Counted from the first letter of the stretch, positions 1 through 64,000 are shown. The stretch is 64,000 nt of DNA from Candidatus Thorarchaeota archaeon (GCA_048882045.1 JBHLRZ010000017.1:1-64000); one strand, 5' to 3'. Notes: generated by a model from the sequence alone, not told the origin. Translations and numbers: made by a program.

Positions 1-351
1 GGTGATGTCCATGCTGATTTGACTAGGATGGTGAAGATATACCATGATTTTGCTATCGAGTACGGCGATTTCTTTTCTGTCATGATTTTTGAATTGCAGC
101 GCCATCTAGATTTGCTTGATATAGTTAATGAGCCATACAATATCGTCTTGTCTTTTGTAGGATTGATGGCCCGTTATCAGAACGAGGGATTACTTGTCAA
201 GGAACATCCCTTAATTGCATGGGCCGCCTTAGTGAGTCCGATACTCATTGCCTTCAATATGCAAAAAGTTGCTCCAGACTTTGGCGTGCAAATTGAGGAT
301 ATCAGAGATCATGTAACAAATTTCTTGAATGGACGAGCTAGGTCCCAATAG
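1..351 (+). CDS. C-terminal part of a probable TetR/AcrR-family regulator (5' truncated by window edge)
   Basis: Frame is open from base 1. All-helical C-terminal region ending in 'HVTNFLNGR', typical of TetR C-domains. HTH not visible. Confidence 0.5.
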   Translation, partial: GDVHADLTRMVKIYHDFAIEYGDFFSVMIFELQRHLDLLDIVNEPYNIVLSFVGLMARYQNEGLLVKEHPLIAWAALVSPILIAFNMQKVAPDFGVQIEDIRDHVTNFLNGRARSQ

Positions 352-524
352 AAATTAGGATGGTTCTATATTCTGTTCATACGTGTCTTCTCAAACGATG
401 GTTCATTTATGTACTAAGTTAGTAATCCTTATCACAACTCTCATCATTTTTGAGCGTAGATTATATACCCTGCCATTGTACACTAAATCACTACAATGGG
501 GGCATTTGTAAGTTGCAGCGAGAA

Positions 525-1418
525 ATGGAACAGTTCAAAGATTCCTTTGATGAGCGGCTCTCCGCCGCCACAAAGGAGAAGGTGCGTATCGTAATCAAGG
601 AACAGTACGCTGACGCATTTGACGTCCTGTCTGACTGTGAGAACGCAGATCTCATCCCAGGCATAATTGGGCCGCCAGGAGTTGGCAAGACATTACTTTT
701 ACGCGCGTACGCTGAGAGGAGCAATAGAGACCTTTACTGGATCACAGGGGACGAAGGCGTGAGACCATCCCACCTGACTGGAGCGTTCAATCCCAGTATA
801 GTGCTCAACAAAGGGTTCACGCTCGAGGCATTCGAGCCAGGTCCACTGCTCAAGAGTATGGTGTATGGCGGTGTCTTCGGTCTCAACGAAGGGAACCGTC
901 TCAGCGAGTATGTGCAGAACTCACTACTCGACCCGTTTGAAGAGCGTTCAATCAGCGTGCAGCGACTGGGCAGGATACGCGCGGATGATGGTTTCTTTCC
1001 TGTATTGACGATGAATCCTGAGGAGATGAGCGGTGCACACAGGCTCAGCGAGGCTCTTAGGGACAGAATTAGAGTCTGGATAAGACTAGGATATCCGAGG
1101 AAAGAAACGGAGATAGAAATTGTGAAGATGAACTGCCCTGAGTACAATCTCAGTGATGCAGTTCTTGAGAAGGTCTATGGTCTAGTGTCATCCACCAGAG
1201 TGAGTACGGACATCGAGATACCAGCGAGTATCAGAGCAGGAATCTCAATCTCACGCCTGGCTGCGCAGATGACCAAGAGGTTGAAGGAGAAGACCATCTC
1301 ACATTCGACGCTTTCAAAGGCGGCTACATATGTGCTGGTCGGAGCACTCCGATTCAGGCCCGGGATCGATCCCGAACCAGCGGTCAACTCGTTGGTACGG
1401 AGGAACCTAGGGAGTTAG
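525..1418 (+). CDS. MoxR-family AAA+ ATPase (CoxD/GvpN-like)
   Basis: Walker A GPPGVGKT, 'FEPGPL', variant Walker B 'GLNEGNR', 'TMNP', 'LSEALRDR'. Adjacent VWA gene. ATG at 525 chosen as start. Confidence 0.9.
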   Translation: MEQFKDSFDERLSAATKEKVRIVIKEQYADAFDVLSDCENADLIPGIIGPPGVGKTLLLRAYAERSNRDLYWITGDEGVRPSHLTGAFNPSIVLNKGFTLEAFEPGPLLKSMVYGGVFGLNEGNRLSEYVQNSLLDPFEERSISVQRLGRIRADDGFFPVLTMNPEEMSGAHRLSEALRDRIRVWIRLGYPRKETEIEIVKMNCPEYNLSDAVLEKVYGLVSSTRVSTDIEIPASIRAGISISRLAAQMTKRLKEKTISHSTLSKAATYVLVGALRFRPGIDPEPAVNSLVRRNLGS

Positions 1419-1422
1419 TACC

Positions 1423-3981
1423 ATGGCTACTCAGCCTAAGGTGACCCCAGTTCCAAGTAACGCCCCCCTATTTGCACATGAGTTTACCAAGCGGATGAGA
1501 GCCAGAAAGGACGTGACAAAGAAACCTAGTGTTCGTCAGACAACATCTATACCACAACTGCTCTCAGCCAGGTATTTTCGAAAGGGCGACCTGAACCTCG
1601 AGGACTTTCTTGAGGCTGCAGTGTTCACAACGTTCCCTGCTGATCAAGAGATTGCTAGAGAGGTTGCTGAGGACATCCTGCTTGGACGTGAGAAGGTCGA
1701 GAGACCCAAGCTCTCAGACAAGGAACGTGCTGACTTGACTGCTGCTGCTGCGAAGAAGCAGACAGATGCACTCAAGGCAGTGATGGATCAGATCCGACGT
1801 GAGCAAGAGCTTGCGAAGGTCATCAAGAAAGACAAGGTGAAGGCAGGATACGAGTACCTCCAAGACCTTCAACAAAATGGGGACGCAGAGCTCTACCAAG
1901 CAGCGACAAATTATCTGACTGATGGCGATATTGTTCTTCGAGGCATAACGAGTAACGAGGAACTCAAGGAGATTGCAGGAAATCATCTCTTGGACAAGGC
2001 TGGTACATTGAGTTCTAGTGACATTCAAGACTCACCGACTCTCGATGTTTTGGATGATCTGTGTGAGACCTCGAATGCCGCAGAACGTCTTGCTGCAAAG
2101 TCTCTTCGAGGAGACCAGGATGTGGTAGAGAAGTTCGAAACGCTTGCTAGAGTTGATACTTCCACGGCGGCGAGGGCTCTTCGTCACATCGAAGAGATGC
2201 AGACTCAGACTGCTGAGGAGAGGGAGTCATTGGATGCGACACTACAGGAAGAGCTTGATGACCTCAGTGAAGCCGCAGACTATGCAGCTGAGATGAAAAG
2301 GCTTCCAGACAATATTCAGGATCATATCGAGAGCGCACCAAAGATGTACAACCTTAGCGACGCAGCAGCGTTCGCAGAGAAGATTGAGAAGCACACTGGA
2401 CAGGACATAATGAATGATCTGCTTGAGGCGTACGACGACCAATACGACAATGGCGGACACAATCATGTTGACATGAAGCAACTGGCTGATACTGCTCGCG
2501 ACAACGATAGCTGGGACAACCTTCTCGAAAAACAGACCGAAGCAACAATTCAGGATGCTCATTCGCGCTCTTCTCCGTCGGATTTCCTGCGTTCAGAAGT
2601 TGCTCATGGAATGTCTCAGGCTGCTAACCTTCCAACTCCTCATACCAAGGAGGAATGGTCGAAAGCTATGCAGAAGCTATCTGACGCTGCAGTGGAGACC
2701 TCCCCGACAAAGACACATCTTCGTAACACTGTCAAACAACTATCACGAATGGGACAGGTTCCATCAAAAGATGCCATCCGTGAGGCTGGCGAGAAATTGG
2801 GGATGACAGAGGAAGAGATACTGGAACTACTCAATCCCTCCTATGAGGTCATAAGGAAACTCATCCAGGGTGGACTAGAGGATTTTGATAGGTTACATAA
2901 CCTGATTTCCGCCGCTGGTCTGACTCATCAACAGATGCGACAACTAGCGGACATCGCAGCAGAGCAAGGCAATCAGAGTGCATTGGGTGCGATCGCACAT
3001 GAAGACCTTCATGCAGCTCTTGGTACTGGCGACTCATCAGGAGGCTATGGTCGACAACGCTATGGGTCAGGTATGGCCTCAGGGTCTGGTGCTGAGCAAG
3101 GAGGTTACGACAAGAATCGGGCAGATATGGCGTTGGGTGGTCTCTTAGGAGGACCAGCGACCAATATCGTGCGTATATGGTATGCTTACCGTGACCAGCT
3201 ACCTAACGAACTGAAGAAGCAGCTTCGGGAGATTGCCAAAAGATTGCTGATCGACCTGGGTATGAGATATGCTCGCCAGACAATGGGCTCAAGTATGCTC
3301 GGAGGCATTCAGGAATCTACTACAGTTCGCCCCTTTAAAATTGGAGACGACATGGACTTGATAAATCTTGAAGAGACGATTGACTCTCTGCTCACGCAGG
3401 GTCGAACGAACTTCAAAATTATCGAAACCTCTGACTTTCTCGTTACTGAAACGTATCAGGGTCACAGAGCCTTCTATTGGGCACTAGACAAGAGTGGTTC
3501 TATGGACTCTGCTGAGAAGCTTGGAATGCTAGCGATTTCAGTGATGGCAGGACTATACGGTGTCAAGAAAGACGATTTTGGAGTCGTTCTTTTTGACCAT
3601 GAAACTCATGTTGTCAAAACGATGGCTGAGAAGTCAGTGTCAGTAGAGAAGGTTGCTTCCGACCTGCTCGAGGCAAGAGCCGGAGGAGGTACAGGAGGAG
3701 CAGTCTCAATGAAAATGGCTCTCGAAAACTTTGAGAACACCCGTGCAAAAGAGAAGATCTTCGTGTTCTCGACAGATATGTTTCTGAGTGATCAACAGCA
3801 GTGTGAAGAACTTGCAGAGAGGATGAAGCCTCTAGGAATCAAGATGATCGTTCTTGTGCCAAAGTCTTCATACAATCCACAGGCTGCAGACAGTCTTGCA
3901 AAGAAGGCTCATGGAGTAGTACTTGACATTGCGTCAATTGATGAACTGCCCGAGAAGCTACTTCGTGTCACTAACTACTGA
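1423..3981 (+). CDS. Large VWA-domain protein (CoxE-like MoxR partner)
   Basis: C-terminal MIDAS DKSGSM...GGT...STD and a long acidic helical middle region. Starts 4 bp after the MoxR gene. Confidence 0.85.
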   Translation: MATQPKVTPVPSNAPLFAHEFTKRMRARKDVTKKPSVRQTTSIPQLLSARYFRKGDLNLEDFLEAAVFTTFPADQEIAREVAEDILLGREKVERPKLSDKERADLTAAAAKKQTDALKAVMDQIRREQELAKVIKKDKVKAGYEYLQDLQQNGDAELYQAATNYLTDGDIVLRGITSNEELKEIAGNHLLDKAGTLSSSDIQDSPTLDVLDDLCETSNAAERLAAKSLRGDQDVVEKFETLARVDTSTAARALRHIEEMQTQTAEERESLDATLQEELDDLSEAADYAAEMKRLPDNIQDHIESAPKMYNLSDAAAFAEKIEKHTGQDIMNDLLEAYDDQYDNGGHNHVDMKQLADTARDNDSWDNLLEKQTEATIQDAHSRSSPSDFLRSEVAHGMSQAANLPTPHTKEEWSKAMQKLSDAAVETSPTKTHLRNTVKQLSRMGQVPSKDAIREAGEKLGMTEEEILELLNPSYEVIRKLIQGGLEDFDRLHNLISAAGLTHQQMRQLADIAAEQGNQSALGAIAHEDLHAALGTGDSSGGYGRQRYGSGMASGSGAEQGGYDKNRADMALGGLLGGPATNIVRIWYAYRDQLPNELKKQLREIAKRLLIDLGMRYARQTMGSSMLGGIQESTTVRPFKIGDDMDLINLEETIDSLLTQGRTNFKIIETSDFLVTETYQGHRAFYWALDKSGSMDSAEKLGMLAISVMAGLYGVKKDDFGVVLFDHETHVVKTMAEKSVSVEKVASDLLEARAGGGTGGAVSMKMALENFENTRAKEKIFVFSTDMFLSDQQQCEELAERMKPLGIKMIVLVPKSSYNPQAADSLAKKAHGVVLDIASIDELPEKLLRVTNY

Positions 3982-4713
3982 TTACATCTTTGAGTAGCCT
4001 GTCCTCTCCATGAGGGACTTCTCCTTGGACTCACAGACCCAAAACTTGTACGCACAAAGGTAGTCCTCAGTTCCCCTGAGATCAAGTAGTCTTGAACTAA
4101 ACAGTCTTCGCATGAGGCGCATGTACCTGAAGAATGGATCTCCAGGTGGAACAATCTCAGCCACGCAGTTCACTTGGTAGCTCTGAGCTTCTGGTGCTTC
4201 TGTCTGACTCCAGAAGAAGTTCAATGACACTCTTGGGTCTCTCAGAATGTTCTGATAGGTCTGATCCCCATACATCTCGACTGCACCAAAGCGGAACCTA
4301 TCAATATCCCGATCATGAAGCATGATTTCCTGATAAAGATCAATCCTTTCCTCAATCGTATCTGTGAAGGCTCTGCCTTGGAATGAGAGCTCAGCCCCCT
4401 CCAATTCCAGAATTTTATCTTCCAGAGCCTCATCGGTGAGTGTAAGCCTGATGATTTTCTTTGCAGAATTTACTGGAAAGATTCCGGTTGTGTTAATCGA
4501 GGATACCGTTGGCTTCATTAGTGTCGCATCATAGAGCCGACGGAGCTTTTCGTTCGTGTCATCTGCGCCTTCTAGAGTATTAAGGATGGCTTCGTATATG
4601 GCATCTGGAATTGCGTTCAAGGGAAAAGAAACTTTTAGGCCGCCGATGTCTATTTCGATCCTTCTTAGCTCTCTATCAATGAACTTGATAGTTGAAGGTC
4701 TATCATTTGACAT
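3982..4713 (-). CDS. Pyridoxamine 5'-phosphate oxidase-like FMN-binding split-barrel protein
   Basis: 'TYQNILRDPRVSLNF...SYQVNCVAEIV' resembles the PNPOx-like family. Confidence 0.55.
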   Translation of the reverse strand: MSNDRPSTIKFIDRELRRIEIDIGGLKVSFPLNAIPDAIYEAILNTLEGADDTNEKLRRLYDATLMKPTVSSINTTGIFPVNSAKKIIRLTLTDEALEDKILELEGAELSFQGRAFTDTIEERIDLYQEIMLHDRDIDRFRFGAVEMYGDQTYQNILRDPRVSLNFFWSQTEAPEAQSYQVNCVAEIVPPGDPFFRYMRLMRRLFSSRLLDLRGTEDYLCAYKFWVCESKEKSLMERTGYSKM

Positions 4714-4835
4714 CTATTCAACTCCATCTTTTCGCCAATGGAAGCACACAGGGTGCATATTTTAAGATATGTCGGATTATTGTAACCACTGAAAAACGTC
4801 ATAAGAGGGTCTGTATCTCTCTGAAGACACACTAG

Positions 4836-5138
4836 TTGAGACTGGGGCATTGGAAATTGGTTGAAGCTTTTGAGATTAACTCACAGGCAAAGATGGTCGA
4901 GTTTGACGGAGACGTCATCGAAGTTGACACCACGAAAGTCCTAGTATTCGTTGTCCATGATACAAAAACGGTCTATCTCTGGAGAGGAAAGAAAGCAGAT
5001 CTCTTTGAGAAACTCATGGGGACTAGGATCGCAGCCAAACTGAGCCACACGTATTCAGACTATCGGATACGTCCAATCTCCGAGGGAAACGAACCAGCAG
5101 CCTTCCTCCATCTAATTGGTACAAAGCTGAAGAAGTGA
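4836..5138 (+). CDS. Single-domain gelsolin-like protein (Asgard ProGel type)
   Basis: Gelsolin repeat signature 'TVYLWRGKKADLFEK...ISEGNEPAAF'. Confidence 0.8.
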   Translation: MRLGHWKLVEAFEINSQAKMVEFDGDVIEVDTTKVLVFVVHDTKTVYLWRGKKADLFEKLMGTRIAAKLSHTYSDYRIRPISEGNEPAAFLHLIGTKLKK

Positions 5139-5179
5139 TTTGACCAGAAGACACTTAGTCCGTTGTATCTTTACCCTCA

Positions 5180-5476
5180 TTGATTCAAGTGCAACCTTTC
5201 AACCGCCTTGCATATCTGAATAGGATACGCAATGTCAGGCGCGGCCTGTTTTCGAGGACAGAAATCCTGGAACACTTGGATTCAGAACTCTGGACTTCAG
5301 CATCTGAGATTGCTTTTCGAATTCATGTCACTACTCAAACTGTCCTCTATCATCTGAAGAATATGGAACGGGAACGTGTCGTTGAAAGGGATGAAGATGG
5401 GAGAGGATGGCGTTTGGGACCATTTGAACAGAGTGAGCTACTGCAGTATCTTTCCACAAAGAGGAAGAAGAAATGA
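5180..5476 (+). CDS. Winged helix-turn-helix protein
   Basis: 'SASEIAFRIHVTTQTVLYHLKNMERERVVER' HTH plus wing. Overlaps the next gene by 4 bp. Confidence 0.75.
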   Translation: MIQVQPFNRLAYLNRIRNVRRGLFSRTEILEHLDSELWTSASEIAFRIHVTTQTVLYHLKNMERERVVERDEDGRGWRLGPFEQSELLQYLSTKRKKK

Positions 5477-6222
5477 AGATAGCAATAGTGCGACGACCTG
5501 GAAAGACCTTCAAAAGATGTCTGTCACAACATCCACTCCACCAGACTGTAGACGTAGGTCTCGCATTGAAACAACATTCCGAATATTGTCAGGTGCTCTC
5601 TGAGCTCGGACTAGAACTGATACGACTTGAGCCAAATGATAAACATCCTGATGCTTGTTTTGTAGAGGATACTGTTGTTGTGCACAAGGGACGAGCCATA
5701 ATAACGAGGATGGCGAAGGAGAGTCGTAGAGGAGAGAGCCAACGAGTAGAGGAAGTCCTCTCAGAATACAAGCAAATCGAGTCAGTTAAGGAACCAGGGA
5801 CATTGGAGGGTGGTGATGTTATCCACTTAGAGGATTCATTGATCTGCGGCATCACAGATAGAACGAATCACGATGGAGCAACACAGATGGAACACTGGTT
5901 GCAGACTTATGTCCACAGAATGGAAGATCCAACAATTATGCATATCAAGAGTCACGTTACTTATCTCGGAAAAGACATGATTGTCTGCAATCCGAGATAT
6001 GCTGATGACCCAATGTTGGAACCTTTCACCAAAATTGTACTCCCAACATCAGAATCACACTCTGCCAATACTCTGACAATTGGGGATGTGGTTATCCTAT
6101 CCAAAAGACACACTGAAACCTCTAGAATGGTCAAGGATGCTGGGTTTGATATAATCCAGCTTGACATGAGTGAGTTTGAGAAGTGTGATGGTGCACTCAC
6201 TTGTCTCTCCATCATTTTCTAG
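5473..6222 (+). CDS. ddah: Dimethylarginine dimethylaminohydrolase (amidinotransferase superfamily)
   Basis: 'PDACFVED', 'RRGE', 'LEGGD', 'HIKS' and C-terminal 'DGALTCLS' catalytic motifs. Confidence 0.85.
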   Translation: MKIAIVRRPGKTFKRCLSQHPLHQTVDVGLALKQHSEYCQVLSELGLELIRLEPNDKHPDACFVEDTVVVHKGRAIITRMAKESRRGESQRVEEVLSEYKQIESVKEPGTLEGGDVIHLEDSLICGITDRTNHDGATQMEHWLQTYVHRMEDPTIMHIKSHVTYLGKDMIVCNPRYADDPMLEPFTKIVLPTSESHSANTLTIGDVVILSKRHTETSRMVKDAGFDIIQLDMSEFEKCDGALTCLSIIF

Positions 6223-7157
6223 AGGAATTCATAGAACTTGTGCACATTGTCCCAATACAATTTACGAAGGACACTGTCTGGAAGGTCTAATCCATTGATG
6301 AAGGTTCCACCTGTGTCCACAGTGTCTGAATCAGTAAATGGCAAGGGCATATCCCTCTGATCGGTTTCCAAGAGAAGTCTGAGAGCAAGGTACCGTCCTT
6401 CATAGTAGTTTCTTTCCGGACCCCAAGATACACAATCAGTTCCGAAATGAATACGGTCTTGATACTTGATGAAGAATTCCCGAGCCTTCTTGGAATCACT
6501 ACTCAGCTCTCTCGACATCCAACGAGCGGAGCTTGTGTCGATGTTGAAATTAGGATATGTATCAAACCATCTCGCTAGATTGTCCAGTCGATGTATCTCG
6601 GGTTGAGCAGCGAAATGCGCCAGCTGCAACTTCATTGATCCATACCTCTTGAGGACTCCCTCAAGTTCATTGAGGTCTCTCTCTTTGGATGTATAGTATT
6701 GTTTGTCCGTATATCTCGATGCGTAGTAAGTGTCAGGGTCTGAGAGATGTAGCATGAATGGGATGTCCTCTTCCATCATGGCGTCAAAGAATCTAGCCAT
6801 TTCCTCGCCATCCATCCTCAAGTATTCTGGGGATGTAGATGTTCTGCCTCTCATTACAGGTGCTGACTGCATCTTTGCCATATGGTACCCCTCTTCTCTC
6901 AGGACCTTGATCTCTCGGATGAGGTCTTCCATAGGAGTCACAAACCGCATCGAACCTGAGAAATACTTGGCGTAGACAAAACGTCCTGGGAATTTTTCAT
7001 CTGCGTATCTCTTCGCTCCAAGACTGTGACAGATAAGGATTGATTTCTCGACGCCAAACTCACTTCCCACTTGGACCAAGGTATCTAGAGCGTCAGTATC
7101 GACTACATGAATATGTGAATCGAATATAGGCTCTGAATAGGTCAGTTCGGGATACAG
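6219..7157 (-). CDS. Amidohydrolase_2 family TIM-barrel metallohydrolase (probable CTG start)
   Basis: Extending the frame upstream of 7079 gives the 'IFDSHIH' metal motif. Also 'LAHFA' and 'FGTD'. In-frame stop at 7161-7163. Confidence 0.8.
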   Translation of the reverse strand: MYPELTYSEPIFDSHIHVVDTDALDTLVQVGSEFGVEKSILICHSLGAKRYADEKFPGRFVYAKYFSGSMRFVTPMEDLIREIKVLREEGYHMAKMQSAPVMRGRTSTSPEYLRMDGEEMARFFDAMMEEDIPFMLHLSDPDTYYASRYTDKQYYTSKERDLNELEGVLKRYGSMKLQLAHFAAQPEIHRLDNLARWFDTYPNFNIDTSSARWMSRELSSDSKKAREFFIKYQDRIHFGTDCVSWGPERNYYEGRYLALRLLLETDQRDMPLPFTDSDTVDTGGTFINGLDLPDSVLRKLYWDNVHKFYEFL

Positions 7158-7221
7158 TTTCTACACCTTATAGCGGCACATAACAAGGTACTGAAAACTC
7201 TGCCCATCGAGTAGAAATATC

Positions 7222-8547
7222 CTAATTCAACCTTGACCATAGACCTTCCGCAGATTTCTTGGAAACCTCAGCCACATGACTGTCCAGAACCTGCGTTAAT
7301 AGCCTGTCTTTAACGACAACATTTCCCTTAACAATGACATCCCTAACATCTCTGCCACTAAATGTGTTGAGAATATGGCCCACAACTGACTCCGCTGTGA
7401 GAGGGGTGGGTACTCTTGAGCTGTCAAGTATCACTATGTCTGCCTGTTTTCTCTTCTCGAGACTCCCTAGGTCGCTATCGAGACCATAAGCACGGGCTCC
7501 TTCAATTGTTGCCATTTTGAATATCTCCTCAGGACCTATCGCACTTGGGTTTCCGCTTGCTAACCTATGAACAGTGAGTGCGCATCTCATGTTCTCAAAT
7601 GGATCAAAAATCCACCCATCATTTCCTAGACCCACAGTGATTCCCCTTTCAAGCATAGCAGGAACTGGCGAAACGCCCACAGCATTCAACATGTTGCTCA
7701 TAGGATTGTGTGCGACCGATGATCGGCGTTTGGCTATCAATTCGATCTCGTGCTTGTCTACATGGACACAATGTGCCAAGACAGTGTTAGGTCCTAGAAG
7801 TCCAAGTCGGTCCAATCTTTCCACTGTCCGCTCACCCGAGGTTTCGAGATTATGATAGAGGTCCACTAAACCTTCAGAAGTATGTATAGTGATAGGAACG
7901 TTCAGCTCCTTTGCCTGTTCCGCAGCTCTCGTTACAATCTCATCTCCGACAGTGAAGGATGCATGGATACTGACCATCCCTGAAACCAGATCATCCTTCT
8001 TGCAAGAGTTGATGAAATCGACACCTTCCTTGAAACCCCTATTGGCCTCATCCGGATTATGCCTCTCAGTCATCTCGAACGCCAGAATTCCTCGAATCCC
8101 TACCTCTCTTGTTGCCTTTGCAATGGCTTGAAGACTTCCCTCAATCGAATTCGGTCCAGAGTAAGTGTCTGCGAAGAATGTCGACCCATTCCGGAGCATG
8201 TCAGCACCTGCAGATAGAGCACTAGCATATGCATCCTCAACCATTAGTGCCTCATCTACAGGCCACCAGACACGTTGTAGTACCTGTGCAAAATCGATTG
8301 GAGGTTTGATGTTGAGACTAGCCCCACGCAGGAGGATACCATAGAGGTGAGTATGTGCAGTAATGAAACCTGGGATGATGACTCCTCCATTCGCGTCGAT
8401 TACTGTGCCAGCTGTGTAAGAGGGGTCCCCCTCTCGGATCTCAGCAATTCTTCCTTCGTTCACTCGGATGTGCCCACTGGGTATGATAGTTCCTCTCTTG
8501 TCCCCAGTGACAATCATCCCATTCTTGACCAGAAGTTCATCGCTCAT
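7222..8547 (-). CDS. Amidohydrolase of the SsnA / MTA-SAH deaminase family
   Basis: 'PGFITAHTH', 'IHTSEG', 'LAHCVH', 'HNPMSN', 'GLGNDG' and 'GSLEKRKQADIV' motifs. Confidence 0.88.
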   Translation of the reverse strand: MSDELLVKNGMIVTGDKRGTIIPSGHIRVNEGRIAEIREGDPSYTAGTVIDANGGVIIPGFITAHTHLYGILLRGASLNIKPPIDFAQVLQRVWWPVDEALMVEDAYASALSAGADMLRNGSTFFADTYSGPNSIEGSLQAIAKATREVGIRGILAFEMTERHNPDEANRGFKEGVDFINSCKKDDLVSGMVSIHASFTVGDEIVTRAAEQAKELNVPITIHTSEGLVDLYHNLETSGERTVERLDRLGLLGPNTVLAHCVHVDKHEIELIAKRRSSVAHNPMSNMLNAVGVSPVPAMLERGITVGLGNDGWIFDPFENMRCALTVHRLASGNPSAIGPEEIFKMATIEGARAYGLDSDLGSLEKRKQADIVILDSSRVPTPLTAESVVGHILNTFSGRDVRDVIVKGNVVVKDRLLTQVLDSHVAEVSKKSAEGLWSRLN

Positions 8548-8613
8548 TGCTAGGACCTACCCATCAATCACTTAACATCAGTGCACAAGATTAGTCTTTG
8601 CCTAGAATGTATT

Positions 8614-10131
8614 TCAAGACAGTTTGAAGTCTGCATAGCTCACAGTCCCTTTCTTGGACTGGTATATGATGCCTTGTTTCTCAAGTTCCTGAGCTGCAGC
8701 ATCAAATTCCTTCTTGGTCATTCCTGCCTCTTCAGCTTTGGTTAGGAGGTCATTGATTGGAACTTCCCGTCCCACCTTCTCGGACATTCTCTGAAGGATT
8801 AGGAGGAATTTACTATTGGGAGGGATTGTAGGATCGAGCGGTAGATCGTCCGCATCTATCTCGGGAGGTTTTTCCACCTCCTCCATAGATTGTTTCTGAG
8901 CTCCAAGCAAAGCAGCCATGAGGATTGACTTCTCTTCTGTTTTAAGAGAGGTAGCCTCCCCTGATTCTGCCTTGCCCTTTGAGGAAATATCTGACAGTGA
9001 GAACCCAACTGGTTCATCTTCAATCACCTTCTTCGATTCTACTGCTTCATCTTCAGTTACTTTCTTCAAGATCTCGTGCATGGGGTCGATCTTTTTCATG
9101 TCAACTCCTAACCACTCTGCATCCAAGTCCTTGTTTGCTTTTGCCGCTCTGAGCAGCTGAGGTCGGTACAACTTCTCTAGTTTTCTTCTCTGTTCAGAGA
9201 TTGAGGTATCCAAGCACTTCTCTGAACCAAGATTGAGTAGCGTTCTCTCAGCTCTGCTTCTAACTCGGTCATGAGACTCTTTCACGAGAAAGCTAAGAAC
9301 CTTTGAGAGTGCAGAGAATTTGGAATTATGGATATTGAGATTATCAATGAGAGCCTGTTTCACTTGCCAATTGGAATCTCCTACAAGTTCCATTACTACC
9401 CCCTTAGTGGATTGGATTCCCGAATTAGCTATTGCTTTTGCTATCTCTGCTCTTTCTTGCCACTTGCTCCCCTTCAAGAAGACTGAAAGAATTGAGTAGG
9501 TTGTCTGATCAACAATTCCACAGATATATGGCAGCAGGTCTCGACGTTTCTTGGAAGCACTGTCCGCCAGTAGCTTGATTAGACTTTTTTTGGTCTTCTT
9601 AGGAAATCCGCTGAGGGCTGGAACAGCACCAAGAGAGATGCTCTTTACATCCTCACTGATCTTTTTTGTGACCCATCTCTTCCCGGGGTCTCCAAAAGAC
9701 CTCATCAGTCCAAATACTGCAGGCTGATGTTCTTTACCCAGTCCTTCTAAGGCTGCGATCCAAGTTTTTAGTTCACCTGAGGATTCAGGTGCACCTATTT
9801 GATTGAACTTCTCTTGGATCCCCTGAAGTACCTGTTCTCTCTCTGCAGGATTCATGGTCCTCAAGGCTGCAAAGACTTCAGGAGTGTACTTACCAAATGT
9901 GAACTTTCCAACAACAGTAAATGCCGCCTGTTTCACATTCCGGTCGGGACTCTCAAGTAGGTCCATGGCTTTTGGCATCAATGACCTACTGTTGGGGTGA
10001 GTTGCAAGTCGACCAACTGCATCATACATCTTCCCAAGATCAGGCGAGTCGATATTATGAGCGATAGCAGCTAGTTCCTTCAACGCTTTCTTTTCCAACG
10101 TTGAGATATTCACCACCTGTTTCTTGCTCAT
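8614..10131 (-). CDS. HEAT-repeat protein with C-terminal winged-helix domain
   Basis: HEAT-like units ('DSNWQVKQA', 'ESHDRVRSRA'), an acidic linker, and an MCM_C-like tail 'AGMTKKEFDAAAQELEKQGIIYQSKKG'. Confidence 0.65.
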   Translation of the reverse strand: MSKKQVVNISTLEKKALKELAAIAHNIDSPDLGKMYDAVGRLATHPNSRSLMPKAMDLLESPDRNVKQAAFTVVGKFTFGKYTPEVFAALRTMNPAEREQVLQGIQEKFNQIGAPESSGELKTWIAALEGLGKEHQPAVFGLMRSFGDPGKRWVTKKISEDVKSISLGAVPALSGFPKKTKKSLIKLLADSASKKRRDLLPYICGIVDQTTYSILSVFLKGSKWQERAEIAKAIANSGIQSTKGVVMELVGDSNWQVKQALIDNLNIHNSKFSALSKVLSFLVKESHDRVRSRAERTLLNLGSEKCLDTSISEQRRKLEKLYRPQLLRAAKANKDLDAEWLGVDMKKIDPMHEILKKVTEDEAVESKKVIEDEPVGFSLSDISSKGKAESGEATSLKTEEKSILMAALLGAQKQSMEEVEKPPEIDADDLPLDPTIPPNSKFLLILQRMSEKVGREVPINDLLTKAEEAGMTKKEFDAAAQELEKQGIIYQSKKGTVSYADFKLS

Positions 10132-11030
10132 TTCTTCTTCCTCCCTCCTTTCTTCTTGGATGAACCCTTTCTGGGAGGTTTCATAGATTTCTTTTCTTCA
10201 ATGAAGTCTGTTAATGGTGATTGGACATCTTTGACAGTCTTTCGTTTACTCCGTATAGTCTTCTCATCAACTTCTTCGGAAACCGGCTTGCCATTCAAAG
10301 TCACTTGTTCAGTCTCGATTTCCTCTGGAATTGCTGAACGTCTGTCTATCTCATATTCTACCAGAAAATTATCGTAAGCCTCCAATAGTGGAGCAATGCG
10401 AGGATCATTTCCTGGAAGTTCATTTTCCATGACCATTTGCTCCCTAAGGAATTTACAGCCCATTCGAACCTTCTGAAGTGGAGCTAGGTCAAGTACTTTC
10501 TTTTTCTTTCCAGCTTTTTTTAGCTCGGGTTTCGCTTTCTTGAATAGAGCCATTTCTACCTCTTCTACCTCGTCGATCAGAAACCCAAAACCATCACGTT
10601 TCAGCGCTGATGGTACAAGAAGTCTAGTCTTTTTCTTTTTCAGTAGTCCTTCAACAAGCTCGATGCATCTGTTTCTAACGCTCCTTCGTCCCTCCTTCCA
10701 TGTCTTTTCTTTGACAAAGAGAGAGAGAAGGTCTGAGGTTGATATATTGAGTGCGATACTTAGAGAAAGAATATCCAATGCTCCAAAAATCGCATCTCGA
10801 AGTAGAATCAAGGTTTCTGTTGCTGATATCTTAGAGTTTTCCCGATTCCAGTAAGTTTCAATGTCTTTGTACATCCTATCCCATGGAAGGGACTTCTTGT
10901 TGGAGAAATAGCCCTTCATTAGTTCAGCGACTGCATCAATATCTCCACGTCTGCTGAGCTCAGCAATCTTGTGGACATATGCTAACCTCTTCGGTTTCGC
11001 AGTAGTTCGCTTCTTACTCAGGAGATACAA
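10128..11030 (-). CDS. Hypothetical protein with Lys-rich tail
   Basis: 300-aa ORF with a 4-bp overlap with the downstream HEAT gene. Confidence 0.7.
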   Translation of the reverse strand: MYLLSKKRTTAKPKRLAYVHKIAELSRRGDIDAVAELMKGYFSNKKSLPWDRMYKDIETYWNRENSKISATETLILLRDAIFGALDILSLSIALNISTSDLLSLFVKEKTWKEGRRSVRNRCIELVEGLLKKKKTRLLVPSALKRDGFGFLIDEVEEVEMALFKKAKPELKKAGKKKKVLDLAPLQKVRMGCKFLREQMVMENELPGNDPRIAPLLEAYDNFLVEYEIDRRSAIPEEIETEQVTLNGKPVSEEVDEKTIRSKRKTVKDVQSPLTDFIEEKKSMKPPRKGSSKKKGGRKKK

Positions 11031-11133
11031 CCTCCGGACTCATTCATCTGAACCTTTGAGGTCTATATGCCTTTTTTGATGCTGTATTCCTTGATAATAA
11101 AAAGAGATAGTATGAATCTTGCCGGTTTGGACC

Positions 11134-11655
11134 TTATCTCGATTTCAACCTATCCATCTCTTTCTCTACTCTCTCTTTATCGACCAACAATTTTCGACCT
11201 TCAGCAACTAGCGCGGCCATCTCCTGTTGGTACTTTTCCTTTGTGATGAACTTACTTCGTAGCTGAGCTTCCAACGTTTCTCGACGCTTCTTGATATCCT
11301 TCAGGGCACTCTCTATGGAACGTTTCCTTACTCTGAGCATCAGAAGATTTCGACCGTCTATCTCCTTTATCTTAGAATCACCCATTGTCTTCGTTGACTT
11401 TCTAACTGTAGCGATAGACTCTCTAAGTTCTTTCTTTGAAGGACTCTCAGTTATCTGCGGCGGTCTTGGTTTTCCAACCTTTCTAACATCTTTTTCAACT
11501 GTAGTCTTCTGAGTCTTTTGACTTTTGAATGACTGCTCTGGACTCTTCTTCGTGTGATTAGTAGTCTTTAGGTTTCTCCCCTCTGCCTTTGCCATCTTCT
11601 CCAGACTAGCCTTGTAACGTTTTAGCCTTTCTTCAGGAGAATGTTCGTATGGCAA
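11134..11655 (-). CDS. Basic coiled-coil hypothetical protein
   Basis: 173-aa K/R/E-rich ORF with a C-terminal helical hairpin 'FITKEKYQQEM'. Confidence 0.65.
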   Translation of the reverse strand: MPYEHSPEERLKRYKASLEKMAKAEGRNLKTTNHTKKSPEQSFKSQKTQKTTVEKDVRKVGKPRPPQITESPSKKELRESIATVRKSTKTMGDSKIKEIDGRNLLMLRVRKRSIESALKDIKKRRETLEAQLRSKFITKEKYQQEMAALVAEGRKLLVDKERVEKEMDRLKSR

Positions 11656-11758
11656 TTTTCAATCACTCTGACTAAATCTGTCTGCAAATATGCAGGTCCC
11701 ACTACTACCTTGAGAGCGAGTCTTTTAATCATTATTTGGGCAGAGTCAATTTGATGTC

Positions 11759-12952
11759 CTAGAAGAATGATCCGGGTGGTTCTGTCACCGTGCTTGGACC
11801 CTTCTTCTTGGATGTCTGCTTCAGTGACAGCACCTCAACGAGCTTGTATTCTTTGGAGCCCATTCCCAATTTCTCTGCATAGTCGACAGTAATGTACGGA
11901 TCTTTCAAAGGACCATTGATCCTCTGGAATGGATGGAGTCCAGGTTCATTGTGCAATCGTATAAACGGAGGAACCATACTCTCTATCAGTTCCTGCTGCC
12001 CGATCAAGTCGAGACTCGCTTGCTCAATAGCTACAATATCTCTGCTTCCAAGAACACCGATGTCATTCAGAATATTAGGTTGACCCATGCCCCAACAGTC
12101 ACAAAATGGTGTAATATCCATCAGAAAGCTGAGGAAGAATCGTTTGTTCTTATCGAATGTCTTGAGGATCTCATTTGCTCCGATTGCCATGAGTTCTTGG
12201 AAGAGAGAGAAGTTCGCTTGTTTTATCTGGAGACATCCCACATCTTTGTCTGCTTCAATACAGTCCATGCACTGAATACACATACCGAATGCTACAGTCA
12301 ATTTGTGTTTCTCTTCATCGTACTTGATGACTTCCTCTTTACATGCCTTGACCAGTTTCTTTGCATGTTCAGGTGTGCATTTGTCAGCGTCCCAATACGG
12401 GATTGACTGCTCAATCCCATGGATTTTATTCCATCGCGAAGGTCCGTGATAACCTCCCAGTGCAATGTTCTTGATGGCTCCTCCGAATCCACAGGAATTG
12501 TGACCCTTGACATGCGTGAGGTCTATCAAAACATCAGCGTCATAGAGCACTCCTCCTATCTTCAGAGTGTCGACATTGTGGAAATTCACATTGAAGTCAT
12601 AGGTGTATCCATCCTTTACACCAGCCACTGGGATGATAGGACATCCACAAGTTTCCTGAGTGTAACCTCGTTCTACAGCATTGTAAACTGCTGTGGGATT
12701 ATCTGTTATGAATGGATAACCACCCACCTTCTTCACAGCCTGAACGATCCTTCTGACAAAGAAGACAGGTACTGTCTGATAACCGTCATTGAAACCAAGG
12801 TGCATCTTGATAGCGACCTTGTCCTTCTTTTCAATCGTCTTGAAATCCAGTTTCTTAACGACTTCGTCAACCTTGGCTGCAAAGGCAGCCCACCTGCTAG
12901 TGTTGCCTTGGATGACTGATCCATAGTATACTTTCGGGGGTCCTGCGCTCAT
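11759..12952 (-). CDS. DUF362 Fe-S cluster protein
   Basis: 'KVAIKMHLG', 'THVKGH...GFGGAIKNIALG', 'CIQCMDC', 'ITPFCDC', 'DIVAIEQASLDL'. Confidence 0.88.
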   Translation of the reverse strand: MSAGPPKVYYGSVIQGNTSRWAAFAAKVDEVVKKLDFKTIEKKDKVAIKMHLGFNDGYQTVPVFFVRRIVQAVKKVGGYPFITDNPTAVYNAVERGYTQETCGCPIIPVAGVKDGYTYDFNVNFHNVDTLKIGGVLYDADVLIDLTHVKGHNSCGFGGAIKNIALGGYHGPSRWNKIHGIEQSIPYWDADKCTPEHAKKLVKACKEEVIKYDEEKHKLTVAFGMCIQCMDCIEADKDVGCLQIKQANFSLFQELMAIGANEILKTFDKNKRFFLSFLMDITPFCDCWGMGQPNILNDIGVLGSRDIVAIEQASLDLIGQQELIESMVPPFIRLHNEPGLHPFQRINGPLKDPYITVDYAEKLGMGSKEYKLVEVLSLKQTSKKKGPSTVTEPPGSFF

Positions 12953-13006
12953 ATTGTGACAGTCAGGTTTCCCTAGTTAAAATCGTTACTGAGCAAGTAA
13001 ATTGCA

Positions 13007-13075
13007 GAGAAAGGATGCAACAATAAAGAAAGACCATTAGGGATGATGCGTTGAACATTAGTTGCATCCCTTCTC
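13007..13075 (-). other. Long intergenic hairpin (15-bp stem)
   Basis: On the minus strand GAGAAGGGAUGCAAC pairs with GUUGCAUCCUUUCUC with one G-U (an A-C mismatch on plus). Confidence 0.5.
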
Positions 13076-13214
13076 ATGTCCACCACACAATCGATATCCG
13101 ACCGACTGCCCCGTGGGGGAACTACATCTATCAAGACTCTCCAATTGAATAAAAGGAGGCTGAACAACGTAAGCATTGTGTCAATGTTGGCACAACAACG
13201 CGTGCATCGAAAGA

Positions 13215-13748
13215 CTATGTCATCATATCCATACCGAACTGTCTCCGGATGAGACTCCCTAATCCAAGTCCAACCAGGAAATAAAACCCATAGAAACTGA
13301 GTCCGAAGCCACCTGCAGTTGGAGTTCCTATCATCCCAGTCAGAAATGGTAGTACATCCTGGATGTTGAATGGAATTACTGCAACAATGCTATTACCATA
13401 AATTGCATTCATCAATCCCCAGAATAGGATGAGTGGAATGTAGAAGTAACACATTGGCTTGCATCTGGCTGTCATCATTGAGCTCTGGAGTCTCATGATC
13501 CGACCTTGGTCCTCTTGGACCTGCTGCAGCAGGATGGGATCCATTGACTTTCTTGCTTCATTGAATCTTGCTTGCCATTCCTTGACTGCTGCCATGTCTT
13601 CCTTCATCTTCTCCATGTCTGAGAATCGTCTGGTCATCCAGATGGACACTAATACGATTCCTAAGGCGACGAGTGCAACAAATACGGTTGACCATGGCAT
13701 GACAGAAACAGGTGCAAAGATAGCTATGAAATCGCTCCAGATGTCCAT
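13215..13748 (-). CDS. DUF106 / EMC3-TMCO1-like (Oxa1 superfamily) membrane protein
   Basis: TM1, cytoplasmic coiled coil, 'CKPMCYFYIP', 'YGFYFL'. Start refined to MDIWSDF. Confidence 0.85.
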   Translation of the reverse strand: MDIWSDFIAIFAPVSVMPWSTVFVALVALGIVLVSIWMTRRFSDMEKMKEDMAAVKEWQARFNEARKSMDPILLQQVQEDQGRIMRLQSSMMTARCKPMCYFYIPLILFWGLMNAIYGNSIVAVIPFNIQDVLPFLTGMIGTPTAGGFGLSFYGFYFLVGLGLGSLIRRQFGMDMMT

Positions 13749-13863
13749 ATGTTTTCTCCAATCTGTCGAAACAACCTGTGTGCATTTTAAGGGTTGTCTT
13801 TCACTCCCTGGTCTGACAGTATAACAACAGCCTATAACTGTCACAAACATAGTCGCCCAGGGC

Positions 13864-14290
13864 AATACTCAACATGCGGCGTATACGCCATAGGTGTTAG
13901 AAGTCACCAATGTAAACATGCTTCTGTAAGGCTCATGTGCACAAATAATTGCAACATCACTGTAATGCAAATGGTCTCGGAAGGGGCTTATATTGGCTAA
14001 ACCAATACCCAGTAAACGCATGCATTTATGTAATGTACACGTTGGTTTTGTTTCGAATGATTTCGATATCATCGTATTGTAAACGTTACATAAATTCGCG
14101 CCAATCATAGCTCCAATAATACAAGTTTAGAAATCTCTCATTCTAAAGTGTCTTTGTATGAGCCCCTAATACTCTCTAATGCAATAGAAGCTGCCAAAAT
14201 GCATGATTTACCGCATTTTGGAAGTATTCTCAAAAAGGAAAAACGCGCGAAAAGCATGGGTGTACATATACAAACCCTATGTGCTTATAT
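13864..14290 (+). ncRNA. Candidate large structured ncRNA or leader (unknown family)
   Basis: Nested helices 13864-79/14211-28, 13912-21/14201-11, 13982-92/14157-67, 14024-36/14083-95 and 14126-32/14141-47. G-U pairs favour the + strand. Confidence 0.5.
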
Positions 14291-14342
14291 ATTGGATAAC
14301 GTGTACTTTCTCTGTCGAGACCGCCGGGAGGGTACGACGCAC

Positions 14343-14612
14343 ATGATGATGTTTAGCCGAATGCTTAGACGACAAGGATTCTATCGAGTTAAAAACCAGA
14401 CCGATCCTGTCTACATGAAACACGGTGTTGGTCTTGGTGGAATATACGTGCGAATTGAACATAAGAAAGCCCTGATACAAGTTCGGGACCTCGGAATTGA
14501 AGAAGAGTTCACCAAGGTCAAGAAGCTTGAGAATTTTATCAATGAACTTGAAGACACGGCATATCGTGAGAAGTGCTTTATTGTCCACCGAATGCGTGGG
14601 ACCGGTTCATAG
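14343..14612 (+). CDS. Small basic alpha/beta protein, possibly HicA/dsRBD-like fold
   Basis: GGAGGG upstream of the ATG. Pattern 'MLRRQGFYRV...YMKH...IYVRI'. Followed by a terminator hairpin. Confidence 0.65.
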   Translation: MMMFSRMLRRQGFYRVKNQTDPVYMKHGVGLGGIYVRIEHKKALIQVRDLGIEEEFTKVKKLENFINELEDTAYREKCFIVHRMRGTGS

Positions 14613-14644
14613 TTAATCTCCTTTCTTCTCCTCTTGCGAATCTT

Positions 14645-14668
14645 AAAGCCCAGCTCTGCTGGGCTTTT
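14645..14668 (+). terminator. GC-rich hairpin followed by T run
   Basis: AAAGCCCAGC-tct-GCTGGGCTTT(T), preceded by a pyrimidine-rich tract. Confidence 0.6.
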
Positions 14669-14728
14669 CCCCATATCCTAGTAAGCTATCTTGATAAGTC
14701 ATCCAGAAGATAATCATGCTGAGCTGAA

Positions 14729-16108
14729 TTGACAGATATTGCTCTCAGTCTACAGAATGCCATATCTGAAGGAGACTATGCAACAAGTTCGCGTTTCATT
14801 GATTGGACGATGAAAAAGGGTGCACTCATCGATCTTGTATCTGGGCTTGAAGCATTAGAAGAAGCTACATCACACACAACTCTAGAACTGAGAGACCATG
14901 TTTTCTACTTCCTTGGAATGTGGGATGTCTATTTCGCAGTACAGATGTCATCAACTGATGTGCTGAAGCTCTTGAGCATAAATGGTGTCCAAGAACGAGC
15001 TCAGGATTTCATGGTCCACTATATCAATAACCTTCTTGACCGCAAAGACCCTAGGTTTGACCAATTTTGCGTAAATATCCAGACAGTAAGCAGAGGACAT
15101 TATGCCATTCTTGTCCCCTCGATATTGGAACAAAGGACAGAAGAACTTCTCAACTGTGAAATCCAGTATCTTGATGAACCACCCCGGTTATACTGTACAG
15201 CGGACTTATTGAACACATATTATGGGCAGAAAATTGTAGCTGCGACTCATGGACAAAGGTCTTTTGATATAGTGGTCGATGAAAAGCAATTTCGGATTAT
15301 ACGAGAGAGTCTTGAATCTACAGGACTTGACATTGAAACAATGCTTGAGGAAATTGATTCAGATAATTGGGATGAATATGTAAGAAGCAGAAGAAATACT
15401 AGAATCAAGAAATATACGAGGGATGAAAAGGAGTCTCATCATGAGTTAGCAAGTGAACTGGCTGAGCTTCACAGGGTGAAATCTGCTCGCTCCAACATCT
15501 ATTCTGATGACTTCAATCAGCAAATCGCTGCTCTTCAAACAATAGATTCATCGAAGACTCAGCTATGCAATGATGTTCTATCTGACATAGCTATGAATCC
15601 TTCGCACTCACTAAGAAAACGGGCTTTGAATCAGCTAGGCAAGTCAGGTGACTTACTCACGCTTGATTTGCTTGGTGACCTTATGAAAAATGACGCATCG
15701 TCTGCAATAAGAAGGGAGGCAGCCCGTGCGTTTTCCACTCTAAGTTCGAGAGCTGCAGGACTGAAGCAGCTTGCTCCTCTGCCTTCCTCCAAACCACCAT
15801 CCGTTGATGTTTCCAGGATCAATATTGTACTCAACAATCTGATTAGTAGGAGAATGCCCGCGACAATGATCGACGAAGCTCTTCATTCGTTCGCTCTCCA
15901 AGGTGGTCAAGGATCAGGTGAGCTTCTACTGAGGCTGTTTTCGCATCCAGATGAGCGAATACGAGGAAGCATTGTGAGGACTACAAGAACTTTGGATAGA
16001 GAGAGTGCGGCTCCAATAGTCCGTGCAGCACTCCAAGACGAGTCAGTTGAAATTGTCAAGTTGGCTGAGAATGAGCTGGATTCAAGATGGCCTGATGAAG
16101 TCTGGTGA
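14729..16108 (+). CDS. HEAT-repeat (PBS lyase-like) protein
   Basis: C-terminal units 'LRKRALNQLG', 'DASSAIRREAARAF', 'HPDERIRGS', 'ALQDESVEIVKLA'. Confidence 0.75.
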   Translation: MTDIALSLQNAISEGDYATSSRFIDWTMKKGALIDLVSGLEALEEATSHTTLELRDHVFYFLGMWDVYFAVQMSSTDVLKLLSINGVQERAQDFMVHYINNLLDRKDPRFDQFCVNIQTVSRGHYAILVPSILEQRTEELLNCEIQYLDEPPRLYCTADLLNTYYGQKIVAATHGQRSFDIVVDEKQFRIIRESLESTGLDIETMLEEIDSDNWDEYVRSRRNTRIKKYTRDEKESHHELASELAELHRVKSARSNIYSDDFNQQIAALQTIDSSKTQLCNDVLSDIAMNPSHSLRKRALNQLGKSGDLLTLDLLGDLMKNDASSAIRREAARAFSTLSSRAAGLKQLAPLPSSKPPSVDVSRINIVLNNLISRRMPATMIDEALHSFALQGGQGSGELLLRLFSHPDERIRGSIVRTTRTLDRESAAPIVRAALQDESVEIVKLAENELDSRWPDEVW

Positions 16109-16109
16109 A

Positions 16110-16430
16110 AAGCAAAGGGTGACGAAACCGCCAGTCGCTGTCACTGTCGTCAATGCATCAATAGAGGTCTTGGGATTGTCATTACGCAGCCAAGTTGGTT
16201 TTTTAAACCAGCTGCGTTGTATCGTTGAGATTTCTGATTCTGTGATGTCTATTTAGGTCGCTGATGTTCCAGCGATCTCGTCTCTGTTACAAGAGGGCCC
16301 TCCGAACACTGTCCCTTCTGTCCGGAGAGCTCGCTCCACGGTCTTGCGGAAAGGTTGCATTCTACTCTGGAAGTTGACTGTTCGCGGTAGTTGTCTGAAA
16401 CGCGTGAGGAGGAGGAGAATTTTGGTTGCC
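16110..16430 (-). ncRNA. Candidate structured ncRNA (unknown family)
   Basis: 12-bp stem 16297-308/16319-30 with two G-U on minus, hairpins 16258-75 and 16184-217, long-range pairs 16160-65/16248-53 and 16152-57/16356-61. Confidence 0.45.
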
Positions 16431-16446
16431 AACCATATGGTAAGTT

Positions 16447-16528
16447 CCGCGAATTTCGCAACATATCAGATATTGATTGCGTATATCGCAATTCCGATAT
16501 TAAAATATTTGCGATATTCGCATATAAA
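16447..16528. promoter_or_regulatory. Three phased semi-palindromic operators (TTGCG-W5-CGCAA type) next to a minus-strand TATA
   Basis: GCG-N5-CGC at 16449, 16479 and 16511 (spacing 30 and 32 bp). TTTATATG on minus at 16521-16528. Confidence 0.65.
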
Positions 16529-16580
16529 GGAAATGGTATAACCGTCCAAGGAATAGTTCCTAATAGTCTTCATCCCTCAA

Positions 16581-17780
16581 TCATCGACGAATTTTCGATA
16601 CCAAATAGCCGGGTGCGGCTGCCAAAATTGCACTCCTGACTCCTCTGAGACCTGCAAGCATCTCTGCAATAACTCTAGATGACTTATCAGAGTTCATGAA
16701 TGTAGATCCCACAGAGCTAGAACCTGATTCCAAGAACCTCTTCTGTAGCCACAATCCCCACTTGAGGTCTGAACCAAATGCTTTGGTCCACTCTTTCTCA
16801 TACTCGGAGAGGGTCTTAGTTGAGAAGTCACTATCTTTGATACATCTTGCAGCTGTTTCTGCAGCCTTGAGTCCTCCCATCATCGAATAATGAATTCCTT
16901 CCCCTGAGATTGGTGAACAGTGGCATGCGGCATCTCCAGCTAGAAGAATTCGATTTCCGAACGATGGGCTTACAATTCCTGCTAGTGGCATGAGTGCTGC
17001 CTCTTTCTTCGTAATCTCTGCACCTGCGTCCTTTAACTCAGTACTGATTGGTTGAACATCACTGATAAGATAGTCCAGATAATCGAATGTTCTACGACTG
17101 CTCTCTCGGACCTTGTTCACCAGTCCACCTGTACCTACGACCGTTTCTCGGTCTCTTGGGAAATTCCAGGCGTATCCTCTCGGAGAGAACTCGCTCCCAT
17201 AGAAGAAATCGTTAGCGCCAGGTAGGGTATCTTTACACTTCATTTGATACTGAACCGCATACCCTAACTGATTGTTTGGAGGTCTCGGTCGCACAATAGA
17301 TGACCTCTGGCTTGCTGGATTTGTACCACTAGCATCAATGATGAGCTCACTTGAGAGGCTGTCACTCGCATTGTCTTTTGTGAAACGAATAGTACACGAT
17401 TCCTTTGTTGATTCTACCCAGTTGCACTCCGTACTCAGCCATATCTCTCCTGAATCTTGGGACACCTTCTCTAGTAATGCTTTACCGAAGTCCTCCCTGC
17501 TAACGTTTACTCCTACTGGAACTTCGAAATGAACCTCCCTGATGTTGAGGCTTGGAAACTTCATCCGAATAGTCTCAATGGGATATGCACCTGACATACC
17601 TTGAAGGTCGAATTCTTTCAGTGCACGACTTGGAACGTAACCTCCGCATGCTTTGTTGATTCCCGGAGAGGAGTCTCTGCTTACTAACGTGTAGGAGATC
17701 TCCAACTCTTCTAGTCGACGGGCTGCAATGAGACCAGCAGGTCCAGCACCTATAATGATAACTTCAGTATCAACGGTCAT
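16581..17780 (-). CDS. Geranylgeranyl reductase family flavoprotein
   Basis: GAGPAG, 'KACGG', 'GYAWNFP', 'LAGDAA...SPISGEGIHYSM'. Confidence 0.88.
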   Translation of the reverse strand: MTVDTEVIIIGAGPAGLIAARRLEELEISYTLVSRDSSPGINKACGGYVPSRALKEFDLQGMSGAYPIETIRMKFPSLNIREVHFEVPVGVNVSREDFGKALLEKVSQDSGEIWLSTECNWVESTKESCTIRFTKDNASDSLSSELIIDASGTNPASQRSSIVRPRPPNNQLGYAVQYQMKCKDTLPGANDFFYGSEFSPRGYAWNFPRDRETVVGTGGLVNKVRESSRRTFDYLDYLISDVQPISTELKDAGAEITKKEAALMPLAGIVSPSFGNRILLAGDAACHCSPISGEGIHYSMMGGLKAAETAARCIKDSDFSTKTLSEYEKEWTKAFGSDLKWGLWLQKRFLESGSSSVGSTFMNSDKSSRVIAEMLAGLRGVRSAILAAAPGYLVSKIRR

Positions 17781-17843
17781 TGGAATACTTCTATGGTTAC
17801 ATGACGTACTAATAATCTTGGTTAGAAATGTGATTAATGATGT

Positions 17844-18392
17844 CTATGTCTCATCATTACGTGGTTCAACAGGTATCGAGTAACCACTTAGTTTTCTCAC
17901 ATTCATCATTTCTTTAGCAAGCCACTCAAAATTCTCCATGAAATCTAATCCTGGTCCATAATCTGGTCCTGTTCCAACATCCTTCTTCCGCAGTTCTTTG
18001 ATAATGGTTTCGAACTTTAGCCACATCATGATAATTCTGAGCCCTAGCATTCGTTGAACCATTTTTACATCCACTATATTCTCCTTCACAAGTATCCCTA
18101 AACCGTCATAGATACTCCATAAGGACATTCTTTTTGCTGCTTCATCCGGATTTGTCCAGGGCCCGTATTTTTGCATATAGTCTTCCATATCTTCCCATTG
18201 AGTCGACATTAGATCCCAGAATCTTTTGTAGCTCTCAGAATCGACGCTCGTTTGATAGAGATTCATGAACATTTCTGTTTGTCTTGATTTTCGATTTCCT
18301 CTCACCGTAATCACATAGTATGAGAATCCTGCTAGAACTCCAAAGACAGTCACAATGTCTCCCAACAGTTGAAGGATTTCTAAATCTTGCAT
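17844..18392 (-). CDS. DUF4760-like protein with N-terminal TM helix
   Basis: N-terminal hydrophobic helix and 'YDGLGILVKENIVD...ENFEWLA' pattern. Confidence 0.6.
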   Translation of the reverse strand: MQDLEILQLLGDIVTVFGVLAGFSYYVITVRGNRKSRQTEMFMNLYQTSVDSESYKRFWDLMSTQWEDMEDYMQKYGPWTNPDEAAKRMSLWSIYDGLGILVKENIVDVKMVQRMLGLRIIMMWLKFETIIKELRKKDVGTGPDYGPGLDFMENFEWLAKEMMNVRKLSGYSIPVEPRNDET

Positions 18393-18559
18393 TTCGAGTC
18401 TCCAGAATAGAATTCGCTCCATTTGTTATAAGTGTCAAGAAATGGGTTAAATCTCAACAATTCATAGAGGAAGCTTCGAACTAGGGAAACTTCCCATAAT
18501 TCGATTTGATGCAATACTAAATGTACGTTTTCACAATTTGGATGCTCACAAATAGAACT

Positions 18560-18780
18560 GAAAAATGTACGTGTACCAGTCCGCGTCGCCACGCACTCAA
18601 GGTTTACTCCGGGCCAGCTCGGAGTCCTTCACTGGACCGGTACACGCTTAATCGCGATTTCCGATTGAGTAAACGCTTAATCCCGTGGAGTACACCTTTG
18701 CGAAGGAGGAGAGAGGATGAACAGAGAGAGACGCATCCTCAATCGGATTTCGAGAAACCCTAACTCCGGCCAGTGTCTTT
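18560..18780. ncRNA. Candidate GC-rich structured RNA element (strand uncertain, minus favoured)
   Basis: Stems 18570-82/18634-46, 18606-11/18620-25, 18660-69/18738-47 and 18713-19/18734-40. Ends in ACA plus T5 on minus. Confidence 0.45.
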
Positions 18781-18955
18781 CTTCTGTTTCTGGACCTATG
18801 AAACAGAACGTTTACTGTACATCCATACTGTACACTCTTGTATATTGGACCTTGTAATATCCAGAGTAGTATATTCTAACCACTCTTCTCGGAAGTTTAA
18901 TTACCTACATCTAGATTTAGTTTCTATTAGATCGCGTTGTAGGAGGCCAATATAC

Positions 18956-19156
18956 ATGATTAGAATATTGAAACTAGCCATCGCAATAGCAACCATTGCA
19001 CTAGGCTTGGTGGTTCTTTCTGTCACGCTTCCCTCCTCACCATTTTCAGCAACTGCTACTGGCATTCCAAGCATTGCAATAATTGCCATGGTGGGCCTTG
19101 GAGTATTCATATTCGTGAGTATAGTTTATGTTTATACTTTCAAATCAAAGCGTTGA
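18956..19156 (+). CDS. Small two-TM membrane protein
   Basis: AGGAGG upstream of ATG 18956, two hydrophobic helices. Confidence 0.6.
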   Translation: MIRILKLAIAIATIALGLVVLSVTLPSSPFSATATGIPSIAIIAMVGLGVFIFVSIVYVYTFKSKR

Positions 19157-19212
19157 GCGCCATCAGTAACTGCTTTCCAGTATGAAGATCTTCTTAGTCT
19201 GAGCTCGGTGTA

Positions 19213-19824
19213 TTATTCGATTATCTGTTCTCCTCCAGAGTCATCAGGCTGCGGCGAAAAAATGAAAACTTTCTCGCTGTATAGTAACGCGTTCGCATAA
19301 CACAATAGAACTAGTACATTCAGCAATGTGAGTATGTTTGGAGAACTATATAGGACTGTGGGCATGATCATTAATGACAAACCCCCTAGGAGTCCGAAAA
19401 TACCAAGGGTTGCGAATGTGTTTCCTGACCGAGATGTTTCTTCGGGACGGATACTGTAGCCCCACCCGTTGCCAAGCAATGAACCAAACAACGCAAATCC
19501 AATAGCATGAAACTGATATTGTGTAAAAATGCTGGAGGTGAAGTTGTTCCACTCAATTAGGTCTACTCCTGATAATCCATGGAATGGCGAACCTGAAAAT
19601 GCAACAAAATACCCGACAATATTCATGCAAATGTATCCAGTCAGAGTTCCCAGGATAGCACCAGCTATCCCATAGGATTTGAAAAGGTTCCGAAAGGTGA
19701 TGTTTCTTTGTCTTGCTTTCATCCCAAGGTAAGCGGCAACGAGCAGTCCAGCACCAGCCCCTAGTACAATTGCATCCATCAAGGTGATTCTGATAATGGC
19801 CGTGTAGTATCCGCTAAGATTCAT
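19213..19824 (-). CDS. Multi-pass membrane protein
   Basis: About five Gly-rich hydrophobic segments. Confidence 0.7.
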   Translation of the reverse strand: MNLSGYYTAIIRITLMDAIVLGAGAGLLVAAYLGMKARQRNITFRNLFKSYGIAGAILGTLTGYICMNIVGYFVAFSGSPFHGLSGVDLIEWNNFTSSIFTQYQFHAIGFALFGSLLGNGWGYSIRPEETSRSGNTFATLGIFGLLGGLSLMIMPTVLYSSPNILTLLNVLVLLCYANALLYSEKVFIFSPQPDDSGGEQIIE

Positions 19825-20015
19825 AATGTCCCCCAATAAGGATGCATACACGTTGTCTAATAAGCAGTCTTATTCTTGCTCTATAAAAGAGATTGAGAAT
19901 TAGTATGGCTCGAGATTGCCTGTTTAATGATCAATTGATGCATTTTTCAAGATTTTTTCCATCAATGAAGTAATTAACTATAGTTATTATATACTTATTT
20001 TATCCCTCAATACTT

Positions 20016-20890
20016 GACGATTTTTCGAAAGGATTACTTCAAATAATTTTCTATTATATCTGACATTCGTTTATATTTATATTTACCTCTTATTGGTACA
20101 ATTTGTACCTGATTGAGGAATTATAAGTCACTAATTTTCTATAGATAGGTGTCTAATGTTTTCAACTTGTGTAGATGGTTTCATATGACAGATCCCCTGA
20201 TGCAGGTTTTTTTTGAAACAGGAAATTTCTCTCATACCCGTTTTCTGTATCATGAAGTCTATCGACTAAAAAATATACTAAAGAAGCAGGGTTTATCACG
20301 CGAAAAGGTAGCAGTACACACATTTTGAGTATGAATGTAGGCCATAACCAGATCTGAAGAAACTATTTATATTTAGAAACCGAATACAGCGATTTAGACG
20401 ATTTCTACTATAGTAGTAGTACATGGTAATAGGAGGAACTATTGGATCGTCTATCAAAGTTATTGGCGACAGTAAGATTCATTCATAACTTCCTCTGAGA
20501 AAGAGAAACTACTCAAAGATAGAGGAAGTTGAGGGGAAATATAGCAATTTGTCTATAATATTAAGTATATGTTAAACCTTTCGAAAAATGGACACTCAGG
20601 TTTTTCAACCTGTCGATTTTTCGAATAGCTGGAAAACTAAAACAGATCATTTGGAAACCTGTGAGCATCGCAAGTAGTTCCAGTCTTTTCTTTGATGCGA
20701 AAAACAGATTCTTACCCTGTTAATAATCCATTCGACGAAAGCTTGTAAGGGCTAAATAGATACCATTAACCTAGTCTATAAGATACAACATGGTAAGGCC
20801 TAGAATTCCGAAAGAGCCCAATCACATATCATTTATATCCCGAGTCTCAGTATCGACATGTACACATTGCATCGAACGGGACTGAGAGCA
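20016..20890 (+). ncRNA. Candidate very large structured ncRNA or leader (unknown family)
   Basis: TATA-like TTATATAC at 19987-94. Nested helices 20020-32/20577-89, 20115-24/20485-95, 20127-35/20462-70, 20150-56/20394-400, 20169-82/20359-72 (four G-U) and 20189-94/20351-56. Further 3' hairpins. Confidence 0.5.
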
Positions 20891-20936
20891 GTTGCTATCG
20901 CCCCGAAACAGACACGAAACAAGGTAGGCAACACAG

Positions 20937-21299
20937 ATGGTCACGATCTTCATAGTTGATGATGAGGTAATCCTGCATCGATTGTATAAAGACGTGTTCT
21001 CCATCAAAGGCCATGAGGTCGTTGCTGACGCGTATGACGGAGCAGAGGCTATAGAAAAATTCTCAGCCTTTGATGTGAAACCTGAAGTCATCATTCTCGA
21101 TCATCGCATGCCAAACAAAGATGGGATGCAGACCATGCGAGAGATTCTAGATATTGATTCTTCAGCCAAGATAGTTTTCATCAGCGCAGATGCCAATGTG
21201 AGGGAGCAAGCAATGAGCAATGGCGCTGCGAGCTTTGGTTTGAAACCAGTCACGATTCGTCACATGCTTGACCTTGTTGAGAGCGCAGTTTCGGACTAA
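20937..21299 (+). CDS. Stand-alone CheY-like response regulator
   Basis: 'IVDDE', phosphoacceptor 'ILDHRMP', 'ISA', 'LKPV'. Confidence 0.92.
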   Translation: MVTIFIVDDEVILHRLYKDVFSIKGHEVVADAYDGAEAIEKFSAFDVKPEVIILDHRMPNKDGMQTMREILDIDSSAKIVFISADANVREQAMSNGAASFGLKPVTIRHMLDLVESAVSD

Positions 21300-21323
21300 A
21301 GATGCTCGGACCTTTCGATAAGA

Positions 21324-21722
21324 TTGTCTAGGGGGCTCTTCTACCTGAGTGATATTCCACATTCCGGCATATTGGTCGCTGGAGAGGTGCCTCTACTGAG
21401 GGTATTGTTGAAAATGTCCCTAGAAGATGGTGGGTTGGAGGTGATTGGGGAGGCTGATGACTCACAGGATACACTTGTGCAGTGCCAGAGCATGAAACCA
21501 TCTGTTGTCATCATCGATTTCAACCTACAGCAGAATGATCTAGTGAGGTTGATAGAAGACATTCTAGATATCGATCCTATCATCGCAGTCATAGTGATAT
21601 CAGATCCAATTGAGGAACAGGGTGAGAAGGTGCTAGCTGCAGGGGCAAGAGCATACCTCCAGAAACCCTTCAGTATGTATGACATGACTGATGTCGTTCG
21701 GAAAGTGAAACCAGTATTCTGA
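21324..21722 (+). CDS. Atypical receiver-domain protein
   Basis: 'IIDFNL' and 'YLQKPF' are retained, but the acidic pocket DD is replaced by 'AGE'. Confidence 0.8.
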   Translation: MSRGLFYLSDIPHSGILVAGEVPLLRVLLKMSLEDGGLEVIGEADDSQDTLVQCQSMKPSVVIIDFNLQQNDLVRLIEDILDIDPIIAVIVISDPIEEQGEKVLAAGARAYLQKPFSMYDMTDVVRKVKPVF

Positions 21723-21724
21723 AT

Positions 21725-22480
21725 CTAGTCTGGTAAACGGGTGTCTGGAAAAACTGTTATTCCATCAGAGGAGATCTTGAACATCACTGGCCTCATGACA
21801 TGACTGGCACCCCTCAGTTTCACGATGCGTAGAGTACGAAGATAGTCTCCTCCTGAGTAGAGAGTGTCTAGTCTGACAACGCCATCACAGATGAAGAATG
21901 GCATCTCGTCGTTAACAGCATTCGTACTGGCCTTCAGTTCGTGAGTAAGAATTATCGTTGAGTCCCAGTCAACTATTTCCCTCACAAATCCATAGACCAA
22001 CTGTCGAATCTCAGACATGTTTCCAGCAAGTTCTAGTAATGGCCCTAAGCCGTCTATGACAATCCGTTTTGCTTTGGCTTCGGTCGCTTTCTTTCTAATG
22101 AGTTCAGCTAATCGAGGAACAGTGAATGGTTGCTCTCTAAGGAGTGGATGGTCAAAGCCAATGACATATTCGTAGCTGGTTTCTGTAGGAATGAGTTTGA
22201 GTGTTCCACTTAGAATTGTGAGTGCACCTGATTCTATTGCCTTTTTGGTATCCCATCCGAAATCAGACATGTCCTCTGTAAGCATATCAGATGTCTGGTC
22301 GAGAGACACTAGGAGTCCGTTCTCTCCCTTTTCAATCCCATCGAACAAGAAGTGCCAGGTCAAAATACTCTTGCCTGTTCCAGGACCACCAGCAATCAAT
22401 GTGGAACGGCCCTTGACATATCCACCCTCCATAAGTGAATTCAAACCAGAAACACCTGTACTAACACGAGTTTTTGTCAT
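21725..22480 (-). CDS. Single-domain KaiC/RAD55-family ATPase
   Basis: 'RVSTGV', Walker A GGPGTGKS, 'RIVIDGL', 'LRIVKLRG'. Confidence 0.9.
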   Translation of the reverse strand: MTKTRVSTGVSGLNSLMEGGYVKGRSTLIAGGPGTGKSILTWHFLFDGIEKGENGLLVSLDQTSDMLTEDMSDFGWDTKKAIESGALTILSGTLKLIPTETSYEYVIGFDHPLLREQPFTVPRLAELIRKKATEAKAKRIVIDGLGPLLELAGNMSEIRQLVYGFVREIVDWDSTIILTHELKASTNAVNDEMPFFICDGVVRLDTLYSGGDYLRTLRIVKLRGASHVMRPVMFKISSDGITVFPDTRLPD

Positions 22481-22631
22481 GTGAACCACTGCCCAGTCAA
22501 TTCTCATATCTGTTTTAATCTTTCAGAAACGACTCTCTACATGAATGTGTGTGGTATACATCCTCGAAACCTATATACCTCGTTTTCAAACATTATGCGG
22601 ACAGAAGCACTAGAAGCCTTTTGATATCAGG

Positions 22632-24272
22632 TTGCGCGAAAACCGCGGAGAGAAGGAACCAGTAAGGCTTGCGAAGCAGTGGTTGATTCACGTGACAGAT
22701 GAAGTGATAATACCAGAGTTCATGATGTACAAGACTGACCTAGAGCAGTCTGAGATTATAGAACTCGGGAATCGTCTTGCTGTTAACTCTCGTTCAAACA
22801 AGGATCGTTTCATGCTCTTCACTGATGTTCTTGTCGAATATGTTGGGAGTGGGGAGTGGAAAAACAGAAGTCAGGGATTTCTGGCAATGTGTGCCAAGGC
22901 CAGTTTCTTGAGGGGAATGTATGGCTACAATCAGATTCTTGCAAAGGATTCACAGAATATTTCATGCAGAGGATATGCCGCTGCAGCTTATTGCAGACAG
23001 AGTCTTGATCCTCGATGGCTCAACAATCTTCGAAACATTACAAACCAAGCTTGGCAAGCTAAAGACTACATTGCATTTGCTGAGCTATCAGGCCAATTAG
23101 CTTCTATTCTCATCGACCTTGGATACACAGACCATGCCAGAGAGGTAGCTTCGGAAAGCATTGAAAAGGTCACTATCGATACAACAAAGGATCCTGATAT
23201 TCGAAACGCAGTTCAGGCTGCTCTCCTGCGTCCTAGGATTATTCTAGCATTCATAGCTGTGTCTTCAGAATCGCGAGAAGAAGCTCTGATACGACTTGAC
23301 TCCGCTCAAGACACTGCAACACACCTTGACCATCAGTTGGCTCTGAATGATATCAAGTTCTATCGAGGTCGGGCTTTGGAAGATTTTTTTGAACATCAGA
23401 GGGCTCTTGGTCTTGTAACCTCTGCTCTACGAAACTATGAGAAAATGGGATATTCGCACGGTGTTGCTCTTGCACGTAACCTCCGAGGAGTCATTCATCT
23501 AAACATGGGTGAACTTCAAGAAGCAAGAGACGAATTTGAGGAACTCCTCATCATACAACAGCAGCTGAACAATCAGGTTGGACTAGCCAAGACTCTGATC
23601 AATGTTGGTGAGATAGACCGAGCACTTGATCAGATTGCCCAGATGGAGACCTACAACCGAAGAGCTCTTGAAATCAGTCAAGAGGCTGAATACATGAGAG
23701 GCATAGTTGTCGCTACAGTAAATCTGGGTGATGTGGCTATCAGAAAGGGTGACCCTGGTAAGGCCATTCGCCTATACAATGAAGGGATTTCCATGGCTGA
23801 AGGTGCTGGTATGAAAAACACACTGGCTCTCACTCTGTTTCAAGCTGGTGATGCAAACTTCATCATTCAGAACAACAAAGAGGCATTCTCCTGTTACAAT
23901 CGAGCTGAGAGGGTTTCAAGAGAAATGGCTCATCTTCTCTATGCGTTCAATGCGAAAGCGAGTTCTCTAGTGACTCTATGGGAAGAAGAAATTGAACCAA
24001 AAGATGAGCTAGAAAACTACATTCGTTCTATCATGGGCAAGTTAGACGATTGGAGTGAAACTCCTGAGTCTGATATGATGAGAAATGTAAGGAGAGCTGT
24101 TCTAGAGGATCCTGAATGTGACACAGACCTATGCGTCTTCTTCGATGGTGAGAAGAGTTTTGAGTGTCGAGTCGAGAGGACAGGTCTCAGAAAGGAGTGC
24201 TTTGGCAAACTCTATTGGAAAGGTAGCCTTTGTCCATATTTCAAGGAGTTCATGACTCGACTAGAAGAGTAA
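22632..24272 (+). CDS. TPR-repeat protein with Cys-rich C-terminus
   Basis: Repeats 'NLRGVIHLNMGE', 'NVGEIDRALDQ', 'NLGDVAIRKGD'. Five Cys in the last ~55 aa. Confidence 0.8.
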   Translation: MRENRGEKEPVRLAKQWLIHVTDEVIIPEFMMYKTDLEQSEIIELGNRLAVNSRSNKDRFMLFTDVLVEYVGSGEWKNRSQGFLAMCAKASFLRGMYGYNQILAKDSQNISCRGYAAAAYCRQSLDPRWLNNLRNITNQAWQAKDYIAFAELSGQLASILIDLGYTDHAREVASESIEKVTIDTTKDPDIRNAVQAALLRPRIILAFIAVSSESREEALIRLDSAQDTATHLDHQLALNDIKFYRGRALEDFFEHQRALGLVTSALRNYEKMGYSHGVALARNLRGVIHLNMGELQEARDEFEELLIIQQQLNNQVGLAKTLINVGEIDRALDQIAQMETYNRRALEISQEAEYMRGIVVATVNLGDVAIRKGDPGKAIRLYNEGISMAEGAGMKNTLALTLFQAGDANFIIQNNKEAFSCYNRAERVSREMAHLLYAFNAKASSLVTLWEEEIEPKDELENYIRSIMGKLDDWSETPESDMMRNVRRAVLEDPECDTDLCVFFDGEKSFECRVERTGLRKECFGKLYWKGSLCPYFKEFMTRLEE

Positions 24273-24384
24273 GTTCTTATCTAGGTCTGTCAGAATATTT
24301 TTAGTGCGACAGTTTGAAGGACCAAAATATCCTTTTAAATCCAAGAATAGGAACTTCTTCTGCGCAAGCAAGGGGACATCAGAA

Positions 24385-25764
24385 ATGAGCGCTGAAGGCG
24401 CAATTCCACCCCGAATTAGGGATGCATTAGACACAGCCGAAGGCTATGTATTGGTAGTGGCAGGAAGACCTGGTACTGGAAAGACCCTCTTCGTTCACGA
24501 AGTTTTCAGAGAGTTCGAAGATTCCTTCTTGATACTCTCGAATGCAGAAGCAACATCATCTTCTGAAGAGAAGTTTTCATCAATGCCTCAATGGGCTAAT
24601 AGACATGTCATAGCGCAATACTGGCGACCAATTGACACTAGTTCTCTTCATGAGTCCACTCTCAGCGAGCAAATATCATCATTGCTGGGAAATGTATCTA
24701 TCAAAGATCAACACAACATCGTGATCATTGATTCTTGGACAGATTTCCTTATGCCAATAGACACCAAGGATCGCTATAGAGTTCAACAAGCCATGATATA
24801 CGCAGCTAGAAAAGAGGGAAAGAAACTCATCCTAGTCACTGAGGGTGAATGGACAGATGGATCCAGACCACAATTGCATCATTCAGCTGATGCTATTGTA
24901 CAACTCAGAAAACTGCGAAAAGACCAGAGATTGTACAGACAACTAACTATTGACAAAATGCGGAATATGTCAATAGAACAGGACTCATTCCTTTTTACAC
25001 TGAACAACGGTCGATTCACCTACATTCCTTGGTATGTTCATCAGTTTCCGCCTATCATGGTTGGTCGTGATTCAATTCCAGACCCTACTGACTCACGTGT
25101 TTCAACTGGAAATCGAAGTCTCGATCTGATTCTAAATGGAGGCTTTGAGAAGAGCTCATTAAGTCTAATAGAAGTGGAAAATCTTGCAGCACCTTATCTA
25201 GAAACTATATATATTCCATTTCTGTCAAATCAACTTCAACTTGGTCGACCAGCTGTAATTCTTCTACCAGAAGGCTGGTCTCCAGATCGCTTCATTGAAG
25301 GTCTTAGTCATTTTGTTGATCCTAATGTTATTCTCAAACAGGTAATCTTCTTTGGTAGACATGCATTAGGCCATGAGAATGCAAGGGAAATTGATGATGA
25401 TCCATGGAAGACACTTCAAGAAATCCGTTATGAGTCAACACAGCTCGAGCGAAAGTTCTATACTCAGACTACTGAACTCTTCGCCTTGGATACACTTGAA
25501 AACAAGTATGGAGTGAATGATGTCAAGGGAATGATGGCTGAGATAACAGCATCATTACCAACAAATGAAAGAACTATCGTTACAATACTAAGTCAAGAAC
25601 AGGCATTGAGGAGCAGTTCAATAGCATATAGTGTGCATCTAAGAGTTCAAGAACTTAGTGGAGTATTGAGTGTGTGCGGAGTGAATCCCAAGACGAACTA
25701 CCTCGCTGTTCGACCATTACTCTCCAAGGGATTCTTGGACTATGATCTAGTACCAATAGTTTGA
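24385..25764 (+). CDS. Two-domain KaiC/GvpD-like P-loop protein
   Basis: N-domain has GRPGTGKT and 'IIDSW'. Second domain 'RVSTGNRSLDLILNGGF' has a degenerate Walker A. Confidence 0.82.
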   Translation: MSAEGAIPPRIRDALDTAEGYVLVVAGRPGTGKTLFVHEVFREFEDSFLILSNAEATSSSEEKFSSMPQWANRHVIAQYWRPIDTSSLHESTLSEQISSLLGNVSIKDQHNIVIIDSWTDFLMPIDTKDRYRVQQAMIYAARKEGKKLILVTEGEWTDGSRPQLHHSADAIVQLRKLRKDQRLYRQLTIDKMRNMSIEQDSFLFTLNNGRFTYIPWYVHQFPPIMVGRDSIPDPTDSRVSTGNRSLDLILNGGFEKSSLSLIEVENLAAPYLETIYIPFLSNQLQLGRPAVILLPEGWSPDRFIEGLSHFVDPNVILKQVIFFGRHALGHENAREIDDDPWKTLQEIRYESTQLERKFYTQTTELFALDTLENKYGVNDVKGMMAEITASLPTNERTIVTILSQEQALRSSSIAYSVHLRVQELSGVLSVCGVNPKTNYLAVRPLLSKGFLDYDLVPIV

Positions 25765-25770
25765 CCACCG

Positions 25771-26163
25771 GTGAGTGATATGAACACTGACATACAGAAA
25801 ATTCTGGTCGTCGATGATGACGAGATGACCACTGAACTAGCAAAGACTTTCCTTGAGAAACATGATTTTACGGTGGTGATAGCGAAGGACGGAGAAGAAG
25901 CTATCCATCTAGCACAATCCGAAATACCAGACCTCATTCTGCTAGATGTAATGCTTCCAACTGTTGATGGTTTTGAGGTCTGCAAACAGCTGCGGAGTCT
26001 TGATCAGTTCAAGAAGACTCCAATTCTCATGTTCACTGCGAGAGGTTTCAGTAGTGATGTTGAACAGGGTCAGGCTGCTGGAGCAGACGAATACATCGTC
26101 AAACCTTTCTCCGGGAAAGCCCTTGTAGCAACCATAAGAAAACATCTTGGAATCAAAGAGTGA
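25771..26163 (+). CDS. Stand-alone response regulator receiver protein
   Basis: 'VVDDD', 'LLDVMLP', 'FTA', 'YIVKPF'. Confidence 0.93.
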   Translation: MSDMNTDIQKILVVDDDEMTTELAKTFLEKHDFTVVIAKDGEEAIHLAQSEIPDLILLDVMLPTVDGFEVCKQLRSLDQFKKTPILMFTARGFSSDVEQGQAAGADEYIVKPFSGKALVATIRKHLGIKE

Positions 26164-26176
26164 GAGAGTGATCGAT

Positions 26177-26860
26177 ATGTCTGATAAGCCAACTGAGCAG
26201 AATGGTTCTCAGTTCAGCATAGTCGATAATCTACTCACAAAACCCCCGAGCGGATATGTCTTCTTGGTGATGGCATCTCAAGATAGTCACTATGACCTCT
26301 TCATGCTCACACTAATCAAACGAGCACTGGAGATGGGATTAAACACTCTCGAGGTCATCACAGAAGCAAGAAATCGTTCTCTCATGTCTGAGCTTTCTGA
26401 GATGCAAGGGAATGGATTTTCAATCATGGAAGTTGGATATGGTCAGGAGACATTGGGTGAATTCACATGTTCCCCACATCTTCACGAAATAAACATTCAA
26501 CTCAGGAGTCTGAGGAAAGACCTGACTCCGAAACTGATAACATTCGAGGGACTTACTCCTCTTTTGATAGACTTCTCTGCAAGAGATGTTGTGCAGTTCT
26601 TCAAAGAATGCGTGGAGGAGAGCATCAAGATTGGTTCGAATGAATTCTATTTGGTGCACGCTGAAACCGCTGATCCTGTTACTATAAACCAACTCTTCTC
26701 TCTCGCCCAGGGTATTATCACTCTGACTACTTCTCGCGGAAAACATTACCTCACAGTGAAGAAGTCAAAAGGTGTTGAACTCCCATATAATCCAATAGAA
26801 TACGTTCCTGTGATGTCTAGTCCAAAACGCTCTGATTGGAGAATTATCTGGAACTGGTAA
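26177..26860 (+). CDS. Inactivated KaiC-like (RecA-fold) protein
   Basis: KaiC-like topology ('ITFEGL', 'QGIITL', 'LTVKKSKG') with no intact Walker A. Confidence 0.65.
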   Translation: MSDKPTEQNGSQFSIVDNLLTKPPSGYVFLVMASQDSHYDLFMLTLIKRALEMGLNTLEVITEARNRSLMSELSEMQGNGFSIMEVGYGQETLGEFTCSPHLHEINIQLRSLRKDLTPKLITFEGLTPLLIDFSARDVVQFFKECVEESIKIGSNEFYLVHAETADPVTINQLFSLAQGIITLTTSRGKHYLTVKKSKGVELPYNPIEYVPVMSSPKRSDWRIIWNW

Positions 26861-27571
26861 TCATTCTAAGTCCAGCACTATCTCATTATCATCTTCTTCT
26901 TCAGACTTCTTCTTTTCCTGAGGTTGTCCGGTGAGCATTCTCTCAAAGAGTCGTAGTGCTTCCTGTACTGTACTGGTCCAAGCATCTGCCTCTACAGATT
27001 CGTCCATCTGTTGACGAACTGGGTCTAGAAGAGACCGTACTTTCTGACAACTCTCCTCATCCCAATGGGCTTGATCCATTATTGTTTCTATCTGGCGAAT
27101 GATTTGTCCTCTGAGCGATATGAACCTCAACTTTTCTTGGTCTAATGAAGTAAGTCGCTTATTTACTCGACCAAGTTCTCTGAGGAGTCTTCTCACAGCA
27201 GCGACATCAGGTCTTGCCTCTGGTATTATGAATCCATGAGGTATCATAATTCTCCCAGTCTGCCCGTGTCTGGTCACTCTAACTGCAAAGGCACCAGGAA
27301 GAATTGTCGTCGACAGACCAAAACGAATATTCAATCTATAATATACACGGTCTGGTCCTAGTTCGCTTTCGCCATGCTCTCGCTCAACTAGACCTGCTTT
27401 TTGGAGGGCTTCTAGATGTTTGAATACGCCTCTAGGAGTCAGTCCAAGCATTGTGCTCAGTTCATAGGGATAGTGTGCTCTCTGTGCTAGAAGTCTAAGA
27501 ATTCTCCTTCTAGTTTCATTTCCTAGAGCTTTGAATACTCTGTCTAGATCTCCTGGTCCTTCTTGTGACAT
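26861..27571 (-). CDS. ArsR-family regulator with coiled coil (COG1777/Phr-like)
   Basis: 'ALGNETRRRILRLLA...YPYELS...HLEALQKAGLV...GPDRVYY' followed by a coiled coil. Confidence 0.85.
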   Translation of the reverse strand: MSQEGPGDLDRVFKALGNETRRRILRLLAQRAHYPYELSTMLGLTPRGVFKHLEALQKAGLVEREHGESELGPDRVYYRLNIRFGLSTTILPGAFAVRVTRHGQTGRIMIPHGFIIPEARPDVAAVRRLLRELGRVNKRLTSLDQEKLRFISLRGQIIRQIETIMDQAHWDEESCQKVRSLLDPVRQQMDESVEADAWTSTVQEALRLFERMLTGQPQEKKKSEEEDDNEIVLDLE

Positions 27572-27593
27572 CTATCCCAGTCCCTCAACAACA

Positions 27594-27731
27594 TTACAAA
27601 TACTCGACTCTTTCCCACATTCCATCGAGGAAGCGTAGCCACTCCATATAGAGTTCATCAGGCTCCCAAAAATCTATTCCCGAGCTGGTTGTCCAATCTG
27701 GAAATATCTGGTCTTGTTGACTTATATCCAT
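27594..27731 (-). CDS. Unannotated 45-aa acidic Trp-rich protein
   Basis: MDISQQDQIFPDWTTSSGIDFWEPDELYMEWLRFLDGMWERVEYL with GGAG upstream, between the promoter and the ArsR gene. Confidence 0.55.
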   Translation of the reverse strand: MDISQQDQIFPDWTTSSGIDFWEPDELYMEWLRFLDGMWERVEYL

Positions 27732-27755
27732 TGTATCTTCTCCAAAATTTGTACA

Positions 27756-27781
27756 TCTAAGATACCTTTTGGTATCTTAGA
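27756..27781. promoter_or_regulatory. Perfect 11-4-11 inverted repeat, probable operator
   Basis: TCTAAGATACC-tttt-GGTATCTTAGA abutting a minus-strand TTTTATT. Confidence 0.6.
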
Positions 27782-27807
27782 ATAAAAGGATTGTCACATG
27801 ACCCTTT

Positions 27808-28116
27808 CTATAGAGTCGGCTTGGTCGGTTTTTTTGATATTCGTTCTATATTCCCTGTCGCTACTTGACTTCGGTACTTGTCCAAGGTCGTTTCTCCTTT
27901 CTCGTAAATCGGACCTTGTCCTGTCAGGAATCCTGTTGATACACCCTCTTTCGTTTGTATAACAGGTCGAGAAGCTTTCATCATTAAATAGCGGAGAAAC
28001 TCAAGATCTGTTACTTTTCTACCCATTTTTCGCTGATATCGCATCTTTTCTTCCTCCCAAGTCAAAATATCATGCTCTGTGAGCCCTTTGAAGAGTTTAT
28101 TCTTGAGTTTGCTCAT
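27808..28116 (-). CDS. Small basic hypothetical protein
   Basis: 102-aa ORF. 'GRKVTDLEFLRYLM' resembles an RHH-like helix. Confidence 0.6.
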   Translation of the reverse strand: MSKLKNKLFKGLTEHDILTWEEEKMRYQRKMGRKVTDLEFLRYLMMKASRPVIQTKEGVSTGFLTGQGPIYEKGETTLDKYRSQVATGNIERISKKPTKPTL

Positions 28117-28235
28117 AATTTCGTCTCCATGAGAGTTAACCATTCTAACCAAAAGGTCTGCTTTATCCCCTTGTAATACCTAGGGGATATGAGTAGGGAA
28201 AGTATATGATTCGCTAGTTTCGTAAAGCCTTCTTC

Positions 28236-29384
28236 TCAGCTCTTCATATTCTCTTCTTTGGATTCTGAAACTTCCTTTTCTGTTTCAGTTTCTGTCGTAA
28301 CTGCTCCACCCTCAGCTACTGGTGCTGGAGTAAAAGTAGCTGCTTCCGAGGTTTCAGGTCTCGGTGTGTGATAGAGGCTCTCTGACCTAGTCTTGGTGAA
28401 CTGAGTGACTGCGGTCCATGTGGCTGACCTGTTCGCTAATGGCGTCAGTTTCTTTATTCGAAACATGACAATGGCCGAAAGGTCAATGAGGATGATGTTC
28501 ATTCCAAGAAGTAGAAATGAGCCAAATCCAATCTGAATGAGAGCACCATTCGCATGCATCGCTCCCAGTGCAAACATCAGAGCCGCATTGACAGCTGGTG
28601 GCATAAGAGCAGCAGATATTGCGACACCGACAAGACTCGACATATCCCCCTTAGTTACCGATACTGCTACTGCAGGTCCTGAGATAATAGCTACACCTAC
28701 ATCAATCCAATTGAATCCCGCACGTCGGGTTATTTCTGTAATATTGACTGGAATCGGACCTGGTCCCATATCATTCGTGATCGTGGTCACAAAGCCAGCT
28801 GAACCTCCTGCATAGAGCATTAGTGCAATCACTATTCCAACAGCAAAGGATAATCCCAAAGAGATCAGCTCATTCATAGTTCCCTTGGTAAACAGTTGCC
28901 TATCCCTGACAACATAACCTAGGGCAACACCCAGCATTGGTCCCATCAAAGGAGAAAGAAGCATTGAAGCAACAATCACAGTGACGTTGTTTTGAAGCAA
29001 ACCAAAACCTGCCATTGCAGCAGCAAGAATCGTGAAAGCAATGAAATCAAAGCTCAAAGAGGACTGCTTCTGTACATTTTCATAGATCTCTTCCACAGCA
29101 AGAGTCGCATCTCGCTGGATCTTCGTATCACTGACTTCTTCAACTTCTCTCGGTAGTGAAGCTGTCAAATCTAGGATGTCAATGAATCCATATTCTACTC
29201 CCACTCCCCTACTCTTTAGCTTCTCAATTGTTTCACTGACATGACCATCAGGAATCCTGAATTGAAGTATGTGAGCATTGTCAGTGTTGAATTTGTTGAC
29301 ATTGTTAAAACCAAGACTGTCAACAATATAATCAAACACTGCTTCTGTCTTTTCAAATGGTACAGTTATTTGCACCTGCTTCAC
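28236..29384 (-). CDS. TIGR00341/DUF389 family membrane protein
   Basis: 'IVASMLLSPLMGP', 'LVGVAISAALMPP'. Confidence 0.9.
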   Translation of the reverse strand: MKQVQITVPFEKTEAVFDYIVDSLGFNNVNKFNTDNAHILQFRIPDGHVSETIEKLKSRGVGVEYGFIDILDLTASLPREVEEVSDTKIQRDATLAVEEIYENVQKQSSLSFDFIAFTILAAAMAGFGLLQNNVTVIVASMLLSPLMGPMLGVALGYVVRDRQLFTKGTMNELISLGLSFAVGIVIALMLYAGGSAGFVTTITNDMGPGPIPVNITEITRRAGFNWIDVGVAIISGPAVAVSVTKGDMSSLVGVAISAALMPPAVNAALMFALGAMHANGALIQIGFGSFLLLGMNIILIDLSAIVMFRIKKLTPLANRSATWTAVTQFTKTRSESLYHTPRPETSEAATFTPAPVAEGGAVTTETETEKEVSESKEENMKS

Positions 29385-29547
29385 AGACGCACCTCTCCGT
29401 GTTGACTCGTGTGCTTCTTTAGAATGGTATTAAGGATTACTAGAGGAGCACTTTTGTAATACAAATAATACCAGTTGTGAGTGTTTGCGCATTAAACACC
29501 AAGCTTTTCTATAATTCCATTCATCAAACCGAGAGAGGAAAGGAAGA

Positions 29548-30243
29548 ATGGCTGTGTTTGATGTCATATTTGTCCTTGCTGGGTGGTTTGTTCTCTCACT
29601 CACAGGGGCACTAGCACCGGGACCATTATCTGCAGCAGTCATTCAACAAGCTAGCAAACGTGGCCGACTTCATGGGATTCTTCCGATGGTCGGACATGCT
29701 CTAGTTGAGTTAGTGATAATCACTGCCATAATCCTTGGTGTAAGTTCTGCGTTTCTTACTCCCTACACTGATCTACTCATGGGATTTGGTGGAGTGATAA
29801 TCATCCTTTTTGGTGTTCTAGCTTTGCGAGACTACAAACAGGAGGATTCTGATGCATCGGGTGAAACTAAACAAGAATTGACAAAGTCCTCAGCTTTAGG
29901 AGCCACAACACAAGGCATCTTGGTCAGCATATTCTCACCCTATTTCATCCTCTGGTGGTTGGCAGCTGGATTCACTGCAATAACTTATCTTCTGGAAAAT
30001 GTTCAGTGGAGTGTTGGAGCTGTTTTCATAGCGGGAATCCTCATCTACTTTACACACATTTCGACAGACCTAATCTTTGGAGCATTTCTTTCTGTAGGAG
30101 CAACCTATGGAAGTGGGAAAGCACAGGTGAACTCCAATGCTGGTCGGTTGAACTTGGTCAACATTGGGATTGGTCTTTTTCAGATAGTTCTTGGATTGTA
30201 CTTTATCGTTCTAGCAATTCCAGGTCTTCTCTTTGCCTCTTAG
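29548..30243 (+). CDS. LysE-family translocator
   Basis: 'SLTGALAPGPL', 'GHALVE', 'SPYFILWW'. Confidence 0.85.
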   Translation: MAVFDVIFVLAGWFVLSLTGALAPGPLSAAVIQQASKRGRLHGILPMVGHALVELVIITAIILGVSSAFLTPYTDLLMGFGGVIIILFGVLALRDYKQEDSDASGETKQELTKSSALGATTQGILVSIFSPYFILWWLAAGFTAITYLLENVQWSVGAVFIAGILIYFTHISTDLIFGAFLSVGATYGSGKAQVNSNAGRLNLVNIGIGLFQIVLGLYFIVLAIPGLLFAS

Positions 30244-30278
30244 TTAATGGAAAGACATGATTGTCAATTGGCACACAG

Positions 30279-31031
30279 CTAGCCACCGATTTCTTCGCCA
30301 AAGACCTTTAGAATAATGAATCCGAGTAGGGCACCCAATAGTGTGGCTATAGTTCGCTCTACCAGCATTGCTGGAAAGATTGCATAACCAAAGACTACTG
30401 CAGGTATCTCTAACAAATATACTGAACCCATAGCCATGACTGAGTGGTCCAACATCGCACCCAAGAAGGTGAATGGTATCAATTGCAAGTATGATTTCTT
30501 TGGGTCGAACTCGAACATCTTGACCTGAAACACAATCGCCAATATAGCTGCAAGCATGTATGGAAGCATGAACCACCATGCTTCGAAGACAGCGATTTCG
30601 TAAAGGATTATGATGATCACTAGATAGATCGCTGTTACAAGTGGTCCTGGGATGGTTGTGTTTGCTACCTTGGTAGTCCGCTTCAGAGAGAGTCCTGTGA
30701 ACAATGCAGCCACTGCTGGTCCAACTATTGTTGTTGGAATGTAGAGGTACACTCCTCCACCAAATGGGAGGCTGACCATTGTCGCAGTCAGACCTGCGAT
30801 GAGGCCGAAACCAAAACCTCTCCATGGACCAAGAAGAATGCCCATAATAGGTGCTACACAGATGGCAAAGCTTAGAATGCTACTGAAACCTGCAGGTCCA
30901 ATGAAGCCGCTCATTGGCAGAAGGGCGAGTACTGCATAAAGTGCGATAAGGATAATTCCTACCGTAATCTTCTTCGTTTCGCTGGGTTTACCAATGAGAA
31001 TCATTTCCTGATCATCAGCATCGAGTGACAT
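30279..31031 (-). CDS. ECF transporter S-component-like membrane protein
   Basis: 'APIMGILLGPWRG', about seven TM segments, 'ERTIAT'. Confidence 0.7.
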   Translation of the reverse strand: MSLDADDQEMILIGKPSETKKITVGIILIALYAVLALLPMSGFIGPAGFSSILSFAICVAPIMGILLGPWRGFGFGLIAGLTATMVSLPFGGGVYLYIPTTIVGPAVAALFTGLSLKRTTKVANTTIPGPLVTAIYLVIIIILYEIAVFEAWWFMLPYMLAAILAIVFQVKMFEFDPKKSYLQLIPFTFLGAMLDHSVMAMGSVYLLEIPAVVFGYAIFPAMLVERTIATLLGALLGFIILKVFGEEIGG

Positions 31032-31108
31032 TGTCTACCCACTCCAGTTCGCGATTGCGATTGATTCGCCTTATGATGATTGCGGTAGGTTGGAAAGCCT
31101 CTAACGTT

Positions 31109-32200
31109 TTACTTCCTGACTTTCCGTAATCCAAAGATAACTGCAGCAATACTGGCAATAGATAGTGTGCCTGCTATTGGAATCAAGATTCCCCAATCTC
31201 CATCTGTCGGGGTGATAGTCGTTGTTGTGTTTGAATACGGTGTCTGAAGGAAAATACTCACAGATTTACTAGTTGCCAAACCATAGCCATCAAGAACAAC
31301 GAGACTCGTAGGGAATGGATGGTTTGTATCTATATCAGCAGGACCAGCTGCATCTGGGTAGACCTTTTCAGTGATAAGAGATGGCACATAGTACCAGCCA
31401 TTGATGGGTTCCACTCCTTCATCAAGCTTAATGGGCCAGATAGCGACTTCATCATATTCAGCAGTTGTCTGATTGAGAAAAGTGATAACAACTTTCACAT
31501 ATCTGATATAACTCATACCTGAGATTTCTATCTGAAAGCTTGTATTTGACCAATCAAGAAGCAGCTTGTTCTCTAATTCATCATAATTCGGATGTATAAT
31601 CTTAATTATCGGTCCAATTATGTCCCTGTTTATTGTATACTCATAGATAGGGAAGTATGTGAAGTGTTGAATCCCAACAGTCAGGTTCAAGCTCCCCTCA
31701 TCAATGAACTCATTTCCGAATGAGGCCCATGTTTCATTCATGAAGAAATACGTTGAATTCATCCAAACAGCATAGTGGATGAAATCACCTTCTGGTGTTT
31801 CTAATATCTTCTCGTACGGCATCAGGGTTTCGAAGTATGAAGTTGAATTGGCTTCGCCCTCATTCTCTGAAAGGTCTACTACAATCACAATGTCAGGGTC
31901 GGGAGTTTCCCACCAAATCTCGAATGAAAACCTGAAATTCTTCGGTTGCATCTCCGTTGTATTTGGATAGAAATACCTCCAGAATATTTCTTGTCCATTT
32001 ATGAAGAGAGATCCCGATTCCAATGTATTCGCGTTATATGCTGGAGGTTCAAAAGGCGGATATTCAGAAGTCTGTGAGATTAGATAGTCATTTCGAGGAC
32101 CTTGAAAGATTTCTCCATCTATTGTATGGATGATTTGTGGCAGACTTCCTAACAGAATCACAAGGCTGAGTACAAATACTTGCTTACTCACGTCTTCCAT
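31109..32200 (-). CDS. Secreted protein with C-terminal membrane anchor
   Basis: Signal peptide, N-x-S/T sequons, Thr-rich linker, TM helix and basic tail. Confidence 0.75.
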   Translation of the reverse strand: MEDVSKQVFVLSLVILLGSLPQIIHTIDGEIFQGPRNDYLISQTSEYPPFEPPAYNANTLESGSLFINGQEIFWRYFYPNTTEMQPKNFRFSFEIWWETPDPDIVIVVDLSENEGEANSTSYFETLMPYEKILETPEGDFIHYAVWMNSTYFFMNETWASFGNEFIDEGSLNLTVGIQHFTYFPIYEYTINRDIIGPIIKIIHPNYDELENKLLLDWSNTSFQIEISGMSYIRYVKVVITFLNQTTAEYDEVAIWPIKLDEGVEPINGWYYVPSLITEKVYPDAAGPADIDTNHPFPTSLVVLDGYGLATSKSVSIFLQTPYSNTTTTITPTDGDWGILIPIAGTLSIASIAAVIFGLRKVRK

Positions 32201-32251
32201 TCTTCACCTAGAGAAATTTGATTTTAAAAATCAACTTAGGCTCTTTATCCG

Positions 32252-33220
32252 TCATACTGGATAGAAGTCCCAGAAGTGTGACACCTTCCAGTCATTACCT
32301 ACCTGTCTGTCTCCTCTAAGGTCCACCAATTCTTGCCCTTCAAATGGGTAGAACTGGAGATCATTACTACCATTGACAACGATGAGGTCAGGACGCCCTA
32401 GAGTTCTCCAATGTCCTACCAAATAGGTCCAGTCATCTCTGAAGTCCTTGTCTGACCTGTACAGATACTCTTTGGTGGAGAAATCATCTTTCCCATCGTA
32501 ACTGAAGAGGTAGAGTCTCTTGTCTCTGTAAGCCAGGATATCAGGAGTCGGTTTGCTTAACCAGTGTCCAACGAGTAGATGTGGATAGTCTTTTTCTTTG
32601 AAACCATGGCCAATCTTGTAGTCCTTTCCTCCATAGAATGATTCGCCATCGAAAGGAAAGACTATGAGGTCTCCATTGTCTTTTCGAATCATGATGTCTG
32701 GGTGGGTTCCTCCTGTCCAATATCCGGGGTAGATGTTAGGTACCTTGTTCTTCTTGAACCCATTCCCAACCTTTTCCTTGCGTCCCAAGTCCCTGAACTC
32801 CCTACCGTCCCATAGAAACAACTTGAGGTCTCCATCCTCATCTCTGATGAGTAGGTCTGAAGTACCGTTGTTCAGCCATTCTGCAGGGTAGAAGTCAAGT
32901 TCGGCATAGAATCCACGGCCCACACGATCACCAGTTCCTCTGAACATGAAGGTTTCATCCCGAAATGGATAGTGTCGAAGATTACCATCCTCGTCCAGTG
33001 TGATGAGTGATGACCCTCCACCAATCCTCCTTCGATGAGTTGGCTGTTCTGAAGGCATCCAATAACCTGGGATGTAAGCTAGAAATTCCCATTCCCGCCC
33101 AACATCGCGGCCAGTTTTCTTACCTTTTGGTGCATAGAACCTATATCTACCATCTTCCCAGTGGAAGAATGGGAACCATTTCATATCTCCATTGTCTTTT
33201 CTGATTACTAAACCAGGCAT
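32252..33220 (-). CDS. FG-GAP/tachylectin-like beta-propeller repeat protein
   Basis: About six repeats of roughly 55 aa, pattern 'G.W....PD+++R..+GDL..+PF+G....+G.GF/W'. Confidence 0.7.
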   Translation of the reverse strand: MPGLVIRKDNGDMKWFPFFHWEDGRYRFYAPKGKKTGRDVGREWEFLAYIPGYWMPSEQPTHRRRIGGGSSLITLDEDGNLRHYPFRDETFMFRGTGDRVGRGFYAELDFYPAEWLNNGTSDLLIRDEDGDLKLFLWDGREFRDLGRKEKVGNGFKKNKVPNIYPGYWTGGTHPDIMIRKDNGDLIVFPFDGESFYGGKDYKIGHGFKEKDYPHLLVGHWLSKPTPDILAYRDKRLYLFSYDGKDDFSTKEYLYRSDKDFRDDWTYLVGHWRTLGRPDLIVVNGSNDLQFYPFEGQELVDLRGDRQVGNDWKVSHFWDFYPV

Positions 33221-33341
33221 GCATGCTCCTCCATTGCCATCTCTATGTAAAAGGTTCACGCATATTTGTTTGGCGGTATCTGAAAATGGTAAACATTTTA
33301 GGGGGCTTGTTTAACGCGGCACTCAGCCGGAGGCATTCATT

Positions 33342-34655
33342 GTGAGTGAAGAAACTTTTGATGTCATTGTTGTTGGTGCTGGGGTTCTTGGTGTTGCTAC
33401 TGCATATTATCTTCAGAAGAACAGCCCTGACAAGAAGATCCTTCTCGTTGAGAGAACACTCGCTGCTGGTCAAGCAAACACTGCTATGAGTGCCGCTGCT
33501 GTTCGGAATATGTTTGCTTCTTCGACAAACCAGATTCTCACTGACACTTCCATCAAGTACTTTGAACATGTACAAGAGGAGATTGGGTTTGACCTATTCT
33601 TTGAAAAGACTGGTTACCTCTGGCTCCTAGGTGAAGAACAGTTCAACCATGCCAGTGTCAAGGTCTGGATGGAGCGTATGGAGAAATCAGGTATCAGCTA
33701 CAAGGTCTACAGCAAAAATGAGCTCAAGAAACTGATTCCTGGACTTAATGTCGATTTCTCTGGTGATGAAGAGGCAGAGCTCATGAATCTCCATGAAGTC
33801 GCTTACGGACTCTTTGGAGCTGATTGCGGTGTCCTTGATCCGACAAGACTTGTCGAGTACTACTTTGGGGAGTTCAAAAAACTCTCACATGTCAAACCAA
33901 GGTTTGGAGTTGAAGTTGAGAAACTTCTCCTTGAAGCTGATCCAAAGCTGGACTTACCAGGAGAACCCTATGTCTGGCAGAAGAAGAAAGTGAATGGAGT
34001 CGTCACTGATAAAGGAATTTTCAAAGCTGATGTTGTTGTACTAGCCACAGGATCTTGGACAAACGAGTTACTCGACCCAATCGGAATGGACAGCATGACC
34101 AAAGGAAAGAAACGTCAGCTCTTCGTCATCCATGCTGAGGACAAACAGGACCTCCACAATCTACTTGATACCGATGGTTTCAATGAACTCGGATGTATCC
34201 CCTTCACAATATTGCCCTCTGCTGGAGTATACTTCCGACCACAACTTCAGGAGAGAGGGTTCTGGATTGGGTGCGGTGACAAACTCGGTCGGGAGTACAA
34301 GTATGTCCAGACTGACGAAGACATGGTTCCTGAGAGTGCTTATTACGAAAACAGTATGTACCCAGTGCTATCCAAATACTTCCCTGCCTTCGCTGGAGTA
34401 AGACCTGTGAACAGTTGGGCTGGTGGTTACAACTACAGTCCGGATAGAATTCCCTTTGTCTACCTTGATTGCGGAGTCCTCGTTGTTAATGGGGCTAGTG
34501 GCTCTGGAATCATGAAGGCCGATGCCATGGGCCGTATTGCTGATGCTCTCTACCGAGGTGAGCCAGATGCTGAGCTGTTCGGTGGGAAGAAGATTCCTTC
34601 AAACACTCTCAGCATCAAAGACAGAGATGTCGAGGTAGAGAGTGTAATCATCTAG
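33342..34655 (+). CDS. FAD-dependent oxidoreductase (DAO / sarcosine oxidase beta-like)
   Basis: GAGVLG, 'NSWAGGYNYSPDRIP', 'SGSGIMK'. Confidence 0.88.
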   Translation: MSEETFDVIVVGAGVLGVATAYYLQKNSPDKKILLVERTLAAGQANTAMSAAAVRNMFASSTNQILTDTSIKYFEHVQEEIGFDLFFEKTGYLWLLGEEQFNHASVKVWMERMEKSGISYKVYSKNELKKLIPGLNVDFSGDEEAELMNLHEVAYGLFGADCGVLDPTRLVEYYFGEFKKLSHVKPRFGVEVEKLLLEADPKLDLPGEPYVWQKKKVNGVVTDKGIFKADVVVLATGSWTNELLDPIGMDSMTKGKKRQLFVIHAEDKQDLHNLLDTDGFNELGCIPFTILPSAGVYFRPQLQERGFWIGCGDKLGREYKYVQTDEDMVPESAYYENSMYPVLSKYFPAFAGVRPVNSWAGGYNYSPDRIPFVYLDCGVLVVNGASGSGIMKADAMGRIADALYRGEPDAELFGGKKIPSNTLSIKDRDVEVESVII

Positions 34656-36783
34656 TGACTACTTGCACACCCGGTTCTCTCTCAATTATTGGTTTGGGCT
34701 CAATAATCTGTCTTATTATCACTATCATACCAGTAACCAGAAACGGTATCATAAATCCGAAAATTGGTGTAACTTGATACATTGATACTTGGACTGTAAC
34801 AATGACAGTGTCTTTTTCCAATCCATGATAGGGTGATTCAATTACTATGGTGAAGTTATGTGTTCCTTGCGTTAGGTATGGATCATTGACATTGACATAG
34901 ATTGTTTCATCAAAGTAGTAATAATCAAACGTCCATTGACCTGAATGAAAGTGTTCTCCATCTAGGAGAATCGAGTATGTCATTCCAAAAGGGTATTGGT
35001 CAGAGTATTCAGGTTCAGGGACAAATTCCAAGTCCCATTTCAGTTGGAAGAACGGGAGCATCGTGCTGAAATCCTGAGCGGGAATGATATAGACGTCACT
35101 TATAGCACGATTGACTACTTCATACTTATACCAGTCGGGGTTTATAGAAAGCTCATAGAAGTCATTCTCCTTATAATCGACTAACATGAAAGGACCGCTA
35201 CTGATACTTTGAATGTCAGGGAGTTCTCCTGAGACCAGGTTCCAACTATACCACTCATCATATCCATATTTCTCAATGACATGCTTTGGTAGAATGTATG
35301 TGTAAGCGATTTTTTCGAAGTTCCAATAGGATTCCGAACTGAATTCAAAGACCACCTGATATGGTGATGGAGCATAAACAGTAAAAAGATCAGTCAATTT
35401 TTCAGCCATTGGATTTCCGTACATACCACTTTCCTTGATGTAGTTAAAGGTGAAAGCGACATCATATGCTGTAATATTCACACCATCGGTCCACCGTAAG
35501 TTAGTATTCACATCGAAGGTGAACCTCGTATTACCCTTTGGAATCTGAGTATTGTTCTGATGCCTTTCAACTGTCATGGCCTTAGCAATTTGAGGAGTTG
35601 GTTCCAAAGTTGGTGTTCTTGCATATAGACCTAGTAACATTCCATCAAATATAGCCTTGGAAACTTCAGATTGTCCTGTAAAGGGATTTAGACTGTCTGG
35701 ATTCGTTTCAACTCCTATCGCAAGAACTCCTCCCCCATAACCATCTACTCTCTTCACATTCATGGTTGTCCATAGACCGGTCATGTATCGATCAATATCT
35801 TCTACATAATCCATGAAGCGGTAACTACTGTATGCCTGATGGTAGATATTCTGATACGCGATTAAGGAAGGCACCTCATTGTGAAGTATCTTCTGCATCT
35901 CCGATGCTGCATGAAACACATCTTCATAGCTTGAACTTGTTAGAAGCTGTCGTCCCCAAAAGTCGAATGTAGAATTTGAGAAGCCTGAAAGGTTAATCAT
36001 CGTATTATTAGTATATTCTGATCCATATTCTGAAACCATCCAAGTGATATCAAAATCATCGAAGTCGCGTTCATGTAAGTGCACCTCTGGGAGAAAGTAA
36101 ACACTAGGATCATTAACTACGACCGCGATATTTAGCGCCTCAAATGCTTCTTTGGTTATCTGGGCAATCTCGTCATTATTGATGGGATTGAATGTCTTTA
36201 TGTGAACACCAAAACGTTCTCCATTCGGAGCAACTCTGAATCCGGTTACAGGGTCTACTGTGAAATTCAGATCGTCAAGAATTGCATTTCCAGTGTCTGA
36301 ATCTTTTGAATACCAATGCCAGTCAAGTCCATCTTCGATACAGAATGGATTCACCGCAGGAACAAGCGAATCATGTTCCTGTGCCCAATTATGAAGTTCA
36401 TCTACTACAAGCATTTTGTCAAAGGCATAGGCAAACGCCCGTCGGAATCCACTGATATTAAGAGGATACTCTCGACAATTGAAGGTAATCTGTCCATAAC
36501 CATTTCTCAAAAAATCGCTAAGTTCGATGTCAGCTTCCATTCCCCACTCTAGAGCTTGTGAATACATTTCACTAGTATTGAGAAAAGGCATGACCATATC
36601 CACACGACTTGACAGAAGTCCGTTGAGTCTTTCAGTTCGATCCGGTATGACAATGTACACCACCTTGTCAATATGTGGTCCGGACTCATAGAAGTTGTAT
36701 TCTTGTGAGGATGCGGGATATACTAGGAGGAGAGATGAGATTATACCGATAACCAATGAGATAGCAATCCATCTTGTCCTCAA
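34648..36783 (-). CDS. Family-5 ABC peptide-binding protein, circularly permuted, with C-terminal TM anchor
   Basis: 'FRRAFAYAFDK', 'PDSLNPF', 'WTDGVNITAYDVAFTF', 'SGPFML'. Confidence 0.85.
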   Translation of the reverse strand: MRTRWIAISLVIGIISSLLLVYPASSQEYNFYESGPHIDKVVYIVIPDRTERLNGLLSSRVDMVMPFLNTSEMYSQALEWGMEADIELSDFLRNGYGQITFNCREYPLNISGFRRAFAYAFDKMLVVDELHNWAQEHDSLVPAVNPFCIEDGLDWHWYSKDSDTGNAILDDLNFTVDPVTGFRVAPNGERFGVHIKTFNPINNDEIAQITKEAFEALNIAVVVNDPSVYFLPEVHLHERDFDDFDITWMVSEYGSEYTNNTMINLSGFSNSTFDFWGRQLLTSSSYEDVFHAASEMQKILHNEVPSLIAYQNIYHQAYSSYRFMDYVEDIDRYMTGLWTTMNVKRVDGYGGGVLAIGVETNPDSLNPFTGQSEVSKAIFDGMLLGLYARTPTLEPTPQIAKAMTVERHQNNTQIPKGNTRFTFDVNTNLRWTDGVNITAYDVAFTFNYIKESGMYGNPMAEKLTDLFTVYAPSPYQVVFEFSSESYWNFEKIAYTYILPKHVIEKYGYDEWYSWNLVSGELPDIQSISSGPFMLVDYKENDFYELSINPDWYKYEVVNRAISDVYIIPAQDFSTMLPFFQLKWDLEFVPEPEYSDQYPFGMTYSILLDGEHFHSGQWTFDYYYFDETIYVNVNDPYLTQGTHNFTIVIESPYHGLEKDTVIVTVQVSMYQVTPIFGFMIPFLVTGMIVIIRQIIEPKPIIEREPGVQVVTR

Positions 36784-37001
36784 TCAGATACCTCCGTTTC
36801 TTAACTATACATTTGAGGACCTTTATTGTTTTGGTGTGAAAAGCAGCACAATGATTTAACGTTATTACATAAACCTAAAAGGCAACTGAGGTCTTTTCAA
36901 TTGAGACCTATAGGGGTTCAACTTCTGACATAGTCAGGTCTAGTAAGAACCCAATCCAGGCAGGCTATCATCGATGGACGAAGACAATCCCCCTGACCGA
37001 G

Positions 37002-37964
37002 GTGGATCATATGAGCGACAGAGTAGAGAATGGAAGTATCTCCATTATGGCGTTGGAGAGTGGAATACATTATGCCAGCTTGGAAGAAGCCCCTGAAGAA
37101 CCACTGCTCATAGAAATCATCGGTATTCGACCTGACGACCTTGCTAAAATCTCCCAACGATTTGAAATTGACCTAGAAGACCTTCAGGACGTTCAAGACT
37201 TGGATGAGCGTCCCCGTTTACAGATTGAGGACAAATTCACAATGATGGTACTTCGAGTACCAGTCGACCTTCGAGTTGAAGATCGTGAGTACTCGACAAA
37301 TCCTATTGGAATGTTCACAAATGGTCGAGATATCATTGTGATTCAGAATGATGAAGTCCCTAGAAGAAAGAAGCGGCTACGTGAGAAGGTACGTTATAGC
37401 ACCACTGCGAATGAGGTCATCTATAGATGGTGGGAGCTTGTTATCCACTCCTTTGAAACTACGCTGGATCTTATTGAAGCAACAATCAATCAGACAGAAG
37501 ATGTCATCATGCGAGAAATTTACCCGTCGCATCTTGAATGGTTTTTCCAGCTCTCACGTGACGCTATCTTTATGGAAACCGCTCTAAAGGCTAACATCAA
37601 GGTCCTTCGCCGGTTGAAGCGGTTCAATGTTGTCGGAAGGATGATTCTCGATGTAGACCGACTTGAAGAGCTTGAAGTAGACCTTCAACAGCAAGTGGAA
37701 TTGAGTGCCATATATCGGGAGTTGATTGACAACGCAATGAATGCATATGACAGCATCGTCAGTCATAATCTAAACAGAGTCATTAAGACCCTGACCTCGA
37801 TCTCATTGCTTGTCAGTGTCCCTACTCTGATAGCTAGTATTTATGGTATGAATGTTGGCTTGCCGCTGCAGAACGATTCATTGGCTTTTGCCCTTGTGAT
37901 GCTTGCTAGCTTGGTTATAACAGTACCATTGCTTCTGTTTCTAAGAACCAAGAGTCTTGTCTAG
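37002..37964 (+). CDS. corA: CorA-family Mg2+/Co2+ transporter
   Basis: 'DERPR', 'LNRVIKTLT', YGMN signature and two C-terminal TMs. Confidence 0.92.
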   Translation: MDHMSDRVENGSISIMALESGIHYASLEEAPEEPLLIEIIGIRPDDLAKISQRFEIDLEDLQDVQDLDERPRLQIEDKFTMMVLRVPVDLRVEDREYSTNPIGMFTNGRDIIVIQNDEVPRRKKRLREKVRYSTTANEVIYRWWELVIHSFETTLDLIEATINQTEDVIMREIYPSHLEWFFQLSRDAIFMETALKANIKVLRRLKRFNVVGRMILDVDRLEELEVDLQQQVELSAIYRELIDNAMNAYDSIVSHNLNRVIKTLTSISLLVSVPTLIASIYGMNVGLPLQNDSLAFALVMLASLVITVPLLLFLRTKSLV

Positions 37965-38602
37965 GGTTTTCTTGCAAGAATCCAATATGGTTTTTCATCG
38001 TTAGATGGCACAATTCTTTCGAAGAGAATCTCGAATCCTGAATTCTTGACCATCTCAAGACTTACTTCGGGCCCTGGATGACTCCAGGCCATATCCACTC
38101 CATAAAACTCCGCAATTTCCTCCCAGTCTGAATGTGCAGTACAGACAAGCATCACTCCTCCGGGTTTCAACCATTTGTACATTCGAGTATACATCATTGG
38201 ATGGAGACTCTTGTGAATGTGGATGATGGCATAAGTGGAAATAATACCATCGAATGAATTTTCATCAAACTCTGTTTTAGTTGCATCACCATGAATCAAG
38301 GTTGCTTCCGGAACATTCCTTCTTGCTACTTCTAGCATGCCAGTGGAGAAATCGATGCCAGTAGCATCATAACCCTCGGCGATCATTCTCTTAAGAATGG
38401 GAACTCCTCCTCCACATCCGATATCCAATACTGATGCTCCTTTAGGAAGGATATCGATGAATTCTTGGATTTCCTTACTATTGTCAGAATCTTCTCTATC
38501 TCGACTGTACTCCTCAGCTATCTTGTCATATCCATCACGAACAATCCTCCCTTGTTCATCTGGACTTTTTCCATGAGTTCTCTCAGGTCCCATCCTTGTC
38601 AT
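37961..38602 (-). CDS. Class I SAM-dependent methyltransferase
   Basis: 'VLDIGCGGG', 'GIDFS', 'WLKPGG'. Confidence 0.9.
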   Translation of the reverse strand: MTRMGPERTHGKSPDEQGRIVRDGYDKIAEEYSRDREDSDNSKEIQEFIDILPKGASVLDIGCGGGVPILKRMIAEGYDATGIDFSTGMLEVARRNVPEATLIHGDATKTEFDENSFDGIISTYAIIHIHKSLHPMMYTRMYKWLKPGGVMLVCTAHSDWEEIAEFYGVDMAWSHPGPEVSLEMVKNSGFEILFERIVPSNDEKPYWILARKP

Positions 38603-38616
38603 CTCCACGATAATAT

Positions 38617-39246
38617 CTAGGGTTTCTTTGCAAGGATCCAATAAGATGTTTCATCCTCTGCTGTCACCAGTCTCTCAAAGATGACCTCAAATCCTGTATT
38701 GATAATCATCTGAAGGCTTTCACGTGCCTCAGGATGACTCCAAGCCATTTGAACACCATAGTAATCACTCACTTCCTCCCATGCTGTTCTTGCAGTACTC
38801 ACGAGCATGACTCCCCCAGGTTTCAGCCAATTGAAGATCTTGAGGTAGAGTGCAGGATGGTAGCTCTTGTGAATGTGAATTATTGAGTAGGTAGATATGA
38901 TGCCATCAAAAGACTCCGATTCGATTTCATGCTTCATAACATCTCCAAGAATGAGCTCGGCCTCAGGGACATTCTGCTTAGCTAGTTCTAGCATTCCCTT
39001 AGAGAAATCAATGCCCTTAGCAGAAAAGCCCTTCTCAATCATGGTCTTCAGAACTGGAATTCCTCCACCACAACCTATGTCCAGAACGACAGCACCTTCA
39101 GGCAAGTGTTCGATGAACTCATCGATCTCCTTTGTAATTTCGAGGTTTCGTTCTTGATTGTACTTTCCAGCTATGACATTGTACCCCTTCCTCACAATCT
39201 CGCCGTGCTCGTCTGGCTTCAGACCTGTGTCCACTTTAGGTGACAT
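38617..39246 (-). CDS. Class I SAM-dependent methyltransferase (tandem paralog)
   Basis: Same motifs, clearly similar to its neighbour. Confidence 0.9.
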   Translation of the reverse strand: MSPKVDTGLKPDEHGEIVRKGYNVIAGKYNQERNLEITKEIDEFIEHLPEGAVVLDIGCGGGIPVLKTMIEKGFSAKGIDFSKGMLELAKQNVPEAELILGDVMKHEIESESFDGIISTYSIIHIHKSYHPALYLKIFNWLKPGGVMLVSTARTAWEEVSDYYGVQMAWSHPEARESLQMIINTGFEVIFERLVTAEDETSYWILAKKP

Positions 39247-39291
39247 AAATAGTCCCTCGTATTAGAAAATCATTGTAAGTCTCACTTATTT

Positions 39292-40281
39292 ATGTCTACG
39301 TTCCAAAGAAAAACTATGAGAGTTGCAGTTCTGACAAGCGGCGGAGACAGTCCTGCAATGAACGCCGCTATCCGAGCAATCACACGTGTTGGTATACACC
39401 GCACCTGTGAGATCTATGGTGTCTATGGAGGTCTACAAGGCATCCTTGACCAGAAAATGCATGAGTTGAACTCACGGTCGGTTTCTAGGATTCTCCACAG
39501 AGGTGGAACTATCCTGACCACTGGACGTTCTGAGGAGTTTCGGACAGAAGAGGGTCAAAAGAAGGCTTCTAAGATTCTCACTGAAAGAGGATTTGATGCA
39601 TTGATCGCTATTGGCGGAGATGGAACGATGCATGCCCTTCTTGCACTAAGCAAACACTGGAATGGACGGTTGATTGGACTGCCTGGAACCATCGATAATG
39701 ATCTCAGTGGCACAGATTACACAATAGGTTTTGATACTGCTGTAAACAACGCGCTCGAAGCACTCGACAAGATTCGAGACACTGCGCAGTCCTTCCAGCG
39801 TGTGTTCCTAGTCGAGGTCATGGGTCGTAATGCTGGTCACATCGCGTTCCATGTAGGATTTGCTACAGGAGCTTCTGCCATACTCATGCCAGAAACCGAA
39901 ACATCGATGGAAGAACTTGCACAGAAAGTAATTCAAGCAAAGAAAAAGGCAAAATCTAGTGTTTTGGTGGTTGTTGCAGAGGGAGATGAGCTTGGCAACG
40001 CCCACAAGATTGGAAACGAACTGTCAAAGAGAATCGGTGAAAATTGCAGGGTGTCAGTTCTAGGATACATTCAGAGAGGCGGCAACCCCACGCACTTTGA
40101 TAGGATTCTCGCAACACGGCTAGGAGCATTTGCTATCGAGTGTCTCTTAAGTGGAAAACATGGTGGGATGGTTGGAGAGGTCAATGGTGAGCTAATCATG
40201 ACGCCATTTGAGGACACCTGGACAAACAAAAAGCCGATCGACAAGTGGATGCTCGGTCTTCTCGACGAGCTCTCCGGATAG
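39292..40281 (+). CDS. pfkA: ATP-dependent 6-phosphofructokinase (bacterial PfkA type)
   Basis: 'TSGGDSPAMN', GGDG, PGTIDND, 'EVMGR', 'LGYIQRGG'. Confidence 0.93.
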   Translation: MSTFQRKTMRVAVLTSGGDSPAMNAAIRAITRVGIHRTCEIYGVYGGLQGILDQKMHELNSRSVSRILHRGGTILTTGRSEEFRTEEGQKKASKILTERGFDALIAIGGDGTMHALLALSKHWNGRLIGLPGTIDNDLSGTDYTIGFDTAVNNALEALDKIRDTAQSFQRVFLVEVMGRNAGHIAFHVGFATGASAILMPETETSMEELAQKVIQAKKKAKSSVLVVVAEGDELGNAHKIGNELSKRIGENCRVSVLGYIQRGGNPTHFDRILATRLGAFAIECLLSGKHGGMVGEVNGELIMTPFEDTWTNKKPIDKWMLGLLDELSG

Positions 40282-40324
40282 CCTTCGGTAGACTAATACG
40301 GTAGATTGTTACCAGATATGGTAG

Positions 40325-40801
40325 TTGAGAGAGATGGTTTTCAAGAACCTCGCTGACTATCATCTTTGGGCTGGTTGGAAGATGAGAGAGGTTCTTAGTG
40401 ACTTTGACTCTGATATGTTTAATCAGGAAGTGAACGGGAGGAGTCCTAGAGATATTGTACAGCATATCGTACTCGCTCTTGAAACATGTTTCTACTTCAT
40501 TGAAAATGAGAAGGACAAGTCTGTATTCGATCGTGTGAAACACCTACCAAGACAAGAACTCCTCAAGCGATGGGAGGTTCTTGACACACGGCTCAGTTCA
40601 GCAATCGAGGAGATTCCTCAAGATAAGATTGAGGTGAAGCACATCAAGGATGAGCCTTTCCAGATTGATGTAGTCGATTTCTTTCTGCAGTACTTGATTC
40701 ACACCACTCACCATAGAGGTCAACTAGCTTCCGTGCTGAGTGACATGGGAATAGATGTTCCTGGGACTGACTATCTGATGTTCCTTGGAGAGAAGGCATA
40801 A
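40325..40801 (+). CDS. DinB-family protein
   Basis: 'HTTHHRGQL...PGTD' motif. Confidence 0.85.
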   Translation: MREMVFKNLADYHLWAGWKMREVLSDFDSDMFNQEVNGRSPRDIVQHIVLALETCFYFIENEKDKSVFDRVKHLPRQELLKRWEVLDTRLSSAIEEIPQDKIEVKHIKDEPFQIDVVDFFLQYLIHTTHHRGQLASVLSDMGIDVPGTDYLMFLGEKA

Positions 40802-40873
40802 TCGCTTTTGCAATGTCTTCAGTCCTTTCTACACAAGTTGAATTTTCTAGATACATCTCGAAAGCATTATAAG

Positions 40874-40895
40874 TAAATTAACAATTGTTAATTTA
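40874..40895. promoter_or_regulatory. Perfect 22-bp palindrome between TATA and start codon
   Basis: TAAATTAACAATTGTTAATTTA immediately after TTATAAG. Confidence 0.6.
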
Positions 40896-41204
40896 GTGAT
40901 TATTATGGCTTTGTACATGCTATATCGATCAAAATCAAAGTCCGGCAAAGAAATGGATGAATTGCGGGAGAAATTCCAGAAGATCTACGATAAGTACGAT
41001 GTAGATATCGTAGGATTTTGGGTAAATGCTGAGGATGAGGACGAAGTCTTCTACCTCTCGAAGTATAAGGATGAGAACGATTACAAGAAGAAAGTCGAGA
41101 GTCTCCGAAATGATGAGGAGTACATTCGACTTGGTAAACACCTTGAAGAAGTTCGTACTTCCTTTGAATCAACAAAGCTTCTACCTATGATGGCTGAAGC
41201 ATAA
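40896..41204 (+). CDS. NIPSNAP-family protein
   Basis: 'IVGFWVN...VFYLSKY' dimeric alpha/beta barrel pattern. Confidence 0.75.
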   Translation: MIIMALYMLYRSKSKSGKEMDELREKFQKIYDKYDVDIVGFWVNAEDEDEVFYLSKYKDENDYKKKVESLRNDEEYIRLGKHLEEVRTSFESTKLLPMMAEA

Positions 41205-41226
41205 GAGTAACTCGATCAAACAAGGA

Positions 41227-41263
41227 GAGGGTCAATAAAAGACCCTCACCTTCCTAGTTTTTT
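41227..41263 (+). terminator. Hairpin plus T tract
   Basis: GAGGGTC-aataaaa-GACCCTC followed by TTTTTT. Confidence 0.55.
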
Positions 41264-41495
41264 CCTCCAGAAGTCTGTAATATCGGAGTCTGTCAATTTG
41301 ACTAACACCTGTTAGTCTCATGAGTCCAAACAACCTTACTCATAGTGTTTTTTCAACCAGCGCGATAGTTGACTTAAGACACCAATGTCTAATATAAGTG
41401 TGCCTTTTCAAGCATTATTTGAAAAAGGTTTATTACCCAAACCATTGTGTCATGTATAAAGATTGCTTTTGCAAATCAACATGGAGGAATAATGC

Positions 41496-42434
41496 ATGAA
41501 CATAGTATACAAGAAATGGAATCCAGATGATGGATTAGAAGAAGTTCAAGCAAAAATCTACACTGAGGTCTCTGGGCTCCCTGCGAGAGCTGAAGAAATC
41601 AAACCAAGAAACATCCAGAGAGGTGAAGATTCAACACGCTATGCACTCACAAAAGATGGAGAACCCCTAGCTTATGTCACATCTTGGATAGATGATGAGA
41701 ATCCTACTGAAGGTGGCATCGGGTATCCATGGTCAATGAAGGGTTGTCCTGAAGATGCCAAGTTGAAGATTTTCGACGAGCTGTTTACACACCTCAAGAA
41801 GGAGAAGAAGCTTAAGGAGATTAACACTGGAATCGTACTCGGATCCAAGATGGCAAAAGATCAGTACAAGTTCTTCAAGGAGAGAGGTTTCGAAGAGTAT
41901 GAACGTGCGTATCGTTACACCAAGGACCTCGATGTAGAGAAATTGGCATCAACGAAGTTGGAAGGAAAAGAAGCCAAATTGAAGAGTAAAATTGCGACCA
42001 AAGATGATGTTGATGCTCTGATAGAGGTGTCCAAGTCTGATCCTCAGCTCAGTAGAGCATTTCCAGACGAAGAACAATGGAGGAACTACTTCGAGAATCG
42101 GGTCATGGCTCAAGGCAATGCCATTATGCTACTAGATGGTGACAAGGTGGTTGCAGCAAGCGCTGCTCTAAAACTCAAACCTGATGGAGTCTTTCTTTTC
42201 GGAGAAGATGAGCGAATCCTCATGCGGTTCACAGCAATCCGACCTGGATACAGGTATGCTTGGAAGAGACTAGCTGTCGAGATTGCTAAAGATGTAAAGA
42301 AATCAGGCATGCAGGACACACCAATGAGGGTTGGATTCGGTTTCACGTCTGATGCTGCTATAGCAACTGGCGTCGCTGGATTCGATTCAGACCTGGAAGA
42401 GTTTGAGGTCTTCATGAAGTACAAGGTGAAATAG
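41496..42434 (+). CDS. Tandem GNAT-fold-like hypothetical protein
   Basis: Two GNAT-like halves ('FFKERGFEE'), paralog of the next gene. Confidence 0.6.
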   Translation: MNIVYKKWNPDDGLEEVQAKIYTEVSGLPARAEEIKPRNIQRGEDSTRYALTKDGEPLAYVTSWIDDENPTEGGIGYPWSMKGCPEDAKLKIFDELFTHLKKEKKLKEINTGIVLGSKMAKDQYKFFKERGFEEYERAYRYTKDLDVEKLASTKLEGKEAKLKSKIATKDDVDALIEVSKSDPQLSRAFPDEEQWRNYFENRVMAQGNAIMLLDGDKVVAASAALKLKPDGVFLFGEDERILMRFTAIRPGYRYAWKRLAVEIAKDVKKSGMQDTPMRVGFGFTSDAAIATGVAGFDSDLEEFEVFMKYKVK

Positions 42435-42456
42435 TAACCAGAGGAGGTTTCCAAGA

Positions 42457-43392
42457 ATGGAAGTTGTATACAAGGTATGGGAACCTGACCAGGGACTTGA
42501 GGATATCCAAGCAAGGATATTCTCAGAAGCTTCAGGAATCCCTGAACGTGCGGAAGTTATTCGTCAACGGAATCTCCAACGTGCTCCTGAGATGACTCGG
42601 TATGCTCTCACTAAGGATGGCGAACCTCTGGCATACGTTACAGCACGAGACTCATCATCTGGCGAGGGTCGAACATACATTGGATATCCATGGAAGATGC
42701 CGGAGTGTCCCGAAGAAGTACAGCTGAAGATATTTGATGAACTCCTTAGCTACCTAGAAAAGAGGGAGGATACGAAAGAGATTGGAACCACGATAATCAC
42801 GAGGTCCCAGCTTCGAGAAGTGCAAGAGGAATTCTTCAAGCAGCGTGGCTTTGAGGAAAACGAGCGTATCTTTACATACATCCTACCAATGAATGTGACT
42901 GAAACAACCAAACTGGAGGTTTCAGAGAAGGGAAAAGCACTGAGGAGTAAACTTGCTACTGAAGATGACATTGATGATCTTACAGAGATCTTCATGGCTG
43001 ATGCAGGTTTGCGTAGCCAGGTGGTTAATGTAGACGCGGCAAAATCCTACTTCATGGATAGAGTACTACCCACAGGACATGCTGTACTCCTCTATGATGG
43101 CGACAAAGTAGTTGCTTCTACAGCTCCCCTTCGTTTCCAGCCGGACGGAAACAGAGTTCGTGGTGATGAGGAAAGAATCATCATGCGTTTCACTGCCATA
43201 CGACCTGGTTACGAATATGCCTGGTCTCGTTTGCTTGTTGAAATGGCAAAGGCATGCAAGAAAGCTGGTTGGACAGATATACTCATTCAGGTTGAAAGTT
43301 GGGTTACTGGAGAAGGTGCTGCAATCGCTGGACTGGCAGAGATTCGCCCAGAGCTCACAGACTTTGAGGCAGTACTACTGAAAAAGGAGTGA
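42457..43392 (+). CDS. Tandem GNAT-fold-like hypothetical protein (paralog)
   Basis: Shares 'TRYALTKDGEPLAYVT' and 'MRFTAIRPGY' with the upstream gene. Confidence 0.6.
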   Translation: MEVVYKVWEPDQGLEDIQARIFSEASGIPERAEVIRQRNLQRAPEMTRYALTKDGEPLAYVTARDSSSGEGRTYIGYPWKMPECPEEVQLKIFDELLSYLEKREDTKEIGTTIITRSQLREVQEEFFKQRGFEENERIFTYILPMNVTETTKLEVSEKGKALRSKLATEDDIDDLTEIFMADAGLRSQVVNVDAAKSYFMDRVLPTGHAVLLYDGDKVVASTAPLRFQPDGNRVRGDEERIIMRFTAIRPGYEYAWSRLLVEMAKACKKAGWTDILIQVESWVTGEGAAIAGLAEIRPELTDFEAVLLKKE

Positions 43393-43396
43393 GAAG

Positions 43397-43993
43397 ATGC
43401 AATCAATTAAACAGCAGAAAGGATTTGACCAGATACACTCCAGGGACAAGACGATTCTAGGCATAGTTGGGAGTCCTCGAAGAGGTGCTAATACTGAGAC
43501 CCTCGTGGATGCTGTGATCGCAGGGGCTACCGAACATGGGGCGGCCTCTACAAAGGTCATCCTTCAGGATATGTCCATTGGACCCTGCAAAGCCTGCAAC
43601 ACTTGCCAGAAAACTGGAAAATGTGTCCAAAACGATGATATGGACTCACTAGTCGAGCTTATGGTGAGGAGTGACATCTGGGTCTTCGGAACGCCAATCT
43701 ATTGGTGGGGCCCATCAGCTCAGTTCAAAGCTTTCATTGATAGATGGTATGGCTTAGATCAACGAATCTTCCAAGGGAAGCAGGTCATCCTAGCAATTCC
43801 GATGGGAGGAGGAAACGACCATTATGCACGTCACACGATTGGGATGTTCAAAGAGATCTGCAACTACCTTGGGATGACATGCATTGAAACCGTTGTCGCT
43901 CCAGGAATGAATGGAAGGAATTCCGTTCGCGAGAACAGTCGCATCCTCGAGTCTGCAAGAACAGCTGGTATCAAAGCAATAAAGGAATTATAG
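43397..43993 (+). CDS. Iron-sulfur flavoprotein / multimeric flavodoxin family
   Basis: 'GSPRRGANT', CKACNTC...C, 'GTPIYW', 'KAFIDR'. Confidence 0.9.
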   Translation: MQSIKQQKGFDQIHSRDKTILGIVGSPRRGANTETLVDAVIAGATEHGAASTKVILQDMSIGPCKACNTCQKTGKCVQNDDMDSLVELMVRSDIWVFGTPIYWWGPSAQFKAFIDRWYGLDQRIFQGKQVILAIPMGGGNDHYARHTIGMFKEICNYLGMTCIETVVAPGMNGRNSVRENSRILESARTAGIKAIKEL

Positions 43994-44058
43994 CAGGGAC
44001 TCGTCATCCCTGCTTCACTCTATTCGTTTGCAAATCAATCCAGTAGACATTAACGATT

Positions 44059-45936
44059 CTAGAAACTTGGTTTCTCATCTTCGGAAAGCGGTGGGAGAAA
44101 TACTGCTTCTTTCAACTGTACCCCTGAACTCGTAGTGTATAGTCTCCCTGTATAATAGAGACCATCGTGCTCTCGAGCCAATACAAATCTCAGAGGACTG
44201 GTGTACTCCTTCTCAAGTATCTGCAGAATATTGGTGACTCTATTCTCATCCTGAAACGTCCCTGCTACCAAATCAGCATAATTCCTCAATTTCCATGATA
44301 TCCATACTGCATAGGTCAGTATAGCAAGATCAAGTAAGGCAAACAAGAAAATAACCAAAATCCAAAAGGGATCTAAAGGGGACGCCAATAGTTGCGCTGA
44401 TAACACAATTACCGCAGTCACAATCAACAACACAACTGCAGAGGGACGTATCAACCGATTGTTTCGTTCTAATACTTCTTTTTCTATCATCGGATCAGTG
44501 CTGATGGATGTTTCTTTGGATAGACGGTCTAACATATATTTCACAGCGGATGGTCCTGCAAGCGTCATTAGCAGAAAGTGACCGGGTGGTCGTGGATATA
44601 TGATATCCCCCACATCTTCAATACCAGCCTCCTTTATGTCAAGGTAAGAGATAGCGGTTGATAGAACTCTACTTGATAAACCATATAATCTCGTGTCCTC
44701 CATTAGAAAAGAATCATCTTTTCTTTTGGCTACTCTCTCTAGAAATTTAGCATACTTCAATGATATTTCTTCAGGAATTTCTTTGGACTTTGAATGAACG
44801 GTGTCTTGTTCCTCAAAGACCATGTCACCAGAAGGAATCACATCAAGCTGCAAATCATCCAAAATCAGCTTTGATTCCACTCCTTCCAGAGGACGAAGTA
44901 TTGCTTTGATTCCTTCATCAGCACTCATTCTCCTATTTGTGAAAATACTGTCAGAATATGCGATAGGAAGGGAGAAGATTATGATTCCACCGAGAATGAG
45001 AATTGTCCATTGGTTCGCTTGAAGACCTAGATCAGTGAGTGAAAAAGAAAGAATGACAAGTAATGGGACAAGAAAAATGCAGTACATTATACGAAAACGT
45101 CGGACTCTATTTTTAAATTGGTATTCAGTTAAAGTCCAAGAACCTTTTGGCTTAAATGCAGTCTCTGTCAATGAGAATCTCGAAGGTTGAACTATTTCAC
45201 TTGGTTCCAACGATCTCAAGCTTTGAGGGATTCCATCCCCCAGAACCCTCCGAATGAACTCTCCAAGGATTCCATCTGTTGTTTGAAAACGATGAAGTAT
45301 TTCTTGAGCAACCATGTCTGAATTCTTCTCAATTCTAAACTTCAATTTCTTCTCTGTTTCAAGAACATACTCTGCTATCAATCTCTGATAGATTATCGAC
45401 AATGCCTTTTCATTTGGTTGCTTTATTCCCATAATCCTTGACTGAGGATTGAAACCGCAGAAGGCAAATATCAATATCATAATCAAAAATGAATCAATAA
45501 CATCCATACCAACGATAATCCAAGATGAGGTCTGACCTGTATAAATTGCATAGAGAGGAATGATGCTTAGTAACTCTGCACTGAGAATGTATCCCGCTAC
45601 TCCCAGTACTTCAAAAGCACCCGCGATTATTAGTCCTGCAAGAAATCCAATTCCAATTGAAGCTGCTATCTGAAATACAAGTAGAATTATCGTGAACTGA
45701 AATTCTAATAGATCTGTTGCGAATAATAACGATATAATTGCAATCCCCATCATCAAGACATATAGAGTAACAAATGGACCTATCAGGACCAATCGAATTC
45801 GGTTGATATTCATAGATCCGTCAGTCTGAGATGGTTCTCGTCGTTTTAGTACATTCAATCCTATGAAAGTCAGAATTAATGGTATGACAACAAGAACGGA
45901 AAACCATTCGACCACCAATGGATGAGCTGCAAACAT
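44059..45936 (-). CDS. Multi-pass membrane hypothetical protein
   Basis: About nine hydrophobic segments separated by soluble loops. Confidence 0.7.
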   Translation of the reverse strand: MFAAHPLVVEWFSVLVVIPLILTFIGLNVLKRREPSQTDGSMNINRIRLVLIGPFVTLYVLMMGIAIISLLFATDLLEFQFTIILLVFQIAASIGIGFLAGLIIAGAFEVLGVAGYILSAELLSIIPLYAIYTGQTSSWIIVGMDVIDSFLIMILIFAFCGFNPQSRIMGIKQPNEKALSIIYQRLIAEYVLETEKKLKFRIEKNSDMVAQEILHRFQTTDGILGEFIRRVLGDGIPQSLRSLEPSEIVQPSRFSLTETAFKPKGSWTLTEYQFKNRVRRFRIMYCIFLVPLLVILSFSLTDLGLQANQWTILILGGIIIFSLPIAYSDSIFTNRRMSADEGIKAILRPLEGVESKLILDDLQLDVIPSGDMVFEEQDTVHSKSKEIPEEISLKYAKFLERVAKRKDDSFLMEDTRLYGLSSRVLSTAISYLDIKEAGIEDVGDIIYPRPPGHFLLMTLAGPSAVKYMLDRLSKETSISTDPMIEKEVLERNNRLIRPSAVVLLIVTAVIVLSAQLLASPLDPFWILVIFLFALLDLAILTYAVWISWKLRNYADLVAGTFQDENRVTNILQILEKEYTSPLRFVLAREHDGLYYTGRLYTTSSGVQLKEAVFLPPLSEDEKPSF

Positions 45937-46014
45937 CCTGCTCCATCTTCCTCCTTATAGAATAGTAGCTCAAAGCCAAAATGAAAATCTTTCGCTCAGG
46001 TGAAAGACTAGAAA

Positions 46015-46052
46015 CTTGAAAAAAGAAGGATTGCCCAGTGGTTCCACTGGGC
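46015..46052 (-). terminator. GC hairpin plus T tract
   Basis: GCCCAGTG-gaac-CACTGGGC then CCTTCTTTTTT on minus, just after the stop at 46062. Confidence 0.6.
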
Positions 46053-46061
46053 GGGATGATT

Positions 46062-48302
46062 CTATTTCTTCTTGTAAATGACGAAGTACCAAACTATAAC
46101 GACACCAACAACAGCTATGACTACTACAGCAATAATAGGTATTAGAGGAAGTCCTGGAGGTGGAGCTGTCACTCCAACAATGAATGAGAAGTACTCCGTA
46201 CCATCAAGACCATCTGTCGTCTTGCCAAATGCATCTGTTGCAGTTATGTAATATTCGTACTCCGCACCTTCGATGACATCTGAGAGATTTCCTTCATAGG
46301 TGTTGGATACTACTAGTTCCATATCTTGTTGTAACCAAGAACCACCATCTACTCTATAGTTGAGGACAACAGAGTCGAGAGTTGCATCTATGACAGTTGC
46401 AGATATTATGATATCTCCTCCTGGAGCAATAGCGCCAGCTGTTCTATCGATATCTGTGATATCGGGTGCTGGATCGTAGTAGATATACATGTCATCCAGA
46501 AATGCAACAAGTCTACTACTCGCGGATGCCCATGAGATCATATGAAACCTCATTAGTTTGGTGTCAGGTAGGCTTCCGACAACGGTTTCATAGTCATGAA
46601 CCAAGTCCAGCTGGAAGTTCATCCATTGCCCAGTACTAACCTCATCGTTTAGGAAGATGACATTGGAACTTTCGCTTATCCAGCCCTCAAAATCGGAACT
46701 TGCATTTGCTAGAACATAGGTAAGACTTTCACCATCCTCAAACTCAAAATCATAGACGAAGAAGTCGTCAGCTGAGCTCTGATTGAAGGTGTCCATATAG
46801 AGATTGAAATCAAATATGATCTCTGTAGTTTCATCGAACTGAAGATTGCCAGCGTACTGCTGTGCATTGAATTCCTGATTTTCCTGAAGAGTCAGGTTAC
46901 CTGCCTTAGTACCAGTCATGGAGAAGTCTGTTACTGTATAAGTGTCGTAACCTGTTGGCTCAGTCCATCCTTCAATAGGAGTTCCTACAGCTCCTTGTGT
47001 TTCATAGCTCATATCATTCAAGATTGAAGTTGTTAACGATATATCATCTATCAAGACTGACAATCTACTTGGTGCATTGTTTGCAACAACGTAGAATGCT
47101 ATACTATCCAGGTACAAGAAATCTGTGTTACTGTTGAGATGATAGTCCTCCCATAAGTTCCGGTCAAAATGGAGCCAAGAGTCAGTGACATTAAATCCGC
47201 TGACCTGGAATTTCATATCATTTCCGAAAATGACTGGCGGAGTCGTTCCAGCACCACCAACACCGAGATAGTAGTACATATTGGAAGAAGCAGTTGCATT
47301 TGCCACACTCACTCTAACATATGCTAATGTATTCAAGGATGAGTTGATCCATTCAGACACTCTCCAATAAAATCCGAACTCTCCCTGGTTAATTTCAGAT
47401 AATCTCTTTCCAGGATATATTTGAGCACTTGCCTGAGCAAAGTAACCATAGGAGATTGCTGTCATGTTCATGCTCCAGCTCCCGGAATTGCTTACTGAAC
47501 TCTGGGAGATATCCGCGGGATTTCTGTTGCTTTGAAAAGTCCATCCTCCTGAACCCTCGAAATTGCCATTGAGGGTGGAACCTCCAACGTGGACATAGGT
47601 ACCATTGACAAGTTGAACATCATCAAGATAGATCCTTGTATATTCATTAGTGAAACTATGGATCCAAATGTAGACCAATTCAAACTGAGCTGGCATCAAA
47701 CTAAATACTTCAAAGAAATCGCTGGTCAGGTTCCTATGGAAATGATTCCAGGTCTTTGTAGGTCCGTCTATCAGATAGTATGCTGTGCTAGTAATATTGG
47801 TAGAACTGGTTGTACATCCTAAATAGTAAAACATAGTTCGACCACTCATTCGAACCTGAATTCTGAAGTAGTCTTGATTTATCGGATTACCAATCTCATC
47901 CAAGTACCAATCGAAATCGAGTGTTGTATTCAGTGGATTATCCCAGTAAATCCAAGATTGTTGAGTCAATCGAACCTCTGAACCATGGCTTGGATCCAAA
48001 GCTCTTGCATGCATCCCTACTGCTCGTGTTCCCTCGTTTACGATAGTCGTTTCAAACCAGGTGACCTCTTCAGTTGTCCTGCTTGCATACATGTCTTCAG
48101 GACTCTGTGGATTAGTCCAAGATTCCAAATCACCATTAGGTGCAATATCTGCTTCCCAAGTGACTCTATCAAGATCAGTTGATGCAAGCTGGCTAGGTTC
48201 AGTTGCTCCACTGAGCGTGCTATTCCTTGTTGTTTGAGGAGTCAAAAAGACAGGTGACACCATCAGAAGAACAAGAACGAGTGTTATTATTTTCTTAACC
48301 AT
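46062..48302 (-). CDS. Cell-surface protein with three repeated beta-sandwich (CBM-like) domains and C-terminal anchor
   Basis: Signal peptide, repeated 'W.HF.RNL..D+' and 'LDD+' units, Ig-like domain, TM plus KKK. Confidence 0.78.
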   Translation of the reverse strand: MVKKIITLVLVLLMVSPVFLTPQTTRNSTLSGATEPSQLASTDLDRVTWEADIAPNGDLESWTNPQSPEDMYASRTTEEVTWFETTIVNEGTRAVGMHARALDPSHGSEVRLTQQSWIYWDNPLNTTLDFDWYLDEIGNPINQDYFRIQVRMSGRTMFYYLGCTTSSTNITSTAYYLIDGPTKTWNHFHRNLTSDFFEVFSLMPAQFELVYIWIHSFTNEYTRIYLDDVQLVNGTYVHVGGSTLNGNFEGSGGWTFQSNRNPADISQSSVSNSGSWSMNMTAISYGYFAQASAQIYPGKRLSEINQGEFGFYWRVSEWINSSLNTLAYVRVSVANATASSNMYYYLGVGGAGTTPPVIFGNDMKFQVSGFNVTDSWLHFDRNLWEDYHLNSNTDFLYLDSIAFYVVANNAPSRLSVLIDDISLTTSILNDMSYETQGAVGTPIEGWTEPTGYDTYTVTDFSMTGTKAGNLTLQENQEFNAQQYAGNLQFDETTEIIFDFNLYMDTFNQSSADDFFVYDFEFEDGESLTYVLANASSDFEGWISESSNVIFLNDEVSTGQWMNFQLDLVHDYETVVGSLPDTKLMRFHMISWASASSRLVAFLDDMYIYYDPAPDITDIDRTAGAIAPGGDIIISATVIDATLDSVVLNYRVDGGSWLQQDMELVVSNTYEGNLSDVIEGAEYEYYITATDAFGKTTDGLDGTEYFSFIVGVTAPPPGLPLIPIIAVVVIAVVGVVIVWYFVIYKKK

Positions 48303-48389
48303 ACGTTTCCCTCGTGGTAGCGAGTACCATGCTGTAGTCAGAGATGCTCAATTGTAGTCTTATGTAGTTTTGTTGTAAGAAGTCGGAGA

Positions 48390-49010
48390 TTGTTTTTTAT
48401 TATCATTGAGAATTCAATAGAACCGATGAGAGGATGTTGCGTGTCAATTACATTCAAAGAAATTCCACCAGATGATGCACTTGAAGAACTCTACAATACG
48501 ATGAAGTCTCTCGTGGTGGTAGAGGTGGCTCAATACAAGATCGAGTCAGATACACCACTTGTTGACTACTCCTTTCATGAAGAATCTAAATTCCGAGAGT
48601 TCTTTGATTCTTTCTCATCATATGCAAGTCCCCTCTGGTCCTCAAGGATTAGTATGCCTTGGGACTTTAGCAAAGTCCCCTTTCGAAAATCCTCCACAAA
48701 GTTAGATGGAGTCTACAAGATTCTTCGGACTGGTGGAGCCCATTCTGAAACCCCCCACAAAGATGATGCATTAACAATTGAAGAAACTCTGAGAGTAGCC
48801 TTCCAAAAAGGAGCACCAACTCTGCTCATTTTTGCGGTTGCTCATTATAAACTGTCGAGCGAAAACAGTGACTCGGGGTTTGTTGTGTCTCTCGGAAATC
48901 TTGGAGAGATATCTCCATTCTTCGAACAGCTTGGATGGGATGATCTCATGTTTGTCATCAATCCAAAGTACAAGACACTCTATGTCATTGCTTGTACCGA
49001 CACAGATTGA
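48390..49010 (+). CDS. Hypothetical protein
   Basis: About 190-206 aa ORF ending 'WDDLMFVINP...IACTDTD'. True start possibly GTG near 48441. Confidence 0.65.
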   Translation: MFFIIIENSIEPMRGCCVSITFKEIPPDDALEELYNTMKSLVVVEVAQYKIESDTPLVDYSFHEESKFREFFDSFSSYASPLWSSRISMPWDFSKVPFRKSSTKLDGVYKILRTGGAHSETPHKDDALTIEETLRVAFQKGAPTLLIFAVAHYKLSSENSDSGFVVSLGNLGEISPFFEQLGWDDLMFVINPKYKTLYVIACTDTD

Positions 49011-49165
49011 ACTGATTCCTATATTCGATTTCTGGGTATATGGGGGCCATTTTTCCGTGCATTTTTCCAGATTTTTTGTGATTCAGAAATTGGGTATGAG
49101 TTCTGTGTGTTAATTCTGATTGGTTCTTGAATACCCCTTGAAATGAGGGTTAACAAGTTAACCTT

Positions 49166-49828
49166 GTGATACCACTCCAACAGAGTGAAATACTTGAAAA
49201 AGTAGCGACCGTCAGACCTGGAGGCGACACATTGGAAGACAACGAACGCTTTTCCAAACAGATTGAATTCATTGTTGAGGTTGACAAGCTCAAGCATGTA
49301 GAGAGACAGTCAGCTCTGTGTGATGGTACCCGTCAGGAGAATGACACTGAACATTCATGGCATATCGCCTTGATGTCGATGCTTCTTTTGGAGTATGCAA
49401 ATGAGAAGGTAGACCAAGTAAAGGTCATGAAGATGCTGTTGATTCATGACCTTGTCGAGATCTATGCAGGGGATACTTTTGCATATGATATCGTTGGGAA
49501 TTCCTCAAAAGAGAAGAGAGAACGAGAAGCTGCAAACAAAATCTTTCTTCTACTTCCTCAAGATCAGGCTGAAGAGATGTTGGCGCTCTGGAATGAGTTC
49601 GAGTCGTTGTCTACTCCTGAAGCTCGATTCGCTTCGGCCTTGGACAAGTTGCAGCCACTAATTCTGAGCGTTAACAACAAGGGATGGTCGTGGAAAAAAC
49701 ATGGTATTGTTAGCAGCCAAATCTATGAGAACAAAAAGGAAATGGCCAAGGGATCTGAAGATCTCTGGGAGTATGCAAAGAAACTCATCCAGGAATCGAT
49801 CGATGCTGGCTTTCTTGTAGAAGGGTAA
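49166..49828 (+). CDS. HD-domain hydrolase (YfbR/HDDC2-like 5'-deoxynucleotidase)
   Basis: 'ENDTEHSW', 'IHDLVEIYAGD', 'ALDKLQP'. Confidence 0.88.
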   Translation: MIPLQQSEILEKVATVRPGGDTLEDNERFSKQIEFIVEVDKLKHVERQSALCDGTRQENDTEHSWHIALMSMLLLEYANEKVDQVKVMKMLLIHDLVEIYAGDTFAYDIVGNSSKEKREREAANKIFLLLPQDQAEEMLALWNEFESLSTPEARFASALDKLQPLILSVNNKGWSWKKHGIVSSQIYENKKEMAKGSEDLWEYAKKLIQESIDAGFLVEG

Positions 49829-49883
49829 TACCAAAGAAAATCAAGAGAGGTAGAATGATTCCACCTCTCATTTCATTCGATAT

Positions 49884-52091
49884 TCATTTTGTAGGAGTCC
49901 TTCTCCGTCCCATCGCACACACTAATGCTACGACAGCAATGGTGACCCCGACTCCCGCTACAAATGGAAGTGCGCTATCAAAAATGCCTGGTGTAACTTG
50001 TCCACCGGTCGTTGTTGTTTGCGTTGTCGCGGCTGGGCGATCTCCTACAGTCACAGTAAACTCTCCCTGCAGAATATTCCCATTGACATCTGTTACTGAA
50101 ACAGTCACTGCATGTAATCCGGGTGCGAGTGTGATTAGATTTCGAACCCTTCCTTCGCTGTCAACTGAAAATTCTGTATTGTCAACTGACCATGATGCTA
50201 GTCCGGCTAAATCTGAGGCATCAAGATCATAGACAAAATCTTCACCATAGTCAATAGACTGGTCCTGCAAAGCTGTGTCCCATGTTGGAGCTGTTGTGTC
50301 TTGGACAATAATCTGCAAACTATCAAACAGTGCATTGTGATACATATCATTGACTTGTATTTCCAGATTGTATTCCCCAACTGGTGGTGTTCCAACATTT
50401 GTGATTTGGCCGTTGCCAATATCGATTGTGAAGTAGGATGACCCAGTGAGAAACCAGTCATCCAATAATGACAGGTCATATGCATTTGGTCTATACTGGA
50501 ATTGGTCACCAAACTCCAAGAAGTGCTCTGCAGTGTAATCCGACCATGAAGGTGCAGTAGTATCATCGACATAGATCCAGAAGATGTATTCTGTTTCGTG
50601 TCCTGCTGTGTTGTTCACATGGACCCATATCTCATACATTCCAACGTTTGGTGGTGCTATTCGATAAACCGTCCCTTCATTATCTCCGATTTTTGCTACA
50701 TCAAAGACAGAGGTGTCTTCGAGCCACCACATATGAATTGGCGCTGTAGATTCCGCCCATAGAGAAACTCCTACGGATTCTCCAAACTCAATAAACTGGT
50801 CCAAAGGAGAACTAATCAACCGTGGCTCACCTGGGACAAGGAACATCCATCCGTCAAAATCGCCTGAGCCGTAGGTTCTACTAGTTCCCCCGACTACATA
50901 CTCTTCAGGATAGACTTCCACAAGCTCATATCCGTAATCAACATCAGAACCACCATACCAATGACTCCAGACTTCGGTATTATTTGGTTGAATACGAGTT
51001 ATTCTGGTTTGAGGATTTAATCCAATATAATCGGAAATTCCGACAATTGTAAATCCGCCTCGAGATGCTTCTATGATTCCTGTAGCAAAGTCCTCTCCTG
51101 AACCTACGTAGTATTGGTCCCAGACAAGACTACCATCTGAATCAGATCTTACGACATAGAGGTCTCCTTGCGCGTCTCCGAAGCTACGTGTTTGACCAGC
51201 CATCACAAACCCACCTGGATAGTACTCTATAATATCATACCCGCTGTCGCTTAATCCTCCGCCAAACGTGCTGTTCCACAATGAGTTTCCATTTTCGTCA
51301 ATTCTCACTAGCCAGAAATCAGAACTGCCAGCACCATAGCTAAAGGTATTTGCTAGGAAAGCGTATCCTCCTTCTCTACTTTCAACAATAGACCTTCCAA
51401 GATCATTATTCCCTCCTCCATATGTTCGTGTCCATACGGGGGAACCAATGGGACTAAGCGATACCACAACCACATCATCAAAACCAGCACCCCAAGATTC
51501 GGTCGTGCCTATAGCAATGATTGCCCCGTTACTTGATTCAATTACTTCAGTAAAACTGTCCGCTAAAGCATCAGTCCCAAGTTCATATGTCCAAAGCAAC
51601 TCTCCATCGATGCCGCTGATACGAGTCACAAATCCATTTATGCCTCCAATTGTTTCGAAATATCCTGCAATGACAAAGTCACCATTCTCACATTGATAGA
51701 TTGAATTTCCTTGGTCATTGGAACTATTATAGCCCAAATTCTGAGTCCACTCAACATCACCGGTGTCATCTGTACGGATAACCCATGTATCTCTGTCCGT
51801 AGAGTCGAAGCTATTAGTATATCCAACTAATGCATATCCACCATCATCACAAAGAACAAGATCGTAGAGGCGATCACTATCAAAACCACCATACGTTCTA
51901 TTCCAAAGAGATGAATGGTCAATATCACTCAAACTGTAACTTTGCTTGATTTTATTTAATGAATAACCATCCAAATTGATGACACTTGTAAGAGGTGTTA
52001 TTGCAGAGAATCCTATTATCCATACAAGACACAGCATAACAAGAATCCTACATCCCTTTTTTCTAAAACTGCCTTGAAACATGCATCTCAC
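49884..52091 (-). CDS. Cell-surface beta-propeller plus Ig/cadherin-like protein with C-terminal anchor
   Basis: 'W..TYGG..+D.G' repeats, 'DTTAP.W' Ig-like repeats, Thr linker and TM. Confidence 0.82.
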   Translation of the reverse strand: MRCMFQGSFRKKGCRILVMLCLVWIIGFSAITPLTSVINLDGYSLNKIKQSYSLSDIDHSSLWNRTYGGFDSDRLYDLVLCDDGGYALVGYTNSFDSTDRDTWVIRTDDTGDVEWTQNLGYNSSNDQGNSIYQCENGDFVIAGYFETIGGINGFVTRISGIDGELLWTYELGTDALADSFTEVIESSNGAIIAIGTTESWGAGFDDVVVVSLSPIGSPVWTRTYGGGNNDLGRSIVESREGGYAFLANTFSYGAGSSDFWLVRIDENGNSLWNSTFGGGLSDSGYDIIEYYPGGFVMAGQTRSFGDAQGDLYVVRSDSDGSLVWDQYYVGSGEDFATGIIEASRGGFTIVGISDYIGLNPQTRITRIQPNNTEVWSHWYGGSDVDYGYELVEVYPEEYVVGGTSRTYGSGDFDGWMFLVPGEPRLISSPLDQFIEFGESVGVSLWAESTAPIHMWWLEDTSVFDVAKIGDNEGTVYRIAPPNVGMYEIWVHVNNTAGHETEYIFWIYVDDTTAPSWSDYTAEHFLEFGDQFQYRPNAYDLSLLDDWFLTGSSYFTIDIGNGQITNVGTPPVGEYNLEIQVNDMYHNALFDSLQIIVQDTTAPTWDTALQDQSIDYGEDFVYDLDASDLAGLASWSVDNTEFSVDSEGRVRNLITLAPGLHAVTVSVTDVNGNILQGEFTVTVGDRPAATTQTTTTGGQVTPGIFDSALPFVAGVGVTIAVVALVCAMGRRRTPTK

Positions 52092-52274
52092 TTCCCACGT
52101 GATTCGAACACCGGCTTCTGTTGCAAATCACTCGAAGGCGTTGAAGCTATCTTTGGTTTCCTCTGACCACGCTACAAAACCCAGATTATGCGCATCAGAA
52201 AAGCTTTGTGATTAATTTGAAAGAGATGTTTACTTCAATATTAAAAACTAACAAACGGCAATCTACCAGAGTTT

Positions 52275-52754
52275 CTATTCTCCAAGATCAGTCTTTATCA
52301 CTTTGATACCCAACTCGAAAAAGGCTGGTTCGATTGCAGATTCAATCTGTGATGATAGCTCATCCGAATCTGTGAATCGCAAATCACTGGTCATTGACTC
52401 AGTAGCGTACATAATACTCTGCTGAATAGTTCTATCTGGAGTGCCTTGGTGGACCTTCATACCTTGTACATGCTTTTCAACATCTATGACTTGCCATTGG
52501 ATATGTCCTTTCAGCTCTCCTGTGTCGAATTCTGTTGTTTGCACTTGAAGGGAAATCCTCATTGCTATCTTATCGATAATCGGTATTGTCCAAATCAATC
52601 CTGGTCCTTTTACACCCTTGTAGATACCAAGACGTAGAATGACAGCTCTCTCATATTCCTTCACTACTTTTATTCCAGATAGAATGAAAGCAAACGTGAA
52701 CAATGTAATAGTCCCAATCAGAACTATGAAGAAATAGAATTCCAAAGTTTGCAT
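52275..52754 (-). CDS. SPFH/band-7 (stomatin-like) protein, shortened
   Basis: TM followed by 'IKVVKEYERAVILRLG...GPGLIWTIPIID'. Lacks the C-terminal coiled coil. Confidence 0.75.
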   Translation of the reverse strand: MQTLEFYFFIVLIGTITLFTFAFILSGIKVVKEYERAVILRLGIYKGVKGPGLIWTIPIIDKIAMRISLQVQTTEFDTGELKGHIQWQVIDVEKHVQGMKVHQGTPDRTIQQSIMYATESMTSDLRFTDSDELSSQIESAIEPAFFELGIKVIKTDLGE

Positions 52755-52844
52755 AGCGGACCCTATGATAGTCACTTTTATCCCCCAAAAAAGATTGTGT
52801 TGAAATCGTAGGAGTTTATCTGACACACAATAGTACAGACTAGC

Positions 52845-53375
52845 ATGACGCGGAGCTCCCAGACTAAGTTGTCCGACTTTGATGATATCGAAGAAAGGTC
52901 ACGCGAACCTTCTCACACAGTTGTGACTGAGTTCGGTAAACCGAAGGAACGAAAGCCAAAGAGAAAGCTCTGGCGAAAGACGACCAAGAAAGACGAGGAA
53001 TGGGGAGTCTGCAACTTCGATGAGACCGTTCTCCTTGTCCAGATCATTGACGGCAGACTCCATGCTCATGGAAGGGAGGCTGTCTGCAAGTGGTGTGATG
53101 GTGTATTGGAGATACGTGAAAAGGTAAAGGTGTTCTGCTCAGGCGAGTGTGGCAGATATCAGGGTGAGTTCTCGTCAGACCTCAATGACTATCTGCGATG
53201 GGAAGGTGTCAAGTCATACACACTCCGGAAGATTGTCGCCGAAGCAGAGGCGCTCGAGTTGGAAGCGAGAGACCTCCAGCCTATCCAGTATGCGCCAAAC
53301 TGGTCAGTCCTCTTTGAGTATGAAGACGACAGGTATGAGGATGATTCTGAATTTTGTGACATCTCGAAAGAATAA
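52845..53375 (+). CDS. Zn-ribbon-containing hypothetical protein
   Basis: CKWC...CSGEC. Confidence 0.65.
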   Translation: MTRSSQTKLSDFDDIEERSREPSHTVVTEFGKPKERKPKRKLWRKTTKKDEEWGVCNFDETVLLVQIIDGRLHAHGREAVCKWCDGVLEIREKVKVFCSGECGRYQGEFSSDLNDYLRWEGVKSYTLRKIVAEAEALELEARDLQPIQYAPNWSVLFEYEDDRYEDDSEFCDISKE

Positions 53376-53418
53376 TTAATGGTTCCGCACATCTTTCTGA
53401 AATCATTGGTGACTAATT

Positions 53419-53781
53419 ATGACAGAAATTCCAATGGCTGAAGCAGGCCCGTCACGAGGAGCCACGGCACCTGAGGTACGAAATGCTGGTCTTCTTCTAC
53501 TATTAGCGTCCATCACTGGCTTGGTTGTTGGTGGTCTCGAGTATGCTATTTGGGAGGAGGACCTTGCACTACTAGGTGTTATTCTCGCGATAATCGGGTT
53601 CTGTCTTTATACTCAAGTAATCAAGGCTGACTATTCTGCCTGGATGATGACTGTGATATTCAATATCATCGCCATCTTTCTTTACGCCACCGGTTCCAAT
53701 TGGGGTGGAGTAGCCTTAAGCCTAATCTGTGTGATTTACTACAATATGCCAAACGTGAAAGTTCACTTTGAGCAAAGATGA
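53419..53781 (+). CDS. Small four-TM membrane protein
   Basis: Four hydrophobic segments, 'PNVKVHF' tail. Confidence 0.7.
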   Translation: MTEIPMAEAGPSRGATAPEVRNAGLLLLLASITGLVVGGLEYAIWEEDLALLGVILAIIGFCLYTQVIKADYSAWMMTVIFNIIAIFLYATGSNWGGVALSLICVIYYNMPNVKVHFEQR

Positions 53782-53784
53782 TCT

Positions 53785-53819
53785 AAGGCTGGCAAAACCA
53801 GCCTTTCTTCTCTTTTTTT
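53785..53819 (+). terminator. Hairpin plus pyrimidine/T tract
   Basis: AAGGCTGG-caaaa-CCAGCCTT followed by TCTTCTCTTTTTTT. Confidence 0.6.
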
Positions 53820-54695
53820 CTAAAGATTCTTTTCAAAGAGGAGGAACCGTCTACCAGTGAACTCCTCAGAAACATATCCTAAGTCCAGAGCCCATTCGCT
53901 AGTGTTTGGTCCTAAGAAAAAGACAGCTCTGTCCACACCCGCTGCTTCTGATTCATCAATCATTCTCGACACAATGTCCACGAAGACCGACCGATCTGTA
54001 GCAAAGACAGTATATGCTGATGTCTTCTCTTCCTGTCTTTCTCGTTCAGTGACACAATACAGTGCCTTAGGAATCCCAGCTTCATCGATGACTACTCTGT
54101 TGATGGCTCGCGAAATGAGTCTAGTCAGTCCATCAAGGGTCTTGTAGTCGAAATGCCACGCAAGTGGGAACTTGTCTCCCGGCACTAGGTCCGGATTTAT
54201 TTCTAGGAGTTCGAACATTCTTTCAGGACTTACCTGAACAGGAACGATGTTGTTACTTGGTTTCGAGTGAGGAGGAAAGGGGCTGTATAGTCTGAAGTAT
54301 CCAGTACTGCTTACTTCCTGAAACCCGGTTTTCTCAGCTACGGTTATTGATGCAGTGTTTCTGGAACTGGTTGAATACCAGAGAGTCGTGATTCCTTGCT
54401 CACGTGCAAGTTCACTGAGTGCCAAGGTAACTGATGTAGCATGCCCCTTCTGTCTGTGAGTATCTTTTACTCTGAGACCCTGTACCCACGCAATCGTCGT
54501 ACCCTCAGTCTTCTCGACGTTTCCAATTGCTACGAGCTCATCATTATCAAAGAGTCCTAGGGTATGCGAATCGGGAGACGACACCCACCTAGGAAATACT
54601 GCAGGAACATAGTCATTTCCTTCCCAGATTGTTTCACAGAGTATGTTGACTTGTTTTTGGTCTTCAAGCGTTAGCTCCCGAAGGTTACCTGACAT
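53820..54695 (-). CDS. GNAT acetyltransferase
   Basis: 'DYVPAVFPRW', 'GLRVKDTHRQKGHA', 'NTASITVAEKTGF'. Confidence 0.85.
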   Translation of the reverse strand: MSGNLRELTLEDQKQVNILCETIWEGNDYVPAVFPRWVSSPDSHTLGLFDNDELVAIGNVEKTEGTTIAWVQGLRVKDTHRQKGHATSVTLALSELAREQGITTLWYSTSSRNTASITVAEKTGFQEVSSTGYFRLYSPFPPHSKPSNNIVPVQVSPERMFELLEINPDLVPGDKFPLAWHFDYKTLDGLTRLISRAINRVVIDEAGIPKALYCVTERERQEEKTSAYTVFATDRSVFVDIVSRMIDESEAAGVDRAVFFLGPNTSEWALDLGYVSEEFTGRRFLLFEKNL

Positions 54696-54746
54696 GAAGT
54701 TCCGGGCGATATTGATACCTTATGAATAGTATGAATTGGATTTGGT

Positions 54747-55226
54747 TCACCAAGAGTATGTTTTTACAAAACGTCCGCAATTTTGGCACTCGGTTTCTCC
54801 TTCTTCGTTTCTCCTCAATACCCTGTTCACATATTGTGCACCACAGTAGGGGCAGATGAACAATCCAATTGGACTTTCTTTTGCGTCACTTGTTAATGCC
54901 ACAAGATCTTTCTCCGTCACATCCAATAGAATGTTGCGTATTCTCTCCTCATACGTTGGGATAATGACACCACCTGAAAATGCACTGACCTCGATGCTTG
55001 CTAGTCCGGTTTCTCTCTCATATGAAACGAGTAAGGCTAGCAAAATGAGATTCATGTTATAGAGGTAGATTCCAAAGACAGATGATTGACATTCGTAGTG
55101 TTTTCGTAAAATGAGATTCATACTTGACTCTAACAAGTTTCTCTCCCTTTCCCATAGGGATGGTAGGACATCAATGAATGCATAAAGTTCCTCTTCCTTT
55201 ATCCCCACCAATTGAGCAGTTCTCAT
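54747..55226 (-). CDS. Hypothetical protein with C-terminal Zn ribbon
   Basis: CPYCGAQY...ECQNCGR. Confidence 0.7.
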   Translation of the reverse strand: MRTAQLVGIKEEELYAFIDVLPSLWERERNLLESSMNLILRKHYECQSSVFGIYLYNMNLILLALLVSYERETGLASIEVSAFSGGVIIPTYEERIRNILLDVTEKDLVALTSDAKESPIGLFICPYCGAQYVNRVLRRNEEGETECQNCGRFVKTYSW

Positions 55227-55326
55227 TATGCAACACGTTCAGGGTATGTTTCGTTCGAATGTTTATCTACTCTTGCTATATATTTCAAATATTGGGCTCA
55301 TATTTTTCACGAGCTGGATCTGCTCC

Positions 55327-55863
55327 CTAGGGATTAGATGAATCTCTCCTAGGTGCCATATCCAACTCCATCGGGTCAAATAGTCTTCCACAATTTTGGC
55401 ACTCGATCCGACCATCAGCTGATACATGGAGTACCCTCATTCTATATTGTGCTCCACATATCGGACACAGGAATAAACGATCATCTTCCAGATGTCGTAC
55501 AGAAACAGCGAATTCTTTCAACTGTTCATATGTGAGATTCTCCAACATAGACTTAATTTTCTCTTCTCCCTTTTCATCATCACATGGGGCGAAAATTCCC
55601 ACAACTTGTTTTACATTGATTGTAAAGGTGGCTGTTCTTGACTCTCTCATATACTCCGACAATATTATGACCACTCTGGTTGCATTTCCATGATAAAATA
55701 CGTTAACTCCAAAGAGAAGGTCCTCGGACTCACCAAATTTATTGAAGATTGAAAAGAAACCTGCATCAAAGATACTACTGTCCTTTTGCCATATCTTCGG
55801 AAAGAAGTAAAGTATACCTTTCACTTCATCCTCATCAACATCACAAAGTGCTATTGTTTCCAA
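55327..55863 (-). CDS. Hypothetical protein with C-terminal Zn ribbon (paralog)
   Basis: CPICGAQY...ECQNCGR. Confidence 0.7.
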   Translation of the reverse strand: METIALCDVDEDEVKGILYFFPKIWQKDSSIFDAGFFSIFNKFGESEDLLFGVNVFYHGNATRVVIILSEYMRESRTATFTINVKQVVGIFAPCDDEKGEEKIKSMLENLTYEQLKEFAVSVRHLEDDRLFLCPICGAQYRMRVLHVSADGRIECQNCGRLFDPMELDMAPRRDSSNP

Positions 55864-55940
55864 TTAGTTCCATACCACCTTCACCTCATATACGTCGTGT
55901 AAGAATATAGTGCTAACGGTGAGAACAACTAGTTTCTCAA

Positions 55941-56777
55941 TTACAACAGGTTCTGAAGGATAAGGCAGTAGTGATGATGTACATTGGAAACGTATGTTGT
56001 TGGATATCCCCAACAACCCAGCTTCTTGTTGTCTTGACACCAGATCATCTCCTGGCATAGGTGATACTCATCAGCTAGTCTCTTAGCCAAGTCCCAAGCT
56101 AATGTCTTCAACGAACCGTCAACATCTCTCATATTTTGGACAACAACTACGAGATATGCTCTGTCGGACAAAAGAGGACGAAGACCACCGATTATTCGAC
56201 CAATCGATTCAATATAGGCTGGATAATCAGTGATGTTTCCTATGTCATTGGCTTTATCACTGTAAGCCAATCTGAGGCCTTTTTCTGCACGCTCTTTGTG
56301 AACAGAATCATTACCTCCTCTAGATTTGCGAAGCATGTCCCAATATGGAGGAGAGGTCATAACGAAGTCAAAACTTGGTGGGTTGAATTCAAAGTGGTTG
56401 TTAAGTATCTCCACTATCTTCCTGGAATCTCCCTGAAGAAGATGGTACTCGCTACCTCCATCTCCTTCATACAAAGCTGTTTCTCCAATATCAACAAATT
56501 CGCTTGACAACTCGACTCCGACTGAATTTCGTCCCATCTCTTTACTCGCGATGAGTGTACTTCCCACACCAGCAAAGGGATCAAGAATCCAACTTCCGAC
56601 TTTCGTGAAGAACTTTAAGAACCGCTTGACCAGTTCCTCTGGAAATTTCGCTGGGTGCTGAATCTGTGATGAAGTCCTTGACTTTGGATTGATCACAAAC
56701 CACGACTTAGTCGCTTTGACCCATGACTTGCCATCAAGATTGTTGAGTCGTTTTTCCGAACTTGTCAAACTAACCAC
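55941..56777 (-). CDS. N4/N6 DNA amino-methyltransferase family protein
   Basis: 'HPAKFP', 'LDPFAGVGST', 'TSPPY'. Confidence 0.85.
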   Translation of the reverse strand: MVSLTSSEKRLNNLDGKSWVKATKSWFVINPKSRTSSQIQHPAKFPEELVKRFLKFFTKVGSWILDPFAGVGSTLIASKEMGRNSVGVELSSEFVDIGETALYEGDGGSEYHLLQGDSRKIVEILNNHFEFNPPSFDFVMTSPPYWDMLRKSRGGNDSVHKERAEKGLRLAYSDKANDIGNITDYPAYIESIGRIIGGLRPLLSDRAYLVVVVQNMRDVDGSLKTLAWDLAKRLADEYHLCQEMIWCQDNKKLGCWGYPTTYVSNVHHHYCLILQNLL

Positions 56778-56887
56778 CAGACGCGGGTAATATGGCTTGA
56801 CTAGTCATAAGTCTACCCGCATCGATACGATTACCTTATTTTGTGGGTGTGTCCAAGCTTCAATAGCAGATTTAGAGGAACTTCAGG

Positions 56888-57949
56888 ATGAAGTCAATCT
56901 GGAAACATAAAAGCAGTCTATTCGCGGGATTACTAATTGGCATCCTCTTAGGAGCAGGAGGTCTCATTTTTATCAGTCCTCCACCAGGAGGCGGCACCGA
57001 AGGTACAATTACCACAGCAGGTTCCTCAACAGTCTATCCTCTCTCACAAATCTGGGCAACTGAATTCCATGCTGTATTTCCAGGTCTCACTGTTAATCCA
57101 AGTACGGGTGGTTCGGGTTTAGGTCAGTCTCAAGTGGGTCAAGGACTGATTGACATCGGAGCATCAAGTTCTTTCCCACCACAGAATTACATAGATGCCA
57201 ATCCGCAGGTTGAAATACTTCCAGTATCAGCTGATGCACTTGGAGTGGTATCCAATCAAGCAGTGAATGGTTCAACTTTGAAGCTGGATTGCGATATGGT
57301 TGTTGCTATCTTTCAGAGGAATATTACAACCTGGGATGATTTCGAAACAATCTTTGGTGTGGCCATTCAACAAACAGGACCTATCAATGTCTTTGTCAGA
57401 TCTGACGCAAGTGGTACTACAGCAACTTTCGCAAAGTGGCTTGAAACAGCTGAGGAGAATACCAATGCTAACGGTGCAGAATACGAATGGATCCTGGGAC
57501 ACGAGGAAGCACTCTCTTTCCCAGCAGGTGTGAATTCTGTTGATGGCAATCCTGGAGTCGCTTCTGGAGTTGAAGGAGATCAATCTTCTATTGGATATGT
57601 AGGTTTGGCTTTTCTCGGGGACCTTGTGGCTGCAGACCTGTACAATCCCGGAAATGAAGAGTGGATTTCACCATCAATAACAAATGCAATCAAAGCCATT
57701 CCAACTAATCTTACAGCTCCTAGTGATGCTATCATGAACTCCAATTTTGAAGGAGCCTACCCCATTGCCCGATTGCTGTTCTATTTGATCAATCGGGACA
57801 ACCTCAGTGCAAATACAATAACATTCGTAACTTGGTGTCTGGTTCAAGGTCAGAGATTTGTTAGTACTGTTGGATACGTTCCGATCAATGGGACTTCAGC
57901 TCAGAGTTACTCTCTAGCAATAATGAGTTCATTAGCACCATCCTCATAG
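56888..57949 (+). CDS. pstS: Phosphate ABC transporter substrate-binding protein
   Basis: 'AGSSTVYP', 'GGSGLG', 'RSDASGTT', 'YPIAR'. Confidence 0.93.
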   Translation: MKSIWKHKSSLFAGLLIGILLGAGGLIFISPPPGGGTEGTITTAGSSTVYPLSQIWATEFHAVFPGLTVNPSTGGSGLGQSQVGQGLIDIGASSSFPPQNYIDANPQVEILPVSADALGVVSNQAVNGSTLKLDCDMVVAIFQRNITTWDDFETIFGVAIQQTGPINVFVRSDASGTTATFAKWLETAEENTNANGAEYEWILGHEEALSFPAGVNSVDGNPGVASGVEGDQSSIGYVGLAFLGDLVAADLYNPGNEEWISPSITNAIKAIPTNLTAPSDAIMNSNFEGAYPIARLLFYLINRDNLSANTITFVTWCLVQGQRFVSTVGYVPINGTSAQSYSLAIMSSLAPSS

Positions 57950-57965
57950 TAGGGAGACGGATTGG

Positions 57966-59012
57966 ATGACAGAAACTGAGAGCAAAGCAATTGAACACCA
58001 ACCGGTTGAACAAGAACAAGGATTGTTCAAGAGATGGATGTTTTTGATAAAGAAGGCTCTCTATGATTTCAGATTGGCTGATCGACCTGGGAAGACTGAC
58101 AAACTAGGAAAACTGTTTCTGTTGATCCCTGCCTTAACAAGCACTCTGATTATCATCCTAATCCTTGCTTTTCTCTGGGTTGAATCGACACCTATATTGA
58201 CTAATCCTATAGGTGGTCCAGGAATTATCGTCAGTCCAACTTGGGATCCTAGTAGAGACCTCTATGGCATAGCAATCTTCGTTGTAGGTTCATTGCTATG
58301 CACAGGTATTGCAATTGGAATTGCTGTACCAGTTGGGCTAGGCGGTGCTATTTTCCTATCTGAGTTTTGTCCGATGCGACTTCGACAACCAATCAAAATG
58401 ATTATCGAAATGATGGCGGCAATCCCGTCAATCGTCTATGGTCTCTGGGCATATATTGTGATGGTGCCCTACATCAAGAACGTCTTGGCTCCGAGTCTTC
58501 AAAGCAATCCAATCACATCATGGATGCCATGGTTTCAAGGTGATACAAGTGGATTGAGTCTTCTTGCAGGAGGCGTTATTCTTGCGATTATGTTACTCCC
58601 CACAGTTGTGACAATCACTCATGATGCACTCCAGACTGTACCAAGCAGTCTTCGTGAGGCGTCACTTGCTCTTGGTGCTACTCAGAGTGAAACTGCAAGG
58701 AGGATTGTCGTTTCAGCGGCATTGCCCGGTGTAGGAGCAGCTGTGGTTCTATCCCTGGGGCGAGCGGTAGGCGAAACAATGGCTGTCCTCATGGTAACAG
58801 GCAATTCCTTACAGATTCCCTACACATTATTTGATCCCACATATGTGATGACCAGTATCATAACGAATCAGCTAGGGTATGCTTTTGTTTTCCCACTGTG
58901 GCGTTCCGCCTTGTTTGCTGTTGGTTTAGTATTGATGATTATGTCAGTATGTTTCACCATAGTAGCGAAGGTGTTCATACGGTGGGGCATGAAAACAAGG
59001 GGGTATATCTAG
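57966..59012 (+). CDS. pstC: Phosphate ABC transporter permease
   Basis: 'AAIPSIVYGLW', 'REASLALGAT', 'GRAVGETMAV'. Confidence 0.93.
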   Translation: MTETESKAIEHQPVEQEQGLFKRWMFLIKKALYDFRLADRPGKTDKLGKLFLLIPALTSTLIIILILAFLWVESTPILTNPIGGPGIIVSPTWDPSRDLYGIAIFVVGSLLCTGIAIGIAVPVGLGGAIFLSEFCPMRLRQPIKMIIEMMAAIPSIVYGLWAYIVMVPYIKNVLAPSLQSNPITSWMPWFQGDTSGLSLLAGGVILAIMLLPTVVTITHDALQTVPSSLREASLALGATQSETARRIVVSAALPGVGAAVVLSLGRAVGETMAVLMVTGNSLQIPYTLFDPTYVMTSIITNQLGYAFVFPLWRSALFAVGLVLMIMSVCFTIVAKVFIRWGMKTRGYI

Positions 59013-59924
59013 ATGAGCAGGTTAGACTCTCTAAAGACATACTTCCTGACCATTACTCAGTCAAGGAGACACTTCACTGATTTCCTCTTCAAAGTCATTC
59101 TTGCCCTGTTGATTGTCATAATACTCTCACCCTTCTTCCTTGTCCTGATTCAGGTTGCAAGTATTGGTTTCTTCCAGGTTTTCGGATCAGGACCAGGACA
59201 GGGAATTGAGTTCTTTACGACATTTCCCGGAATAGGGCTTGAGGGTGGAATCAGGAATGCGTTTGTGGGTACTGTGGAGCTGATTGTATTGGCTAGTGCT
59301 GTGGGAATTCCTCTTAGTGTATTTGGAGCAGTGTACATCACCGAATACACGCAACCTGGTTGGAGTCAATCACTAGTTGAATTCGCATCTGATGTTCTTG
59401 CAGGAATACCATCTATTGTCTTTGGTGCATTCAGCTTTGCATTATTAGTTGACTTCCTCCACCTCGGGATGGGTATCGTCGCTGGTAGTCTCACATTAGC
59501 TTTCATGATGATTCCAACTGTTTTGAGGACGACTCAAGAAGCACTCAGAGCGGTTCCTATGTCATTGAGAGAAGCTTCACTTGCTCTTGGAGCAACCAAA
59601 TGGTCAACTACCTGGAATGTGACTCTCCGCGCTGCATTTCCCGGGTTGATTACTGGTGTACTACTTGCCATTGGTCGAGTAATGGGTGAAACTGCTCCTC
59701 TGATTTTCACTGCTGGGAACAGCTTGAGCGTTCCTACTGAACTTACAGGTTCTGGTTCTTGGGTCGCATCCATGCCCTATACAATATGGGCGTACATTAG
59801 TGATCCTAGAGAGTATCTTCAAGCGAAAGCCCATGGAACTGCTCTGGCTCTTATGATCATGGTCCTCACAGTGGACTTGGTTGCTAATGTGATTTCTAGG
59901 AAGGTCACAAGGAGGCTTGTCTAA
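59013..59924 (+). CDS. pstA: Phosphate ABC transporter permease
   Basis: 'LAGIPSIVFG', 'GRVMGETAPL'. Confidence 0.93.
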   Translation: MSRLDSLKTYFLTITQSRRHFTDFLFKVILALLIVIILSPFFLVLIQVASIGFFQVFGSGPGQGIEFFTTFPGIGLEGGIRNAFVGTVELIVLASAVGIPLSVFGAVYITEYTQPGWSQSLVEFASDVLAGIPSIVFGAFSFALLVDFLHLGMGIVAGSLTLAFMMIPTVLRTTQEALRAVPMSLREASLALGATKWSTTWNVTLRAAFPGLITGVLLAIGRVMGETAPLIFTAGNSLSVPTELTGSGSWVASMPYTIWAYISDPREYLQAKAHGTALALMIMVLTVDLVANVISRKVTRRLV

Positions 59925-60688
59925 TGGCAGAGTTCAAACATCACATCGAGGTCAATGATCTATCGACATGGTTCGGAAAGAAAGCCATTCTGAAGAATAT
60001 CTCATGCTATTTCGAAGATAACTCTGTAACAGCAATCATGGGTCCGTCTGGTTGTGGGAAGAGTACGCTTCTTCGTACATTAAACCGTCTCAATGATTTG
60101 GTTCCTAGTTTTCGTAGGGAGGGCCAAGTGTTTTTCAATGGGGTGGATATCTACGAAGCAGGTTACAGTGTCTACGATTTGAGGAAACAGATAGGTATGG
60201 TCTTTCAACGGCCAAATCCATTCCCAATGAGCATCTATGATAACATTGTCTATGGACCAAAGTTGCACGGGGTGAAGGATGAGGACGAGCTTGACAAAAT
60301 CGTTGAAACCTCATTGAAGAAAGCTGCTTTATGGCAAGAAGTGAAGGATGATTTAGAGAAACCTGCTCCAAATCTCTCAGGTGGACAACAGCAGAGATTG
60401 TGCATTGCTAGAGCTTTGTCTGTCGATCCACCTGTTTTGTTGGCTGATGAACCTGTATCTGCTTTGGATCCGATCAGTGCAGCCAAGATTGAGGAGCTCA
60501 TTATCGAGTTAAAGAAAGACTACACAATAATCTTGGTCACTCACAATGTTCAGCAAGCTTTCAGAGTGTCAGATAATTCTGCATTCTTGTACTTGGGAGA
60601 ACTAGTGGAGTTTGATAGAACGAAGAGGATACTAGAAGCACCAGCTGATGAGAGAACCGAGGCATTCATTACTGGTAGAATAGGATAG
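59924..60688 (+). CDS. pstB: Phosphate ABC transporter ATPase
   Basis: GPSGCGKST, 'FQRPNPFPMSIYDN', LSGGQQQR. Confidence 0.95.
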   Translation: MAEFKHHIEVNDLSTWFGKKAILKNISCYFEDNSVTAIMGPSGCGKSTLLRTLNRLNDLVPSFRREGQVFFNGVDIYEAGYSVYDLRKQIGMVFQRPNPFPMSIYDNIVYGPKLHGVKDEDELDKIVETSLKKAALWQEVKDDLEKPAPNLSGGQQQRLCIARALSVDPPVLLADEPVSALDPISAAKIEELIIELKKDYTIILVTHNVQQAFRVSDNSAFLYLGELVEFDRTKRILEAPADERTEAFITGRIG

Positions 60689-60697
60689 GTGATAATT

Positions 60698-61384
60698 ATG
60701 GGTTCAAGATTAGAGTTCTATTTGGAGGAAATCGAGGAGCGACTCAGGAAGTTATACAAGATGACTGCAAAGTCTCTGATTGACTCCATGGAAGCATTCA
60801 AACAACTTGACCAAGACCTGGCACATAAAGTCAAGGAGCTGTCAGAAGAGATCGAAACTCTTTCGGAGAATATCGAAGAGAATGTGTTTGAGACAATCGG
60901 CCGCAGACAACCCGTTGCAAGAGACCTTCGCAGGCTTTCAGTCTATCTCCAGATCTCACACAGTCTTTTCCGAATTGGGAGATACTCTTACAAGATAGCT
61001 CACATCACTGACCTATGCGAGAAACTGGAGCATTTCAAAGAACTGCAGTCACTCCCCTACCTTGCTGAGCTAGCAATCAAGACTCTTGACATTGCTATGG
61101 CTGGGATACTTGATGAAGATTTGTCGAAGATTGATGAACTGGAAAAGCTCGAAGCTGCTAGTGACAAGGAAACTTCGGAGATGTTTGAAGAGATTGTTGA
61201 TTATCTCCGAAAACGGGAAGGCATTGAAGAAATGTCATTATTTTATATCATAGTTGGACGATACTGCGAAAGAGCTGCAGACCAAGCGTTCCTGATTGCT
61301 GAGAAAGCAGTTTATATGGTGACAGGTAAACGAAAGAAACTTGGCTTAGCCTACAAAGGAGATGCAAGTCAAGCTCCTCATTGA
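60698..61384 (+). CDS. phoU: PhoU-family protein
   Basis: 'RQPVARDLR', 'RYCERAAD', position after pstB. Confidence 0.88.
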   Translation: MGSRLEFYLEEIEERLRKLYKMTAKSLIDSMEAFKQLDQDLAHKVKELSEEIETLSENIEENVFETIGRRQPVARDLRRLSVYLQISHSLFRIGRYSYKIAHITDLCEKLEHFKELQSLPYLAELAIKTLDIAMAGILDEDLSKIDELEKLEAASDKETSEMFEEIVDYLRKREGIEEMSLFYIIVGRYCERAADQAFLIAEKAVYMVTGKRKKLGLAYKGDASQAPH

Positions 61385-61408
61385 AACTAGGATAGAAGGA
61401 GGATAACT

Positions 61409-62095
61409 ATGTCATCTGAATTCGAGAATGTGGTTTCTGAAATTAAAGAAAATCTGCGTACGCTTCATCGACATGTTACAAACGCTCTAGTTCAATCGAT
61501 GCAGGCATTCGAAGATCTTGACGAAGAGTGTGCCACCCAGGCTGCCACTATAACTGAGGACATTGATCAGATTCATGCAAACATAGAAGAAACCATTTTC
61601 AGGGCAGTCGCAAAATATCAGCCAACTGATTTTTCTCTCCGGCAGATGATTGCTTTCGTGCATACATTGAACTCACTCCATAGAGTCGGACGCTATTCAA
61701 ACAAGATAGTTGAAATTGTGTATATGAGTCAAGACCTCGAGCATTTCAAGGATTTGGAATCTCTTCCATACCTCGCAGAACTTGCTGAAACCTCTCTCGA
61801 CATTGCAATGAGAGCAATTCTAGAGTCAGACCTTACTGAACTTGAGGAACTTGAGAAACTCGAGACCCAGAGTGACATCGAAACCGCGGACATGTTTGAG
61901 GAGATTGCAGACTATTTGGGAAGACGCCACGACATCAGCGAGATTGCAATGCATTATATCATTGTAGGCAGATATTGTGAACGTGCTGCTGACCATGCAT
62001 TATCTATAGCCGAGGCTGCCTACTATATGGTAAATGGAAAGCATAAGAAACTAGGTTTGAAGCACGAGACTGAATCGAAGAGTATGTTGGACTAA
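61409..62095 (+). CDS. phoU: PhoU-family protein (tandem paralog)
   Basis: 'YQPTDFSLR', 'RYCERAADH'. Confidence 0.85.
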   Translation: MSSEFENVVSEIKENLRTLHRHVTNALVQSMQAFEDLDEECATQAATITEDIDQIHANIEETIFRAVAKYQPTDFSLRQMIAFVHTLNSLHRVGRYSNKIVEIVYMSQDLEHFKDLESLPYLAELAETSLDIAMRAILESDLTELEELEKLETQSDIETADMFEEIADYLGRRHDISEIAMHYIIVGRYCERAADHALSIAEAAYYMVNGKHKKLGLKHETESKSMLD

Positions 62096-62610
62096 GCTTT
62101 TGTACTTCGGATCTCTCTAACAAGCTCCTCAAAAGCTTCGTTGACATGTTGGTTCTCTAAGGCGCTTGTCCGAATCCACTTCAGACCCCGGGCTTCTAGT
62201 ACTCCCGTGATCTGTTCATCAGTGATAACAGCTTCTAGATCGATCTTGTTCTCTACTGCAACAACAGGAATCTGCCCTGTAGCGGAATAGAGGGAATTCA
62301 GCCAGTCATCAATGTGCTGTAGGGTTTCCACACGTGTCCTATCGAAGACAAAGAATGCTCCAGATGCTTGAGCACAATACTGCTCCCTTAACGCTGCAAA
62401 GGCCACTTGCCCTCCCAGGTCCCAGACGACCAGCTTATGTTTCAGTCCTTCAACATCAACTATCTTCACATGAATCATTGCACCAATAGTCCGTCCAATC
62501 TCTGGATCAAAGCTATCATACATATAACGTTGGACCAGTGATGTCTTGCCTACCCCTGTGTCTCCTAGGAAAACGAGCTTGTGAACGAAGTCGACGTCAT
62601 CTGCAGCCAT
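62092..62610 (-). CDS. Rab-like small GTPase
   Basis: G1 GDTGVGKT, G3 WDLGGQ, G4 NKID, G5 TSAL. Confidence 0.92.
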   Translation of the reverse strand: MAADDVDFVHKLVFLGDTGVGKTSLVQRYMYDSFDPEIGRTIGAMIHVKIVDVEGLKHKLVVWDLGGQVAFAALREQYCAQASGAFFVFDRTRVETLQHIDDWLNSLYSATGQIPVVAVENKIDLEAVITDEQITGVLEARGLKWIRTSALENQHVNEAFEELVREIRSTKA

Positions 62611-62623
62611 TTCTTTTCCCCCA

Positions 62624-63172
62624 TTACACAGTCCTCTTTTCACGACTCTTCTCAAGAATCTCCCGGGTCATCTTCTGGAATGCTTCTTCTACATTCATGT
62701 CTTCCTTAGCACTAGTTTTTATTATCTCCACACCGTGGGCTTCAATGACAGCATCACGAGCACCATCGGTGATCTCACTCTCGAGGTCAACCTTATTCTC
62801 TAGGAGAACGAGTGGAATCTTACCAGTGACTGTGAAAAGTGCGTTCAACCAATCATCGACACGTTCGATGGTATCAGGTCTTGTTGTGTCGAAGACAAAG
62901 AATGCTCCAGAAGCGTTCTGGTAGTATGCTCGTCTGAGCTGCGCGAAGTTGTCTTGGCCAGCTATGTCCCAGATTACAAGCTTGACCGTAGTATCACCGA
63001 CCTTCTGCATCTTGATGTGAATGTCAGTCCCTATGGTTGCGAGATAGTCCCCTTCGAAGCTCTCATAGACGAACCTTCCGACAAGGCTTGTCTTTCCAAC
63101 GGCCCCCTCGCCAAGAAAGACTATCTTCAACAGGTAATCAGCAGTTTCAGGCAGGTTTCTAACGCTCCGCAT
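62624..63172 (-). CDS. Rab-like small GTPase
   Basis: G1 GEGAVGKT, G3 WDIAGQ, G4 NKVD, G5 TSAK, RabF-like 'KLVIW' and 'YYQNA'. Confidence 0.93.
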   Translation of the reverse strand: MRSVRNLPETADYLLKIVFLGEGAVGKTSLVGRFVYESFEGDYLATIGTDIHIKMQKVGDTTVKLVIWDIAGQDNFAQLRRAYYQNASGAFFVFDTTRPDTIERVDDWLNALFTVTGKIPLVLLENKVDLESEITDGARDAVIEAHGVEIIKTSAKEDMNVEEAFQKMTREILEKSREKRTV

Positions 63173-63284
63173 CGCTCAGAGGCACTCTTGGTACTTGAGA
63201 AGGGCAATCACCTAATAATAATATCGGGCGTAATCAAAAACCAGAAAAGGGACACAGCTTCCAGCAAGTCCAAGGGCGACTGAT

Positions 63285-64000
63285 ATGGACATAGGAACTT
63301 TCGCACGCAATAACGAACAGGTTAGCTCAGCCATTGAGAAAGAGCCGGACTTTGTCGATCTGAGGATGGATCTGAACCACAGTATCGATTTCGCCGAAGC
63401 CAAGAGGGACCTAAACCGTGCTGGAATTCCATGTACACTTCACCTACCAAGTAATCCTGATTGGAAACCGATCGAACTATCGCGAGGTATTGTACCCTAC
63501 ATCGACCTTGGTCGCCAGATAGATGCAGAGATAGTCACCTTTCACACTATGCTCTCTACACTCTTCTATGATGACTATGACATTGACGTCTTTCTGCAGG
63601 CGATTCCATTAGCCTGCGAAACTGCAACTGAGTCCGGTGTTAAACTAGCAATAGAAACTCTCGGACTATACTACACTGAACTGCAGCTTCTCTTTGATGA
63701 GTTCTGCGATATGATGCTCGCTCTTGATATTGGGCACGGTCAAATATTAGCAAAACGAAACAGGGCGCTCGACCACATCAGCTCTTTCTATGAGAAGATA
63801 GAGATTGTCAATGTGCATGACAACCATGGGTCGAAGATGCTTGATGATGTGTTGGAGATGAGGAAGGAAAGAAACGTGACACAGGGTGAGATCAGAGAAC
63901 TTGCAGTACGATATGACACCCACCTCCCAATTGGAGAAGGAGAAATCGACTTTGATCTAATATTCAAGGAGCTCAAACGCCGAGGTTATAATGGCCGATT
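63285..64000 (+). CDS. AP endonuclease 2 / xylose isomerase-like TIM barrel (3' truncated)
   Basis: Own translation gives 'TLHLP', 'TFH', 'LAIET', 'LDIGH', 'VHDNHG', 'DTHLPIGEGEIDF'. Confidence 0.85.
   Translation, partial: MDIGTFARNNEQVSSAIEKEPDFVDLRMDLNHSIDFAEAKRDLNRAGIPCTLHLPSNPDWKPIELSRGIVPYIDLGRQIDAEIVTFHTMLSTLFYDDYDIDVFLQAIPLACETATESGVKLAIETLGLYYTELQLLFDEFCDMMLALDIGHGQILAKRNRALDHISSFYEKIEIVNVHDNHGSKMLDDVLEMRKERNVTQGEIRELAVRYDTHLPIGEGEIDFDLIFKELKRRGYNGR

Follow-up and report, generated by a model that had tools for sequence, protein, structure and literature searches.

The question raised by this locus is whether a cluster of unusually long intergenic gaps in a Thorarchaeota genome encodes functional RNAs or consists of regulatory DNA. 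Five of the longest intergenic gaps in the window (the whole stretch of DNA that was analysed, 64 kb) fall within 13-21 kb, and an earlier, sequence-only reading had described them as a locus of undescribed structured non-coding RNAs. The gaps are as follows.

Gap 1: 12953-13214, 262 nt
Gap 2: about 13866-14342, 477-590 nt, set by where the EMC3-like gene starts
Gap 3: 16109-16580, 472 nt, flanked by convergent genes
Gap 4: 18423-18956, 534 nt
Gap 5: 19852-20936, 1085 nt

The gap lengths are indeed exceptional: a crude ORF cover of the window gave a median gap of 53 nt and six gaps longer than 200 nt, three of them in the island, with gaps 3 and 4 masked by spurious ORFs of 80-127 aa. Folding z-scores were computed in 120-nt windows, taking the lower of the two strand values. 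The mean lower-strand z was -1.0 to -2.1 in the gaps versus -0.46 in coding sequence (Mann-Whitney p = 3e-4), which agrees with the long helices that had been described there. Scored as whole elements, gap 1 had z = -3.0 (minus strand), gap 4 had -2.5 and -3.9, and gap 2 had -2.8 and -2.2; gap-5 block B and the gap-3 core, the latter with seven sequences in total, were at about 0. The further claim that mismatched positions read as G-U on one strand held for gaps 1, 3 and 4, each time on the minus strand, where G-U and A-C counts were 40:0, 22:1 (20:10 in the plus sense) and 52:4, respectively.

That reading had also recognised no known RNA consensus, and a cmscan search of the whole 64-kb window against Rfam bore this out, with zero families, riboswitches included, at the gathering score; at E<=10, the interval 12900-21000 gave only a chance-level snoZ163 match (18 bits versus a gathering score of 39). 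A tRNA search of the gaps found none. Divergent known RNAs or mobile-element remnants (SRP, RNase P, H/ACA or C/D sRNAs, MITEs, omega RNAs) could nevertheless be hidden here, as might be suggested by a weak snoRNA-like match in gap 1 (E = 4.1) and by an ACA behind the gap-4 terminal helix in four relatives (ACA or AAA overall), where the lower stem has 14 bp and a pseudouridylation pocket was not identified. We give this explanation almost no weight, with Rfam scores nowhere near gathering and each element present in a single copy. A blastn comparison of all gaps with the 3.6-Mb assembly returned self-matches only, and no transposase or TnpB gene was found near the island. The SRP RNA (C11:46113-46423) and RNase P RNA (C1:75143-75483) were located elsewhere in the genome, and the gap elements were rejected as candidates for either.

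The strongest case for a functional RNA is provided by gap 4, in which the following features were defined.

18566..18820, minus strand: structured RNA, predicted transcript of about 255 nt
18840..18860, minus strand: promoter-like element, ATATTACAAGG-N4-AATATAC, invariant in the genus
18704..18716, minus strand: pyrimidine tract CCUCUCUCCUCCU, mostly unpaired, conserved in alignments A3 and A9
18569..18647, minus strand: terminal domain, with helix 8 formed by 18569-18582 and 18634-18647

The predicted RNA folds into several hairpins with covarying pairs, leaves a CU-rich tract exposed and carries (A/G)CGU(G/U)UAC in five to seven copies; model R1 covers 18560-18838 (279 nt) and includes the promoter-proximal box. 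Comparison with Thorarchaeota relatives was strongly positive for covariation, with compensatory change in 22 of 54 pairs versus 11.9+-2 in shuffles (none of 500 reached the observed number; 17 distinct sequences). Paired cells made up 89.7% of the total versus about 30% in slid controls, which had 3-10 compensatory pairs. These changes fall at non-box positions in several helices. Conservation is highest in the invariant boxes, which are unable to covary and may work as DNA sites alone; the first of them sits, operator-like, between the TATA and the predicted start.

Helix 8 encloses a hairpin with the invariant loop AGCUGGCC, and the base of this terminal helix consists of two invariant box copies. 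Its outer 8 bp (GCGUGUAC/GUACACGC) are unchanged in 40 sequences, and the next three pairs covary (CG21/UA15/UG2/GC1; GC19/AU9/GU5; GC14/AU11/CG6/GU4). With A5 on the plus strand at 18561-18565, the RNA would carry a U5 tail. A pyrimidine run of at least 9 nt occurs in 35 of 40 gap-4 loci, and the tract in the window looks like an anti-Shine-Dalgarno sequence. All six genera have a recognisable promoter motif ahead of the RNA, in the form TATTACAAGG-N4-5-ATATAC. Core model R3 matched 25 of 27 genomes of the genus and five further genera (E<1e-5) and none of 124 sampled genomes from 26 other Asgard families, which puts its range at six or more genera, all in a single Thorarchaeota family. Gap 4 very probably holds a functional structured RNA.

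It was also considered that the gaps might conceal small protein genes, namely ORFs of 46 aa (18717), 47 aa (20185-20328) and 67 aa (12973-13176), since the plus strand of gap 4 has a Shine-Dalgarno-like GGAGG ahead of an ATG and the gap-5 ORF is conserved towards its C terminus. This is barely credible: frame-breaking indels of 1-2 nt in relatives rule out coding across gap 4, the gap-5 ORF is interrupted by stop codons shortly before its conserved core in 3 of 13 relatives and lacks a start codon in several others, and conservation in gap 1 tracks the helix rather than codons.

The gene associated with the gap-4 RNA and its promoter are listed below.

16581..17780, minus strand: geranylgeranyl-reductase-family gene (Pfam GGR_cat and FAD_binding_3)
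17809..17823, minus strand: promoter-like TATA of the reductase gene, AACCAAGATTATTAG, with the ATG (17780) about 30 nt further on

The reductase, one of 8 paralogs in the genome, scored 159.1 against TIGR02032 (cut-off 158.8). A same-strand reductase gene follows the RNA in 36 of 40 loci from six genera, with the RNA 3' end 50-130 nt before the ATG. This adjacency lies within a syntenic family and is partly inherited, hence not fully independent evidence. In the window, a DUF4760 gene is inserted between the RNA and the reductase gene. One further box lies about 16 nt upstream of the reductase TATA, which is kept in the RNA-to-reductase spacer of relatives.

Gaps 1 and 3 contain smaller elements, likewise on the minus strand.

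12990..13125, minus strand: gap-1 structured element (alignments A5 and A8, model R2)
13146..13154, minus strand: TATA-like CTTTTATTCA, with TTTTAT unchanged in 22 genomes
12976..12992, minus strand: likely DUF362 promoter, TCAGTAAC-GTTTTAAC, conserved in 22 genomes
16255..16445, minus strand: gap-3 RNA core (alignment A11: 20 pairs, 6 compensatory)
16447..16530, no strand assigned: three TTGCG-W5-CGCAA boxes and the TATA-like CCTTTATAT (minus strand), preceding the gap-3 RNA when read in the minus sense

The gap-1 element has a helix of 14-15 bp (13007-13021 with 13061-13075), an invariant loop (CAUCAUCCC...GUCUUUCU) and 5' hairpins at about 13085-13125. Across 22 sequences this helix is 98.7% paired and shows 24 G-U cells against zero A-C, and the alifold energy was -21.0 in the minus sense versus -12.5; covariation is weak, with only 2 compensatory pairs, a number reached by 138 of 500 shuffles. 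The loop duplicates the 3' arm of the helix, so two alternative folds are possible. From the centre of the DUF362 promoter to the ATG at 12952 is about 28 nt, a spacing, read from the sequence, that fits a leaderless mRNA, and the U-run of this promoter could be a terminator of the gap-1 RNA. The TATA-like boxes that had been reported ahead of the helices are kept across relatives at gap 1 (13146-13154) and gap 4 (18840-18860). Judged from sequence conservation, gap 1 appears to hold a smaller minus-strand structured RNA, genus-wide, just before the DUF362 promoter.

In the gap-3 core, positions 16295-16332 form a hairpin of 13 bp whose loop is GGGAC; the core also has the motif CCGCAAAACCGUGGAGC and, on its 5' side, a CU tract (16406-16419; GAGGAGGAGGAG on the plus strand). 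It is present only where the gap measures 430-577 nt (7 genomes) and absent at 43-76 nt. The adjacent TTGCG-W5-CGCAA boxes, which gave the strongest z-score window (-5.2, at 16447-16530), are kept without compensation in the 7 genomes, and the motif is rare genome-wide. Gap 3 would thus be read as a smaller minus-strand structured RNA, found in a subset of genomes, behind three operator-like boxes.

The gap-4 element, and likewise that of gap 1, might instead be a cis-acting 5' leader, that is, an extended, structured UTR whose transcription starts at the upstream promoter and which senses a ligand or protein and controls whether the reductase (or DUF362) mRNA is read through or translated. 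The co-orientation and close spacing of the gap-4 RNA and the reductase gene would suit such a leader, as would the attenuator-like U-run after the terminal helix, the alternative folds of gap 1 and a CU tract able to mask a ribosome-binding site. Against it, a TATA-like element is conserved between RNA and gene, some 30 nt ahead of each ATG, and at the reductase gene it kept its place when DUF4760 was inserted; the reductase and DUF362 genes appear to be leaderless and so offer no Shine-Dalgarno sequence for masking; a hairpin is not required for termination in archaea; and the gap-3 RNA is followed by no downstream gene. A leader is the less likely reading for gaps 1 and 4, and the gap-4 RNA is, somewhat more probably than not, a separate transcript.

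The repeated element of gap 4 recurs in gap 2, upstream of a small protein gene.

14012..14310, no strand assigned: gap-2 box array, with boxes at 14012(-), 14035(-), 14079(-), 14259(+) and 14300(+)
14343..14612, plus strand: P89, an 89-aa protein, its start set by conservation and by upstream stops in relatives

The box 9-mer AACGT(G/T)TAC occurs 31 times in the genome versus 118 expected, and only 4 copies lie outside long ORFs, all in gaps 2 and 4. These gaps hold the top two box clusters of the 3.6-Mb genome, with 7 boxes in gap 4 and 5 in gap 2; in gap 4 this amounts to 7 boxes per 260 nt (18570-18830) versus a genome density of 0.38 per kb. Boxes 2-4 of gap 4 are kept in six genera, and box spacings are invariant (21-23, 31-32 and 41-44 nt). 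The gap-2 boxes at 14259(+) and 14300(+) flank the TATA TTATATAT at 14285-14292, and the offsets of all five from the P89 ATG (-331, -308, -264, -84, -43) are fixed in 21 loci, other genera included. At the G/T position of the gap-2 boxes, no covariation was found between would-be partners.

Gap 5 contains several conserved segments.

19973..20033, no strand assigned: block A, the palindrome ATTAACTATAGTTAT and the box TGACGATTTTTCGAAAGG, conserved in 13 relatives
20086..20118, strand undecided: hairpin CCNN-N5-GGTAC-N5-GTACC-N5-NNGG
20235..20345, no strand assigned: block B, non-coding, about 110 nt, little predicted structure, 76-86% identity in about 10 genomes
20488..20625, no strand assigned: hairpin (20488-20529) and two TCGA-W5-TCG boxes (20577-20600, 20610-20625)
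20826..20936, plus strand: promoter TTTATATC (20832-20839) and 5' UTR of the response-regulator operon, conserved in relatives

The outer pairs of the hairpin at 20086-20118 covary (CCTC/GAGG, CCGT/ACGG, CCTT/AAGG), and the strand of that at 20488-20529 is unclear because both U-G and C-A intermediates occur. The small ORF that overlaps block B shows upstream stops or a missing start codon in several relatives. The left TCGA-W5-TCG box varies (AAAAA, ATAAA, ATTTA, ATATT) and its supposed partner is invariant, so the two are not paired. In relatives, a hairpin of 40-60 nt is inserted in the 5' UTR of the response-regulator operon.

The giant folds previously proposed, of about 370 nt in gap 2 and 570-870 nt (nested) in gap 5, were not sustained. 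Their long-range stems are repeats of short invariant boxes in which the changes that do occur go uncompensated, which fits protein-binding or promoter DNA better. Taken to its limit, this argument would make all gaps functional at the DNA level only, as a dense regulatory hub made up of promoters, palindromic operators and arrays of transcription-factor sites, with no functional RNA. Invariant boxes at fixed spacings, boxes flanking TATA elements, the lack of compensation in gaps 2 and 5 and the occurrence of three box types within the region are all in keeping with that proposal. It is nonetheless improbable, given that the gap-4 compensatory changes lie outside the boxes in numbers reached by none of the shuffles and that the G-U skew of gaps 1, 3 and 4 is unexpected for duplex DNA. 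We consider it probable that the island is real but mixed, with structured RNAs in gaps 1, 3 and 4 and chiefly regulatory DNA in gaps 2 and 5. The notion of an undescribed ncRNA locus was supported for gaps 1, 3 and 4, on covariation or strand-specific wobble and no Rfam match, and not for gaps 2 and 5. The RNAs of gaps 1, 3 and 4 are conserved and apparently undescribed.

The suggested likeness to OLE, GOLLD and ROOL was not supported. The gap RNAs are similarly conserved, structured and lineage-restricted, and they neighbour lipid and membrane genes, as OLE is tied to membrane proteins. OLE, GOLLD and ROOL measure roughly 600-800 nt, whereas the elements here span about 130-280 nt (255-280 in gap 4, 135 in gap 1, 190 in gap 3), have one to few domains each and no Rfam match, and form separate small genes rather than one giant RNA. 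With riboswitch and attenuator leaders, they share the position upstream of and co-oriented with a metabolic gene, the terminal helix with its U-run and, in gap 1, possible alternative pairings; they differ in the TATA between RNA and gene, the apparently leaderless genes and the absence of a known aptamer consensus. Gaps 2, 3 and 5 may be likened to the triple boxes of Ss-LrpB, as regular semi-palindromic or repeated boxes of about 9-15 bp also stand beside a TATA; unlike those arrays, they have other box sequences and no adjacent Lrp-family gene, and one box type lies inside a covarying RNA.

A functional parallel may be the sponge or decoy sRNAs CsrB/RsmZ and 6S, in which a short invariant motif is likewise repeated within one RNA, partly in helical regions, and also occurs at regulated genes. 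The multiple copies in the gap-4 RNA would fit titration of a sequence-specific factor, a likeness of working and not of homology: the bacterial RNAs are unrelated to the Asgard RNA in sequence and structure, and unlike theirs, the gap-4 motif also flanks TATA boxes in DNA.

In the proposed mechanism, one sequence-specific factor would bind the boxes flanking the TATA of the P89 gene, and the same factor would also bind the box at the reductase promoter and those on and around the gap-4 RNA. As a decoy or scaffold, the RNA would set the level of free factor and so tune this reductase paralog; its CU tract could additionally mask Shine-Dalgarno sequences. P89 itself would be the obvious candidate for the box-binding factor. 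It is 65-96% identical across Thorarchaeota and found only there, with 57 homolog clusters that are all from Thorarchaeota wherever the source is named and that contain no Pfam domain. Its AlphaFold2 model (helix, four strands, long helix; pLDDT 76) matched no nucleic-acid-binding fold, the best Z of 8.2 being within the noise range, and the assignment is thus a guess from adjacency and conservation. A circuit in which such a factor links P89, the reductase gene and the gap-4 RNA is put forward tentatively, as a possibility. Its fuller form is unlikely, namely a Thorarchaeota-specific circuit in which a factor, possibly a new-fold P89, reads a 9-nt box both in promoter DNA, of its own gene and of a lipid-reductase paralog, and in a dedicated structured RNA of about 255 nt that mimics or titrates the operator. 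If true, this would give archaea an equivalent of the 6S- or CsrB-type decoys, one that targets a transcription factor and governs membrane isoprenoid saturation.

The genes at and around 13-21 kb of the window were mapped from an ORF listing combined with Pfam and NCBIfam matches, as follows.

11759-12952, minus strand: DUF362 gene
ORF 13215-13865, minus strand: EMC3/TMCO1-like membrane protein, true start uncertain
14343-14612, plus strand: small conserved protein (P89)
14729-16108, plus strand: HEAT-repeat protein
16581-17780, minus strand: geranylgeranyl-reductase-family gene (the reductase)
17844-18422, minus strand: DUF4760 gene
18957-19156, plus strand: small membrane ORF, first of two
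19213-19851, minus strand: small membrane ORF, second of two
From 20937, plus strand: two stand-alone receiver genes

The five long intergenic gaps, numbered 1-5 from left to right, measured 262, ~480-590, 472, 534, and 1085 nt, the median gap across the window being 53 nt (crude ORF cover). Once spurious ORFs of 80-127 aa were discounted, the long gaps clustered at 13-21 kb, and in 120-nt windows the gaps were more stable than dinucleotide shuffles to a degree beyond that of coding sequence (Mann-Whitney p = 3e-4), which bore out the island of long, helix-rich gaps described in the sequence-only reading. For whole elements, the z-score was -3.0 in gap 1 (minus strand); gap 4 gave -2.5 and -3.9, gap 2 gave -2.8 and -2.2, and both the gap-3 core and a conserved block of gap 5 (block B) came out at ~0. 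When 40 relatives were searched at the DNA level, some gap segments matched or exceeded the flanking genes in conservation. That reading had also recognized no known RNA family, and in agreement no Rfam family was detected at gathering for the window or at E<=10 for the region of the gaps, and no tRNA was found in the gaps by ARAGORN. Self-BLAST of the 3.6-Mb assembly returned only self-matches, with no second copies of the gaps, and MITEs were thereby ruled out.

Within gap 4, the segment 18560-18876 was alignable genus-wide at 67-88% identity; the flanking DUF4760 and membrane ORFs were not alignable. Indels of 1-2 nt among relatives exclude a protein, and a small ORF in this gap was discarded as a gene for its frame-shifting indels. 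Compensatory changes were observed in several hairpins, and mismatches that read as A-C on the plus strand are G-U pairs when the minus strand is read (52:4 for G-U:A-C in the minus sense versus 28:17 for the best plus-sense fold). The indels, compensatory hairpin changes, and G-U/A-C asymmetry together place the predicted RNA on the minus strand. A covariance model of the full-length RNA (R1, 18560-18838) recovered more divergent copies, and statistics were calculated on 17 distinct sequences. Double changes occurred in 22 of 54 pairs, compared with 11.9+-2 in shuffles (0/500), and 89.7% of cells were paired, compared with ~30% when partners were slid by 1-3 columns. An invariant ATATTACAAGG-N4-AATATAC is located at 18860-18840, upstream of the RNA on the minus strand, and a transcription start ~24 nt past this promoter-like element would yield an RNA of ~255 nt. 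At the predicted 3' end, 18569-18582 pairs with 18634-18647 to form a 14-bp helix, after which comes a U5 run. Among 40 sequences, the outer 8 bp of this helix are invariant and are formed by two boxes, copies of a short motif also present in gap 2, and strong covariation is seen at the three pairs that follow. A pairing between box 4 of this gap and the GGAGUAAAC segment was dropped, being consistent in only 6 of 11 sequences, and a PUF-like reading of UGUACAGUA with the adjoining HEAT-repeat protein was considered. The SRP RNA and RNase P RNA of this genome map outside gap 4. The SRP RNA (contig C11:46113-46423) scored 80.5 bits, below the Rfam gathering score of 96.5 for Archaea_SRP, so that standard Rfam annotation would miss SRP RNA in this Asgard lineage.

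R1 detected a single copy in 22 of the 27 genus genomes and gave weak matches in two other genera; a locus with the same architecture in a complete genome of another genus (contig CP070658.1) fell under its threshold. Since the full-length model missed most homologs in other genera, a core model (R3) was built from the CU tract, three boxes, and the terminal helix. It matched 25 of the 27 genomes of the genus (g1) and, at E<1e-5, five further genera (g25, g29, g22, g19, and g20), with 0 matches among 124 genomes from 26 other Asgard families. Gap 4 holds a putative RNA family that is backed by covariation and confined to a single Thorarchaeota family.

The reductase gene lies downstream of the RNA on the same strand in 36 of 40 loci, typically with 90-130 nt between the RNA and the reductase ATG. 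Ahead of the RNA, each of the six genera has a promoter motif, TATTACAAGG-N4-5-ATATAC. Between RNA and reductase, the spacer contains a box, GCGTTTAC, with a TATA-like GATTATTAGG 16 nt farther along and ~30 nt before the ATG. The DUF4760 gene (17844-18422) is inserted between the two in the window genome and its nearest relative only. Because this insertion left the TATA-like element next to the reductase gene, the gap-4 element is probably a separate RNA gene, a leader of the reductase gene being the less likely alternative. The reductase scored 159.1 against TIGR02032 (cut-off 158.8). It is one of eight geranylgeranyl-reductase-family paralogs in the genome, which share 25-30% identity, and seven are encoded on other contigs; the RNA accompanies only the 16581-17780 paralog. 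In a different genus, one genome (G051) contains two copies of the RNA core, on contigs C93 and C71 (L133 and L148), each followed by a reductase gene, which may represent duplication, strain heterogeneity, or bin contamination.

Gap 1 is conserved over its whole length in the genus. A 14-15-bp helix (13007-21 with 13061-75) had 98.7% of cells paired in 22 genomes, and every one-sided change leaves a G-U pair in the minus-strand reading (24 such cells and none with A-C). Classical covariation is weak, as double changes are limited to two pairs. The loop inside the helix is invariant and duplicates the 3' arm, so alternative pairings are possible; GAGAAAGGAUG has two. An invariant TTTTAT is situated ~25 nt upstream of the element, and DUF362 itself has a putative promoter, TCAGTAAC-GTTTTAAC, ~28 nt ahead of its ATG. 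Searched across the class, the gap-1 covariance model (R2) matched 22 of the 27 genus genomes and no genome outside the genus.

Gap 3, the convergent gap between the HEAT-repeat and reductase genes, is 430-577 nt long in seven genomes of the genus, 43-76 nt in some others, and >1.5 kb in two. Where the gap is long, a core is conserved that carries a CU tract and a 13-bp hairpin at 16295-16332, with compensatory pairs at 6/20; read in the minus sense, the core has a G-U:A-C ratio of 22:1. Upstream of the core on that strand, the TTGCG-W5-CGCAA box is conserved in three copies, and a TATA-like element is present as well. Given the thermodynamic z near zero and the small sample, this element was rated below those of gaps 4 and 1. 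In the window (16109-16580) and its relatives, the gap-3 RNA and the three operator-like boxes were gained or lost together. The one-strand G-U bias first read in most of the gaps thus held for gaps 1, 3, and 4, in each case on the minus strand.

The region of the gap-4 RNA contains repeated (A/G)CGT(G/T)TAC. The degenerate 7-mer of the box occurs at 0.38 per kb genome-wide, and its two densest 300-nt clusters comprise 7 copies in gap 4 and 5 in gap 2, with <=3 elsewhere in the genome. The 9-mer, AACGT(G/T)TAC, has 31 genomic occurrences versus 118 expected; outside long ORFs there are only four, all in gaps 2 and 4. Relative to the ATG at 14343, three gap-2 boxes are on the minus strand (-331, -308, and -264) and two on the plus strand (-84 and -43), the latter two flanking a TATA at 14285-14292. 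These offsets are constant in 21 loci, including those of other genera, and the intervening sequence is barely BLAST-alignable. At the variable G/T position, would-be box pairs agreed in 15/18 and 8/19 cases, which is chance level, and box-box pairing in gap 2 was ruled out for lack of covariation at this position. Consensus folding of gap 2 was weak and strand bias modest. From the absence of covariation and the weak fold, the gap-2 boxes behave as putative recognition sites rather than helix arms. Gap 2 also contains further invariant motifs, at 13876-13886 and 14090-14100: GCGGCGTATAC, ~-465 from ATG 14343, and TTTCGCGCC, positionally paired with GGCGCGAAA ~150 nt apart. Most genomes of the genus keep these motifs, but conservation of the partner motif does not extend to other genera.

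P89 starts at ATG 14343 and is 89 aa long, as judged from its conservation and from stop codons that relatives carry upstream. Readings of 118 and 154 aa were rejected, the long ORF 14148-14612 being an over-call. Promoter and 5' UTR occupy the 100 nt before the ATG, and a Shine-Dalgarno sequence, GGGAGG, lies ~10 nt upstream of the start codon. Homologs of P89 fall into 57 clusters with 65-96% identity, and all those with a named source are Thorarchaeota. No Pfam domain was found in P89 (E<=10) or among the homolog clusters. In an AlphaFold2 model (pLDDT 76), a helix is followed by a four-stranded sheet and then by a long helix. Searches with phmmer against PDB sequences gave chance-level matches only, the protein atlas nothing >0.84, and Foldseek against the PDB nothing at E<=0.001. 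A wide VIA-align search yielded only generic alpha/beta sandwiches: the Mediator Med17 C-terminal domain had the best Z, 8.2, and frataxin-like sandwiches scored Z 5-7, values that lie in the range the tool itself gives as noise. We infer P89 to be a candidate box-binding factor from its conservation, the fixed box array, and the linkage to the reductase gene across genera.

Gap 5 is a 1.1-kb divergent region with the following features.

Block A: palindrome and TCGATTTTTCGAA box
20086-20118: short covarying hairpin
20235-20345: block B, conserved non-coding block of 110 nt without predicted structure
Second hairpin
Two further TCGA-W5-TCG boxes
Promoter and UTR of the receiver operon

Block B shows 76-86% identity in ~10 genomes with no open frame common to all; its transcription from the minus strand could be driven by a TATA-like element at 20365-20378. 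A small ORF in gap 5 was ruled out as a gene by upstream stops in relatives. The giant nested fold proposed for this gap was rejected: its long-range stems join box copies, of which one arm is invariant and the other varies without compensation.

The proposal of undescribed structured RNAs was confirmed in part, in that gaps 1, 3, and 4 are predicted to hold such RNAs and gaps 2 and 5 appear to be mostly regulatory DNA. The suggested likeness to large ornate bacterial RNAs was not upheld, as no gap element in the locus resembles them. In the literature searched, no description was found of these RNA elements or of family-level regulatory RNAs in Asgard archaea. The locus also advises caution, since long AT-rich gaps with 'nested helices' can be operator arrays instead of RNAs. 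The three new covariance models are usable for annotation of Thorarchaeota genomes. Of most interest is a rare locus-specific box common to the promoter of the ultra-conserved orphan protein P89 and to a family-restricted RNA that is tied by position to a lipid-reductase paralog. The question addressed is the control of a lipid-modifying enzyme in uncultured relatives of eukaryotes.
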